Below, in pieces: positions 1 through 64,000 of a stretch of DNA of 64,000 bases (position 1 is the stretch's first letter; each line of letters starts with the position of its first letter). The notes beneath the pieces are model-generated. The model made no database searches and was not told where the DNA came from. It saw nothing but the letters and a program-made list of their open reading frames with translations. A program made the translations under genes and the position numbers. The DNA comes from an uncultured delta proteobacterium (lineage in GTDB: Bacteria; Myxococcota; Myxococcia; Myxococcales; Anaeromyxobacteraceae), in assembly GCA_963766715.1 (NCBI GenBank), contig CAVYBH010000001.1, forward strand, positions 232,245 through 296,244, given 5' to 3'.

Positions 1-1
1 G

Positions 2-139
2 CTCTACCAGTGGGACGAGCCCTTCGTGGCCGACGACCGGGCCATCCGGACCCGCCTCGGCGCGCTGCCCACCCCGCCGGAGGAGGCGGCGCGGCGGACC
101 GTGGCCTGGGCCGTGGCGAACTACGGCAGGCCGGCCTAG
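2..139 (+). CDS. 3' end of a probable NAD-dependent epimerase/dehydratase family protein (partial)
   Basis: Manual translation LYQWDEPFVADDRAIRTRLGALPTPPEEAARRTVAWAVANYGRPA* resembles extended-SDR C-termini; TAG at 137-139. Confidence 0.55.
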   Translation, partial: LYQWDEPFVADDRAIRTRLGALPTPPEEAARRTVAWAVANYGRPA

Positions 140-142
140 GCG

Positions 143-1348
143 CTACACCCGCTCGACCTGGTACTCGCGCTCGCGCAGCGCGCCGAGGATCTCCTCGACG
201 TGCTCGGGGCCGCGGGCCTCCAGCGTGAGGAGCAGCGTGGTGTCGCCGAACCGCTCGCTGAAGGCGCGCGAGTGGTGCACCTCGATGACGTTGGCGCGCA
301 GGCCGGAGATGATGCCGGAGACGATGGTCAGCTGGCCGGGCTTGTCGAGCAGCCGGATGTTGATGCGGACCAGCCGTCCGTCCTTCACCAGGCCGCGCTC
401 GATGACCCGGGCCACCACGTTCACGTCGATGTTGCCGCCGGAGATGACCGAGCAGACCCGCTTCCCCTCCAGCTTCGGGAGCCGGTGGTGCATGAGGGCG
501 GCCACGCCCACCGCCCCGGCCCCCTCCACCACGGTCTTCTCCTTCTCGAGCAGGTAGAGGATCGACGAGGCGATCTCCTCCTCGGTGACCGTGACGATCT
601 CGTCGACCAGGGCCTGCACGTGCTCGAAGGTGATCTCGCCGGCCCGCTTCACCGCGATGCCGTCCGCCAGCGTCGAGGCCGCCGGGAGCGTCACCAGCTC
701 GCCCGCCTCCACCGCCGCCTGCATGCAGGGCAGCACGTCGGCCTCCACGCCGATCACCTTCACCGACGGGCACAGGGCCTTCACCGCCACCGCGACCCCG
801 GAGACGAGCCCTCCGCCGCCCACCGGCACGAGGATGGCGTCGAGCCCGGGCACCTGCTCGACCACCTCCAGCCCCAGCGTGCCCTGGCCGGCGATGATCG
901 CCTCGTCGTCGAAGGGGTGGACGAAGGTCAGCCCCTCCTCCCGCTCCAGGCGGCGGGCCTCCGAGTAGGCCTCGTCGTAGTTGGAGCCGGAGAGCACCAC
1001 CCGCGCGCCGTGGCCGCGGGTGTTCGCCACCTTCATGATCGGGGTGGTCTCCGGCATGACGATGGTGGCCAGCACCCCGAGGCGCCCGGCGTGGTAGGCC
1101 ACGGCCTGGGCGTGGTTGCCGGCCGAGGCGGCGATGAGGCCGCGGGCCCGCTCCGATTCACTCAGGGTGAGCAGCTTGTTGAGGGCGCCCCGCTCCTTGT
1201 AGGCGCCCGTCATCTGCAGGTTGTCGAGCTTGAGGAACGCCTGCGTGCGCGTGAGGCGCGAGAGCGTCTCGGAGCGCGCGCAGGGGGACAGGTAGAGGGC
1301 GTCGCGGACGCGTTCCCGCGCCGCCTGCACGTCTTTCAGTGTGACCAC
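143..1348 (-). CDS. ilvA: Threonine ammonia-lyase (PLP-dependent) with C-terminal ACT domain
   Basis: LKLDNLQMTGAYKERGA (PLP lysine), ASAGNHAQ, VGGGGL, SGGNID and ACT domain DKPGQL. Confidence 0.93.
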   Translation of the reverse strand: MVTLKDVQAARERVRDALYLSPCARSETLSRLTRTQAFLKLDNLQMTGAYKERGALNKLLTLSESERARGLIAASAGNHAQAVAYHAGRLGVLATIVMPETTPIMKVANTRGHGARVVLSGSNYDEAYSEARRLEREEGLTFVHPFDDEAIIAGQGTLGLEVVEQVPGLDAILVPVGGGGLVSGVAVAVKALCPSVKVIGVEADVLPCMQAAVEAGELVTLPAASTLADGIAVKRAGEITFEHVQALVDEIVTVTEEEIASSILYLLEKEKTVVEGAGAVGVAALMHHRLPKLEGKRVCSVISGGNIDVNVVARVIERGLVKDGRLVRINIRLLDKPGQLTIVSGIISGLRANVIEVHHSRAFSERFGDTTLLLTLEARGPEHVEEILGALREREYQVERV

Positions 1349-1357
1349 GAACGGAGG

Positions 1358-1882
1358 CTACCGGCTGGAGAGCCGGCGCGCCAGTTCGACCCGGTTTCGG
1401 ACCCCGAGCTTGTCGAAGATGGTCTTCAGGTGGCTCTTCACCGTCTGCGGGGCGATGGCCAGGCGCTCGGCGACCTCGCGGCTGCGAAGTCCGTCGGCGA
1501 CCAGCAGCGCCACCTCGCGCTCGCGCTGGGTGAGGCCGTCGGAGGTGGCCTCCTCGACCGCGGCCGGGCTCTCCACCACGCCGGGCAGGACCTCGCGCCA
1601 GAGGTGGAACTGTGTCCGGCCCTTGCCCACCGCGGTGGCCTCGACGCGGAGCCGCTCGCCGGCCTGCTCCATGATGAGCGTGCGACGCACGCCCGGAGGA
1701 CCGACCTGGGCGCCGTCCGCCAGTCCGCGGAGCTCCGCGGGCATGGAGACCGAGTCTGCTGCGCTGGGCCAAAACGCCCTAAGCATCTCTTCACCTGCCC
1801 GGTCGCAGCGCAGCAACCCATCACCCTCGGATGTGGCCGAGGCGCCGCGAGGCAACACCCGTGCATTTGCCCGCATCATCAT
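1358..1882 (-). CDS. LuxR/NarL-type HTH transcriptional regulator
   Basis: C-terminal LTQREREVALLVADGLRSREVAERLAIAPQTVKSHLKTIFDKLGVRNR; start set at ATG 1882 behind a GGAGGGG RBS. Confidence 0.88.
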   Translation of the reverse strand: MMMRANARVLPRGASATSEGDGLLRCDRAGEEMLRAFWPSAADSVSMPAELRGLADGAQVGPPGVRRTLIMEQAGERLRVEATAVGKGRTQFHLWREVLPGVVESPAAVEEATSDGLTQREREVALLVADGLRSREVAERLAIAPQTVKSHLKTIFDKLGVRNRVELARRLSSR

Positions 1883-1961
1883 GGCTTCGTCCCCTCCCCC
1901 TGCTGCAATCTCTCGCAGTAGAGTCAGTCTAGCACCTACACACACTCACGGGGGGGGTCGC

Positions 1962-1993
1962 TACCCTGAACGAGGTACACTCCCTGATGGGTG
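1962..1993. promoter_or_regulatory. Two adjacent NarL/LuxR-like 7-2-7 inverted boxes in a divergent promoter region
   Basis: TACCCTG-AA-CGAGGTA and CACTCCC-TG-ATGGGTG resemble inverted TACYYMT heptamers; AT-richer gap next to the LuxR gene. Confidence 0.35.
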
Positions 1994-3218
1994 CAGGTTC
2001 AACTTATTATCTACCCCCAATGTCCATTTCAGCGCCGCCAGAGCCTTCAACCCCCGGAGATCCGGGGCAGGGGCAAATCGCCCCCGGGCTGGTGCTGCTG
2101 CTCGCTTTCACGGCCGCGGCCACGGTCGCGAACCTCTACTACGCCCAGCCGCTCCTCCCGGAGATGGCCCGCTCCCTCGGGGTGAACGCGCGGACCGTCG
2201 GTTGGGTTCCCGTCCTGACGCAGGTGGGCTACGCAGTTGGGCTATTCCTCTTCATCCCGCTCGGAGATGCGGTCGAGCGGCGCCGGCTCATCCTGACCCT
2301 GGTGCTGGCCTCCGCGGCCGCGCTGGCCGGGGCCGCCGCCGCTCCGGGCATGGCCTGGCTCGCGGTCGCCAGCCTGGCGGTGGGGGGCTTCACGGTGGTG
2401 CCCCACGTGGCGGTGCCGCTCGCCGCCCACCTGGCCGCTCCCAGCCAGCGGGGCCGGGTCATCGGATTCATCATGAGCGGGGTGCTGGCGGGGATCCTGC
2501 TCGCCCGGACCTTCTCCGGCCTGGTGGGGGGCGCGCTGGGCTGGCGGACCGTCTACGCCATCGCCGCGGCCGGGATGGTGGCGCTCGCCATCGCGCTCGC
2601 CCGCCTGCTCCCGCACGCGCCGCCCGAGCGCGCCGTGCGCTACCCGGAGCTGCTCGCGTCGCTCTGGACGCTCGTCCGTCGCGAGAGGGAGCTGCGCCAG
2701 GCCTCGCTCGTCGGCGCCGCCGTCTTCGGGGCCTTCAGCGTCTTCTGGACCACGCTCGCCTTCTTCCTCGAGACGCCGCCCTACCACTGGGGCGCCGAGG
2801 GAGCCGGCCTCTTCGGCCTGGTGGGGCTGGCCGGCGCGCTCACCGCGCCCATGGTGGGCCGGGTGGCCGACCGGCGCGGGGCGCGCTTCGCCACCGGCCT
2901 GGCGCTCGCCGTGGCGCTCTCCTCCTTCGCGCTCTTCGCGCTCGGGGGAAGGAACCTGGCCGGCCTCGTCCTGGGCGTCGTGCTGCTCGACGTGGGGATC
3001 CAGTCGGCCCACGTCTGCAACCTGGCCCGCGTCCACGCCCTCGACCCGGGCGCGCGCAGCCGGCGCAACACCGTCTACATGGTGTCGTACTTCGCCGGAG
3101 GGGCGCTCGGGACCTGGCTCGGCGTGCGGGCCTGGGTGCGGTTCGGCTGGATGGGCGTGTGCGCGGCCGGCGCGGCCTTCCTGCTCGCCGCGCTGCTCGC
3201 CTGGTGGCCGAAGGGGCG

Positions 3219-6819
<3,601 letters not shown>

Positions 6820-6905
6820 GGTGCGGCACCCCCTGGGGGCTGCTTAGATAGCACCCGGGTCTGACCGCTTCCACCCGTGCTCCCCCCTTCCTGGAAGGTG
6901 CCGCG

Positions 6906-7445
6906 ATGCTGAAGAAAATCCTGATCGCCGTGGTCGCCATCGTCGCCGTCTTCGCCGTCTACGTGTCCACCCGGCCGGCCACCTACCGCGTCGAGCGGAC
7001 CCTGGTGGTGAAGGCGCCGGCCGAGGCCCTCTACGGCCAGGTCGTCGACTTCCGGAAGTGGCCCGCCTGGAGCCCCTGGGCGAACCTCGACCCCGCCATG
7101 AAGACCGACTTCACCGGCCCCGACGCCGCGCCGGGCTCCGTCTACCACTGGAAGGGCAACGACAAGGTGGGCGAGGGGCGCATGACCATCACCGGCGTGA
7201 AGCCCGACCAGGTCGTCGACATCAAGCTCGAGTTCATCAAGCCCTGGGAGCAGGTCAGCCAGACCGAGTTCACCTTCGTGCCCGACGGCGCAGGGACCCG
7301 GGTGACCTGGTCGATGTCCGGGGACCAGGACTTCGTGGGCAAGCTCTTCAGCGTCTTCATGAACATGGACAAGATGGTCGGGCCCGACTTCGAGAAGGGG
7401 CTGGCCTCGCTCCAGCGCATCGCCGAGGGGAAGCCGGCGCCCTGA
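6906..7445 (+). CDS. SRPBCC/polyketide cyclase family protein with N-terminal membrane anchor
   Basis: WPAWSPW, GSVYHWKGNDKVGEGRMTI, MDKMVGPDFEKGLASL. Confidence 0.88.
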   Translation: MLKKILIAVVAIVAVFAVYVSTRPATYRVERTLVVKAPAEALYGQVVDFRKWPAWSPWANLDPAMKTDFTGPDAAPGSVYHWKGNDKVGEGRMTITGVKPDQVVDIKLEFIKPWEQVSQTEFTFVPDGAGTRVTWSMSGDQDFVGKLFSVFMNMDKMVGPDFEKGLASLQRIAEGKPAP

Positions 7446-7458
7446 CCGGTCCGTGACC

Positions 7459-7494
7459 CAGGCCGCGGCTCAGGCCGCGACTCAGGCCGCGACG
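7459..7494. repeat. Three tandem copies of a 12-bp unit spanning the GT4 stop codon
   Basis: caggccgcggct caggccgcgact caggccgcgacg. Confidence 0.7.
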
Positions 7495-8591
7495 ACGCCG
7501 TCGCCGTAGGCCGCGAGCGTCTTCCGCGCCATCGACTCCAGCGAGAACCCCGCGCGAACCCGCGCCTGCCCGGCCGCGCCGAGCCGGGCGGCGAGCGCCG
7601 GGTCGGAGAGCAGCGCGACGACGGCCGCGGCGAACGCGCCGGGATCGCCCGACTCGAAGAGCAGCCCCGACTCGCCGTGGACGACCAGCTCCGGGATGCC
7701 GCCCACGCGCGCGGCCACCACCGGGACGCCGGCGGCCATGGCCTCGGCGAGGGCGAGGCCGAGCGCCTCCTGCCGGGAGGGGAGGGTGGCGACGGTGAGG
7801 TCGGGGACGAGCCGGGCGGGGTCGTCGCGGTGGCCGAGGAAGTGGACCGAGCCGGCGATGCCCAGCGAGCGGGCCTGCGCCTCGAGGGCCGCCGTGGTCT
7901 TGCCGGCGTCGGCGTCGCCGCCGAGGAACACGAAGCGCGTCGACGGGTGGCTCGCCAGGATCGCCGGCGCGGCGCGGAGCAGGAGCTCCTGCCCCTTCGC
8001 GCCGCTGAGCCGCCCCGACAGGCCGACGAGCGGCACGCCGGCGTCGACGCCCAGCTCGCTCCGCAGGACGCCGCGCGGCGCCGAGGCGAACCGCTCCACG
8101 TCGATGCCGTTGTGCACCACGGCGACGAGCTCCGGAGGGACCTTGCCGGCGAGCTCGGCGGCGACGGCTCCGGAGACCGCGATGATCCGGTGCAGCCCGC
8201 GCGCCACCCAGCGCTTCCAGGGATTCGACCCGCGAGCCTTGGCGAGGTGGCGGGTGACCACGACCCGGACGCCCGGGAGGCCCGAGGCGGCGAGGCGGCC
8301 CGTCGACCAGTCCTGGACCTGGTGGCCGTGGAGGACGTCGACGTGCTCGGCCAGGCAGAAGGCGCGCAGCTTCCAGGCGGCGCGCGGCTGGATCGTCCCG
8401 CTGGAGAGGACCGGGAGCACGTCGAACCCCTCCGCGGCGGCCGCGCGCGCGAGCGGCGAGTCGGGGCGGCAGGCGATGGTGATGCGGCAGCCGCTCTGGA
8501 CGAGCGCGTGGGACAGGCCGAGGACGTGCACCTCTCCGCCGCCCCAGCCCTTGGCCGAGCTCACCTGGAGGACGTGCAGGGCGCGGGGCAC
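7482..8591 (-). CDS. Glycosyltransferase family 4
   Basis: GWGGGEVHV, VVHNGID, EALGLALAEAMAAGVPVV (EX7E), GGIPELV. Confidence 0.9.
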   Translation of the reverse strand: MPRALHVLQVSSAKGWGGGEVHVLGLSHALVQSGCRITIACRPDSPLARAAAAEGFDVLPVLSSGTIQPRAAWKLRAFCLAEHVDVLHGHQVQDWSTGRLAASGLPGVRVVVTRHLAKARGSNPWKRWVARGLHRIIAVSGAVAAELAGKVPPELVAVVHNGIDVERFASAPRGVLRSELGVDAGVPLVGLSGRLSGAKGQELLLRAAPAILASHPSTRFVFLGGDADAGKTTAALEAQARSLGIAGSVHFLGHRDDPARLVPDLTVATLPSRQEALGLALAEAMAAGVPVVAARVGGIPELVVHGESGLLFESGDPGAFAAAVVALLSDPALAARLGAAGQARVRAGFSLESMARKTLAAYGDGVVAA

Positions 8592-8601
8592 GAGGCGCCG
8601 G

Positions 8602-8985
8602 TCAGTGCTTCAGGGACGCCGGGTGCGCCTCCTCCTCGAAGCCGTGGGCCACGAGGAAGTGGTAGACCGCCGAGGGGTCGCTGGCGCCGCCCACCACCTC
8701 GAAGAGGAAGTGGCGCTCCCCTTCCTCCTCCGCCTCGAGGGTGGACTGCACGTAGATCGCCTCGCGGACGTCGAGGACGATCTCGGCGATGATCTGCTTG
8801 CCCCGGACCAGCTGCACCGACGGGTTGCGGTCCGGGTCCTCCTCCAGGTGCCAGTGGAGGTCGTCCTGATCGTACAGCCAGACGTCGGGGGTGCCCGCCC
8901 GCAGGATGCAGTTGGGGTGGTGCTTCAACCACTTCCAGAAGCGTTCGAACGGGAGCGTGGCGCCCGACTGGACGGTGAGGGACAT
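8602..8985 (-). CDS. Hypothetical protein (127 aa)
   Basis: MSLTVQSGATLPFERFWKWLKHHPNCILRAG...; GC3-biased codons; TATAGT 9 nt upstream of the ATG. Confidence 0.7.
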   Translation of the reverse strand: MSLTVQSGATLPFERFWKWLKHHPNCILRAGTPDVWLYDQDDLHWHLEEDPDRNPSVQLVRGKQIIAEIVLDVREAIYVQSTLEAEEEGERHFLFEVVGGASDPSAVYHFLVAHGFEEEAHPASLKH

Positions 8986-9014
8986 GTGCGCGGGACTATA
9001 ACCCCGCGGTGGCG

Positions 9015-9228
9015 TCAGGCGCTGGCCTGGGGCGGGTAGGCGACGGCGACCTGGCCGTTCGCCTCCCAGACGAACGGGCGCGGAGATCCAGCCGCAGCGG
9101 GCGCAGTAGCCGCGCATCGTGCCGGGCGTCGCCCGCACGCTCATGGGCCCCTCGCACACGGCGCAGCCGCCGGAGACGGTGAATTCCCGGGACTCGGGGG
9201 CGGGGGTGGTGTCGCGGTCGGGATGCAT
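9015..9228 (-). CDS. Small putative zinc-ribbon protein (about 70 aa, one frameshift)
   Basis: CAVC and CARC pairs; removing one base near 9080 gives WISRPFVWEANGQVAVAYPPQASA*. Confidence 0.55.
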
Positions 9229-9295
9229 GTCGTCGAAGGTAACCACGCCCCGGGAGGTGGCAAGCGGTCCGTCGCGCCGGCAGCCGCCGCGGCGC

Positions 9296-10291
9296 TCAGC
9301 CGCGCGCCAGCCGGGGGAGCAGGTACCCGAGAGACCGGTCGTATCGGTAGTTCACGTCCCGGTGCCCGTCGTCGAACTCCTCGTGGACGGCCTCGACGCC
9401 GCCTTCGCGGAGCGACGCGGCGACCATGCGGGCGCCCCAGCGGAGGTTGAACTCGTCCCGCGTGCCGCAGTCGAGGAACACGCTCGAGAGCCGGCGGAAG
9501 GCGTCGAGCGACGCGGGGACGAAGCGGACCGGGTCGTGGGCGAGCCAGCGCTCCCAGACCTCGGGGCGGAGGCGCGCGGTCTCCGGGTCGAAGGGAAGCT
9601 CCAGGCCGGCCGGGGCGCCGGCCTTCGGGGAGTAGGCGGCGGCCATGGCCAGGATGTTGAGCGGTGCGTGGTCGTCGCCGCGCATCTTCGTCTCGAGGGC
9701 CCGGCGCCGGAGGTCCTCGAGCCAGGTACCGGGGTCCGTGCCGAGCAGCGCGCCCGCGGTGCGCGGGAAGTCGGGCAGGTAGCAGTACTCGAACGCGGCG
9801 TCCCCGGCGTGGGAGCCGACGTGGCCGAAGACGTCCGGGTGGTGGCGACCCATCACGAGCGCGCCGTAGCCGCCGGACGACTTGCCCACCACCGCCCGGG
9901 CCGAGGGGTGGGGGAGGGTGCCCAGCTTCGCGTCGACGAAGGACACGACGTCCCGGGCCACGTAGTCGCGGTAGTCGCCGATGGCCGGGCTGTTCACCCA
10001 CTGGCTGCCGCCGAACGCCGTCCAGCCGTCGATGAAGACCCCCACCGTGGGCGGGACCTTGCCGGACGCGACGAGCCGGTCGAGCCGCTCCGGCACGGTG
10101 AGGCCGAAGCCCGGGAAGCCGGTCCAGGAGTGGGCACTGCCCGTGAACCCGTGGAGGAAGTAGACGGCCGGCAGGCCGGGGCGGAAGCCGGGCGGGCGGT
10201 ACAGGTAGACGGGTCGGCGCGACGGGTCGCCGAGCGGGTTGCCGCGCAGCGCGGGTGCGTCGATCTCGTCCAGGTCCAGACGACCTTCCAT
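9296..10291 (-). CDS. Alpha/beta-hydrolase esterase (enterochelin esterase-like)
   Basis: LRGNPLGDP, FLHGFTG, GKSSGGYGA nucleophile elbow, DCGTRDEF, EFDDGH. Confidence 0.88.
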   Translation of the reverse strand: MEGRLDLDEIDAPALRGNPLGDPSRRPVYLYRPPGFRPGLPAVYFLHGFTGSAHSWTGFPGFGLTVPERLDRLVASGKVPPTVGVFIDGWTAFGGSQWVNSPAIGDYRDYVARDVVSFVDAKLGTLPHPSARAVVGKSSGGYGALVMGRHHPDVFGHVGSHAGDAAFEYCYLPDFPRTAGALLGTDPGTWLEDLRRRALETKMRGDDHAPLNILAMAAAYSPKAGAPAGLELPFDPETARLRPEVWERWLAHDPVRFVPASLDAFRRLSSVFLDCGTRDEFNLRWGARMVAASLREGGVEAVHEEFDDGHRDVNYRYDRSLGYLLPRLARG

Positions 10292-10334
10292 GGGTCTCTC
10301 CCTCCGGTGGGTTACCGGATAGGATAGCCCGCTC

Positions 10335-10937
10335 ATGCCCTCCGGACTCGTCGAGAGCTTCGGCCACGCCCTGCGCGGACTCGTCGAGGTCACGGCGCGC
10401 GAGCGGAACATGAAGATCCACGTGCTGGCCGGCACCGGGGTCGGTCTCCTGGCCGCCGAGGTGGCGCTTCCGCTCCCGGCGCGCCTCGCGCTCGTGCTGG
10501 CCGTGATGCTGGTGGTGGCCGCCGAGATGGGCAACAGCGCGCTCGAGGCGCTCGTCGACCTGCACACGAAGGAGTTTCGCGAGGAGGCCCGCCGCGTGAA
10601 GGATGCCGCGGCCGGCGGCGTCCTCGTCCTCGCGATCGGTGCGGTGCTGCTCGCCCTCGCCGTCGCGGTGGGGAACTCGGACGCCGTCCGGGTGGCGTTC
10701 GAGCGGCGCGGCGTGCACCTCGTCCTCGCCGCCGGCGTGCTCCTGCTCGAGGGCTTCCTCCTCTTCGGCCGGGGCCGCTCCGCGCTCCTCGACGGCATCG
10801 CCATCGCGGTCGGGGCCGTGCTCGCGAGCTTCCTCGGATACGGCAGCCAGAGCGGCGCGCTGTCCCTCACCGCCATCTTCCTCTTCGCGCTCGCGGGATC
10901 GTCGGCGCTCTTCGCACGGTCCACGGAGAAGGCATGA
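10335..10937 (+). CDS. Diacylglycerol/undecaprenol kinase (DgkA family) with extra TM helices
   Basis: SFGHALRG, ERNMKIH, EMGNSALEALVD, KDAAAGGVL. Confidence 0.8.
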   Translation: MPSGLVESFGHALRGLVEVTARERNMKIHVLAGTGVGLLAAEVALPLPARLALVLAVMLVVAAEMGNSALEALVDLHTKEFREEARRVKDAAAGGVLVLAIGAVLLALAVAVGNSDAVRVAFERRGVHLVLAAGVLLLEGFLLFGRGRSALLDGIAIAVGAVLASFLGYGSQSGALSLTAIFLFALAGSSALFARSTEKA

Positions 10938-12472
10938 GACTGCCGCGGTTCCTCGCCCTCCTCCTCGCCATCCATTCACCTTGCGTCGCGTTGCTGACGG
11001 TATCGCTGGCCGTCGCCAGGCCCTCCATCGCCGCCGCCGCGGAGGCGCTTCCGAAGTACGGCGTCTCCCCGCTCCTCCCGCCCGAGCACTGGGCGGTCCG
11101 CGCCGCGGCGCGCCTCGACGGCGTGGGGCTCGTCACCGGCTACCTGCCCGCCAACCAGGCCGCGCCCATGTACATGGTCTGGGCGGCGCTCGAGGAGGGG
11201 GCCCGCCGCGCGGAGAAGGAGCGGCCGGCCATGGCCGCGCTCGCCAGGGGCTGGAAGGAGAAGTTCCAGGCCGAGTGGCGCGGCATCGACGAGAAGGGGC
11301 TCCTCCGCTTCCTGGGCGGACAGGCGTCCATCGGCTACGAGTGGGACGGCGTCTCGCCGGAGCCCGCTGCGGTGCCGCCGGCCGCGTGGTCCCTCACCCC
11401 GCCGCACGACCCGACGCCGGTCCTGGCGGTCGAGGCCGCCGGCGCCCTCGACGACTACCTGGCGCTGCTCGTCGCCCCGGTGGGCACGGCCTGGCAGCTG
11501 CGCTGGGCCGGCGAGCTCGTGGCCGGCATCGGCCCGGTGTCGCTGTCGGCCGGCCGCGCGCCCGCGCAGACCGGATTCGCGTCGCCCGGAGGCGGAGTGG
11601 TCTTCGGCGGAGAGTCCCTGCGCGACCGGGTGGCCTTCCAGATCTACCGGCCCGTGGACATCTACATCGGGCTCCTCACGCTCGACGTGTCGCTGGCGCG
11701 GCTGGGGTCGCCGCACCACGCCCCGAACACGCTTCTCTGGGAGTGGTCGCTCCAGTACCAGCCGGTGCCGCGCCTCACCTTCGGCGTGCAGAGCGGGATC
11801 ATGATGGGCGGCTCCACCTGGGAGACGCTGACCGGCGCGCCCTTCACCTTCAGCGACTTCATGCACGTCATCACCTACCGGGGGAACGGATCCGAGAACA
11901 ACCTCTTCTCGATCTCCGGGCGATGGCGGCTGCCCACCGAGGACTGGGTGCCCATCACCATCTACGGCGAGTGGGGCGCCGACGACAACGGCGGGGCCTG
12001 GTACCAGGCCCCGGGCCTGGACGCCGGGATTCTCGTCCCCAGCCTGCCCTTCGCCCCCGAGGTCTCGGTCGGCCTCGAGTGGAGCTTCTTCGGCACGGTC
12101 TGCCAGCCAGGCGCGCCCGACGGCGGGCTCTGCCGCCCGCCCGACTTCCCGCTCAACTGGTACACGCACGCCTACAGCTGGACGCAGTTCGACCAGCCGC
12201 TCGGCCACCGGATGGGCGGCAACGGCCGCGAGCTCTTCCTGTACGCCGCCGCCGACCTGCTCGACGCGCGGCTCCTCGTGCGCGGCGACGTCTTCCTGCG
12301 CGACCGCTTCTCCGCCAACCTCTACGCGCCGTACACCGGCCGGAGCGGCGGCTTCGACCTGCAGGCCACCTGGCGCATCGGGATCGGCGAGCTGGGCGTG
12401 AACGGCGGGCTGGAGGCCGGCAGCGGCTGGACCTCGGGCGGCGCCGGCGCGCGCGCGACCGTGTTCTTCTAG
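10934..12472 (+). CDS. wzi: Capsule assembly Wzi-family outer-membrane protein
   Basis: Signal peptide, helical N-domain, YGEWGADD, LGHRMGGNG, beta-strand pattern ending in F; ATGA overlap with the DgkA gene. Confidence 0.7.
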   Translation: MRLPRFLALLLAIHSPCVALLTVSLAVARPSIAAAAEALPKYGVSPLLPPEHWAVRAAARLDGVGLVTGYLPANQAAPMYMVWAALEEGARRAEKERPAMAALARGWKEKFQAEWRGIDEKGLLRFLGGQASIGYEWDGVSPEPAAVPPAAWSLTPPHDPTPVLAVEAAGALDDYLALLVAPVGTAWQLRWAGELVAGIGPVSLSAGRAPAQTGFASPGGGVVFGGESLRDRVAFQIYRPVDIYIGLLTLDVSLARLGSPHHAPNTLLWEWSLQYQPVPRLTFGVQSGIMMGGSTWETLTGAPFTFSDFMHVITYRGNGSENNLFSISGRWRLPTEDWVPITIYGEWGADDNGGAWYQAPGLDAGILVPSLPFAPEVSVGLEWSFFGTVCQPGAPDGGLCRPPDFPLNWYTHAYSWTQFDQPLGHRMGGNGRELFLYAAADLLDARLLVRGDVFLRDRFSANLYAPYTGRSGGFDLQATWRIGIGELGVNGGLEAGSGWTSGGAGARATVFF

Positions 12473-12482
12473 GCTCCGCGTC

Positions 12483-13538
12483 CTAGAAGGTCGCGTTCTG
12501 GCCTGGCGGCTCGTGGACGTTCGCGTCACGGCCCGTGGCGCCATGTGGGCCGCGCCCCGGACGCGTGTGCCGTCGGTGAACCGGTCCATCCAGTCGTCGC
12601 CGAAGGCCTGCCGGGCCGCGAGCTGGTTGTGGAACCGGCAGACGAGCCGGCAGTTCTCGACCGTCGAAGGACCGCCGCGGGCCCGCGGGATCACGTGGTC
12701 GATCTCCAGGCAGAGCTTCGAGTCGCAGGTGCCGCCGCCCTCGACCGGCCACTGGCACCGGCCCTTGTCCCTCGCCCAGACGGCGCGCTTCACCGCGGGT
12801 GGCACCTGGCGCCGCCGCTTCTCCTGCTGCGCCAGGAGGAGGTCCAGCGCGGCATCCAGGACATGCTCCGCGGTCGCCCCGGGCTGGACGTGTGCCTGGC
12901 CTGCGCGCGCCCGCTCGAGCTTCTCGAGCAACTGCTTCGAGACGGTGACGTGGAGGCGGCGGAGGTCGGGGTGAGGCCACGGCCACGGAGCGGGACTACG
13001 GAAGGGGCACCGGACCGGAGGCTAAGCGGCGGCGGGAGCGCGGACCCTTTCGCGGTCGGGTCGGGTCCAGTTCAACCGGTTGAACTGGGAGTCGGGGGCG
13101 GCTGGCGGCGTCCGCGACGCGTCCGTCACGACCACCCGCCGCGGCACGAGCTCGGCCGGCCGGATCTCGACGGCCGTCGCCTGCGCCTCCCGCCTCGACA
13201 GGTGGAAGAAGCGCGGGAGCACGTCGGCCCGGTTCTCCGGGGTGATGACGCGGGCCAGCTCGATCACGCTGGTGATGCACAGCCTGCCGTCGCGGAGGGG
13301 CTCGACCACCTCCGGGTAGGCCTGCAGCAGCGTTGCTGCGACCTTGCGGTAGTGGGCGGACCCTCGGGAGAGCTGCAGCTCCCGGTGCAGGTAGTCGAAC
13401 AGGCTCGCGTGGCCCAGCTCGACCCAGAGCCGTTGCCGGTCGAAGTCTGGCGAGCGCGACGAGGAAGTCGGCCATGGCGTCGTGCTCGCGGCGGAGGAGC
13501 TCGGTGAGGCGGAGGGAGGACTCGTGTGCGTGGTTCAT
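12483..13538 (-). CDS. HNH endonuclease with DUF222-like N-terminal helical domain (several frameshifts)
   Basis: Pieces LRREHDAMADFLVAL / ELGHASLFDYLHRELQLS / LRDGRLCITSV / VKRAVWARDKGRCQW...LEIDHVIPRARGGPSTVENCRLVCRFHN. Confidence 0.85.
13067..13088. repeat. Perfect 22-bp palindrome inside the HNH gene
   Basis: CCAGTTCAACCGGTTGAACTGG equals its own reverse complement. Confidence 0.95.
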
Positions 13539-13682
13539 GGGCGCGAGGGGCTTGCAGGTTCAGGGCCACGGGCGGATCGAGCCGTGCAAGCGCCCTGGAG
13601 GGGCGAAATCGACACCCAGGCCGATGCAGCCTCGTTCTTCCCCGAGGTATCCGGTCGGCTGCTGGTAGACTCCCGGCCACTC

Positions 13683-14877
13683 ATGCGCTGCCGAATTCCT
13701 ACCTTTCTCGCCCGCCCGACATCCCGGACGAGGGCATCCGTGCGGTCGAGGAGCTCCTCCGCTCCGACTGGCCCACCACCGGAGCCCGCGCCCGCCAGTT
13801 CGAGGAGGAGTTCGCGGCCTACGTGGGGTCGACGGCCGCGCTCGCGGTGAGCTCCGGGACGGCGGCGATGCAGGTCTCGCTGGCGGCTTTCGGCGTCCGC
13901 GCCGGCGACCGGGTCGCCACCACGCCGCTGACCTTCTGCGCGACCGCCCACGTGATCGAGCACATGGGCGCGAGGCCCGTGTTCGTCGACGTGGACCCGG
14001 AGACGCTCGACATCTCCCCGGCCGAGCTCGAGCGGGCGCTCTCCGCGCGAGAAGTTCGCCGCGATCATGCCCGTGCACCTCTACGGGCACCCGTGCGACA
14101 TGGATCCCATCCTCGCGCTGGCGAGGAGCCACGGCTGCGTGGTCGTCGAGGACGCCGCCCATGCGTTCCCGGCCACCTACCGGGGCGGCCACGTGGGCTC
14201 GCTCGCCGAGCGGGCCGGCGTGCCGGGCTCCGCGTGCTTCTCCTTCTACGCCACGAAGAACATCACCACCGTCGAGGGCGGGATGGTCACCGGCGACGCC
14301 GACTTCATCGCCGAGGCGCGCCTCTGGAGCCTGCACGGCATCGATCGGGACACCTGGGCGCGGCAGCACGGCGGCAGCTCCTGGGGCTACGAGGTGGTGC
14401 GCCCCGGGATTCAAGTGCAACATGCCCGACATCTCGGCCGTCCTCGGGCTCGCGCAGCTCCAGCGCGTGCGTGCCATGCAGCGGCGCCGCCGGGAGATCG
14501 TCGCGCGGTACAACCAGGCCTTCGCCCAGGTGCCCGGGCTGCAGCTCCCCGCCAACCGGCCGGAGGTCGGGCACGCCTGGCAACTCTACGCGCTCCGCCT
14601 GGATCCGGCGGCCTTCCGCTGGGAAGCCGGGGACTGCCAGACGGGCTTCATCGAGGCCCTCAAGGACCGGAACATCGGGGCCTCGGTGCACTTCGTCCCG
14701 CTGCACCTGCAGCCCTACTACCGCGACCGCTACGGTCTCCGGCCCGAAGACTTCCCGGTCGCCGACCGGGAGTCGCGGCGCCTGGTCAGCCTTCCCCTCT
14801 TCACGCGGATGACCGACGTGGACGTCCAGGACGTCATCGAGGCCGTCGTCGACGTGGTGACCCGAAACCGCCGATGA
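13683..14877 (+). CDS. DegT/DnrJ/EryC1/StrS sugar aminotransferase (frameshifted)
   Basis: AVSSGTAA, PVFVDVD, MPVHLYGHPCDM, EDAAHA, FSFYATKNITTVEGGM, SLPLF. Confidence 0.92.
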
Positions 14878-14927
14878 ACCCCGACGAGCCGCGAGCCCCG
14901 AGCGAGTCGAGGACCCGAGGAGGTCGA

Positions 14928-15628
14928 ATGACCGAGACCGGAAAGGCGGCCCGGGAGGCCGAGCGGATCCGGCAGGTGTACGCCGAGTACGACGCCAGCC
15001 CGGACGCCCAGAGGCGATGGACCCCGCCCAGCCGGGCAACGCCGCGAACCGCGCCCGACTGAAGGACGGGCTGGCCGCCCTGCTGCCCGGCATCGCGGGG
15101 ATGGACGTGCTCGAGATCGGTTGCGGCCCCGGCGACGTCCTGGAGCTCATGAAGGAGATCGGCGCCCGGGAGGAGCGGCTCACCGGCGTCGACCTGCGAG
15201 AGGGTGCGATCCGCCAGGCAGCAGCGCGACTCCCGCGCGCCACGCTTCGCGTCGAGAACGCGGAGCGGCTCCCCTTCGCCGACGCGTCCTTCGACGCCGT
15301 GCTGCTCTTCACCGTGCTGAGCTCCGTCCTGAACGGCGAGTCCCAGGAAGCCATCGCCGCCGAGGCGGCGCGCGTGCTCCGTCCGGGGGGCGTCGTCGTC
15401 TGGTACGAGATGCGCCTGCCCAACCCCTGGAACCGGCACGTGCGCCCCGTCTCCCGGCGCGACGTGGCCAGGCTCTTCCCGGGCCTGGAGCCCGACCTGA
15501 GCGGCGCGACGCTCGTCCCCCAGCTGGCCCGGATGCTGGGACCGCTGACCGGCGCGATGTTCCCGCTGCTCCACGCGTTCCCCGTGCTCCGCTCCCACTG
15601 GCTGGGGCTGCTCCGGAAGCGTGCGTGA
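14928..15628 (+). CDS. Class I SAM-dependent methyltransferase (frameshift near 15020)
   Basis: VLEIGCGPG, GVDL, LPFADASFDAV, RVLRPGG. Confidence 0.87.
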
Positions 15629-16203
15629 CGCGCCTGCTCGACATCGTCGGCGCCGCGCTCCTCCTGCTCCTCTTCTCTCCCGTCCTCCTGGTGGCAGGGA
15701 TCCTCGTCGCATGGGATTCGCCGGGCGGCGTCCTCTTCGGGCAGGAGCGGATCGGGCAGGGGATGAGGCCGTTTCGCATCCACAAGCTGCGAACCATGTC
15801 GGTGGCGCCCGGCGTTCCGGACTTCGACCTCACGTCCACGCGGATCACGCGCGTGGGTCGCTGGCTGCGGCGCTGGAAGCTGGACGAGCTGCCGCAGCTC
15901 TGGAACGTGCTCGTGGGAGAGATGAGCTTCGTCGGCCCGCGTCCCGAGCTTCGCCGCTACGTGGAGCTCTTCCGGAGCGACTACGAGGTGCTCCTCCGGC
16001 GCCGCCCGGGCCTGACCGACCCGGCGTCGATCGCGTACCGCCACGAGGCCGAGATGCTGGCCCGGGACCCGGACCCCGAGGCGGCCTACGTGGGGAGGAT
16101 CCTTCCCGACAAGCTGCGGCTTTCCCGGGAGTACGCCGGGAGCCGGACGCTGCTCACCGACCTCGGCGTCGTCCTTCGGACCGTCGGCTCCCTGTTCGGC
16201 TGA
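15625..16203 (+). CDS. Small monotopic phosphoglycosyl transferase (bacterial sugar transferase, PglC-like)
   Basis: RLLDIV, KLRTM, RWKLDELPQLWNVLVGEMSFVGPRPE, RPGLT. Confidence 0.92.
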   Translation: MTRLLDIVGAALLLLLFSPVLLVAGILVAWDSPGGVLFGQERIGQGMRPFRIHKLRTMSVAPGVPDFDLTSTRITRVGRWLRRWKLDELPQLWNVLVGEMSFVGPRPELRRYVELFRSDYEVLLRRRPGLTDPASIAYRHEAEMLARDPDPEAAYVGRILPDKLRLSREYAGSRTLLTDLGVVLRTVGSLFG

Positions 16204-16253
16204 AGCGCCCCCGAGCGCCCGGTACCGCCGGCGCGCGGCCGCCGCGCTCCCAG

Positions 16254-18298
<2,045 letters not shown>

Positions 18299-18367
18299 CG
18301 AGCGACCGCGAGCCCCGCCCCCGCGGGAATGGACTCCGGGCGGCGATCCGCGCTAGTCACTCCCTCC

Positions 18368-19258
18368 ATGCCATCCGCACGGAAGGGGATCATCCTGGCC
18401 GGGGGGTCGGGAACGCGGCTCTACCCGGCCACGCTGTCGGTCTCGAAGCAGCTGCTCCCCATCTACGACAAGCCGATGATCTACTACCCGATGTCGGCCC
18501 TCATGCTGGCCGGCATCCGGGAGATCCTGGTCATCTCCACGCCCCAGGACACCCCGCGCTTCGCGCAGCTCCTCGGCGACGGCAGCGCCTGGGGCATGCG
18601 CATCGCGTACACGGTCCAGCCCAGCCCGGACGGGCTCGCCCAGGCCTTCATCCTGGGGGCCGACTTCGTCCGCGGCGGGCCGTCGGCGCTCGTGCTCGGC
18701 GACAACATCTTCTACGGCCACGACTTCCACCAGCTGCTCCAGGGCGCCGACGCGCGGAAGGAAGGGGCGACCGTCTTCGCCTACGCCGTCACCGACCCGG
18801 AGCGCTACGGCGTGGTCGAGTTCGACGCCAGGAAGCGGGCCATCTCCATCGAGGAGAAGCCCCAGAAGCCCAAGTCGCGCTACGCCGTCACCGGCCTCTA
18901 CTTCTACGACGAGCAGGTGGTCGACTACGCACGCAGCGTGAAGCCGTCGGCCCGCGGCGAGCTGGAGATCACCGACCTCAACCGCATCTACCTCGAGGCC
19001 GGCACGCTCGACGTGGAGATCATGGGGCGCGGCTACGCCTGGCTCGACACCGGCACGCACGAGTCGCTGCTCGAGGCCGGCCAGTTCATCTCCACCATCG
19101 AGAAGCGGCAGGGGCTCAAGGTGGCCTGCCCGGAGGAGGTGGCCTGGCGCCAGGGCTGGATCGACGACGCCCAGCTCGCCGCCTGCGCGAAGGCGCTCGG
19201 CAAGTCGAGCTACGGCCAGTACCTGCGCGGCCTGCTCGAGCAGAAGGTCTTCACGTGA
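18368..19258 (+). CDS. rfbA: Glucose-1-phosphate thymidylyltransferase
   Basis: [36 protein letters not shown]. Confidence 0.97.
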
Positions 19259-19822
19259 AGATCACCCCCACCTCGATCCCGGACGTCGTGGTGATCGAGC
19301 CGCAGGTCTTCGGCGACGCGCGCGGCTTCTTCTTCGAGAGCTTCAACCAGAAGAAGCTGGAGGCGGCGCTGGGGCGCCCCATGGGCTTCGTGCAGGACAA
19401 CCACAGCCGCTCGGCCCGCGGCGTGCTGCGCGGGCTGCACTACCAGCTGCCCTTCCCGCAGGGGAAGCTGGTGCGGGTGATCCAGGGCGAGATCCTGGAC
19501 GTGGCCGTGGACATCCGGCGCGGGTCCCCCACCTTCGGGAAGTGGGAGAGCGACGTCCTCACCGCCGAGAACAAGCGGCAGCTCTGGGTGCCGGAAGGCT
19601 TCGCCCACGGCTTCCTGGTGCTCTCGGAGGTGGCCGAGGTGCTCTACAAGACCACCGGCTACTACCACCCGGAGCACGAGCAGTGCATCCGCTGGGACGA
19701 CCCCGCCATCGGGATCGCCTGGCCGCTCTCCGGCGCGCACGCCGAGGCTCTCGGCGAAGGACGCGGCGGGGAAGCCGCTCTCGGAAGCCCGCGTCTTCGA
19801 ACAGGGGGATCTCTCGCGATGA
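19255..19822 (+). CDS. rfbC: dTDP-4-dehydrorhamnose 3,5-epimerase (frameshift near 19740)
   Basis: [30 protein letters not shown]; corrected end PRLSAKD...LSR*. Confidence 0.95.
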
Positions 19823-20829
19823 ACGTGCTCCTCACCGGCGGTAGCGGCTTCATCGGCTCCAACCTGGTCCGGCTGCTGCTGGCCGAGCGCCCCGACTGGC
19901 GCATCGTCAACCTCGACAAGCTCACCTACGCCGGCAACGCCGAGAACCTGGCCGACCTGGCCGGCAACCCGCGCTACCGGTTCGTGCGCGGCGACATCTG
20001 CAACGGCGAGCTCATCGCCGACGTCTTCCGCACCGAGAAGATCGAGGCGGTGATGCACCTGGCCGCCGAGAGCCACGTCGACCGCTCGATCCTGGCGCCG
20101 TCCATCTTCATCGAGACCAACGTGCGCGGCACCCAGGTGCTCCTCGAGGCCGCCCGCGAGTTCGGCGTGAAGCGCTTCCTGCACGTCTCCACCGACGAGG
20201 TCTACGGCTCGCTCGGCCCCACCGGCCTCTTCACCGAGAAGACCCCGCTCGACCCGTCGTCGCCGTACTCGGCGTCGAAGGCCTCCTCCGACCTGCTGGC
20301 GCTGGCCTACGCGCACACCTTCCACCTCCCGGTGGTGGTGACCCGCTGCTCCAACAACTACGGCCCGTTCCAGTTCCCGGAGAAGCTCATCCCGCTCATG
20401 ATCGCGAACGCCATCCGCGACCTGCCGCTGCCGGTGTACGGCGACGGGATGAACGTGCGCGACTGGATCCACGTCGAGGACCACGGCCGCGGGCTGCTCG
20501 CCGCGCTGGAGAAGGGGAAGGACGGCGAGGTCTACAACTTCGGCGCCTCCTCGGAGCGGCACAACATCGACATCGTGAAGCAGGTGCTGCGGCTGGTGGG
20601 CAAGCCCGAGTCGCTCATCCAGTACGTGAAGGACCGGCTCGGCCACGATCGCCGCTACGCCATCGACTCGACGAAGGCCCAGGAGAAGCTCTCCTGGGCG
20701 CCGCGCCACAAGTTCGAGGACGCGCTCGCCGCCACGGTGCGCTGGTACGTGGAGCACCGCCCCTGGTGGGAGCGGATCATCTCGGGCGAGTACCTCAAGT
20801 ACTACGAGAAGCAGTACGGAGGCCGGTAG
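19819..20829 (+). CDS. rfbB: dTDP-glucose 4,6-dehydratase
   Basis: TGGSGFIGSN, DKLTYAGN, AAESHVDRSI, STDEVYG, PYSASKA. Confidence 0.97.
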   Translation: MNVLLTGGSGFIGSNLVRLLLAERPDWRIVNLDKLTYAGNAENLADLAGNPRYRFVRGDICNGELIADVFRTEKIEAVMHLAAESHVDRSILAPSIFIETNVRGTQVLLEAAREFGVKRFLHVSTDEVYGSLGPTGLFTEKTPLDPSSPYSASKASSDLLALAYAHTFHLPVVVTRCSNNYGPFQFPEKLIPLMIANAIRDLPLPVYGDGMNVRDWIHVEDHGRGLLAALEKGKDGEVYNFGASSERHNIDIVKQVLRLVGKPESLIQYVKDRLGHDRRYAIDSTKAQEKLSWAPRHKFEDALAATVRWYVEHRPWWERIISGEYLKYYEKQYGGR

Positions 20830-21728
20830 TGAAGGTCGCGGTCACGGGCGCGAACGGGATGCTGGGCGGCGAGGCGGTGGCCCAGCTGGCCGGCCGCCAC
20901 GAGGTGCTGGCGCTGGGGCTCGGCCCCGGACGCCCGCCCGAGGGGACCTACCACTGGGTGGAGGCCGACCTCGGGGACGGACGCTCGGTGGAGGCGGCGC
21001 TCCTCGAGTTCGGCGCGCAGGCGGTGCTCCACGCCGGCGCGGTGACCGACGTGGACGGCTGCGAGAAGGAGCCGGACGCGGCCTGGCGGGTCAACACCGG
21101 CGGCACGCAGCAAGTGGCTCGCGCCTGCCGCGCGCTCGGCGCCCGGCTGGTGGCGGTCTCCACCGACTACGTCTTCGACGGCGCGTGCGGCCCGTACGGC
21201 GAGGACGACCTCCCGAACCCCCGCGGCGTCTACGCCCAGAGCAAGCTGGCCGGGGAGTGGGCCGCGCTCTCCATCGCCCCCGACAGCGCGGTGGCCCGGG
21301 TGGCGGTGGTCTACAGCGGGCGGTCCACGGCGCGTCCGACCTTCGCCACCCAGGTGGTCGACAAGCTCCGCCGCGGCGAGGTCGTGAAGGCCTTCGACGA
21401 CCAGTTCACCTCCACGACGCTGGCGGCGAGCGGCGCGGCCATGTGCCTGGAGCTGCTCCTCGAGCACGCCTACCGGGGCGTGCTCCACGTGAGCGACGAG
21501 ACGGTGCTCGACCGGGTGGAGTTCGCCCGGAAGGTGGCGGCCCGCTTCGGCCTCCAGGGCGAGATCGTCCCGGTGAAGACCGCCGACGTGAAGCTGCTCG
21601 CCCCCCGGCCGTTGCGGGGTGGACTGCGGGTGGACCGGGCCGCCGCGATGCTCCGGAACAAGCCCCTGGCGGTCGACGCCGCCCTGGACCGGTTCCACGA
21701 GGAGTGGACGCGACGCAACCCCCCGTGA
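20829..21728 (+). CDS. rfbD: dTDP-4-dehydrorhamnose reductase
   Basis: TGANGMLG, TDVDGCE, STDYVFDG, YAQSKLAGE. Confidence 0.9.
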   Translation: MKVAVTGANGMLGGEAVAQLAGRHEVLALGLGPGRPPEGTYHWVEADLGDGRSVEAALLEFGAQAVLHAGAVTDVDGCEKEPDAAWRVNTGGTQQVARACRALGARLVAVSTDYVFDGACGPYGEDDLPNPRGVYAQSKLAGEWAALSIAPDSAVARVAVVYSGRSTARPTFATQVVDKLRRGEVVKAFDDQFTSTTLAASGAAMCLELLLEHAYRGVLHVSDETVLDRVEFARKVAARFGLQGEIVPVKTADVKLLAPRPLRGGLRVDRAAAMLRNKPLAVDAALDRFHEEWTRRNPP

Positions 21729-21745
21729 CGTGGTAGGAAAAGCGG

Positions 21746-23511
21746 ATGCTGCGCTCGCCACGACTCCCGTTCACGCGGGCCCTCGCCCTCTTCCTCTGCG
21801 CCCAGCCCGTCCTCTGGATGAGCAACGTGGCGCTCGCGCAGACGCTCGATCAGCAGGCAGGCGGCGCAGCAGGCCGAGCAGCAGCGTGCGGCAGGGGCAG
21901 CAGGTCCAGCCGCTGCCGGGCGAGCCGCAGCAGCCACGGGCCCGCTGGCGCCGGGCAGCCGGGGCTCCGGGCTGCCAGGAGGCGGGCGCATTCCCCGCAG
22001 GGCCGCCGGGCACCCCGGCGCCCTTCTCGGCCACGCCGGGCGAGGCGGAGGGCGCCCGCGCCGACCGCCAGGCCGCCCCGTCCTGCACGGGCGACGCCGG
22101 TGGACGAGCCGCTCGACCCCGACCGCTACGTGCTCGGGTCCGGGCGACGTGCTGGAGCTCCACTTCTGGGGCGTCGAGAACTTCCGGTTCCGCGTGACGG
22201 TCGACCTGGAGGGGCGCGCCTTCGTGCCCAAGGTCGGCTACCTCGTCGCTGCGCGGGAAGACGCTCACCGAGGCGCAGGGCATGCTGGAGAAGGCCGTGG
22301 CCCGCTTCTATCCCGAAGCTGGGCTTCGGGGTGAACCTGGCCGAGCCGCGCACCTTCCTCGTGCAGGTGGTCGACGACGTGGTCCGCCCGGGCCGCAGCA
22401 GGCCAAGGCCCTCGACCGCGTGGCCACGGTGATCCGCCGGGCCGGCGGGCTGGGGCCCAACGCCTCGCAGCGGCGCATCGAGGTGAAGCGGCGCGACGGG
22501 ACGGTGCTCACCGCCGACCTGCTCCTCTACGCCCTCACCGGCGACGTGAAGCACAACCCGTACGTCCTCGACGGCGACGTGTCCGCGTGCCGTTCCAGAC
22601 GGTCGTCGCGACCATCTGCCGGCGCCGTGAACCGGCCGGGCAGCTACGAGCTGGTCGGCACCGCCGACCTCGCGGAGCTGGTGAGCCTGGCCGGCGGGCT
22701 CTCCCCGGGCGCCACCCGCGACCTGCCCGTCACGGTCGTCCGGCGGGTCCGGGAGGGCAAGCTCTCGCGGTCCACGTACGACTTCGCCGCCGACGGGCAG
22801 CTCCCGCCGGTCGCCGCTCTCGAGCGAGGACAGCGTCTGGGTGCCGTCCTTCTCCGAGCTGCAGCAGTCGGTCACCATCACCGGCGCGCTCGCCGGCGTC
22901 GGCCGCCAGCGGCACCGCGGGACGACACGACGGCACCGGGACCGCGGCCGCCGGACGCGGGACGGTGGCCCGCGACGAGGCCGCGGCGACGCGCCGGCTC
23001 GCCTTCGCGCAGGGCGACACGGTCCGCTCGATCCTGGAGCGGGCCGGGGGCCCCGGGCCGCTCGCCGACCTCAAGGGCTCCTACATCCTCCGCGACATGC
23101 GTGGCCGTGCCCGTCGACCTCTACGCGGTGGTGATGCTCCGCGACCTCAGCGCCGACCGCCCGGTCGAGCTCGGCGACACCATCGTCGTGCCCTTCCGCC
23201 GGCAGAGCGTGCTGGTCGAGGGCGCCGTCTTCAGGCCCGGCCCCTATCCCTACAACCCGACTACGGCGTGGAGCAGTACGTGGCGCTGGCCGGCGGCCTG
23301 AACCGCTTCGCGCAGGCGATGGACGACGTCTACGTGGTCACGCCGAACGGCGAGATGAAGGAGTTCGCCCCGGATCTGAAGATCGATCCCGGCGCGTCGC
23401 TGGTCGTGCCCGAGCGCAACTTCTCCCGCAGCGAGGTCGTGTCCCTCATCCTGGCCGGGCGCCGGGCTGCTCCTCAGCGCGGCCACCATCTTCATCTCCC
23501 TGCGCAAATGA
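21746..23511 (+). CDS. SLBB-domain polysaccharide export (OPX, KpsD/Wza-like) protein, heavily frameshifted
   Basis: Signal peptide; YVLGxGDVLELHFWG, VDLEGRAFVPKVG, GAVNRPGSYEL, VLVEGAVFRPG, IDPGASLVVPE. Confidence 0.8.
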
Positions 23512-24635
23512 CCAGGACCTTCCGTACACCTCGATCTCCCCTTCCTGCGGCGACGCGAGGTGCAGGTGCGCGTCGCCGTCACGTCGTCTTCGCGCTGGCG
23601 GGCTTCGTCTACGGCGCGTTCGCGCCAAGAGTACCGGCCGACGCTGACCGTCGTGCCGGTCGGCGCCCAGAAGCTGGGCATCGCCAGCCTGCTCGGGGCG
23701 GAGATCGGCGGGATCGCCGCCGGATGGCGGCCTCGGCGGCGGGCGCCGACGCCGCGCGCATCGTGGCCGTCCTCCAGAGCACCTCGGTGACCGACGCGGC
23801 CATCGAGAAGTACGACCTCAAGAAGCGCTCCGGCCAGGAGGTCCGGGAGCGGCGCGCGAAGGGTTCTGGCGCCGCTGCAGCGTGAAGATCCTCCCCAAGC
23901 CCAACCTGGTCCAGGTGTCCTGCGAGGACGGGGATCCGGCGTTCGCCCAGCGATGCTGGTCACGCCTGGCCGAGCACGGGAACCAGTCTTCCGCCGCGTG
24001 AGCCGGCGCCTCCGAGGAGAGGTGCGCTTCCTCGAGCGGCGCGGCCGAGCTCCGCCAGCAGGCCGACGAGGGGCGGCCCGAAGATGAGGGAGTTCCAGGA
24101 GACCCACCGGATCGTCGACCTGGACGCCCAGGCCCGGGCGGTCGTTCGCAGGTGGCCGCCCTCACGGCCAGCGCATCGCAAGCAGATGGAGCTCGACTAC
24201 GCGCGGACCTACGCGTCCCCGGACGAGCCCACCACGAGGCAGCTCGAGTCGCAGCTGTCGGTGATGGACGAGAAGCTCCGCGACCTGGAGGAGCCCGCCG
24301 CGCAAAGGCCGGGCTCCCGGGCCGCGGCGGGGCGGGCCCGGGGCGACCGGCGCGGGATGTTCCCGGCCGCCCTCGCGGTGCCCAGGCTCCGCGCCGAGTA
24401 CGAGAAGCTCTACCGGGACCGGAAGGTGGCCGAGGCCACGCTGGTCTACGCCCTCGAGCGGCTCGAGGGCGCCCGGGCCACCGAGGCGCGGGACGTCTCC
24501 ACCTTCCAGGTGCTCGACCCCCCCACGCTGCCGGAGCGCCATTCGTCGCCGCAGCGCGGGCTGCTCGTCATTCAGCTGGCGATGCTGGGTTTCGTCGGCG
24601 GAATCGCTTTCGAGTGGTTCCGGCGTCGCAAGTGA
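23508..24635 (+). CDS. Polysaccharide co-polymerase (Wzz/GumC-like), frameshifted
   Basis: N-terminal TM, coiled-coil MREFQETHRIVDLDAQA, FQVLDPPTLPERHSSPQRG followed by C-terminal TM. Confidence 0.78.
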
Positions 24636-24739
24636 CGGAAAGCGGTCCCGGAAGGCGCGCCGGACGAGCGACGGGACCGGCGCCCGATGGCGGCTCGCGG
24701 CGTCGAAGTCATGAGCACGTTCGGACGGGGAGATCACCA

Positions 24740-25447
24740 ATGCTCGCAAGGCTGAGGAACCGTCTTCGGCAGCGCCTGAATAATCAATCGGCCCGTGACG
24801 TTTTCGTTCACGAGCAGATCTCCCGGCTCCCGGCCGGAACCAAGCTGCTGGATGCCGGGTGCGGGAGCCAGCGCTACCGCGCCAGGTGCGCCCATCTCGA
24901 CTACCGCGCCCAGGATTTTGGCGGGTACGTGCGGGACGACAAGCCGATGATCGGAGCAGCCGCCGAGGGTGATTATCCGTACGGCCCGCTCGACTACGTC
25001 GGGAACATCTGGGCCGTCGACGAGCGCGACGCGACGTTCGATGCCGTGCTGTGCACCGAGGTCTTCGAGCACATCCCGTATCCGGCGGAGACGTTGAGAG
25101 AATTCCGTCGTCTGCTCAAGCCCGGCGGGGTGCTGATTCTCACGGCGCCGAGCAACTGCCTGCGGCACTTCGACCCCTTCTTCTTCTTCAGTGGCTTCAG
25201 CGATCGGTGGTTCGAGCGGTTCCTTCCTGAAGCCGGCTTCACGGTCGAGAGCCTCGAGCCAGTCGGTGACTATTACAGCTGGATGGCGGTGGAACTGGCG
25301 CGGACCGCCGCCACACACTCCCTCGCGGCAAAACTGGCGGTGCTCCCCGGATTCCTCTACTACGCCGCGAAGGGAAGGACCGACGTGTCCGTCAACTCGC
25401 TCTGCATGGGTTACCACGTCGTCGCACGTGGCACGGGCGGTGCGTGA
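24740..25447 (+). CDS. Class I SAM-dependent methyltransferase
   Basis: LLDAGCGSQ, FDAVLCTEVFEHIP, LLKPGGVLILTAP. Confidence 0.88.
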   Translation: MLARLRNRLRQRLNNQSARDVFVHEQISRLPAGTKLLDAGCGSQRYRARCAHLDYRAQDFGGYVRDDKPMIGAAAEGDYPYGPLDYVGNIWAVDERDATFDAVLCTEVFEHIPYPAETLREFRRLLKPGGVLILTAPSNCLRHFDPFFFFSGFSDRWFERFLPEAGFTVESLEPVGDYYSWMAVELARTAATHSLAAKLAVLPGFLYYAAKGRTDVSVNSLCMGYHVVARGTGGA

Positions 25448-25472
25448 CAGCGAGCACTCGAGCCGGTCACCC

Positions 25473-25510
25473 AGGCGGACCCGCCAGGCGTCGCGCCCCG
25501 CGCGACCTGG
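25473..25510. terminator. GC-rich hairpin between convergent genes
   Basis: ccagg(cg)tcgcgc-ccc-gcgcgacctgg stem; no U-tract. Confidence 0.3.
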
Positions 25511-25554
25511 TGCACGGGCATGCGGTCGACGGTCGGGCGCCGCAATGCTGTCGC

Positions 25555-26846
25555 TCATGGAGAGCGAAGCGGCACGAGGCCAGGTCGCCTGGAAAGCGCG
25601 GCCATCCAGGCCAGGTACACCGCGGCGGCGATTCCAGCCGCGGCGACGAGGCCCGTCGTCCCTAGCCAGTAGGCCCCGCCGACGTTCAGCAGGACTCCCA
25701 GGAGTGCCGTGATGACCTTCGGCGCGATCAAGGCCCTGGTCTTCATCTGGCTCATCAGGCTGAGCGACATCGCCTGGCCCGCAGCGAATGCCCCTCCGGC
25801 GAGCATCATCCAGGGCAAGAGGTGGGACACGGATCGGTATCTCGGCGCGACGAGCAGGCGGAACACCTGCGCATGAAAGAGGAGCGCAAGGCATACGGCC
25901 ACGGCGGTGGTGCCCAGGGCGAGCCCACTCATCTGCCAGCTCAGCCTGTGGACGTTGGTCGTACGGTCGACGTCCGTGCCATCTCCCGCCCTCTGGAAGA
26001 AGATGGGGGCCAGGAACTGGGTCGCCATCCCGGTGGCGAGAGAGATGGGGTAGTACCCCAGCTGGTAGAGCACAGCGAAGCGTCCCACCTCTTCCGCGTT
26101 CGAGAAGGCCTCCAGCGCCCAGCGATCGGAGGCCAACTGCAGCCACGTGAAGAGCCCCCACGCGGCAAACGGCCAAGAATACCGGAAGATTCCCATTGCC
26201 ATCGTTCCTCGTCGCTCCGCGAGGACCGGGGCCGAGGGACGATTCGCCTGAAGAAGACGAACTGGGACGCAAGCACGGGGACGACTCCCAGTGCGTAACC
26301 CACCATCGCCGTGGTGCTGGCGCCCCCGACGAACGTGACCAGTGCCGCCGCGAGCAGGAACCGGGCCCAGGGCTCGACCGCCTGATGCAGGGCCACGATG
26401 GAACGCTGGCGGGCAGCCATCTGGACGCTGCTGAGGACCGAGTTGCTGCCGCTGACGAGCGCGAAGAGAAAGGCCGCGGCGGCGAGTCCCGTCCACCCGG
26501 ATCGCCCGGCGGCATGCAGGCATACGACGGTGCCAAGGATTGCCAGGGCGATGAGGCCGGTCTCCCACATCATCAGGCGCCGGACCCCACCGAGATAGCT
26601 ACCGAGTTGCCCCTTCTCCACTGCGGGCGCGTAGAAGCGCGCGACCCCGTTGCTCAGCGGTCCGACCAGTGTCTGGCCCACGAGCGCGGGAATCGTCAAG
26701 GCCAGAGCAAGTTCACCGTAAGCGGATGGCTCGAGGAGCGTCGTCATGAGGCGGACACCGACGAACGAGCCCACCACGACCGCGACCTGGCTGGAAACAA
26801 TCCACAGGGCCTCCCTAGAGAGGCGACGGAAGCGTTCCGATCTCAT
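25555..26846 (-). CDS. wzx: Wzx-type oligosaccharide flippase (frameshift near 26200)
   Basis: Multi-TM; LMTTLLEPSAYGELAL, YSWPF...SDRWAL...EEVGRFAV. Confidence 0.85.
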
Positions 26847-26928
26847 GACAGGGGGTGAGGGCTCATGGGGAAGGCCGTGGCGACACTACCATTCCAGGTG
26901 GTAGGGTGCGTGCGTCGAGACCCAGTTC

Positions 26929-27975
26929 ATGAACGACGACGCCCTGTTGACCATCGCCATCCCGACGCGAAACCGCTGCGAGGCCCTGGGCAGGGTACTC
27001 GCCGAGACGTGCGAGCGGATTGGCGAGGAGGCCGTCCAGGGGAAGGTCCGGGTGCTGGTCTTCGACGACTGCTCGACGGATGAAACGGAAGCGCGCATCG
27101 GGCCCCTGGCGCGCCAGCATGGGATGGTGGAATACGTCCGCAGCGACGCGCGGGTCGGCTACGACGTGGGATTGCTGCGCTGCCTGCAGCTGGCTTCCAC
27201 CAAGTACGTCTGGACGATGAATGATCACAGTTCCATCCTCCCCGGCGTCCTGCCCGCGATCTTGCGGGAGCTGAGCGACGATCTCCTGTACGTCTACGCG
27301 CCGCAGAAGGGAGAGCTGGGGATGTCCCAGGGGGTGCATTCCGTCTCGAGGGAAGCCCTTGGGTTCGTCAACATGTCCATCAACACGAACATCTACAACA
27401 GGGCACGGCTCATCCCCTACTATCAAAAGCACCTGCCGGCCTACGACGGGTCCTGGCTGGTCTTCCACGTGGCGAACCTGGACCTCCTGTACGAGACCCC
27501 GCAGCCGGAGGTTCGCCTCCTGCCCTTCGAATGCAGCGAGTACGGAAGGCACATGGGCAAGGAGCGGGCGAGGAACAGCTGGAGCACCAACCGCGAGCAG
27601 TACGTGCGGACCGGCTACCTCGGGGCGAAAATCCTGGCGGAGATGAAGACGAGGCATTCCATCAGCGACGAGGTGTACGAGCGCGTCTTCGATCGCCGGG
27701 ACTGGGGGCTCGACGCCTGCATCGCGCACTATCGTCTCAGGACACGAGACACGTCCGGCAGGCGATTCGATTCCGGCGTGATCGAGGCGGTGGCGACGCA
27801 CCCCACGTACAATCCGGTGGAGCGATCGCTGATTCGAGGCTGCCTCGGCGGGCCGAGCTGGCAGATCCCTTGCTACGCCGTGGCACTGGCGGCCTACACG
27901 CTACTCGCCGACCCCCGGCGGGTGGTAGGCGCCCTGCGGCGCCTCGCCGCCCCACGGCCGGCTGCGAAGGCATGA
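26929..27975 (+). CDS. Glycosyltransferase family 2
   Basis: LTIAIPTRNR, VFDDCSTDET, YVWTMND. Confidence 0.82.
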   Translation: MNDDALLTIAIPTRNRCEALGRVLAETCERIGEEAVQGKVRVLVFDDCSTDETEARIGPLARQHGMVEYVRSDARVGYDVGLLRCLQLASTKYVWTMNDHSSILPGVLPAILRELSDDLLYVYAPQKGELGMSQGVHSVSREALGFVNMSINTNIYNRARLIPYYQKHLPAYDGSWLVFHVANLDLLYETPQPEVRLLPFECSEYGRHMGKERARNSWSTNREQYVRTGYLGAKILAEMKTRHSISDEVYERVFDRRDWGLDACIAHYRLRTRDTSGRRFDSGVIEAVATHPTYNPVERSLIRGCLGGPSWQIPCYAVALAAYTLLADPRRVVGALRRLAAPRPAAKA

Positions 27976-28027
27976 CGGAGGCGGGTCGCCGCGTTTCGCC
28001 TCCCGGAGACGATCGAGCGCTTCCCCG

Positions 28028-29408
28028 ATGATCGAATACCTCTTCACCTCCTGTGCACTGATCCTGCTGAGCACCGCCATGCTGGGTGTGGCCTACCTCG
28101 CCTGGCAGGACGCGAGGTCCACGTTCCCGGTGCCGGTCGTGGCGGATCTCGTCTTCTACTTCGTCTTCACGAAGATCGCGCTCTACTACCTGCTCCCGGG
28201 GGCGATGCGGATTGGAAGCAACTTCCAGTTCGAGCGCGAGGACGGCGTCGCCCTCCTCGATGTCGCGAGGGTGTACCTCATCGAGCTGCGTGTCCTGGGC
28301 CGTCTGGGCGATCGTGTTGACCCGGATGTTCGCCATCCTCGGCAAGCAAAGGCCGAAGCTGCCCCTGGAGGAGTTCTTGCGCTTCCGGAAGGGAGAAACG
28401 AAGGCGCTCGCCCTCGTGATCGCGTGCGGATTCATCTTGAACCAGTTCTACCTGGTCACGCTTACGGAACCCGGAATGCTGTTCGCAGCCTTTCAGCCGC
28501 TCTTCTTCTACGCGGGCCTGGCGACGGGCCCGTTCCTGATGGTCCTGTCGCTCCGGTACTACGGCAAGGCCTACTTCGCGGCTGGCCTGTTCGCCTCCAT
28601 GTTCAGCCTGGTCTCGCTGTCGACCCGCGGGGCAATCGTCTACCTGCTCCTGCTGTGCCTCTTTCTGGTCTGGGTCGTCCTGCGGGACCGGAGGTCGAAG
28701 GTCATCGTGGTCGGGGCAGCAGGTGGCCTTGCGCTGGGATACTTCGCACTCGGCGGTCTGGTCTCCGGATTGGTGGTCGTCGACGATTCGGGCAGCATGG
28801 CCATCGACGCCGGCGTGGGGGTGGACAAGAGCGGTACCCGCACCGCGCTCGAGGAGATCGAGTGGCGGTTCGGTGCCTCCACCCGAATCGGCACCGCCTT
28901 CCTCGGACTTCACGACCGGGGAGAGGCGGCGGGCATCAATCCAATCAAGCACTCGCTCATGGGATTCCTGCCCCGATCGATCGCTCCGGACAAGCCCATT
29001 CCCAGCACGCTGGATCCGGATGACATCTACTCGATGGGAATGTACGTCATCTCCCGGGAGATCTACGGATACGACACCTTCTCGATGGTCGAGTTCCCCA
29101 CGGGCGCACACTTCTACTGGGAATTCGGGGTGCTGGGCGTGATCCTGCTGAGTGCCGTGTCCGGGCTGTACGTCGCCGTCTGCGCGCAGGCGTTCTCGAA
29201 GCTCGGGATGATTGCCCTTCCGCTCCTGGTGGCGATCTTCAAGCCGTGGGGATATGTGGATCCCAAGATCTGGGTCTCCGACATTGCGCTGCAGCTCTAC
29301 CAGGTCATCTTGCCGCTCATTCTCCTGCTGCTCATCACGGGGGCCGTGCGATACGTGGCGAAGAACGTGAGAGTGACGTTCAACGGCGACGCGGGTGCGC
29401 TGAAGTGA
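28028..29408 (+). CDS. Multi-pass membrane protein, probable Wzy polymerase (frameshift near 28285)
   Basis: About 11 TM segments, STRG motif, large loop MGFLPRSIAPDKP, FYWEFGVLG; located beside wzx and GTs. Confidence 0.65.
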
Positions 29409-30376
29409 GTCGGCAAGAGGTCGTCGTGCGAATCGCTGGAGGGCTGGGGAACCAGCTCTTCCAGTACGCGATGGGGCGCGCCCTCTCGATTCGAACTGGG
29501 ATCCCGCTGGTCCTGGACCACCTGTCGGGATTTCCGCGCGACATCTTCAGGCGAACGTTCCTCCTCGACAGGTTCCAGGTGCAGTGCGATTACGTGCCGG
29601 CCTCCGCGAGCTTCGCGACGCTATCGGGAAGGCTGCGACGCCGCGCGCGCCTGCTGGCGAACCGGGCACTCCCGCTGGACCGGAGGACCTACCTGCTGGA
29701 GCCGGACAGCCTGCGGATGTATCCGGAGATTGCAGCCTTGCGGCCAGGGCGAACCGTGTACCTCGAGGGGTACTGGCAGTTCGAGGACTACTTCCGGGAT
29801 GTCGCGCCGCAGATCAGGAAGGACGTCAGGCTGCGCGTCGAGCACGACCCCTTGAACGTCGAGTGGGCCAGCCGGATCAGGGACGTGAACGCCGTTTGCC
29901 TGCACGTTCGACGACTGCGTGGCGTCCCGAGGGTCCAGGCGCATCCCCTGGCGGAGAGCAGCCCCGAGTTGCGCGTGGACGATTCCTATTACCAGAGGGC
30001 GCTCCAAAGGATTGCGGAACGAGTCGAGAAGCCGCACTTCTTCGTGTTCGCGGACCATCCGGACTGGGCCCGAGACAACATCCGTTCCCCATTTCCCCTG
30101 GAGTTCGTCACGCACAACGGAGCGGCCAAGGACTACGAGGACCTCTGGCTGATGAGCCAGTGCAGGCACTTCATCATCGCAAACAGCTCCTTCAGCTGGT
30201 GGGGAGCCTGGCTCGGGGAGCACCCCGGCAAGGTGGTCGTGGCGCCGAGGAACGTGGTGGGGCTGACGAGCGTGCCGAGTGAGTGGGAATCGATCTCAGG
30301 AGCGCGGACCGGACGCCAGGTCACGCGAGCGTGTCGCCCGGGAGGCGACGGGGCTGCTCACCGGAGGGGAGGATGA
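29405..30376 (+). CDS. Alpha-1,2-fucosyltransferase-like (GT11)
   Basis: GGLGNQLFQYA, YLEGYWQ, LHVRR, IIANSSFSWWGAWL. Confidence 0.92.
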   Translation: MSRQEVVVRIAGGLGNQLFQYAMGRALSIRTGIPLVLDHLSGFPRDIFRRTFLLDRFQVQCDYVPASASFATLSGRLRRRARLLANRALPLDRRTYLLEPDSLRMYPEIAALRPGRTVYLEGYWQFEDYFRDVAPQIRKDVRLRVEHDPLNVEWASRIRDVNAVCLHVRRLRGVPRVQAHPLAESSPELRVDDSYYQRALQRIAERVEKPHFFVFADHPDWARDNIRSPFPLEFVTHNGAAKDYEDLWLMSQCRHFIIANSSFSWWGAWLGEHPGKVVVAPRNVVGLTSVPSEWESISGARTGRQVTRACRPGGDGAAHRRGG

Positions 30377-30380
30377 AATC

Positions 30381-31349
30381 TTGGCAATTCTAGTCACCGG
30401 GGCCGCCGGCTTCATCGGGTCCAATCTCTCGAGAATCGTTCCTGGGTCAGGGCAAGAGGGTCGTGGGACTCGACGACCTTTCCCTCGGTCGCCTCTCGAA
30501 TCTCGGCGACGTGCTTGGCCACGCCGGATTCGACTTCGCGCAGGTGGACCTCTCCAATCCCGGAGCCTTCAGGGAAGCGCTGACGGCGGCCACCAGAGTG
30601 GAACCCCATCACCGAGGTCTGGCACATGGCGGCGAACTCGGACATCCAGGCCGGGGTCGTCGACCCGCAGGTCGACCTGCGCAACACCTTCCTGACGACC
30701 TTTCACACGCTCCAGATGATGAAGGAGCTGGGCATCGGCGTGCTCGCCTTTGCGTCCTCGTCCGCCATATATGGAAACCACGGAACCGCCACGCTGTCCG
30801 AGGACACCGGGCCGCTATTCCCCATATCGAGCTACGGCGCCATGAAGCTCGCGTCGGAGGCGACGATAAGCGCTGCGGTCGAGAGCTTCCTCGACCGCGC
30901 CTACATCTTCCGCTTTCCGAACGTGATCGGCGTGCCGGCGACGCATGGCGTGATGCTGGACTTCGTCCGGAAGCTGAAGGCCACCCCTGGGAGGCTCGAG
31001 GTCCTGGGCGACGGCACCCAGCGCAAGAGCTACCTTCACGTCGAGGAGCTCATCGACGCGATGTTCTTCGTGCGCGAGAAGGCCTGCGACGAGATCAACT
31101 GCTTCAACATCGGCGCCGACGACGACGGCGTGACGGTACGCGAAATCGCCGAGAGGGTCGTGCGTGAAGTCGTCGCCTTCCGCCTCGATCGCCTACGGCC
31201 AGGGCAACAAAGGCTGGGTGGGGGACGTGCCGACGTTCAAGTATTCCCTGGAGAAGCTGAGAAGGCTGGGGTGGCAGCCCAGGCTCGGCTCGGCAGAGGC
31301 CATCGGCCGGGCCGTGAAGCAGATCGCGGCACAGGAGTCGGAGAAGTGA
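30381..31349 (+). CDS. NAD-dependent epimerase/dehydratase (frameshifted)
   Basis: ILVTGAAGFIGSNL, HMAANSDI, YGAMKLASE, LGDGTQRKSY, GWVGDVP. Confidence 0.88.
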
Positions 31350-33313
31350 AGCAGGCCGTGATCCTCGCCGGCGGGAAGGGAACCCGCCTGCGGGAGAGGC
31401 TGGGCGACCTTCCGAAGCCCCTGGTCGACATCGGTGGGAAGCCCTTGCTCCAGCGACAGCTCGAGCTCCTGAGGAAGCACGGCTACACCCACGCGGTGCT
31501 GCTCGTGAGCCACTCCTACGAGAAGATCGTCGACTTCTGCGCCGCGCGTCGAGATGCCTGGGGCCTCTCCGTCGATTGTCTGAGGGACGATCAGCCGCTC
31601 GGTACCGCCGGAGCGGTCCTGGCCCAGCTGGAGCGTCTGGACGACGAGTTCCTCGTGATCTACGGGGACACCATGATGGACGTCGACCTGGGGCGATTCG
31701 AGGCGTTCCACCAATCCGAGGGCGGACGTCGCGGCAACCCTGTTCCTCCACCCGAACGATCACCCCGACGACTCCGACCTCGTGGAGATGGACGACCAAG
31801 GGAGGATCTCCGCCTTCCACCCCCATCCCCGCGACCCCGTGCGGTACTACGCCAACCTCGTCAACGCGGCGCTGTACGCGGTCAACCGCAGGGAGCTGGA
31901 GCCGTGGCGCCACCCGAAGGGCCCCGTCGACTTCGGCAAGGACCTCTTTCCGGCCATGCTCGACCGTGGGCGGATCCTGCTCGGCTATCCCAGCCCGGAG
32001 TACATCAAGGACTGCGGGACGCCTGGGCGGCTCGACAAGGTCCGTGCGCGACTTCACGTCCGGCCGCGGTGGCGCGCGCCAGCCTCGACGCTCCGCAGCA
32101 GAAGGCCGTCTTCCTCGATCGCGACGGCACGCTCAACCGTGAGGTGGGGCACCTCTCCCGGCACGACCAGTTCGAGCTGCTGCCAGGCGCGGACGAAGCC
32201 ATCAAGCGGCTGAACGGATCGGACTACAGCGACGATCGTCGTCACCAACCAGCCGGTCCTGGCACGAGGGGAGTGCACTCCCGGCGATGTGCAGGCAGGT
32301 CCACGCAAAGATGGACACGTTGCTCGGACGCGCGAGGTGCGTACGTCGACCGCCTCTATTACTGCCCTCACCATCCCGATCGAGGCTTCGTGGGCGAGGT
32401 GCCGGAACTCAAGATGCGACTGCGACTGCCGCAAGCCCCGTACCGGCATGGTGGACAGGGCCGCCAGGGATTTCAACCTCAACATTCGCGACTCCTGGCT
32501 CATCGGCGATTCGTCCGTGGACGTGCTGACGGCGAGCCGCGCGGGCCTGCGCTCCGTTCTCGTCCAGACCGGAAGCGCGGGCCTCGACGGCCGTCACCGG
32601 GTCGCACCCGACTTCGTCGCACCCGGACTTCTCGCCGCGGTGCAGTTCATCCTCGACGACCATCCCCGGTTGCTTGCCGAGTGCGCGCGGCTGGGCGCCG
32701 GAATCGGCGAGGGCGAGTTCGTGTTCGTGGGAGGGCTCTCGCGCAGCGGCAAGAGCACCTTCGCCCACTGCCTGCGCGACGCGCTCCGCGGCAGGGACCG
32801 GCCAGCCGTGATACTGTCCCTCGATCGCTGGATCCTGAGCGCGACCGAGCGAACGGAGACCGTCCTGGGCCGGTATGCCCAGAGCGAGATCCGGGCAATC
32901 CTGGCCAGGCTGGCCGCGAGAATCGAGCCCCGTGACCCTTGACCTGCCCTTCTACGATCAGAAGAATCGCATCCGCATGGAGAGCACGGAAAAGCCTGAT
33001 CGTCCACCAGGACGACGTGGTCATCGTCGACGGAACCATCGCCCTGTCCTTGCTCGACGCCGGTGCCGTCCCACCTCGCTCGAGGCTGGTTCGTCGACAT
33101 CGACGAGGACGAGCGCCACGCACGGGTGGTGGAGGAGTACAGGTTGCGGGGCTACAGCGCGTGACCAGGCGGAAGCCGTCTACCTGGAGAGGCAGCGGGA
33201 CGAGATCGCCGATCATCCAATCCTCGTCCAGGCTCGCGTCGGAGCGAATCCGCCTCGAGATGGGGCATGCCCGGCCGCCAGGATCACACCCGACGGCCGG
33301 GAGCGCCTCGTGA
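31346..33313 (+). CDS. Fusion of HddC-like nucleotidyltransferase, GmhB-like HAD-IIIA phosphatase and a P-loop kinase-like domain (frameshifted)
   Basis: AVILAGGKGTRL...PKPL; VFLDRDGTLN...YYCPHHP...CRKP...IGD; GGLSRSGKST...LSLDRW. Confidence 0.8.
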
Positions 33314-34320
33314 TCATCAGCCGTACGCCGCTCCGCATGAGCTTCGCCGGGGGCGGCAGCGACCTGCCCGTGCTTCTACCGCGAGCACGGCGGCGCCGTG
33401 GTCAGCACCGCCGATCGACAAGTACGTGTACGTCAACGTCAACCGGAAGTTCGACGACGGCATCCGGGTGGCCTACTCGCAAGAACGAGGAGGTCGCCAG
33501 CGTCCGCGAGATCGAGCACCGGCTGGTCCGCGCGGCGACTGGAGTACCTGCGGCATCGACGGCGGGATCGAGATCACGACGATCGCGGACATCCCGTCCA
33601 AGGGCACCGGGCTCGGATCCTCCAGCTCGTTCACGGTCGGCCTCCTGAACGCGCTTGATGCGCTTACATGGGGCGCTACGTGTCCGCAGGAGCAGCTCGG
33701 GCAGGGACAGCTGCCGGATCGAGATGGAGATCTGCGGCGAGCCGATCGGCAAGCAGGACCAGTACGCAGCCGCGTTCGGCGGCTTCAACCTCATCCAGTT
33801 CCAGCCCGACGACTCGGTCGTCGTCTCGCCCGATCATCTGCCGTCGAGAGCACGCTCCGGCAGGTCGAGCGCCAGACCCTGATGCTCTACACCGGCATCA
33901 CCCGCAGCGCGTCTGGCCTGCTGAAGGCAGCAGTCGGACGAGGTCGGCGCACAGGGCGGGAAGCAGCGACATCCTGAAGCGGATGGTGGAGCTGACGTAC
34001 ACCCTTGCGCGACGAGCTTCGCCGGGACAACGCCGACGCGATGGGACGAAATCCTCCACGAGAACTGGGAGCTCAAGAAGAGCATCACCAGCGGGATCAG
34101 CACCCCGGAGATCGACGAGTGGTACGCGAAGGCCCGGCGCGCCGGCGCCACGGGCGGCAAGATCCTCGGGGCCGGGGCCGGCGGGTTCCTCATGCTCTAT
34201 GCGCCCGAGCAGTCGCACGAGGGCATCAAGAAGGCGCTTCCCGGCTTGCGCCCAATCCCCATCAGCTTCGAGCCGCTCGGCAGCCGCATCATCTTCGTCA
34301 CCGAGACCGGAAGGAATTGA
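33310..34320 (+). CDS. hddA: GHMP kinase, D-glycero-D-manno-heptose 7-phosphate kinase-like (frameshifted)
   Basis: [48 protein letters not shown]. Confidence 0.88.
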
Positions 34321-34322
34321 CC

Positions 34323-34893
34323 ATGGAGTCCTTCTCCGGAAGTTCGTCCGCCTATTTCGCCCGACTGGGGGCCACGATCCAGGCGCTCGATTACCAGAGC
34401 CTCGACAGGGCGGTCGCGCTCGTCGCGAAGGCATGGCGCGACGGCCGGCAGGTGATCACGCTGGGGAACGGGGGCAGCTCCTTGACAGCCCTGCATTTCG
34501 TCAACGACTGGAACAAGAGCGTGGCTGCGCGGGGAGGGCGCCCATTTCGAGGGCGGAGCCTGGTCGACAACGTCGGCCTGATCATGGCGTATGCGAACGA
34601 CGTCAGCTTCCAGGACGTGTTCATCGAGCAACTCAAGAACATCCTGACACCCGGGGACCTCGTCATCGCAATCTCCGGGGAGCGGCAACTCGGAGAACGT
34701 GATCCGGGCGGTGGAGTACGCGAACTCCGCGGGCGCGGTCACGCTGGGATTGTGCGGCTACGACGGCGGCAGGCTGAAGGAGCGCGCGCATCACCAGGTG
34801 TGGGTGAACGTCCACGACATGCAACTCGCCGAGGACGTGCACGCCATGTTCGGCCACGTCGTCATGCAGGCCCTGTGCGGGGCGGTACCCTAG
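34323..34893 (+). CDS. gmhA: SIS-domain phosphoheptose isomerase (frameshift near 34680)
   Basis: GNGGS, AYANDVSF, AISGSGNSENVI after correction, QLAEDVH. Confidence 0.82.
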
Positions 34894-34906
34894 CGTCTCG
34901 GTGGGC

Positions 34907-35878
34907 CTAGGTCGCGGCAGGACGACGGAGCGCCCTCAGCTTCAGCCTGAGGCCGTAGCTCAGCGCGATGGCACGACGCGCCATGGCTTGCAGGACGTCG
35001 CCGAGGAACCGGCGTGGGCCGACCCTCCGATACAGGCGCCCGGCGTTCGAGAACCTCAGCCCGAGCGCCAGGTCCAGGAAGACGAAATTGGCGGCAGCCA
35101 TCGCGTCGGCGTCGGACAGGACGTCCTGGCCCATCACCTCGTCGAAGCACTGCTGGAGGAACACGCGGTTGTCGCGAAAGACGGAGTCGATCAGGAGCCG
35201 ATTCTGGCTCCGGATCAGCAGTTGCTTCTGGCGGGAGATGGAAGATCCGTGGACGCGATACTTGAGCAGTACCTCGTCGACGTTGACGGCCCTCGACCCG
35301 GAAAAGATCATCCGGGCCCACAAATCGAGGTCCTCGATCGCCTGGTACAGACCGTCCCCGTAGCGAAGCGAGCGGGTCCTCAGCGAGGCCGCCCTCATCG
35401 TGGTGCCCGAATGCGGGAACGGGGACCCCACGCAGAAGAAGAGGGCAATGGCGTGGTGAGTCCTGGGGACGGCCGAGAATCGAATCACGCGCTCCTGGGG
35501 GTCGACCTGCGCGAAGTGGGAGCCGCAGATGTCGGCGCGCTCGGCCTCCATCAGCGCCACCTGCCGGGCGAGCCGTTCCGGCAAGGAGACGTCGTCCGCG
35601 TCCATCCGCGCGAGAAAGGTCCCCTTCGCCGCCTCGACCCCCTCGTTCAGTGCACCGATCAGCGTGCCGCGTCGTCCCTTCAGGACCCGGATCCGGGGAT
35701 CGCGCGCCTGGTAGCGCTCGATGATGGCAAGGGAGTCATCGGTGGAGTCGTCGTAGACGATGAGGAACTCGAAATCCTGGACCGTCTGCCCCAATACGCT
35801 CTCGATGGCTTCGCCCAGGAAGGCCGCGCCGTTGTAGACGGGCATGATGACCGATACCAGTGGCGCCTGAGCCCGCAA
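34907..35878 (-). CDS. Glycosyltransferase family 2
   Basis: VSVIMPVYNG, DDSTDDS, ARMDADDVSLPERL. Confidence 0.92.
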   Translation of the reverse strand: MRAQAPLVSVIMPVYNGAAFLGEAIESVLGQTVQDFEFLIVYDDSTDDSLAIIERYQARDPRIRVLKGRRGTLIGALNEGVEAAKGTFLARMDADDVSLPERLARQVALMEAERADICGSHFAQVDPQERVIRFSAVPRTHHAIALFFCVGSPFPHSGTTMRAASLRTRSLRYGDGLYQAIEDLDLWARMIFSGSRAVNVDEVLLKYRVHGSSISRQKQLLIRSQNRLLIDSVFRDNRVFLQQCFDEVMGQDVLSDADAMAAANFVFLDLALGLRFSNAGRLYRRVGPRRFLGDVLQAMARRAIALSYGLRLKLRALRRPAAT

Positions 35879-35981
35879 GGTGGCTACTTTCGTAGTGGAT
35901 CGCGGGGGGCGAGTCCAGAGCGGACTGGCCGAGTCTCGCCGTGCGCCAGCCGGACGAAGATGCTATCTACGGCAGATTCGC

Positions 35982-36845
35982 ATGCGAATCCTCGTGGTGG
36001 GCGGCGACGGGATGCTCGGCCACCAGCTCGTGGAGAGCTGGGGCGGCCGGCACGAGGTCTGGGTCACGCTCCGCAAGGACGCAGTCGGCCTACGCGCGGG
36101 AGCCGCTCCGCGCCCCTCCTCGGGGTCGACGTCCGGCGGCTGGGCGGCGTCGTCGACGCGGTCGCCGCGGTTCGCCCGGAGGCCGTGGTGAACGCGGTGG
36201 GGATCGTCAAGCAGCGCCCCACGGCGAAGGAGTACGTCCCCAGCATCGAGGTGAACGCGCTCTTCCCGCACCAGCTCGCCCGCATCACCGCGGCGGCCGG
36301 CGCCCGGATGGTCCACCTCGAGCACCGACTGCGTCTTCTCCGGCGAGAAGGGCGCGCTACGTGGAGTGCGACCGGCCCGACCCGGTGGACCTCTACGGCC
36401 GACCAAGCTCCTCGGCGAGGTGTCCGAGGCGCCGAACTGCCTGACGCTCCGGACTTCCATCATCGGGCTGGAGCTCGGGACCGGGGCGGGCTCGTCGAGT
36501 GGTTCCTCGCCCAGCGCGGCCCGTCCAGGGCTTCCGCCGGGCCATCTACAGCGGCCTCACCACCGCCGAGATGGCCCGGGCCATCGAGCACTTCCTCGTC
36601 CACGACCCGGACCTGGCCGGCGTCTGGCACCTGGCCTCCGCGCCCATCGACAAGTTCACGCTGCTCGTGGGCTCCTGGCCCGGCTGCCCCGCGAGGCGTG
36701 GAGATCGCTCCCGACGACACCTTCACCTGCGACCGCAGCCTCGATCGGCGCGGCCTGCGGGCGCGGACCACCTACCGGGTGGCTCCTGGGACGCCATGCT
36801 GGACGAGCTGGCGAGTCCGTCCGTCGAAGGGAGAGAGAGACGTGA
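35982..36845 (+). CDS. RmlD-like sugar-nucleotide 4-reductase (QnlA/WbvR-like), frameshifted
   Basis: GGDGMLGH, VNAVGIVKQ, VNALFPHQLA, STDCVFSG, LRTSIIG. Confidence 0.82.
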
Positions 36846-37910
36846 TCCTCCAAGGCAAGCGGGTCCTGGTCACCGGCGGAACGGGGTCCATGGGCAAGAA
36901 GCTGGTCCGGAGGCTCCTCTCCGGGGAGATCGGCACGCCGGCCAAGGTCATCATCCTCTCGCGCGACGAGGCGAAGCAGCACGTCATGCGGCTCGCCTAC
37001 ATGAACCGCAGGCCACGACCGACGAGGTCATCTACGACAACTTCCAGCGCACCATCTCGTTCCGCATCGGCGACGTGCGCAGCTACGCCGACGTCTGCGG
37101 GGCCATGCGCGAGGCCGACATGGTGATCAACGCCGCCGCCATGAAGCAGGTGCCCACCTGCGAGTACTTCCCCGAGCAGGCCATCGCCACGAACTGCATC
37201 GGGCCCGGCCAACATCGTCCAGGCGCTGCGCGATCACGACTACCCGGTCGAGACCGTGGTGGGCGTCAGCACCGACAAGGCCTGCAAGCCGGTCAACGCC
37301 ATGGGCATGAGCAAGGCGATCCAGGAGCGCATCTTCATCGCGGCGAACATCGCCGTCCCGAAGACCCGCTTCATCTGCGTCCGCTACGGAAACGTGCTGG
37401 CCTCGCGCGGGTCGGTCATCCCGCTCTTCCTCGACCAGATCGCCCGCGGCGGCCCGGTGACGGTGACCGTGCCGGAGATGACCCGCTTCCTGCTCAGCCT
37501 CGACGTGGCGGTGGACACGGTCTTCGCCGCGCTGCGCACGGCCCGGGCCGGCGAGACGATCGTCCCGCGCGCCCCGGCGGCCACGGTGATGAACGTGGCC
37601 CGGGCCATGGTGGGCGACCGCGCCGTTCCCATCGAGGTCACAGGGATGCGCCCCGGCGAGAAGATGGACGAGATCATGGTCTCCGACGAGGAGGCGCGAC
37701 GGACCATCGCGCGCGGGGACTACTTCGCCATCCTGCCCATGCTCCCGGAGCTGATCCTGCACGAGGACCAGCGGGGCCTCGGTGCTCTCGAAGGAGTTCA
37801 GCTCCGGGGACGAGGTGCTCGATCTGGAGGGCACCCGGGCGCTCCTCCGCAAGCACGGCCTCATGCCCGACCAGGCGGCCGCGCTGGACGCCGGGGAGAT
37901 CCTGGCGTGA
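36842..37910 (+). CDS. UDP-GlcNAc 4,6-dehydratase/5-epimerase (FnlA/WbjB-like), frameshifted
   Basis: TGGTGSMG, SRDEAKQ, AAAMKQVPTCEYFP, STDKACKPVNAMGMSKA, RYGNVLASRGSVIP. Confidence 0.9.
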
Positions 37911-39059
37911 CGGGGCCGCCGGCGGCGGGAACGCCTCAAGGTGATGACCATCGTGGGCACCCGCCCGGAGGTCATCAAGCTCAGCCGGGTCATCGCCGCG
38001 CTCGATCGCCACACCGACCACGTCCTCGTCCACTCCGGCCAGAACTTCGACCCGAGCTGAACGAGGTCTTCTTCAGCGAGCTGGAGATCCCCCGGCCGCG
38101 CCACTACCTCGGCGTGGCGGCGGAGCGTCGCCGAGATGATCGCGCAGGTGATCGTGAAGAGCGACGAGGTCCTGGCCGCCGAGAGGCCCGACGCGCTGCT
38201 CCTCTACGGCGACACCAACACCTGCCTCGGCGTGCTCGCGGCCAAGCGGCGGAAGATCCCGGTGTTCCACATGGAGGCGGGCAACCGCTGCTTCGACCAG
38301 CGGGTGCCCGAGGAGATGAACCGCAAGATCGTGGACCACCTGAGCGACATCAACATGCCGCTCACCGAGCACGCCCGCCGCTACCTGCTCGCTGAGGGGC
38401 TGCGGCCGGAGACGGTCATCAAGACCGGCTCGACGATGCGCGAGGTGCTCGACCACTACGCGCCCGGGATCGCCGCGTCGCGGTCCTCGAGGAGCTGGGG
38501 CTCGCGCCGGGGGATACCTCCTCGTGAGCGTACACCGCGAGGAGAACGTGGACGACCCGGCCCGCTGGCCGGGATCCTGGAGACGCTGCAGCCGTCGCCC
38601 GGCGGTACGCCGGCGGGTGGTGGTCTCGACCCACCCCGCACCCGTATGCGGCTGGAGCGGCTGGCCGAGCGCACGAGGACCTCGAGGCCGAGGGGTGACG
38701 TTCCTGAAGCCGTTCGGGTTCTTCGACTACGCCAGCTCCAGCAGCGCGCCTTCTGCGTGATCTCCGACAGCGGCACCATCACCGAGGAGTCCGCCCTGCT
38801 CGGATTCCCCGCCGTCACCCTGCGCGAGGCGCACGAGCGCCCCGAGGGCATGGACGCGGGAACGCTGGTGATGAGCGGACTCGCGACCGAGAGGGTGTTG
38901 CAGGCCATCGACCTCGTGACGTCGCGGGCCGGGCGACGCGCCGGGATCCCGCCCGACTACCTGGAGCGCAACGTCTCCCGGAAGGTCGTCCAGATCATCC
39001 AGAGCTATACGGACTACGTGAACCGGACCGTATGGCGGAAGACCGCGTCGGAAGCCTAG
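37907..39059 (+). CDS. Non-hydrolysing UDP-HexNAc 2-epimerase (FnlC/QnlB-like), frameshifted
   Basis: MTIVGTRPEVIKLS, HMEAGNRCFDQRVPEEMNR, SDSGTITEES, HERPEG. Confidence 0.92.
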
Positions 39060-39078
39060 GCCGGGCCCGCCGGCGCCC

Positions 39079-40257
39079 TCAGGCGCGGCGCAGGCATCGC
39101 TCGAACATCTCCACGTTCCGGCGCTCCGGCGCCAATCGCTCCACGAAGGCCAGCGCCGTGGCCCGGGCGCGATCGGCCATGGCCGCATGCGCATCCGGGC
39201 CCATGTCCACGCACGCCTGGAGGGCCGCCGTCCACCGGGCAGGATCCTCGAGGGGGAGGGTGAATCCAGCCCCCTCGAGCCCCAGGTCCGGCCAGGCGGT
39301 GCGGTCGCTCAGCACGACGGGGCAGCGGGCCACGAGCGACTCGAAGATCACGTGACCGAAGTTCTCCCCGAGCGTGGGCAGGACGAAGAAGTCGTGGGCC
39401 GCGAACGCCTCCATGACCCGGTCCGGAGGAAGCTCGCCTCGGTACTGCATGGCGACGTGGGACGGCAGCCGGGCCGCCTCGGCCTGGCACTCGTGCCAGT
39501 ACGACGCGTCGTCGGTGGTTCCGAAGACGTCCAGGGTCACGTCCCCCCGGAGACCGGAGAGCGCACGCAGGGCGAAGTGGAGGTTCTTCATGCGGGCGAC
39601 GCGGGAGATGAAGACGAACCGGGCGCGGCCGGGGATCTTGGGCGCTCTCGTCACTTCGACCCGGGGGGCCTCGCCAATCAGGTCCGGGCCGATCACGACG
39701 TCCGAGGCGGCCACCCAGGGAAGCGCGCGAAGGATGTCGTCGCGCTCCCGCCCGGTGGAGGCCTGCCAGAGCGCGCCCCGGTGGAGGCCCACCGTCCGTC
39801 CGAGCCGAAGGAAGGCGCGCTTCCGGAACCTCCGGATCCCGAGCGCTCCGGGCGAGCACTCCCCGCGGGGAGCGATGAGGAGGGGAAGGGACGGGGCGAT
39901 GCCCAGGCGCCTGGCGAGCAGGAAGCGGATGGTCATCCGCGAGAAGAGGCTGTTCGCGTAGACGAGAATCGGCACCCACCTCCCGGACGATGGCCCCGAG
40001 CCGGCGGACCGTTTCCTCGCCCGGCGGAAGGTAGAGCACGCGCGCCCGCCCCACATCCGTCCAGCGGAGCACCGGGACGTCGGGGTAGGGCGTGCTGGAC
40101 GCGTGGTCCCGGTTCCGCGTGACGATCCAGAAGTCGATGCCAGGAGGGAGGCTTGCCACCAGGTTCTGAACGGCCCGAAGTTGCCCGCCACCCCGGGTGC
40201 CGGGGAGGAAGTGGTCGACGAGCGTCAGGATCCTCACGCCGACCCCCAGGTGCTCAT
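39079..40257 (-). CDS. Glycosyltransferase family 4 (frameshift near 39970)
   Basis: FLPGTRGGG, APRGE, FISRVARMKNL, LPTLGENFGHVIFES. Confidence 0.88.
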
Positions 40258-41480
40258 GCGTGGCCTCGACCGGCCAGGCGGCGGAGGTCTGCCTCGATGC
40301 CGTCGATGCACACGTCCCGGGCAAAGTGGGCGCGGCAGTACGCGCGTCCTCGCTCCCCGAGCCGTGCCCGCTCGTCGGGCGGCATGCGGATCATCTTGCG
40401 CACGTTCGCCGCCAGGCCGGCGGCGTCTCCCGCACGAGAGGCCAGGCCCGCCCCCGATTCGGCGATGACGCGCGAGGCCTCCCCGTCGATGGAGCCCAGC
40501 ACCGGGCGGCCGGCGGCGAGGTAGGTCTGCAGCTTCGACGGGATGGTGAGCGAGAGCACCTCGTCCGGCACCAGGCTGACGAGCATCGCGCCGGCCTTCG
40601 CGAAGAGTCCGGGCATGTCGGAGAGCGGACGCCGGCCGACGAGGTGCACGCGGTCCGAAAGCCCCCGCCGACGGGACTCCTCGGCGAGCCACGGCTCGAG
40701 GGAGCCGTCGCCCACGAGTACCCACCGCACGTCGGGCTCGTCGCGGAGGAGGTCGGCGGCGGCGAGGACCGTCTCCAATCCCTGGACGCGACCCAGGTTG
40801 CCCGCGAACATGATCGGGAACCCACCCTCCCAGGCCTCCCGGACGTCTGGAAGCGCGACGGGCCGATCGAAGATGTCCTCGGCCCAGTTGGGAAGGTAGC
40901 CCGTCCGCTCCGGTCGCGCGCCGAGCGCCTGCAATCTCGGCAGGAACCCCTGGCTGGAGCCGAGCAGCAGGTCGGCACGCAGGTAGAGCCAGCGGGAGAG
41001 TGCACGAATGGGGGCGACGAGCGCGGGCGATCGCACCAGCCCCGAGGCGGTCACGCTCTCGGGCCAGAGGTCCTGGACCCAGACGACGAAGGGGACGCGG
41101 GCGAGGCCTTTCAGGACCACGGCCGGCACGATCGAGGTGATCGGGCTACCCCCGAAGACGAATGCCACGTCCCACCGGCCGCGGCGCAGGCCCACGACCC
41201 GGAGCGACGCGAGGAAGGCGTAGGACGCGTAGTTGAGGACCAGATTCCAGGCCCGCTTCCGGCCGCGCGGGACGAGGGGAACCCTGTGCACGGGAATCCC
41301 ATGGTAGTCCTCTCGAAGTGGCGAGGTGGGGCGATATCCGTCGAAGTACCGGCCGGAAGGGTAGTTGGGCATCCCGGTGAGCACCTCAACGGAATGTCCA
41401 CGCGCCTGCAATCCGAGCGCGAGGTCGTTCACCTTGAAGGACTCCGGCCAGAAGTATTGCGAGATGATGAGGATTCGCAC
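40254..41480 (-). CDS. Glycosyltransferase family 4, WbuB-like (L-FucNAc/L-QuiNAc transferase type)
   Basis: ILIISQYFWPE, VLTGMPNYPSG, QDLWPES, FAGNLGRVQGL, IPSKLQTYLAAG. Confidence 0.9.
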   Translation of the reverse strand: MRILIISQYFWPESFKVNDLALGLQARGHSVEVLTGMPNYPSGRYFDGYRPTSPLREDYHGIPVHRVPLVPRGRKRAWNLVLNYASYAFLASLRVVGLRRGRWDVAFVFGGSPITSIVPAVVLKGLARVPFVVWVQDLWPESVTASGLVRSPALVAPIRALSRWLYLRADLLLGSSQGFLPRLQALGARPERTGYLPNWAEDIFDRPVALPDVREAWEGGFPIMFAGNLGRVQGLETVLAAADLLRDEPDVRWVLVGDGSLEPWLAEESRRRGLSDRVHLVGRRPLSDMPGLFAKAGAMLVSLVPDEVLSLTIPSKLQTYLAAGRPVLGSIDGEASRVIAESGAGLASRAGDAAGLAANVRKMIRMPPDERARLGERGRAYCRAHFARDVCIDGIEADLRRLAGRGHA

Positions 41481-41569
41481 GTGGAGCTCCGGAAAGGGAG
41501 TGACGTAACCATGTTTCCGAGGCGCAGTCATCCCAGAGAATCGCGCCTCGGGGAGGTTCCGCGAGGTCG

Positions 41570-42602
41570 ATGAACCTTCCCGGCATCGCGCTCGTGGGTG
41601 GCGGCAGCCTCCTCGCTTCCCTCCTGCTGGTCCGCGCCGTTCGCGATTTTGCGAGCCGGCGCGCGCTGCTCGACCGGCCCAACGAGCGAAGTTCCCACGA
41701 GGTCCCGAAGCCTGCGCCTCGGCGGGATTGGCGTCGTCCTGCCGCTCCTCTGCACCGGGGCCGTGCTGGTGGGGGCCGGCCTCGCCCCTGGCGCGCTCCT
41801 CGTTCCCCTGGCGGCCACGGCGCTCATCGCGCTGCTCGGACTCGCGGACGACGTCCGCCCGCTGCCGGCCCGGGTCCGCTTCGGCGTGCAGGTGGGGCTC
41901 GCCTCGCTGGTGGTCGCGTCGTCGTACGGCCGGTTGCCGGTCGCGGCAGGTCTCCTCGGCGCGTGGATCCCCTCTCCGGCGCTGGCCGTGCTGGCCGTGC
42001 TGTGGATCGTCTGGCTCACGAACCTCTACAACTTCATGGACGGCATCGACGGGCTCGCCGGCGTCCAGGCCCTCACCGCCTCGGCAGGGCTGGCGGTGGT
42101 CGCGCTGGCGGTGGGGGCGGGCGCGTCGGCGTGGCTGCTCCTCGCGCTCGGCGGGGCGAGCCTGGGCTTCCTCGTCTTCAACTTCCCGCCGTCCTCGATC
42201 TTCATGGGGGATGTCGGCTCCACCGCGGTGGGCTTCTTCTTCGGCTGCCTTCCGCTGTTTCCCGAGGCGCATCCCGTACCGGTTGCCCCCGTGGCCCTGG
42301 CGCTCTCGCTCTTCGTTCTGGACGCCACGGTGACCCTGCTGCGGCGGGTCGCGAGAGGGGAACGGTGGTACGCGCCCCACCGCACCCACCTCTACCAGCG
42401 ACCGGTGGTCCTGGGCGTCGGCCACCGGGCCGTCCTCGTCGCCGCCGGCGCCGGAATGGCCGCGGTCGCCGCCTGCGCCGTGGCATGGCCACTCACGGGT
42501 ACCTCCGGAAGGGTCATGGCCGCCATGATGCCGTTCTTCCTGTTTTTTCTGGCGACGATCGTCGTCCGGCGACTCGAAAGCGGCAGGAAATCGAGCCCAT
42601 GA
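41570..42602 (+). CDS. Polytopic undecaprenyl-phosphate HexNAc-1-P transferase (WecA/WbpL/MraY family), frameshift near 41712
   Basis: DRPNERSSH, GLADD, NLYNFMDGIDGL, IFMGDVGS, PHRTHLYQ. Confidence 0.92.
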
Positions 42603-42698
42603 ACAGGTATTGGTTTCCCCCGAGTGTACTTTTCCTGTCATTCTCAAGGGTTCGTACAGTCTTTGTAGAATCACGGGGTTAGCCGGGAGGGGAGATAG

Positions 42699-44587
42699 AT
42701 GGCGTACGTCCAGGGGCGGGAGACGGGCCGCTTCGCGGCGTTGCTGGCGTTCGACGCCATGGCCACGACGGCGGCGCTCTTCCTCGCGGCGGCGCTCCGC
42801 TTCGACGGCAACACGCCTCCCGAATGGGCGCACGTCCTGTTCGACGCCCTGCCGGTCCTCATCGGGGCGCGGCTCGCGACCTTGTGGCTCGCCCGGATGC
42901 ACCGCTGGTCGTTCTACCTGTCGGGACTCGAGGAAGGGCTTCGCCTGGGCGCGGCCACCCTGGGCGGAACGCTGGTCTTCTCCGTAGTCTGGTACGCGGG
43001 CCTCCGGAGCTGGCTGCCGGTCTCCATCGTCATCCTCGAGCTCTTCATCACCTCGTTCTTCCTTGCCGCGGTCCGGTACGTCCCGCGGATCGCCACCACC
43101 ACCATCCGCGAGCGCTTCGACGAGGGGTACCAGCGGACGCTCATCGTGGGAGCGGGCAGCGCTGGCGACCTGCTTCTCCGCGACCTGCGCCGCTCCCCGG
43201 AGCAAGAAGATCCGCGTGATCGGCTTCGTCGACGACAATCCGCGCAAGCACAGGATGACGCTGGGAGGGAAGCCGATCCTGGGAAACATCGAGCAGCTGC
43301 CCGGAGCTCATCCAGGAGCTACCGCAGGTCTCCCTCGTCATGCTCGCCATCATGGAGCTGCCCGCCGAGCGGGTCCGGCACATCCTCGACACCTGCGCGG
43401 CCTCACAAGGCGAAGTTCAAGATCATCCCGGCCTCCTTCACGCAGATGCGACCAGCGGCTCCGGCCGCCATCCTCCAGGAGCTGCAGCCCCAGTACCCGC
43501 TCCCCGCGGCGCGGTCAGTCGAGGCCGGCGAGGCGCCTCGCCCTCGAGGGGCCGCCGCATCCGGTGACGCGCCGCCGGCTCCATCGGCCGCGAGATCGCC
43601 TGCAGCGCCTCAGCCGGCGCGGACCAGCTGGTGCTGGGTGGACATGAACGAGAACGGCTGAACCTCCTCGCGCGACCGTTACGCGGCATTTACCGGAGCC
43701 TCGCTCCGGACCGAGGTCCCCGACGTCCGCGAGCGGGAGCCGCATCCCGCGCCTTCGTGTCGCCGTACCGGCCCCAGATCGTCTTCCACGCCGCCGCCCA
43801 CAAGCACGTGCCGCTCATGGAGACGCCCCGTCGAGGCGGTGAAGAACAACGTCTTCGGCACGAAAACGTGGCGCTGGCCGACGCACGCGTGGAGCGCTTC
43901 GTCCTGATCTCCACGGACAAGGCGGTCAGCCGACACGGTGATGGGCGCGTCCAAGCGGGTCGCCGAGATGCTCGTCCGCGACCTGGGCCGGGCAGCGCCG
44001 CAACGGCATCCTGCGCCGTGCGCTTCGGCAACGTGCTGGGCTCAGCCGGCACCGTCGTCCCGCTGTTCCGCAGCAGATCGGCAGGCGGCCCGTGACCGTC
44101 ACGCACCCCGATATGCACCGGTACTTCATGACCATCCCCGAGGCGGTTGGCCTCGTCCTCTCACGGCCGCCGGCGACTAGGGCGAGCTGTGCGTGCTGGA
44201 CATGGGCGAGCGGGTCCGCATCGGGACCTGGCCGACCAATGATCACCATGGCCGGCTACGTCCCGGGCGTGGACATCGAGATCGCCTTCACGGCCTGCGC
44301 GCCGGCGAGAAGCTCTTCGAGGAGCTCCTGACCGAGCACGAGGAGCGCACCCGCCAGGGTGCGCGAACCGCATCCTCTCGGCAGAGAGCCCACCCCCTCC
44401 GCCCGACCTGCGCGAGCGCCTGGCGGAGCTGCGTCGCCTCGCCGAAGCGGGGGACGTCGATGGTCTCCTTCGCGCCATGCGAGTGCTCGTCCCCTCCTTC
44501 GAGCCCCAGGGGCTCCACGGACGCGGCCAGGAGGCCGAGCGGCGCGAGGTCTCCGAGATCTTCCCGGTGCCGCCAGCCCGGGCCTAG
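42699..44587 (+). CDS. Membrane-bound nucleotide-sugar 4,6-dehydratase (CapD/WbpM/PglF-like), heavily frameshifted
   Basis: Four N-terminal [60 protein letters not shown]. Confidence 0.9.
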
Positions 44588-44645
44588 GCGCTCCCATCCC
44601 AGGCAGTCCTTTACTCCGGCCGGTGGACGGGATTACTTGTTGGCG

Positions 44646-45425
44646 ATGAAGGCCGTCATCCTCTGCGGTGGCCAGGGCACCCGCATCCGCGACGCCAGCG
44701 AGGCGATCCCCAAGCCGATGCTCCCGATCGGCGGCAAGCCGATCGTCTGGCACATCATGAAGTCCTACGCGCGCACGGCGTGAAGGAGTTCGTGCTCTGC
44801 CTGGGCTACAAGAGCTGGCTCATCAAGGAGTTCTTCCTCCACTACCGCCCCATGACGACCGACGTGACGGTCACGCTCGGCCGCCACGACCGGTCGAGTT
44901 CCACGGCCGGCACGGCGAGGAGGACTGGCGGGTGACACTCGCCGAGACCGGGGAGGACACCATGACCGGCGGCCGGGTCGCGGCGGTCCGCCGGTACGTC
45001 GAGGGCGACGAGCCCTTCCTGCTCACCTACGGTGACGGCGTCTCCGACGTGGACATCGCGCAACTCGTCGCTGTTCCACCGCGCCCACGGCAAGGTCGCC
45101 ACGGTGACCGCGGTGCGCCCGCCGGGGCGCTTCGGCGAGATGCGCATCGACGGCGGGCGCGTCACGGAGTTCAACGAGAAGCCGCAGGCCAGCGAGGGAT
45201 TCATCAACGGGGGCTTCTTCGTCCTCGACGGCCGACGGATCTGGGACTACATGGGCACGAGCCCCGGACGGTGCTCGAGCGGGAGCCCATGCGGCGGCTC
45301 GCGGCGGACGGGCAGCTCGTCGCCTTCCGGCACACCGGCTTCTGGCAGCCCATGGACACCTGCGCGAGTACACGCTCCTGAACGACCTGTGGGCGAGCGG
45401 GAAGGCGCCCTGGAAGACCTGGTGA
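44646..45425 (+). CDS. rfbF: Glucose-1-phosphate cytidylyltransferase (frameshifted)
   Basis: [46 protein letters not shown]. Confidence 0.93.
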
Positions 45426-46525
45426 TGGCGGCGCCCACCCGCCAGGACCTCGCCCGCGCCTACGCGGGCAAGCGGGTGTTCCTGACCGGGCACACCGGGT
45501 TCAAGGGAGGCTGGCTCGCGCTCTGGCTCCGCGACCTGGGGGCCGAGGTCCACGGGTACGCGCTGGCGCCCGACCCCGACCCGGTCCTCTTCCGGGCCGC
45601 CGGCGTCGAGGAGGCGGTCCACCACCGGGTCGGCGACGTGCGGGACCCCGCCGCGCTCCGGGCCGCGCTCGAGGAGGCCCGCCCCGACTTCGTCTTCCAC
45701 CTCGCCGCCCAGCCACTCGTCCGGGAGAGCTACGCCGCGCCGGTGGCGACCGTCGAGACGAACGTCCTCGGGACGGTGCACCTGCTCGAGGCCATCCGGC
45801 TGGCGCGGCGCCCCTGCGCGGTGGTGGTCGTGACGAGCGACAAGGCCTACGAGAACCGGGAGCGGCACGAGGGGTACCGGCGAGGACGAGGCCATGGGCG
45901 GCCACGACCTCTACTCGGCGTCGAAGGGGGCCGCCGAGATCCTCACCTCGGCCTACCGGCGCAGCTTCTTCCTCCCGCGCGCCTCGCCGACCACGGCGTG
46001 GCGCTCGCCACCGCCCGGGCCGGAAACGTGGTGGGCGGAGGCGACTGGGCGAAGGATCGGATCGTCCCGGACGCGGTCGCGCGCTCGCGGCGGGCCGGCC
46101 GATCCCGGTCCGAAACCCGCGCCGTGCGCCCCTGGCAGCACGTGCTCGAGCCGCTCGGCGGCTACCTGCTGCTGGGCGCCCGCCTGGCCGGGCGGGCGGC
46201 GCCGCCTTCGCGGAGGGCTGGAACTTCGGCCCGCGCGACGAGGACGCCGTGCCGGTTCGCGACCTGGTCGAGAACCTCATCGCGGCCTGGGGCAGCGGAA
46301 CCTGGGAGGACCGGAGCGATCCCGCGCGCCCCACGAGGCGACCTTCCTGCGGCTGCGCATCGAGAAGGCCCGGGACCGGCTCGGCTGGGCGCCGCGCTGG
46401 GGCGTCGGCGAGGCGATGCGGCGCACCGCCGAGTGGTACCGGGCCTTCCACGCCGGCGCGGGCCCGCCGAGATGCGGGCGCTCACGCTGGCCCAGATCCA
46501 CGACTACGAGGGAGCCGCCGCGTGA
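45425..46525 (+). CDS. rfbG: CDP-glucose 4,6-dehydratase (frameshifted)
   Basis: [52 protein letters not shown]. Confidence 0.95.
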
Positions 46526-47906
46526 CCGACCGGAAGGCAGAGGAGCGCCGGCTCACCGGCGAGATCGTCGAGCGGATGAGGGAGCTGGCGCGCCTGCGGG
46601 CCGAGGAGGAGCAGGAGCCCTTCGTCCCCGGCAAGACCCCCGTTCGCTACGCCGGGCGGGTCTACGGCGAGGAGGAGATGGCGAACCTGGCCGAGGCGTC
46701 GGCCGAGTTCTGGCTCACCGCCGGGCGCTGGCACCGGCGGCTGGAGACGGACCTCGCCGATGGTACGGCGTGAAGCACGCACGACTCGTGAACTCCGGGC
46801 TCGTCCGCGAACCTGCTCGCGGTGGCGGCGCTCACGAGCCACCTGCTCGGCGACCGGCGGCTGCGGCCGGGCGACGAGGTGATCACCGTCGCGGCGGGGT
46901 TCCCGACCACGGTGGCGCCGATCATCCAGCACGGGCTGGTCCCGGTGTTCGTCGACGTGACGTCCCCACCTGCAACGCCGACGTCTCGCGGCTGGAGGCG
47001 GCCCGCTCCCCGCGCACGCGCGCGGTGATGATGGCGCACACGCTGGGGAACCCGTTCGACCTCGGCGCGGTGAAGGCCTTCTGCGATCGGCACGACCTGT
47101 GGCTCGTCGAGGACAACTGCGACGCCGCGGGCTCGACTACCAGGGGAAGAAGACCGGGACCTTCGGCCACCTGGCCACGCTCTCCTTCTACCCGCCGCAC
47201 CACATGACGACCGGGGAGGGCGGGGCGGTGCTCACGAGCGACGGCCAGCTCCTGCGCGCGCGTGGAGAGCCTCCGCGACTGGGGGCGCGACTGCTGGTGC
47301 CAGTCGGGCGTGGACAACACCTGCGGCAAGCGCTTCGAGTGGCAGCTGGGCGAGCTCCCGAGCGGCTACGACCACAAGTACGTGTACAGCCACCTCGGCT
47401 ACAACCTGAAGATGACCGACCTGCAGGCGGCGGTCGGCGTGGCCCAGCTGGCGCGGCTCGACGGATTCGGGGCCGCGCGGCGGAGGAACTGGGCCTTCTA
47501 CCGCGAGGCGCTCGACGACCTGCAGGACGTGCTCGTGCTCCCCGAGGCGACGCCCGGCTCCGACCCGAGCTGGTTCGGCTTCCTGGTGACGGTGCGCCCG
47601 GGAGCCCCTTCACCCGCGACGACCTGGTTCGCAAGCTGGAGGCAGCGGAAGATCCAGACCCGGATGCTCTTCGCCGGCAACCTCGTCCGGCAGCCCGCGA
47701 TGACGGTGCTCGCCGCGCAGGCAGCGCGGGCCGGCGACCGCGCCGTACCGCGGCGTCTGGCAGAGCTCGAGAACACCGACGTCGTCATGAACCGGTCGCT
47801 GTGGGTGGGGGTCTATCCGGGGCTCACCGAGGCGATGCGCGACTGGGTCGCCCGATCGTTCCGGGAAATATGCAGGACTGGAAAGAGGGGAGCGGCCGCA
47901 AGATGA
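46522..47906 (+). CDS. rfbH: CDP-4-keto-6-deoxyglucose 3-dehydratase (E1, DdhC), frameshifted
   Basis: [43 protein letters not shown] (His at the PMP site), RDWGRDCWC...NTCGKRF, YDHKY. Confidence 0.95.
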
Positions 47907-48578
47907 GGGGACGAACTGCACTTGTCACAGGGGGCGCACGCGGAATTGGGCAGGCAATCGTCGAGCTGCTTCGAAGGGAGGAGGGGGGGTTCGTCCTGGC
48001 CCCGACCCGGCAGGAAATGGACCTGACCTCGGTCGGAGTCGATCGAGCGGTGCTGCGGGACCTGCAACTGCCCGTCGACATCCTGGTGAACAACGCGGGG
48101 ATCAACCCCCTGGGGTCGGCGGGCAGACTTCACCGATTTCACGACCTTGCCGCCACCATCCAGGTCAACCTGGTCGCCCCCATGCTGCTCGCGCGGGCGC
48201 TGGCCCCCGCCATGGCGCAGCGCGGCTTCGGGAGTACGTCAACGTCAGCTCCATCTGGAGTGCCGTGTCGCAATCCAGGCGTTTCGTGTACTCGACCACC
48301 AAGGCGGGGTTGAACGGCATGACACGGGCGCTCGCGGTCGAGGTCTACGGAATCGGCGTGTTCGTGAACTCCGTCGCACCGGGATACGTGAACACCGAGA
48401 TGACGAAGAAGAACAATGCGCCCGACGAGTTGCGGCGCATCGCCGGGACCATCCCAGCCGGCCGCCTCGCCGAGCCCCCGGAGATCGCGGCGGTCGTGGG
48501 CTTTCTCTGCTCGGCGCGGAACAGCTGCTCGTGACCGGGCAGACCCTCTTCGTCGACGGCGGCTTCACCATCGTATGA
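47903..48578 (+). CDS. Short-chain dehydrogenase/reductase (frameshifted)
   Basis: [31 protein letters not shown]. Confidence 0.88.
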
Positions 48579-49744
48579 GGCTCGACAGGCTCCCGCAGAG
48601 GATTGCCGGAAGGATTCGCCGGGAGGTCTCGTCCACGGCCCAGATTTGGCGCAAGAGCCGCGAGCTCGCGGGCGACCCGGACTACGATCTGGGCCGGGTG
48701 GACGAGGGATTCGCCGACCGCAGGGAGCCGCCCGCGGACGACTCGGAGATCCTGACCCGCATCTGCGTGGCCTACGGCAAGGCCAAGGCGATCCAGAAGG
48801 ACGCCTCGCCCGTCTACCGGCCGAGCAACGAGTGGCTGCCCGTCTACGAGGCGCCGCTCAAGCCCGTCATGGCGGCGCTGTCCAGCCACGACCTCCCCTC
48901 GCTCCGGAGGATGTACGGCAACTTCTGGAGGGACCCCTGCAGCACGGGGCTCCTGGGCTGGCCGCTCGACATGCAGACGGCCTTCTTCGGGAGGCGCATC
49001 AGCCGGCGCCACCGGATGCTGATGCTGAACGACGTGATTCACCGGCACCGGCTGTGGCGGAGCCTGCTCGGCAACACGCACGGCGTGAAGGACCTGGAAG
49101 CGCCCGCCATCGGCAATCCCTTCGGGTTCTTCGTCGACGGCACGTTCCTGAACTGCGGATGCGACTACCAGCACTACTACGCCACGCTCATCGGCCGGCT
49201 GCTCCGGACGGAGTCGACTCCCTGCGTGGTGGAGCTGGGCGGCGGGTTCGGGGGAATGGCGTACTACCTGATCCGCGACAACCCGGGCGCCGCCTACGTC
49301 GACCTGGACCTCCCGGAGAACGCCGCGCTCACCGCCTACCACCTCCTGAAGGCATTTCCCGGGAGGCGGATCCGCCTGTTCGGCGAGGCCGGATCGATTG
49401 AGGCGTCCATCCGGGACCGGGAGATCCAGATCCTGCCCAGCTTCGAGGCCGGGAACCTCCCGGACCAGTGCGCCGGCGTCGCCTTCAACTCCTACAGCCT
49501 GGCGGAGATGTCCCGGGAGACCATCACGTCCTTCATCCAGGACATCAGCCGGGTGGTTCACCCGAAGGGATATTTCCTCCACGTGAACCACAACAAGAAC
49601 AGCCTGGTCACCGCCGACGAGTTCGGCGTGGATCCCGCGCGCTTCGACCTGCTCTACAAGGTCCCGGCCATGTGGAACCTGGGGATCAATCCCCGGATGG
49701 ACGAGTTCGAGTACCTGTACAAGAAGAGGGCCTCGGCGGCCTGA
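48575..49744 (+). CDS. Putative sugar O-methyltransferase
   Basis: IGNP, VVELGGGFGGMAYY, YVDLDLPE, FNSYSLAEM. Confidence 0.75.
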   Translation: MRLDRLPQRIAGRIRREVSSTAQIWRKSRELAGDPDYDLGRVDEGFADRREPPADDSEILTRICVAYGKAKAIQKDASPVYRPSNEWLPVYEAPLKPVMAALSSHDLPSLRRMYGNFWRDPCSTGLLGWPLDMQTAFFGRRISRRHRMLMLNDVIHRHRLWRSLLGNTHGVKDLEAPAIGNPFGFFVDGTFLNCGCDYQHYYATLIGRLLRTESTPCVVELGGGFGGMAYYLIRDNPGAAYVDLDLPENAALTAYHLLKAFPGRRIRLFGEAGSIEASIRDREIQILPSFEAGNLPDQCAGVAFNSYSLAEMSRETITSFIQDISRVVHPKGYFLHVNHNKNSLVTADEFGVDPARFDLLYKVPAMWNLGINPRMDEFEYLYKKRASAA

Positions 49745-49768
49745 GGGCCGGGCCCGCCGCGGGGCGGC

Positions 49769-50858
49769 CTACAGCCCGCGCAGCTCGATCCGCGCGGAGC
49801 TCCTCGTCGTAGGCGTACGGGCTGTCGACACGTCGATCATGATCGGCTTGTCCGCCTCCACCGGCTCAGCAGCACCTCGCCGCGCATCAGCTCGCGGCAG
49901 GAGATCTGCCCCTTCTGCAGCGGGATGGCGAGATAGACGTCCCTCGTGCCTCGCGTGAGCACGTGGCCGGCCGGCAGGTCGCGCTCGCGCGTAGACGCCG
50001 CGGACAGGGCGTCGAGGTACGTCGATCTCCTTGTCGCATCGGCCGCTTCTGCTCGATGCCGGGCGCGCCGCACATCTCCTGCGCCTTCTTGAAGGCCTTG
50101 AACCAGTTGTCGATCTGCTGGGGCAGCGAGCAGTACGGGGAGACGCCACGCCGTCGGCGTCGATGTCGATGTGGCGCTCGAAGGTGCGCGCGCCCTTGGC
50201 GTAGGCGATCAGCGATCGACGCGGTCCAGTCGTGGTACTCGTGCGTCGAGAAGCCGATGACGTGGTCCGGGTAGCGGTTCGCGCAGGAAGTCGATCTGGT
50301 TGAGCTCGAGCTCGTGGTCCTCGGTCGGGTAGAGCGAGACGCAGTGGTTGATGGCCAGCGGGATGTTGCGGTTCTCGAAGAAGGTGACGAGGTCGTCCAT
50401 GTCCTTCAGCGACGAGCCGCCGGTGGACACGATGACCGGCTTGCCGTGGTCCGCGATCTTCTCGATCAGGATCCAGTCGTTGATGTCGGAGCTGGCGATC
50501 TTGATGATCGGCAGGCCGAGCTCCACGCACAGGTCGACGGACTCCTCGTCGAACGGCGTGGCCATCGGGATGCAGCCGCTCTCGCGGATCGCCTCCACCA
50601 GCGTGGCGTAGTCGTCGTTCGGCAGCTGGGTGTCGAGACGTCTCTTGATGTAGCGGATGTCGGTGCGGTCGCCGGAAGTCCTTGTGGATGAAGCTCTCGA
50701 CGTCGCGGAACTGGAGCTTGATCGCGGCCCGGACGTTGTTGAAGCGGACGATGCGCGAGAACTCTAGATGATCTTCAGGCCGCGCTCGAGCTTGCCCGGT
50801 GGTTGTTGGCCATCTCCAGGACGAAGAGGTCCTCGAAGATGTCGCGGTTCATGATCAT
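49769..50858 (-). CDS. NeuB/SpsE-family PEP-dependent ulosonate synthase with SAF domain (frameshifted)
   Basis: LEMANNH, AIKLQFR, TPFDEESVD, KIASSD, IVSTGG, HCVSLYP, GFSTHE, FERH. Confidence 0.88.
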
Positions 50859-52057
50859 GCGGTTCCTTTCTCAAGTGCTGGCGCGCCGTTGGAGCGCTCC
50901 GCCATGGACTGCACGATCTCGCGCAGCTCCCCGGCGAACCGCTCGTTGTTCTCCACGCCGAGGAAGGCGAGCCGCCCCACCTCGGTCATCACCACCAGGT
51001 TCAACGTCGAGCCGGTGTTCTTCTTGTCCCGGGACAGGGCCTCGCGCAGCTGCCCCAGGTCGAGCGCGCCCAGCGCCGCCCGGCAGCGGTCGTCGACGAT
51101 CAGGTCGATCACGCCAGCACCCGGCGTGTGGGGACGGCCGGCCTCGATCATGCCGCGGTTGGCCGCCACCCGGTTGACGATGGCCATGCCCAGCCCGATG
51201 GCCTGCCCGTGCGGGATGGCGAACCCCGAGAGGTTCTCGATGGCGTGGCCGATGGTGTGGCCGTAGTTGAGGGCCCGCCGCTGGTCCAGCTCGAACTCGT
51301 CCCGCTCGATCACCGCGCGCTTCACCACCAGCGAGTCCCAGGTGAGGGCGCGCAGCGCCTGCAACGACGGCAGCCCGCCGCCGGCGGCGTCGAACGCGGC
51401 GGCGAAGCGGTCGGCGAAGAGGGCCCGCCGGTGAGGTGGAGCTTGAGGATTCCGCCCAGGCCGGAGCGCAAGATCCAGCGGGGCGCCAGCGTGGCCAGGA
51501 AGCCGGGGTCGATCACCACCTGGCGCGGCGCCGCGAAGAGCGCCAGCTGGTTCTTGTACTTGCCGTGGTTCACGCCGGCCTTGGCGCCGATGCAGCTGTC
51601 GCACTGCGACAGCAGCGTGGTGGAAGAAGGTCGAGGGGAGGCCCCGCTTGAAGAGGTGGGCCGCGAAGCCGCCCACGTCCTGGACGATGCCCCCACCCAC
51701 CACCACCAGGGTATTGGTCTGCGTCAGCCCCGCCTCGGCCAGCCAGTCGAGCACCGGGATGACGCCGCCGGCGGGCGACTTGACCGCCTCGCTGGCGGTG
51801 AGCTCGAGCACGCGGCCCCCCGGGTCCACGGCCACGCCGGCCAGGTGGAGGGCCCGGACCTTGCCGTCCACCAGCAGGCGCGCCCGCGGGTGCTTGGCCA
51901 GCAAGGTTCCGCCAGCCACTCGGCGGCGGCCGCGCCGGGGGCCTGCCGCACGGTGTAGGTCCTGGGGACCGACCGGATTTCCAGCTCCCGGGGCGGCCAG
52001 ATTGGCCGCGTCGACGCGGTAGGTCTCGTCCTGGATCCTGAAGGCGAGCTGGTTCAT
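50855..52057 (-). CDS. Divergent 3-dehydroquinate synthase (AroB)-like sugar-phosphate lyase/cyclase (frameshifted)
   Basis: VVGGGIVQDV, TTLLSQCDSCIGAKAGVN, KNQL, DEFE...RRALNYGHTIGHAIE, HGQAI, DKKN. Confidence 0.85.
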   Translation of the reverse strand: MNQLAFRIQDETYRVDAANLAAPGAGNPVGPQDLHRAAGPRRGRRRVAGGTLLAKHPRARLLVDGKVRALHLAGVAVDPGGRVLELTASEAVKSPAGGVIPVLDWLAEAGLTQTNTLVVVGGGIVQDVGGFAAHLFKRGLPSTFFHHAAVAVRQLHRRQGRREPRQVQEPAGALRGAAPGGDRPRLPGHAGAPLDLALRPGRNPQAPPHRRALFADRFAAAFDAAGGGLPSLQALRALTWDSLVVKRAVIERDEFELDQRRALNYGHTIGHAIENLSGFAIPHGQAIGLGMAIVNRVAANRGMIEAGRPHTPGAGVIDLIVDDRCRAALGALDLGQLREALSRDKKNTGSTLNLVVMTEVGRLAFLGVENNERFAGELREIVQSMAERSNGAPALEKGTA

Positions 52058-52726
52058 CCGGCCTGGAATCCCCCGGCGGTGTAGCCGCCGTCGGCCACCA
52101 CGTTCTGCCCCGTCAGGTAGCGGTTGGCCTCGCTGCAGAGGAACCAGGCCAGCTCGGCGATGTCGGCGGGCTGCCCGAGCCGGCGCAGCGGGACCGCCGC
52201 CTCCAGGGACCGGATGGTGGCCTCGTCGTTGTTGCGCCGGGTCATGGCGGTGTCGATGAAGCCGGGCGAGAGGGCGTTGACCAGCACGCCGTCCCGCCCC
52301 AGCTCCAGGGCCAGCGAGCGGACCGCGCCGATGAGGGCGTGCTTGGAGGTGGCGTAGGCCAGCCGCTTCTCGCGGGCGATGACGCCGTAGATTGAGGAGA
52401 TGGCCAGCACCCGGCCGCTGCCGCGGGCGCGGAAGCCGGGCGCCAGCAGCTGGCATAGCCGCACGAAGGACACGGTGTTGACGCGCAGGGAGCGCTCCAG
52501 CTCCTCGAGGGGGATCTGCTCGAAGGGCTTGGGCGTGTTGAACCCGGCGCAGTGGACGAAGGCGTCGAAGGGGGTCTGGGCGGCCACGAAGGGGGCCAGC
52601 CCGGGCGTCGGCCGAGAGATTCAGCTCCCGGCTGCGCGGCGCCACCACCTCGAACCCGGCCCGGGCGAAGCGGTCGCCGATGGCGGCGCCGATCTCGCCG
52701 TGGCCGCCTGTGAGCAGGAGCCGCAC
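52054..52726 (-). CDS. Short-chain dehydrogenase/reductase (frameshift near 52600)
   Basis: TGGHGEIG, HCAGFN, YATSK, PGFIDT, TGQNVVADGG. Confidence 0.88.
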
Positions 52727-52729
52727 CGG

Positions 52730-54524
52730 TCAGCCGTCCCGGCGGGACGAGCAGGTTCTCGGCTAGTTCGTCCCGGTCGAGGAAGGGCGCGAGGTCCTCG
52801 AGCGGCGAGGAGACCATCGCCCGTCTCGAGCCGGCGGAGGCGAGCTTCGGCGCGAACGGCTGGCGAGGTCGAGCATCACCTCGCAGAGCACCGGCGCCCG
52901 GCGGCGCGAGGACGTCGCCCAGGTCCCCGGCAGGTCCGCGTGGGCCGCGACTGCGGTAGGGGAGGCCGTAGGCCGCGGCCAGCCTGCCGAAGTCGGGGAA
53001 GCTGAGCCCGGTCTCGAGGCTGCAGCACCACGTTGCCGGGAAGAAGGCCTCCTGGGTCTGGCGGATCGAGTGGTAGCCGGCGTTGTCCAGGACGAAGAGC
53101 TTGAGCGGCAGCCGGTGGTGCGGACCGTCTGCAGCTCCTGCAGGTTCATCTGGAGGCTGCCGTCGCCGGCGAGGCAGACGACCGCTTGCCGCCGGTCGCG
53201 AAGCGGCGCCGATGGCGGCCGGGAGGTCGTACCCCATCGCGGCGCAGCCGGAGTTGGTGAAGAGGCGCTGGCCCGTCCTAGATGGGCCGCCTGGAAGGTG
53301 CGACGCAGGCGGTGCCGTCGCCCGCCACCACGTGGCGTCCCTCCGGGAGGCGCTCGCAGAGCGCCTGGACGAAGCAGTACGGGTTCACGTCGCCGCTCTC
53401 CAGTACTCCGGCAGCACGACCGGGTAGCGCTCGCGCCGCGCGCGGCACCAGTCGCGCCAGCCCGGTCCGCCGGGTGCGGCGCGCCGGCGGCGGGATCCGC
53501 GAGCAGCGGCGTCGAGGAAGCGCCGAGCGTCGGCGTGCACGGGCAGGTCGAGCGTGACCGTGGGCTTCTCCAGCTCGGCGGCGTCGATGTCGACCACGGT
53601 CTTGAAGGCGGCGCGGGCGAAGGCCTGCCAGAAGTAGCTGACCTGCCGGATGTTGAGCCGGCTGCCGAGCACGAGCAGGAAGTCGGCGTTCTGCACGGCG
53701 AAGTTCCCGGCGCGGTCGCCGATGGTCCCGGGGCGGCCGACGTAGAGCGGGTGGTCGCCGCGAGCAGGTCGTGGGCGTTGCAGGCGGTCACCACCGGGAT
53801 CCCCAGCCCCTCGGCGAAGCGCCGGAGCGCTCGCGGCGCGCCGCGCGAGTGCGGATGCCCGGGCCGGCGAGGACGACCGGCCGCTCGGCGCGCGCGAGCC
53901 GCCGAGCAGCCTCGCGCAGCGCCGGCGAGCGCGCGCCCGTCGAGCGAGCGGCGCGCTCCGCCGCCGGCGGATCGTAGCCGGCGAGCGCCGCCTCGTCGAC
54001 CTGCGCCCCCTGCACGTTCATCGGGACGTCGATCCAGACCGGGCCCGGGCGGCCCGACCGTCGCGAGGTGGAGCGCCTTCTCGAGGTGGTAGCGGATCGG
54101 CGCGGGTCGGTGACCATCACGGCGTACTTGGTGATCGGCGCGACCAGCGGACGATGTCGATCTCCTGGTCGCCGAGCTGGCGCAGCGGCGACCGGGCGTG
54201 CGCCGAGCAGGTCTCCTGCTTCACCTGCCCGGAGACGAAGAAGCAGGGCCGGAGTCGACGTAGGCCCCGAAGACGCCGGTGATGGCGTTGGTCCCGCCGG
54301 GGCCGGTGGTCACGTTGACCGCCGCGAGGCGGCCGGTGACGCGGGAGTAGCTCTCCGCGGCCATGGCGCAGGCCTGCTCGTGGTGGCAGGAGACGTACTC
54401 GAGCCCCTTGCGCGGCCGAAGGCGTCGTTGAGGTGCATCGCGCCGCCGCCGGTCACCAGGAAGACGTGGCGGAACCCCGGGCGGCGAGGGTCTGGGCGAT
54501 GTAGTCGGCGACGCGGATCGACAT
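52730..54524 (-). CDS. ThDP-dependent acetolactate-synthase-like carboligase (YerE-like), frameshifted
   Basis: RVADYI, VTGGGAMHLND, CHHEQACAMAAE, VTTGPGGTNAITG, GRPGPVWIDVP, MGYDLPAAIG, GDGSLQMNLQEL...N. Confidence 0.9.
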
Positions 54525-54582
54525 TCGGACTCCACCGGAAATTCGGACTCAGGGAGGCGAAATAGTATCGTAGGGCCCCGGC

Positions 54583-55631
54583 ATGACCAAAGGGTTCTCC
54601 ACCGATTTCGCGCGCTTCGAGCGGGATGCCCCGCGGCTCTGGGAGCCCTACCGAGGGGCGCGCCTGCTCGTCACCGGGGGTACGGGTTTCGTGGGCAAGT
54701 GGCTCCTGGAGGGGCTGCTCCACGGCGTCGACGCGCTCGGCCTGGACACCCGGGTGACGGTGCTGACCCGCGACCCGGACGCCTTCCGGAGGCTGCACCC
54801 CCGGCTGGCGCGCCACCCGCGGATCACCCTCCTGCCGGGCGACGTCCTCACGCTGCGATTGCTCGCCGGGGAGTTCACCCACGTCGTCCACGGCGCCGCC
54901 TCGGCGAACGCGAAGGACTACGCGGCCGCGCCGAGGGTGATGTTCGACACCATCGTCGAGGGGACCCGGCGCCTGCTCGAGCTCTCCCGGCTCGCCGGGG
55001 CCCGTCGGTTCCTCTTCCTCAGCTCCGGGGCGGTCTACGGCCGCCAGCCCCCCGAGCTCTCCCACGTTCCCGAGTCGTTCGAGGAGCACCGACGCCGCGG
55101 CCCCGGGCACGGAGTACGGGCAGGCCAAGCGCGCCGCGGAGCAGCTCTGCACGGCCGCGGCCGGCACGGAGATGGACGCGGTGCTCGCGCGGTGCTTCGC
55201 GTTCTCTGGCCCGTACTTGCCGCTCGACGCCCACTTCGCGATCGGCAACTTCGTGCGGGACGCGATCCAAGGAGGGCCGATCGGATCAGGGCGACGGAAC
55301 CCCGATGCGCTCCTACCTCTACGGCGCGGACCTGGCCGCGTGGCTCCTCACCCTGCTGGCGCGTGGGCGGGCCGGACGGGCCTACAACGTCGGTTCGGAG
55401 GCGGCCATCTCGATCGAGGACCTGGCGAAGACGGTGACGCGGGTGCTCGCGGTCGGTCCCGGGGTGGAGATCGCCGGCCAGCGCGTGCCGGGGCGGTTGC
55501 CCGAGCGGTACGTACCCTCCACGAGGCGAGCCCGGGAGGAGCTCGGGCTCGTGGAAACCGTGAGCCTGGAGCGGGCCATCCTCCGGATGGCGGAGGAGGC
55601 ACAATGGCGAAGAAGCTCATCAGCATCCTGA
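54583..55631 (+). CDS. NAD-dependent epimerase/dehydratase or reductase (possibly YerF-like), frameshifted
   Basis: [46 protein letters not shown]. Confidence 0.85.
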
Positions 55632-56547
55632 CCCCCTGCTACAACGAAGAGGACAACGTCGAGGAACTGACCGGCGCGTCCGCGCCGTCATGGCAGCCGC
55701 CGGCGCTACCGGTACGAGCACATCTTCGTTGACAACGCTCCACCGACCCACCGTCGAGAAGGTGAAGCGGCTCGCCGCCCAGGACAAGCGCATCAAGATC
55801 ATCGTCAACGTCCGGAACTTCGGCCACATCCGCTCCCCCTACCACGGCCTGCTGCAGGCCCGGGGCGACGCAGTGATCGCCATGGCGTCGGACCTGCAGG
55901 ACCCGCCGGAGATGATCCCGCAGTTCGTCCGCAAGTGGGAGGAGGGCACAGTCGTCTCGGCGGTCAAGAGCGCGAGCCGAGGAGTCCTGGATCGTCTACG
56001 GTGCGAGGGGCCTACTACCGACGTAGGCGCCTCTGCGAACTCGAGCTGGTCGAGAACTTGACCGGCTTCGGCCTGTACGACCGGAGGGTGATGGAGGACA
56101 TCCGTCGCTGCGCGAGCCCTATCCCTACTTCCGGGGCCTGATCTGCGACCTGGGCTTCGACTGTGCCAAGTCCCGTTCACCCAGCCACCCGCAAGGGGGA
56201 ATCACCAAGACAACTTTCCGGTGCTCCTCGACATGGCGCTGCTCGGGCTCACGAGCCACACCAAGATCCCGCTCCGGCTCGCCACCGTTCTGGGGTTCGC
56301 GGCGGCGGTCTTCTTCCTCTTCGCCGGCGTGGCCTACCTGGTGGCGAAGCTCTTCTTCTGGAACACCTTCACCGCCGGCACCGTGCCGGCCATAATCGGG
56401 GTCTTCTTCCTGGGTCGATCAGACTGATGTTCCTGGGCCTCATCGGCGAGTACGTGGGGACCATCTTCACCTACGTCCAGGCGACGGCCGCTCGTCATCG
56501 AGAAGGAGCGGGTGAACTTCGACGACGAGGCCGGAACCCCGAAATGA
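55604..56547 (+). CDS. GtrB-like polyprenyl-phosphate glycosyltransferase (GT2 with two C-terminal TM), frameshifted
   Basis: [22 protein letters not shown], two TM helices, GLIGEYVG. Confidence 0.88.
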
Positions 56548-56955
56548 GCGGGACGCTCGCCCGGCTCCAGGCCCATCGGCTCTGGCAGCCGCTCAGCTAC
56601 CTCGCGGTGGGCGGATGGAACACCGTGTTCGGGCTCGGGCTGTTCTGGCTCGCGTAGGCTCCTGGCGCCACCGTGAACTACCTGGTGCTGCTCGCGGCGT
56701 GCAACGTCCTCGCCATCACGAACGCATTCGTCTGCTACAAGCTGCTCGTCTTCCGCACGCGCGGGAACTGGGTGCGGGAGTACGCGCGGTTCTGGGCCGT
56801 GTACGGGAGGCGGCGCTGGTGGGCCTCGGCCTCGTGGCGCTGCTGGTCCAGATCCTCGGGCATGTCGCCGGTGACGGCGAACGTCCTCGCCACGGGCGTC
56901 ATCGTCGTCGCAGGATTCCTGGGGCACAAGCGGGTGTCGTTCGCGGCGGACGTAG
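56544..56955 (+). CDS. GtrA-family flippase (frameshifted, end approximate)
   Basis: YLAVGGWNTVFG, NAFVCYKLLVF, REYARF, four TM segments. Confidence 0.8.
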
Positions 56956-56968
56956 GGCGGCGCGGCCC

Positions 56969-58288
56969 CTACGCCTTCACCACCCGCGGCCCGCCGCCGC
57001 TCGGGAAGAGCGGCGCCACGAGGTTGCGCGTGTCCACCACCAGCGGCACGCTCCGCGAAGAGCGCCGGGTCCTTGAAGAGGTCGTGGGCGGTGGAGACCA
57101 CCACCGCGTCGTAGCCCTTCCAGGTCGCCGCGTCCTTCGCCACGGACTTCATCCCCAGCTCCCGCTTGCGCGTCTTCGGCGTCGCGGGGAAGAACGGGTC
57201 GCAGTAGTCGACAATCGCGCCGCTCCTGGAGGAGCTCGATGATCTCGTAGGAGGGCGACTCGCGGTCGTCGTCGAGTTGGCCTTGTAGGCGAGGCCGAGG
57301 ACGAGGATGCGAGCCCTTCACCGGCTTCGCGTCCTCGTTCAGCGCCTCGGCGACCTTCGCCACCACCCAGCGCGGCATGCCGGTGTTGATCTCGCCGGCC
57401 AGTTCCACGAAGCGGGCCCACTGCCCGTGCTCGGCCGCCTTCCAGGAGAGGTAGAAGGGGTCGAGCGGGATGCAGTGACCGCCCAGGCCCGGGCCCGGGT
57501 AGAAGGGCATGAAGCCGAAGGGCTTGGTCTTCGCGGCCTCGATGACCTCCCAGACGTCGATGCCCATCCGGTCGAAGACGATCTTCAGCTCGTTCACCAG
57601 CGCGATGTTCACCGAACGGAAGACGTTCTCGAGGAGCTTGGCCGACTCGGCCACGCGCGCGCAGGAGACCGGCACCACCTTGGCGACGCCGGTCCGGTAG
57701 AGCGCCACGGCCAGCTCGGTGGAGTCGGCGTCCACCCCGCCCACGACCTTGGCGGTGGTCTTGGTGTCGAAGTCCTTGCGGCCCGGGTCCTCGCGCTCTG
57801 GCGAGAAGGCGAGGAAGAAGTCGCGGCCGCACATGAGGCCGCTCGTCTCGAGGATGGGGAGGAGCTCCTCGTCGGTCGTTCCCGGGTAGGTGGTCGACTC
57901 GAGCAGACCAGCTGACCCTTGCGGAGCCGCTTCGCGATCTCCCGCCCGGTGGCGTGGATGTAGGAGTTGTCCGGCTCGCGGTGCGTCGCCGAGCGGCGTG
58001 GGCACGCAGATGGCGATGGCGTCGCAGTCGCGCAGCCCGTCGAAGTCGGTGGTGGCCTGGTACCTCCCGCTCCTCACCGCGGCGGCGACCCGCTCGGCCC
58101 CGATGTGCTTGATGAAGGACTCGCCCCTTCCGGAGCGCCTCCACCTTGCGGGGGTCGAGGTCGAAGCCGGTGACCTGGAAGCCCGCCTCGTGGAAGAGGA
58201 GGGCGAGGGGGAGGCCGACGTAGCCCTGGCCGATGATGCCGATGCGGGCGCTGCGGTCGTGGATGCGGGCGAGAAGTCCGTTTTTCAT
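56969..58288 (-). CDS. UDP-N-acetylhexosamine 6-dehydrogenase (WbpA/WecC family), frameshifted
   Basis: GQGYVGLPL, ICVPTPL, ESTTYPGTT, FSPERED, GPGLGGHCIPLDP, DDRESP, DTRN. Confidence 0.93.
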
Positions 58289-58315
58289 GTGGGCGGATTG
58301 TAGGGCGAAACGGGG

Positions 58316-58740
58316 CTAGAGGTTCAGCGAACCCTTCAGGCCCGACCTGGAACCAGCCGTGAAAGGAACGGGACGAGAGGTCGACCGCGCCGCCATACCC
58401 CTTCGCTGCCCCGCCGGCGAATATGTTCGAGTACATCCCGCCGAAGTAACCGACGTAGGGGCCGAGGGCGAAGGCCCTCCCCAGGGCGAAGTCGAGCCCG
58501 GTCTGGACGTTCACGACCTCCCAGCCGCTCCAGGTCACGCCGCTCGACTGGGTGGCGGTGTCGACCGAGTAGTGCGTCCACTCCCGACCCCGTCCCGAAG
58601 CTGACCGAGGGTCGGAGCGTGCCGTCCGGGAGCGACGGCCGTAGACGCAGCTCGAGCCCGGTCCGCAAGTCGTACCCCGTGCAGCTTGCGCCCGCGGTGC
58701 AGGTGGCGCGACGCTACGAAGCCAGGGCGTACTGGAAGTC
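58316..58740 (-). pseudogene. C-terminal fragment of an outer-membrane beta-barrel protein; N-terminus missing
   Basis: DFQYALAS...CTAGASCTGYDLRTG...WEWT...GWEVVNVQTGLDF...GPYVGYFGGMYS...FHGWFQVG.KGSLNL*; no room for a start or signal peptide before wzb. Confidence 0.6.
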
Positions 58741-59205
58741 ATGTTCGAGAGGGTCCTCGTCGTCTGCGTGGGCAACATCTGCCGGAGCCCCATGGCGGAG
58801 GCGCTTCTCCGGGCGCGCCTCGGCCATCGGCCCCGGTTCGACGTGTCGTCCGCGGGCGTCTCGGCGCTGGTGGGGCACCCGGCCGACGAGTCGGCGGTGG
58901 CGCTCATGAGGGAGCGCGGCATCGACATCTCCGGCCACCGGGCCCGGCAGCTCACCCCGCAGGTCGCCGCCGAGGCCGACCTCGTCCTGGTCATGGAATC
59001 GGGTCACGAGCGGGCGGTCTACTCCATCGCCCCCCAGGCCCGGGGCAAGGTCCACCGCATCGGCCGGTTCGGGAACTTCGACGTGCCCGACCCGTACCGG
59101 CTTCCCCGAGCCGCCTTCCTGGAGGCGCTGCAGCTCGTGGAGCGCGGCATCGACGACTACGAGCGAGCCTTCTGGCCGCCCCCGTTGAGAAAGGTGCACG
59201 GATGA
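58741..59205 (+). CDS. wzb: Low-molecular-weight protein-tyrosine phosphatase
   Basis: VVCVGNICRSPMAE (CX5R), DVPDPY. Confidence 0.93.
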   Translation: MFERVLVVCVGNICRSPMAEALLRARLGHRPRFDVSSAGVSALVGHPADESAVALMRERGIDISGHRARQLTPQVAAEADLVLVMESGHERAVYSIAPQARGKVHRIGRFGNFDVPDPYRLPRAAFLEALQLVERGIDDYERAFWPPPLRKVHG

Positions 59206-60315
59206 CCCGGAGGCTCACCCTCGCCATCCTCCTCGCTGCAGGCACCGGCTGCGGCCTCGCGCCTGGCATCCAGATGTCCGACTCGGAGGTGACCGAGCGG
59301 GCGCACGAGCAGGGGGACACCGACTTCCAGATCACCCAGGTCTCGCCCTACGTCATCGCGCGCCTGGCGAAGGAGCAGGCGGCCGCCATGGCCGCGCGCC
59401 AGCCCGACCCCAACGTGAAGGAGTTCGCGACCTACCAGTACAAGATCGCGCCGCTCGACGTGCTCTCGGTGGTGGTCTGGGACCACCCGGAGCTCACGTC
59501 GCCCACCGGGCAATTCCGGGGCCCGGAGGACAACGGCCTCCCGGTCTACGCCGACGGGACGATGTTCTACCCGTTCGTGGGCTACCTGAACGTGGCCGGG
59601 AAGACGGTCATCGAGGTGCAGCAGGAGCTCACCCGGCGGCTGCGCCACGCCATCAAGGACCCCCAGGTGGCGGTGCGCGTGGCGGCCTTCCGGGGCAAGC
59701 GGGTCGAGGTCACCGGCGAGGTGAAGGCGCCGCAGACGGTGAACATCTCCGACATCCCGCTCCGGGTCTCCGACGCCGTGGTGAAGGCGGGCGGGTTCAT
59801 CCCGGAATCGAACCCGGGCAGCGGTGACCCTGAACCGCGGCGGCAAGGTCGTCAACCTCGACCTCATGAGCTACTACGAGGACGGGGACGTGAAGCAGAA
59901 CTGGCTGCTCCTCGACGGCGACGTGGTCCACGTGGGGCACGTCTCGCGCAGCCAGGTCTACGTGTTCGGCGAGGTGAAGAAGCCGGGAACGAAGCCCATG
60001 TACCGCGGGCGGCTCAACCTGGCCCAGGCGCTCGGCGACAGCGACGGCTTCGACTACACGACCATGAAGCCGGCGGTGTACGTGTTCCGGGAGAAGGCGC
60101 CGGGTCGGCCGGAGATCTACCGGCTCGACGTGTCCAGCGCCGATTCGCTGCTGCTCGCCGCCCAGTTCGCGCTCAAGCCCAAGGACGTGGTCTTCGTGGC
60201 CACGAACGACCTGGCCCGCTTCAACCGGGTGGTCGGCCAGATTGCGCCCTTCGTGAACATCATCTGGCAGACCTGGAACATCGTGACGACGTCCAAGGTG
60301 CTGCTCGGCATCTAG
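59202..60315 (+). CDS. wza: Polysaccharide export outer-membrane lipoprotein (frameshift near 59820)
   Basis: Lipobox-like GTGC, YKIAPLDVLSVVVWDHPEL, DGTMFYPFVG, VYVFGEV, C-terminal amphipathic helix. Confidence 0.93.
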
Positions 60316-60340
60316 GGAACCGGGGGCTGGAGGATGCACC

Positions 60341-62659
60341 ATGGCCGGTGAGACTCGCGAGTTCGCGGTGGTGAACGGGGGGGCGACGACGCCTTCCGCG
60401 CCGCCGCCGGCCCCACCTCCGCACGCCCCCGCCCGGGACGACGAGGTCTCGCTCGCCTATTACCTGAACGTCCTCTGGGAGGGGCGCTGGCTCATCGTCG
60501 GGGCGCTCGTCGTGGCGGCGCTGGGGCTCGTCGCCTACCTGGCGATGGCCACGCCCGTCTACGAGTCGGACGTGCTGCTCCAGATCGAGCAGCGCAGGCA
60601 GGGCGGCGCACAGGCCTTCGCCGACCTTCCCACCGCGCTCGCCGGGCCGCAGAGCCAGGCCGACACCGAGATCGAGGTGCTCCAGTCCCGGAAGCTGCTG
60701 GGCAGCGTGGTCGACGCGCTGAACCTCGACGTCTCGGCCACGCCCGTCTACTTCCCGGTCATCGGCCGGGCCTGGGCGCGCCGGCACGGGGGCGCCACGC
60801 CCGCGGCCGCGCCCTGGGGACTCTCCCGCTACGCCTGGGGAGGGGAGAGCATCCACGTCTCCCGGTTCGACGTGCCGCCCGAGCTGGAGGACAGCACGGT
60901 CGTCCTACGTGGTCGTCGCCGGGGCCGGATGGAAGGTTCGAGGTCCGCAACCTGGCCGGCAAGGTGGTGGCCGCCGGCGACGTGGGCCAGGCCGTGACGT
61001 GGGACATGCCCACCGCGACCGGCGCGGGAACGGCCTCGCTCTTCGTGCAGGAGCTCCGCGCCCGGCCGGGCACCGAGTTCTCGCTCACGGAAGGTCTCGC
61101 AGGGCCCGGGCCGTCCGCTCCTTCCGCTCGACGCTCAAGCTCTCGGAGAAGGGGCGCAGGACGAACGTCATCCAGATCACCATGCAGGGGCCGAAGCCCG
61201 CGCTTCTGGTGGCCGCCCTCGACTCGCTCGCCCAGGCCTACCTGCGCCACAACGTGGAGATGCGCTCCGACGAGGCCCAGCGAACCCTCCAGTTCCTCGA
61301 CACGCAGATCCCGATGCTCCGCGACGAGCCTCCAGGGCGCCGAGACGGCGCTTCGAGCAGTACAAGTCGCGGGCCGGAGGCGTGGGCGTGGACCTCACCG
61401 CCGCCACCAAGGCCACGCTCGACCGCACCGTCGAGATGGAGAAGCGGCTCTCCGAGATGGAGCTGCAGCGAAAGGAGCTGCTCTACCGGTTCACGCCGTC
61501 GCACCCGGCCATCCGGGCCGTGGACGAGAAGGTGGCCCAGCTCAAGGCCGAGCGGGAGAGCCTGAACGAGCAGATCCGGCAGCTGCCCGAGGCCGAGTCG
61601 GCGTCGCTTCGGCTCATGCGCGACGTGAAGGTGGCGAACGAGCTCTACGTCACGCTCCTCAACAAGGCCCAGGAGCTGAAGGTGATGAAGAGCGGGCTGG
61701 TGGGGAACGCCCACGTGCTCGACCTGGCCGTCCGCCCCGAGACCCCGGTCTCGCCCAACAAGACCCGGTCCGCGGCCATCGCCATCGCCGCGGGGCTGCT
61801 GCTGGGCGTGGTGCTCGCCTTCGCCCGGAAGGCGCTCCGGCAGGGGCTCGTCGACCCCGCCGACGCCGAGCGGGCCACCGGCCTCCCGGTTCGGGCGAGC
61901 GTGCCGCACAGCGACCGGCAGGCGGCGCTGCAGCGGGAGGCGAAGGGAGGCGGGAACCTGCCCGTCCTCGCCGCGGTCGACCCCACCGACATGGCGGCGG
62001 AGAGCCTGCGGGCGCTCCGGACGTCGCTCCAGTTCGCCCTCATGGAGTCGTCCAACCACATCATCGCCATCGGAGGCCCCCGCCCGGGCGTGGGCAAGTC
62101 CTTCGTCACGATGAACCTGGCGCGGGTCTTCGCGGACACCGGCAAGCGCGTGCTGCTCCTCGACGCCGACCTGCGCAAGGGCTCCTGCACAACTACGTGG
62201 GCATCCACCGGACGCCCGGCCTCGCCGAGGCCATCGCCGGCGACGTGTCCATCGCCGACGTGCTCCACAAGACCGAGATGCCCGGCATCGACTTCGTGCC
62301 CCGCGGGTCGTCGCCGACGAACCCGTCGGAGCTCCTGGGCAGCGAGCGCTTCCGCCACATGGTGGAGGACCTGGCCCGGAGCTACGACATCGTGCTCGTG
62401 GACCTGCCGCCCATCCTGGCGGTGACCGACGCGGCGCTGGTGGGGCGCGTGGCCGGGGTGAACCTCCTCGTCCTCCGGTCGTCCTGGCACCCGGTCCGCG
62501 AGCTCCAGCAGGCGGTGAAGGCCTACGCGGAGAACGGCGTCCGCCTCTCCGGGCTCGTCTTCAACGACGTTCCGCACGGGCAAGGGCGGTCCCGGCAACT
62601 ACGCCTACCAGTACCAGTACCACTACCAGTACAGCTACAAGCCCCGGGACGAGAAGTGA
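60341..62659 (+). CDS. wzc: Polysaccharide co-polymerase tyrosine autokinase (frameshifted)
   Basis: TEIEVLQSR, AESLRALRTSL, Walker A PGVGKS, LLDADLRKG, DLPPILAVTDA, C-terminal YAYQYQYHYQYSY. Confidence 0.94.
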
Positions 62660-62660
62660 C

Positions 62661-63074
62661 ATGAAGAAGACCTTCCTCCTCGCGGTGCTGGCGATCGTGG
62701 TGCTGGGCGGCGGCGCCGTCCTGGCGATCCTCTACTTCACCGGTTCGCCGGCCCACGTGCCGGGCATGGAGGAGGCCGCCGCGCCGACGCCCGCCTACAA
62801 TCCCGCGGTCCCGGGCGCGACCGGCCCCACCGGGGCGGTGGAGAGGCAGCTTCCCGCGAAGATGAACGCGCCTCCCGGCGTCCCCATGGTCCCGCAGGCC
62901 GATCCGCGCGCCGAGAAGATGGAGGCGCAGCGGATGGAGAAGATCGAGAGCGCCATGGACGCGCAGAACCGGCGCGCCCAGGAGCGGATCGAGAAGGCCA
63001 GGAAGCTGCGCGAGCAGGGCGGCACGGCCGCTCCGCCGCCCCCGCGCGCTGATCGCGGATTGCAGGAGACCTGA
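62661..63074 (+). CDS. Hypothetical membrane-anchored Pro-rich/coiled-coil protein
   Basis: N-terminal TM MKKTFLLAVLAIVVLGGG; starts 1 nt after the wzc stop. Confidence 0.7.
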   Translation: MKKTFLLAVLAIVVLGGGAVLAILYFTGSPAHVPGMEEAAAPTPAYNPAVPGATGPTGAVERQLPAKMNAPPGVPMVPQADPRAEKMEAQRMEKIESAMDAQNRRAQERIEKARKLREQGGTAAPPPPRADRGLQET

Positions 63075-63086
63075 TACCCTGGGAGG

Positions 63087-63679
63087 GTGACCGGGCTCTT
63101 CTATCACGACGTGCTGGCCGCCCTGTCGGAGGCGGGCATTGCCCACGTGGTCGTGGGAGGCATGGCGGTGAATCTTCAGGGCGTTCCCGGTTCACCTCCG
63201 ACCTCGACGTGGCGATGGCCGTCGACGGGGGGGCCCTTCCGATGGCTGCCGCGGTCCTGCGCCGGCTGGGCCTCCGGAGTCGGCTTCCGGTGTCCGACGA
63301 GGATCTGGCTCGCCCAGACGTCGTGAAGTCCTGGATCGAGGAGCGGAACCTCGTGGCACTGAGCTTCGTGGACCCTGCCGAGCCCTTGCGGGAAGTGGAC
63401 CTCGTGATCGCGTCGCCGGTGCCGTTCGACGAGATCGAGCGGAATGCCGAGCGGCTGAAGACGGGTGACCTCGGGTTCAAGGTGGCGAGCGTCGACGTGC
63501 TCATCCGGATGAAGCGTGGCTTCGTCCACCATCACTCCGACGAGGAACTGCGCGCCTACGCCAAGCTCACGGTCGAGCAGAAGATGCGGTGGCTCCATGA
63601 GGCCTGGCGCTTCACGGCCGACGCCCTCCCGCCTGATCGGCGAGAGGCCTGGATGCGCATGAGGCGCGGCGAGACCTGA
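63087..63679 (+). CDS. Nucleotidyltransferase (AbiEii/DUF6036-like) fused to a small helical partner protein; frameshift near 63190
   Basis: VVVGGMAVNLQGVPRFTSDLDV after correction, ASVDVLIRMK, then RGFVHHHSDEELRAYAKLTVEQKMRWL. Confidence 0.7.
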
Positions 63680-64000
63680 GATTCGACCGCAATTGCCGCC
63701 GCGATTGCGTCCCAATTGCGTGCCATATTCCCGTTGTGACCCTTCACAGAAAGTGACGATCGCCCGGGGGCCTCGCTTCGTGGCAAGGCGCTCATCCGAA
63801 GGCGTTCCCTCGTTCGGCTGCCTGGAAGAGTCCAGATTCCAGTTTATTTCGTGGTTCCGGGCATGTAGGGCGGTGTAGGCCCTTCGGGCAGGAGTCGAAA
63901 GGACGTCACTCGATCCAGGGACTCCAAAAATGACAGCGATCAAGAAAAAGCCCTTAAGCGTGTTTTTATGCGTAACGGGTATTGGGGACACTCAAAAGGC

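Follow-up and report, generated by a model that had tools for sequence, protein, structure and literature searches.

A gene cluster of the Anaeromyxobacteraceae predicted to build a caryophyllose-type branched sugar with a NeuB-type synthase and an AroB-like enzyme that may skip ring closure

Comparison with related loci indicates that a gene cluster of an uncultured delta proteobacterium (GTDB Myxococcota; Myxococcia; Myxococcales; Anaeromyxobacteraceae) on balance probably makes a caryophyllose-type, probably O-methylated precursor of a surface polysaccharide, namely a CDP-activated 3,6-dideoxyhexose with a linear, methyl-ended C6 side chain. The cluster occupies positions 44646..55631 of the window, the 64,000 nt stretch analyzed here (GCA_963766715.1, contig CAVYBH010000001.1, 232,245-296,244, forward strand). 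In the proposed pathway, RfbFGH would supply CDP-4-keto-3,6-dideoxyglucose as acceptor, and a NeuB-like enzyme would join PEP to erythrose-4-phosphate, giving 3-deoxy-D-ribo-heptulosonate 7-phosphate, the C4 epimer of DAHP. An AroB-like enzyme would then follow the DHQS reaction through its opening half, in which NAD oxidation is followed by loss of phosphate and by reduction, and would release a C6 methyl ketone, skipping the aldol ring closure, after which the adjacent SDR would reduce C6. The resulting 3,7-dideoxy keto acid would be decarboxylated by a ThDP enzyme and added to C4 of the CDP-keto sugar, an extended SDR would reduce C1' by analogy with YerF, and a GT2 glycosyltransferase and a GtrA protein would load the sugar on a lipid carrier and flip it. 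The core of this chain (ulosonate phosphate, elimination, SDR, ThDP ligation and caryophyllose-type product) had been proposed in an earlier note on this DNA; it is supported by the comparisons, and none of the note's refuting conditions that could be checked went against it. The NeuB-fed donor and the non-cyclizing AroB-like step are predicted here and were not met in the literature searched, whereas the ThDP route to long branches is already known (PMC9306805).

Genes were called with Pfam on six-frame pieces and by tblastn with intact homologues, and every gene listed in the earlier note proved to be real, though most cluster genes are broken across at least two reading frames. Since three of eight housekeeping genes checked on other contigs and genes neighboring the cluster are also broken, the frame breaks are probably assembly errors. 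The four sequencing runs examined, of seven that matched, held fragments of relatives and no reads of this strain; each of the seven has a share below 0.1, and RNA runs are absent among them. The order of the divergent extended SDR and the ThDP, SDR, AroB-like and NeuB genes is found intact in a genome of the same family (G015, locus L253), and thus the arrangement is not due to chance. The NeuB, AroB-like and ThDP genes also occur together in surveyed loci. Both ATGA overlaps previously claimed were located by tblastn, at the SDR/AroB-like and AroB-like/NeuB junctions.

The plus strand carries the rfbFGH genes from which YerE-type pathways to acyl-branched sugars obtain their acceptor. The glucose-1-phosphate cytidylyltransferase gene rfbF (44646..45440, end approximate) is frameshifted and was traced by tblastn through several frames with a homologue that passes TIGR02623 (residues 7-264); rfbG, for CDP-glucose 4,6-dehydratase (45437..46525, start approximate; PF16363/PF01370), matches a TIGR02622-passing homologue at 47%; and rfbH, for the PLP-dependent C3 dehydrase (46522..47906, start approximate; PF01041), lies in three pieces, the C-terminal one scoring 297 bits against the RfbH model NF011936. 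These families lead to CDP-4-keto-3,6-dideoxyglucose. An ATGA overlap connects rfbH to a second classical SDR (47903..48578; PF13561/PF00106), which has the Rossmann and YxxxK motifs, matches the AroB-adjacent SDR of G015 at 35% and is possibly an alternative side-chain reductase. Another ATGA overlap joins this gene to a putative sugar O-methyltransferase (48575..49744; TIGR04371, 57.2 bits against a cut-off of 44; a homologue from NeuB-ThDP locus L023 matches at 47%), the presence of which suggests a methylated product. The divergent extended SDR was confirmed at 54583..55631 on the plus strand (PF01370); it matches at 46-53% a family present in 58 of 80 NeuB-ThDP loci, a co-occurrence from which its predicted YerF-like role, reduction of the C1' ketone on the branch, is drawn, the candidates for branch-ketone reduction in the cluster being this protein and the two classical SDRs. 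A plus-strand GT2 glycosyltransferase (55604..56570, end approximate; PF00535), the homologue of which is nearest to the PgfS/ArnC families, likely loads the sugar onto polyprenyl phosphate and belongs to a GT2 family found in 59 of 80 NeuB loci; it is followed on the same strand by a GtrA-type flippase (56567..57000, ends approximate; PF04138). The second SDR and the O-methyltransferase had been overlooked before, and the GT2 and GtrA genes adjoin the cluster just past its end, beyond the range of the earlier note.

The minus-strand ThDP carboligase (52730..54524) contains all three TPP domains, and its motifs are present. For its orthologue, the best solved structure is 8RPH (E 8.5e-123), compared with 3.6e-71 for the best acetolactate synthase, and the homologue falls under all displayed acetolactate synthase cut-offs; the CDG motif described for JanthE is present in 8RPH, which appears to be that enzyme. 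By these sequence comparisons the protein belongs to the YerE-like group and not to the acetolactate synthases. The closest orthologous ThDP enzyme, which in G015 accompanies NeuB and AroB-like genes, is sister (support 0.95) to one that accompanies HpcH and AroB-like genes. In vitro work on model substrates has demonstrated ThDP-dependent ligation by ErwE, MMAR_2332 and MyGE. That such an enzyme may use a long donor is supported by comparison but is not a new idea, since the route forms part of the 'unifying scheme' of Steitz et al. 2022 (PMC9306805), which, in its supplement and the part of its main text examined, relies on a pyruvate aldolase and a ready-made deoxy-aldehyde of unexplained origin and does not contain the word 'dehydroquinate'. 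A literature search found no published account of a NeuB-type donor step or of a non-cyclizing AroB-like step, and the bradyrhizose paper has 0 mentions of AroB, NeuB or a thiamine gene.

The predicted maker of the 3-deoxy-heptulosonate 7-phosphate precursor is a PEP-dependent synthase of a NeuB subfamily (49769..50858, minus strand; PF03102; pieces 56-83% to P0016). The subfamily shares the TIM-barrel PEP-condensing motifs and metal histidines of NeuB, PseI and its closest structure, the structural-genomics protein 3G8R, but scores far under the cut-offs of the NeuB and PseI models (127 against 400 and 115 against 340). In contrast to the sialic, pseudaminic and legionaminic acid synthases, it aligns an Ile with Arg314, which we take to be the N-acetyl-binding residue of NeuB. 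Sialic-acid-type enzymes are also recognized by a CMP-transferase partner, whereas in the best 80 loci this subfamily adjoins a ThDP enzyme in 75 (55 of the 56 long ones) and a CMP-transferase in none. The description of the gene as an orphan holds for the whole 64-kb window, where a search that was positive on three control loci found no NeuA- or KdsB-type cytidylyltransferase. An AroB-like gene occurs in only 1 of the 80 best NeuB loci, so that an obligate coupling of the two was rejected, and NeuB exchanges with HpcH aldolases across loci; NeuB and AroB-like enzymes are separate, swappable modules. An apparent AroB-NeuB fusion (P0138) was set aside as evidence because its junction looks frameshifted. 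The plasmid collection contained no match to the NeuB subfamily and 22 weak matches (30-36% identity) to the AroB-like query. By sugar nomenclature, NeuB products carry the C4 hydroxyl opposite to that of DAHP, and D-digitoxose, which is D-ribo, is the building block of the caryophyllose chain; the facial selectivity of NeuB acting on erythrose-4-phosphate would therefore give the D-ribo chain of caryophyllose.

The AroB-like protein, a predicted non-cyclizing sugar-phosphate lyase (50855..52057, minus strand; PF01761 and PF24621; pieces 61-78% to P0122), has the fold, NAD and metal sites and DAHP-binding residues of DHQS and of the cyclases DOIS, EEVS and DDGS, and belongs to the sugar-phosphate cyclase superfamily (P0122 model: pLDDT 93; Z 39.5, rmsd 2.9 and 349 aligned residues against 1NVD). 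Unlike AroB, these cyclases and the TIGR04425 proteins, it falls in its own clade (SH-aLRT 100 for the separation from canonical AroB), with the signature Q123, W139, C153 and F252 in P0122 numbering. P0122 and the G015 orthologue score 234 and 236 bits on the canonical model TIGR01357 (cut-off 305) and 284 and 287 on the best model, TIGR04425 for AroB-related phospholyases (cut-off 400), which SIS-linked relatives pass (418 and 474). A refuting condition in the earlier note required, besides complementation of an aroB mutant, that this be the only copy in the genome; a canonical aroB lies on contig C8. The DHQS residues that presumably bind carboxylate and phosphate are kept, which fits an ulosonate phosphate as substrate. 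Its partner, a classical SDR (52054..52726, minus strand; PF13561, 155 bits; 63-77% to the G015 orthologue), is predicted to reduce the C6 methyl ketone. An AroB-like gene and one classical SDR are paired in 75 of 80 viral loci, many of them near-copies so that the counts overstate independence, and in 19 of 20 cellular loci; the partner SDR occurs in 2 of 80 NeuB loci and in 0 of 65 canonical-aroB loci, the latter being the control part of a metagenome scan with the AroB-like alignment that was dominated by canonical aroB, with roughly the first 15 of its 80 loci being relevant. The upstream partner of this pair varies, being NeuB, HpcH aldolase, HMGL aldolase, KdsA or a GmhA-like SIS protein with two dehydrogenases, any of which could supply a 2-keto sugar acid. 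A strict mutual exclusion of HAD phosphatases and AroB-like enzymes was rejected, since both occur together in loci L009 and L089.

The closest described system is the caryophyllose sub-cluster of the Mycobacterium marinum LOS locus (MMAR_2328-2337), which shares rfbFGH, a YerE-like ThDP enzyme, GT2 and GtrA with the window cluster. Its operon is annotated as rfbF, a glycosyltransferase, the ThDP enzyme (MMAR_2332), an HpcH aldolase, an SDR (2330), a '3-dehydroquinate synthase' (2329) and a sugar kinase (2328), with rfbH/rfbG divergent. Both clusters carry an SDR and 'dehydroquinate synthase' pair beside the ThDP gene and the donor-forming enzyme, the likeness of MMAR_2329 to the AroB-like protein being a matter of annotation and gene order. 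The earlier note had pointed to this known producer as a check: the pair is there, but the donor synthase is an HpcH pyruvate aldolase where the window cluster has a NeuB-type PEP synthase. No HpcH homologue was found in the window or the genome (85% complete) at E 1e-12. The window cluster further differs in having an O-methyltransferase and a second SDR and in lacking an FGGY kinase. In Trinickia caryophylli, the eponymous caryophyllose producer, the AroB-like protein P0282 also falls within the clade.

A different chain length or sequence of steps toward a linear long-branched deoxysugar is unlikely, yet has several points in its favor. The NeuB-like enzyme could start from a free aldose or from a pentose phosphate, or the AroB-like enzyme and SDR could work before it, on the aldose, or after ligation, on the CDP-sugar. 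Branches of C4, C6 and C7 are all known (PMC9306805), one locus pairs the AroB-like gene with KdsA, a C8 synthase, two classical SDRs are present in the window, and the FGGY kinase of M. marinum and of 23 of 24 viral NeuB+AroB loci suggests re-phosphorylation. These points are countered by the intact carboxylate-binding Lys/Arg set of DHQS and by the CMP-transferase loci, which keep the same AroB-like and SDR pair with no CDP-sugar acceptor. Moreover, erythrose-4-phosphate is unable to form the ring used by DHQS chemistry.

A true cyclase, giving a carbocycle (epi-dehydroquinate, quinate-like or caryose-like), appears improbable, and the carbocycle that the earlier note held as its alternative is the less likely product. 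All the catalytic cyclase residues of DHQS are conserved, the P0122 fold matches DHQS, DOIS and EEVS equally (Z 36-39.5), the nearest NCBI model, TIGR04425, is labelled '(cyclizing)', the DHQS enol intermediate can cyclize without an enzyme, and caryose, a carbocycle, is another product of T. caryophylli. Neither the fingerprint of the active site nor the fold search distinguished cyclizing from non-cyclizing function. Ring closure, however, would use up C2 and so destroy the 2-keto acid needed by the ThDP enzyme or CMP-ulosonate transferase that is present in 78 of 80 viral AroB-like loci. In addition, M. marinum has the annotated pair and yet makes a linear, methyl-ended chain, and the caryose ring is five-membered, which DHQS chemistry does not give. 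We thus consider phosphate elimination without ring closure the reasonably probable activity of the AroB-like enzyme.

It is very unlikely that the AroB-like gene is inactive or decaying in this strain, leaving the cluster to make a terminal-hydroxyl branch or nothing: near 51450 the copy reads Gly where the metal-ligand Glu is otherwise invariant, frame breaks are many, and a second NeuB-ThDP locus on contig C4 lacks an AroB-like gene, but the other 26 checked positions are intact, housekeeping genes are broken too, and G015 has an unbroken orthologous cassette. Yersiniose A (YerE/YerF) and erwiniose (ErwE/F/I/J) share with the cluster the CDP-4-keto-3,6-dideoxyglucose acceptor, ThDP branching and branch-ketone reduction, but their C2 and C4 branches come from pyruvate or pyruvate plus acetaldehyde, unlike the C6 branch predicted here, and NeuB and AroB-like genes are unlisted in their clusters as described. 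Least probable of all is that the cluster makes plain yersiniose, with NeuB and the AroB-like enzyme serving something else; MyGE and JanthE do take pyruvate in vitro and 34 of 80 viral ThDP loci have no donor gene among those tested, but NeuB is tied to the ThDP gene with no other consumer, neuB is translationally coupled in the window cluster, and ErwE refuses pyruvate (PMC9306805).

Beyond the caryophyllose-type product itself, we lean toward the view that an AroB-like enzyme and one SDR form a new terminal-deoxygenation route for sugar acids, fed by the NeuB subfamily as a 4-epi-DAHP synthase. If true, the same cassette explains the methyl end of mycobacterial caryophyllose, and a testable two-enzyme step fills the gap in the published scheme, the source of the deoxy end of the chain. 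It would also assign jobs to two large misannotated subfamilies, the NeuB type, for which species genomes contain at least 582 matching stretches, and a DHQS-family set of 5,058 candidates of mixed type, among the 120 listed matches of which no mycobacterial or R. palustris name appears. A DHQS relative that halts before the aldol step would inform how much of the DHQS reaction the enzyme catalyzes, and a 4-epi-DAHP synthase would be a useful biocatalyst. Finally, viral 'aroB' and 'acetolactate synthase' calls have been cited as evidence of viral amino-acid synthesis (PMC5371798); the neighborhood of these genes points instead to glycan decoration, and we are similarly inclined to read the 'amino-acid synthesis' genes of prasinoviruses and many phages as branched-sugar genes.

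The cluster at 44646..55631 very probably makes a long-branched sugar of some form, and the pathway is real and conserved. Pfam searches of six-frame pieces and tblastn with intact homologues recovered all genes named in the earlier note, along with both ATGA overlaps (SDR/AroB and AroB/NeuB); another classical SDR, at 47903-48578, had been overlooked, as had a sugar O-methyltransferase (TIGR04371) at 48575-49744. GT2 and then GtrA genes follow the extended SDR, and the cluster is embedded in a polysaccharide island of ~55 kb carrying wzi, rml, gmd/fcl, a GDP-heptose set and wzb/wza/wzc-like genes. Just upstream in this island (window 30584-34907) lie a GDP-heptose-type set (epimerase, nucleotidyltransferase, HAD, GHMP kinase, SIS) and a GT11 gene. 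The sequence (70% GC in the window) is rich in errors, and since three of eight housekeeping genes (nine tried, eight giving matches) were also broken, the frame breaks in the cluster are probably assembly errors. Near 51450 (minus strand), the AroB-like gene encodes Gly at a metal-ligand Glu invariant in the homologues tallied; this codon is flanked by two frame breaks, the remaining 26 checked positions are intact, and the Gly represents either a sequencing error or loss of function. Being the sole genomic copy was part of a condition that the earlier note set against its own reading; a canonical aroB is present on contig C8, scoring 143.9 bits versus 47 and 37 bits for the window pieces.

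The subfamily of the NeuB-like gene is tight, its members sharing about 70-83% identity across phyla over the searched piece. It matched 582 of 600 candidate stretches from species genomes, the best 80 of which were kept for locus counts using HMMs built from these loci. A ThDP enzyme occurred at 75 of these 80 loci (55/56 among those of at least 17 kb), an extended SDR at 58, RfbH at 49, an HAD phosphatase at 30, an AroB-like gene at one and a classical SDR at two, two weaker SDR matches in locus L014 being below threshold and outside the count. Since no CMP-transferase was detected at any of the 80 loci by an HMM that was positive at three control loci, the subfamily is a true orphan, as originally claimed, with a consumer of 2-keto acids as its only steady partner. 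It scores far under the NeuB and PseI family cut-offs, and its closest solved structure is PDB 3G8R (E 7e-81 versus 1e-25 for the next), an uncharacterised structural-genomics 'SpsE' protein that could serve for modelling the aldose-phosphate site. In the structure-match alignment, Ile aligns with Arg314 of N. meningitidis NeuB, the residue that binds the N-acetyl group. Among 61 related genomes, three carry the gene, the window's own included, and it was seen in none of 13 genomes of the same genus. Two records (P0062, which appears frameshifted, and P0102) contain joined HAD-NeuB proteins, candidate fusions.

AroB-like relatives came from metagenomes, from viral contigs (the best 80 out of 160) and from two samples of 401 genomes, which yielded 16 and 10 matches. 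Wide regions were examined for 10 of the 16, the other six remaining outside the counts, and all 10 of the second sample were included. Four of the regions from the first sample (G051, G063, G186 and G190) lacked sugar genes and were left out as probably canonical; G186 and G190 cluster with canonical AroB in a tree. The 20 cellular loci (including L009, L089, L090 and L094) encode an SDR (19), a ThDP enzyme (12), an HpcH aldolase (10), NeuB (3) and a GmhA-like SIS protein (4). At the 80 viral loci, which include many near-copies, the counts were SDR 75, ThDP 47, CMP-transferase 33, NeuB 24, FGGY kinase 24 and HpcH 21, with a ThDP enzyme or CMP-transferase at 78. These partner genes were all missing from the 65 canonical-aroB loci used as controls. 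In a quick tree with EEVS and DOIS rows left out, one branch (SH-aLRT 100) splits sugar-cluster AroB-like proteins from canonical AroB (23 versus 12 rows), and partner types are interleaved on the sugar-cluster side. The genes also occur together beyond the window, as the earlier note's reading required, the exact cassette being intact in G015, a genome of the same family. On the ThDP tree, its enzyme is sister to one from an HpcH+AroB locus, with NeuB-only enzymes branching next, which indicates free exchange of donor modules around a single type of ligase. The kinase common at other AroB-like loci is missing from the window cluster. A virus-like contig (L103:8996-10819) carries HpcH and AroB-like segments in a single frame, a candidate fusion.

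ErwE, MMAR_2332 and MyGE have been shown to use long 2-keto acids bearing hydroxyl groups, and the caryophyllose donor was proposed to arise from a pyruvate aldolase and a ready-made aldehyde (Steitz et al. 2022, PMC9306805); a 2025 review (PMC12247030) adds JanthE and >200 YerE-like clusters. In the text covered, neither paper mentions dehydroquinate or neuraminate synthase, and a literature search, with subscription papers, theses and some M. marinum papers beyond its scope, found no paper giving the NeuB subfamily or AroB-like proteins these roles. According to published gene tables (PMC13354803), the M. marinum LOS operon comprises MMAR_2334 (rfbF), 2333 (GT), 2332 (ThDP), 2331 (HpcH aldolase), 2330 (SDR), 2329 ('3-dehydroquinate synthase') and 2328 (sugar kinase), with rfbH, rfbG and GtrA divergent from it. 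This caryophyllose producer shares rfbFGH, the ThDP enzyme and the SDR-'aroB' pair with the window, MMAR_2329 being placed by annotation and gene order, but has an HpcH aldolase instead of the NeuB-like enzyme. MMAR_2329 is an expressed gene, regulated together with LOS genes (PMC12395582), and another aroB-annotated gene lies elsewhere in the M. marinum genome. Another known producer, T. caryophylli, encodes a member of the AroB-like clade (P0282) by sequence and tree placement. The caryophyllose chain is described as linear and methyl-ended, and its chemical synthesis starts from D-digitoxose (PMC7821131).

Whether the AroB-like protein cyclises is not decided by structure, since the predicted fold matches several cyclases equally well and the DHQS residues are kept in all 105 sugar-cluster rows, barring one truncated row and His/Arg variation at Lys202. 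In DHQS these residues bind metal, phosphate and carboxylate. The nearest NCBI model (TIGR04425) describes the family as cyclising, as a hypothesis. Genomic context favors release without ring closure because the ThDP enzymes and CMP-transferases that act downstream both require an unaltered C2, and we predict that the AroB-like protein stops short of ring closure.

The analysis itself shows what the genes encode, how they are coupled and co-occur, where the proteins fall in the tree and which residues are conserved; RfbFGH chemistry and long-donor ThDP ligation are established by other work. Within the known pathways to acyl-branched sugars, donor synthesis by a NeuB-type enzyme and the non-cyclising AroB-like step would be new and testable, and we judge the full mechanism including that step somewhat better than an even prospect. 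The NeuB-like enzyme would condense PEP with erythrose-4-P to 3-deoxy-D-ribo-heptulosonate 7-P. Judged from the names, the C4-OH in Fischer projection is on the right in Neu5Ac and pseudaminic acid and on the left in DAHP; since the sides are opposite, NeuB geometry would give the D-ribo chain of digitoxose, which would explain why the cell's own DAHP goes unused. The AroB-like protein would then eliminate phosphate, setting free a methyl ketone, its paired SDR would reduce C6, and ThDP ligation would be followed by C1' reduction by the extended SDR. O-methylation is probable, and GT2 and GtrA would load and flip the sugar, respectively. Loci with HAD but no AroB-like gene would give a chain with a CH2OH end; both occur together in two loci, which, like the missing kinase and the Gly codon, speaks against the scheme. 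A second locus in this genome (rfbF-rfbG-rfbH-ThDP-NeuB-FkbM-extSDR-GT2; contig C4, L255:6883-16000), in which no AroB-like, SDR or HAD gene was seen, would yield a chain with a different end.

Related cassettes occur in viruses. OtV5 genes 035f-043f include 'acetolactate synthase' and '3-dehydroquinate synthase' amid a glycosyltransferase, epimerase, aminotransferase and dehydratase (PMC2386258, table). A review interprets these two prasinovirus genes as amino-acid synthesis; the prasinovirus layout (OtV5 by gene table; L095, L381-L387) is the same as that of the sugar clusters, and the genes likely serve branched-sugar synthesis. The MpV-1 oxovalerate aldolase and acetaldehyde dehydrogenase correspond to the erwiniose gene set. 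A PanB-like hydroxymethyltransferase lies near YerE-like ThDP genes in 26 of 80 viral loci (e.g., L184, L195, L199, L208 and L225), possibly a further donor module giving a hydroxymethylated keto acid. About 24-33 of the 80 viral AroB-like loci carry a phage-like cassette of CMP-transferase, SDR, AroB-like protein, class III aminotransferase and GmhA-like SIS (L256:8140-12808; also L265, L268, L273 and others), whose product may be a CMP-activated amino-deoxy ulosonic acid. Finally, four bacterial loci (L372, L374, L375 and L377) encode an oxidoreductase, GmhA-like SIS, SDR, AroB-like protein and second dehydrogenase, and three of them also have a CMP-transferase; the dehydrogenase families are Pfam-confirmed only for like genes of L092, and the cassette possibly converts sedoheptulose-7-P to a heptulosonate without an aldolase.
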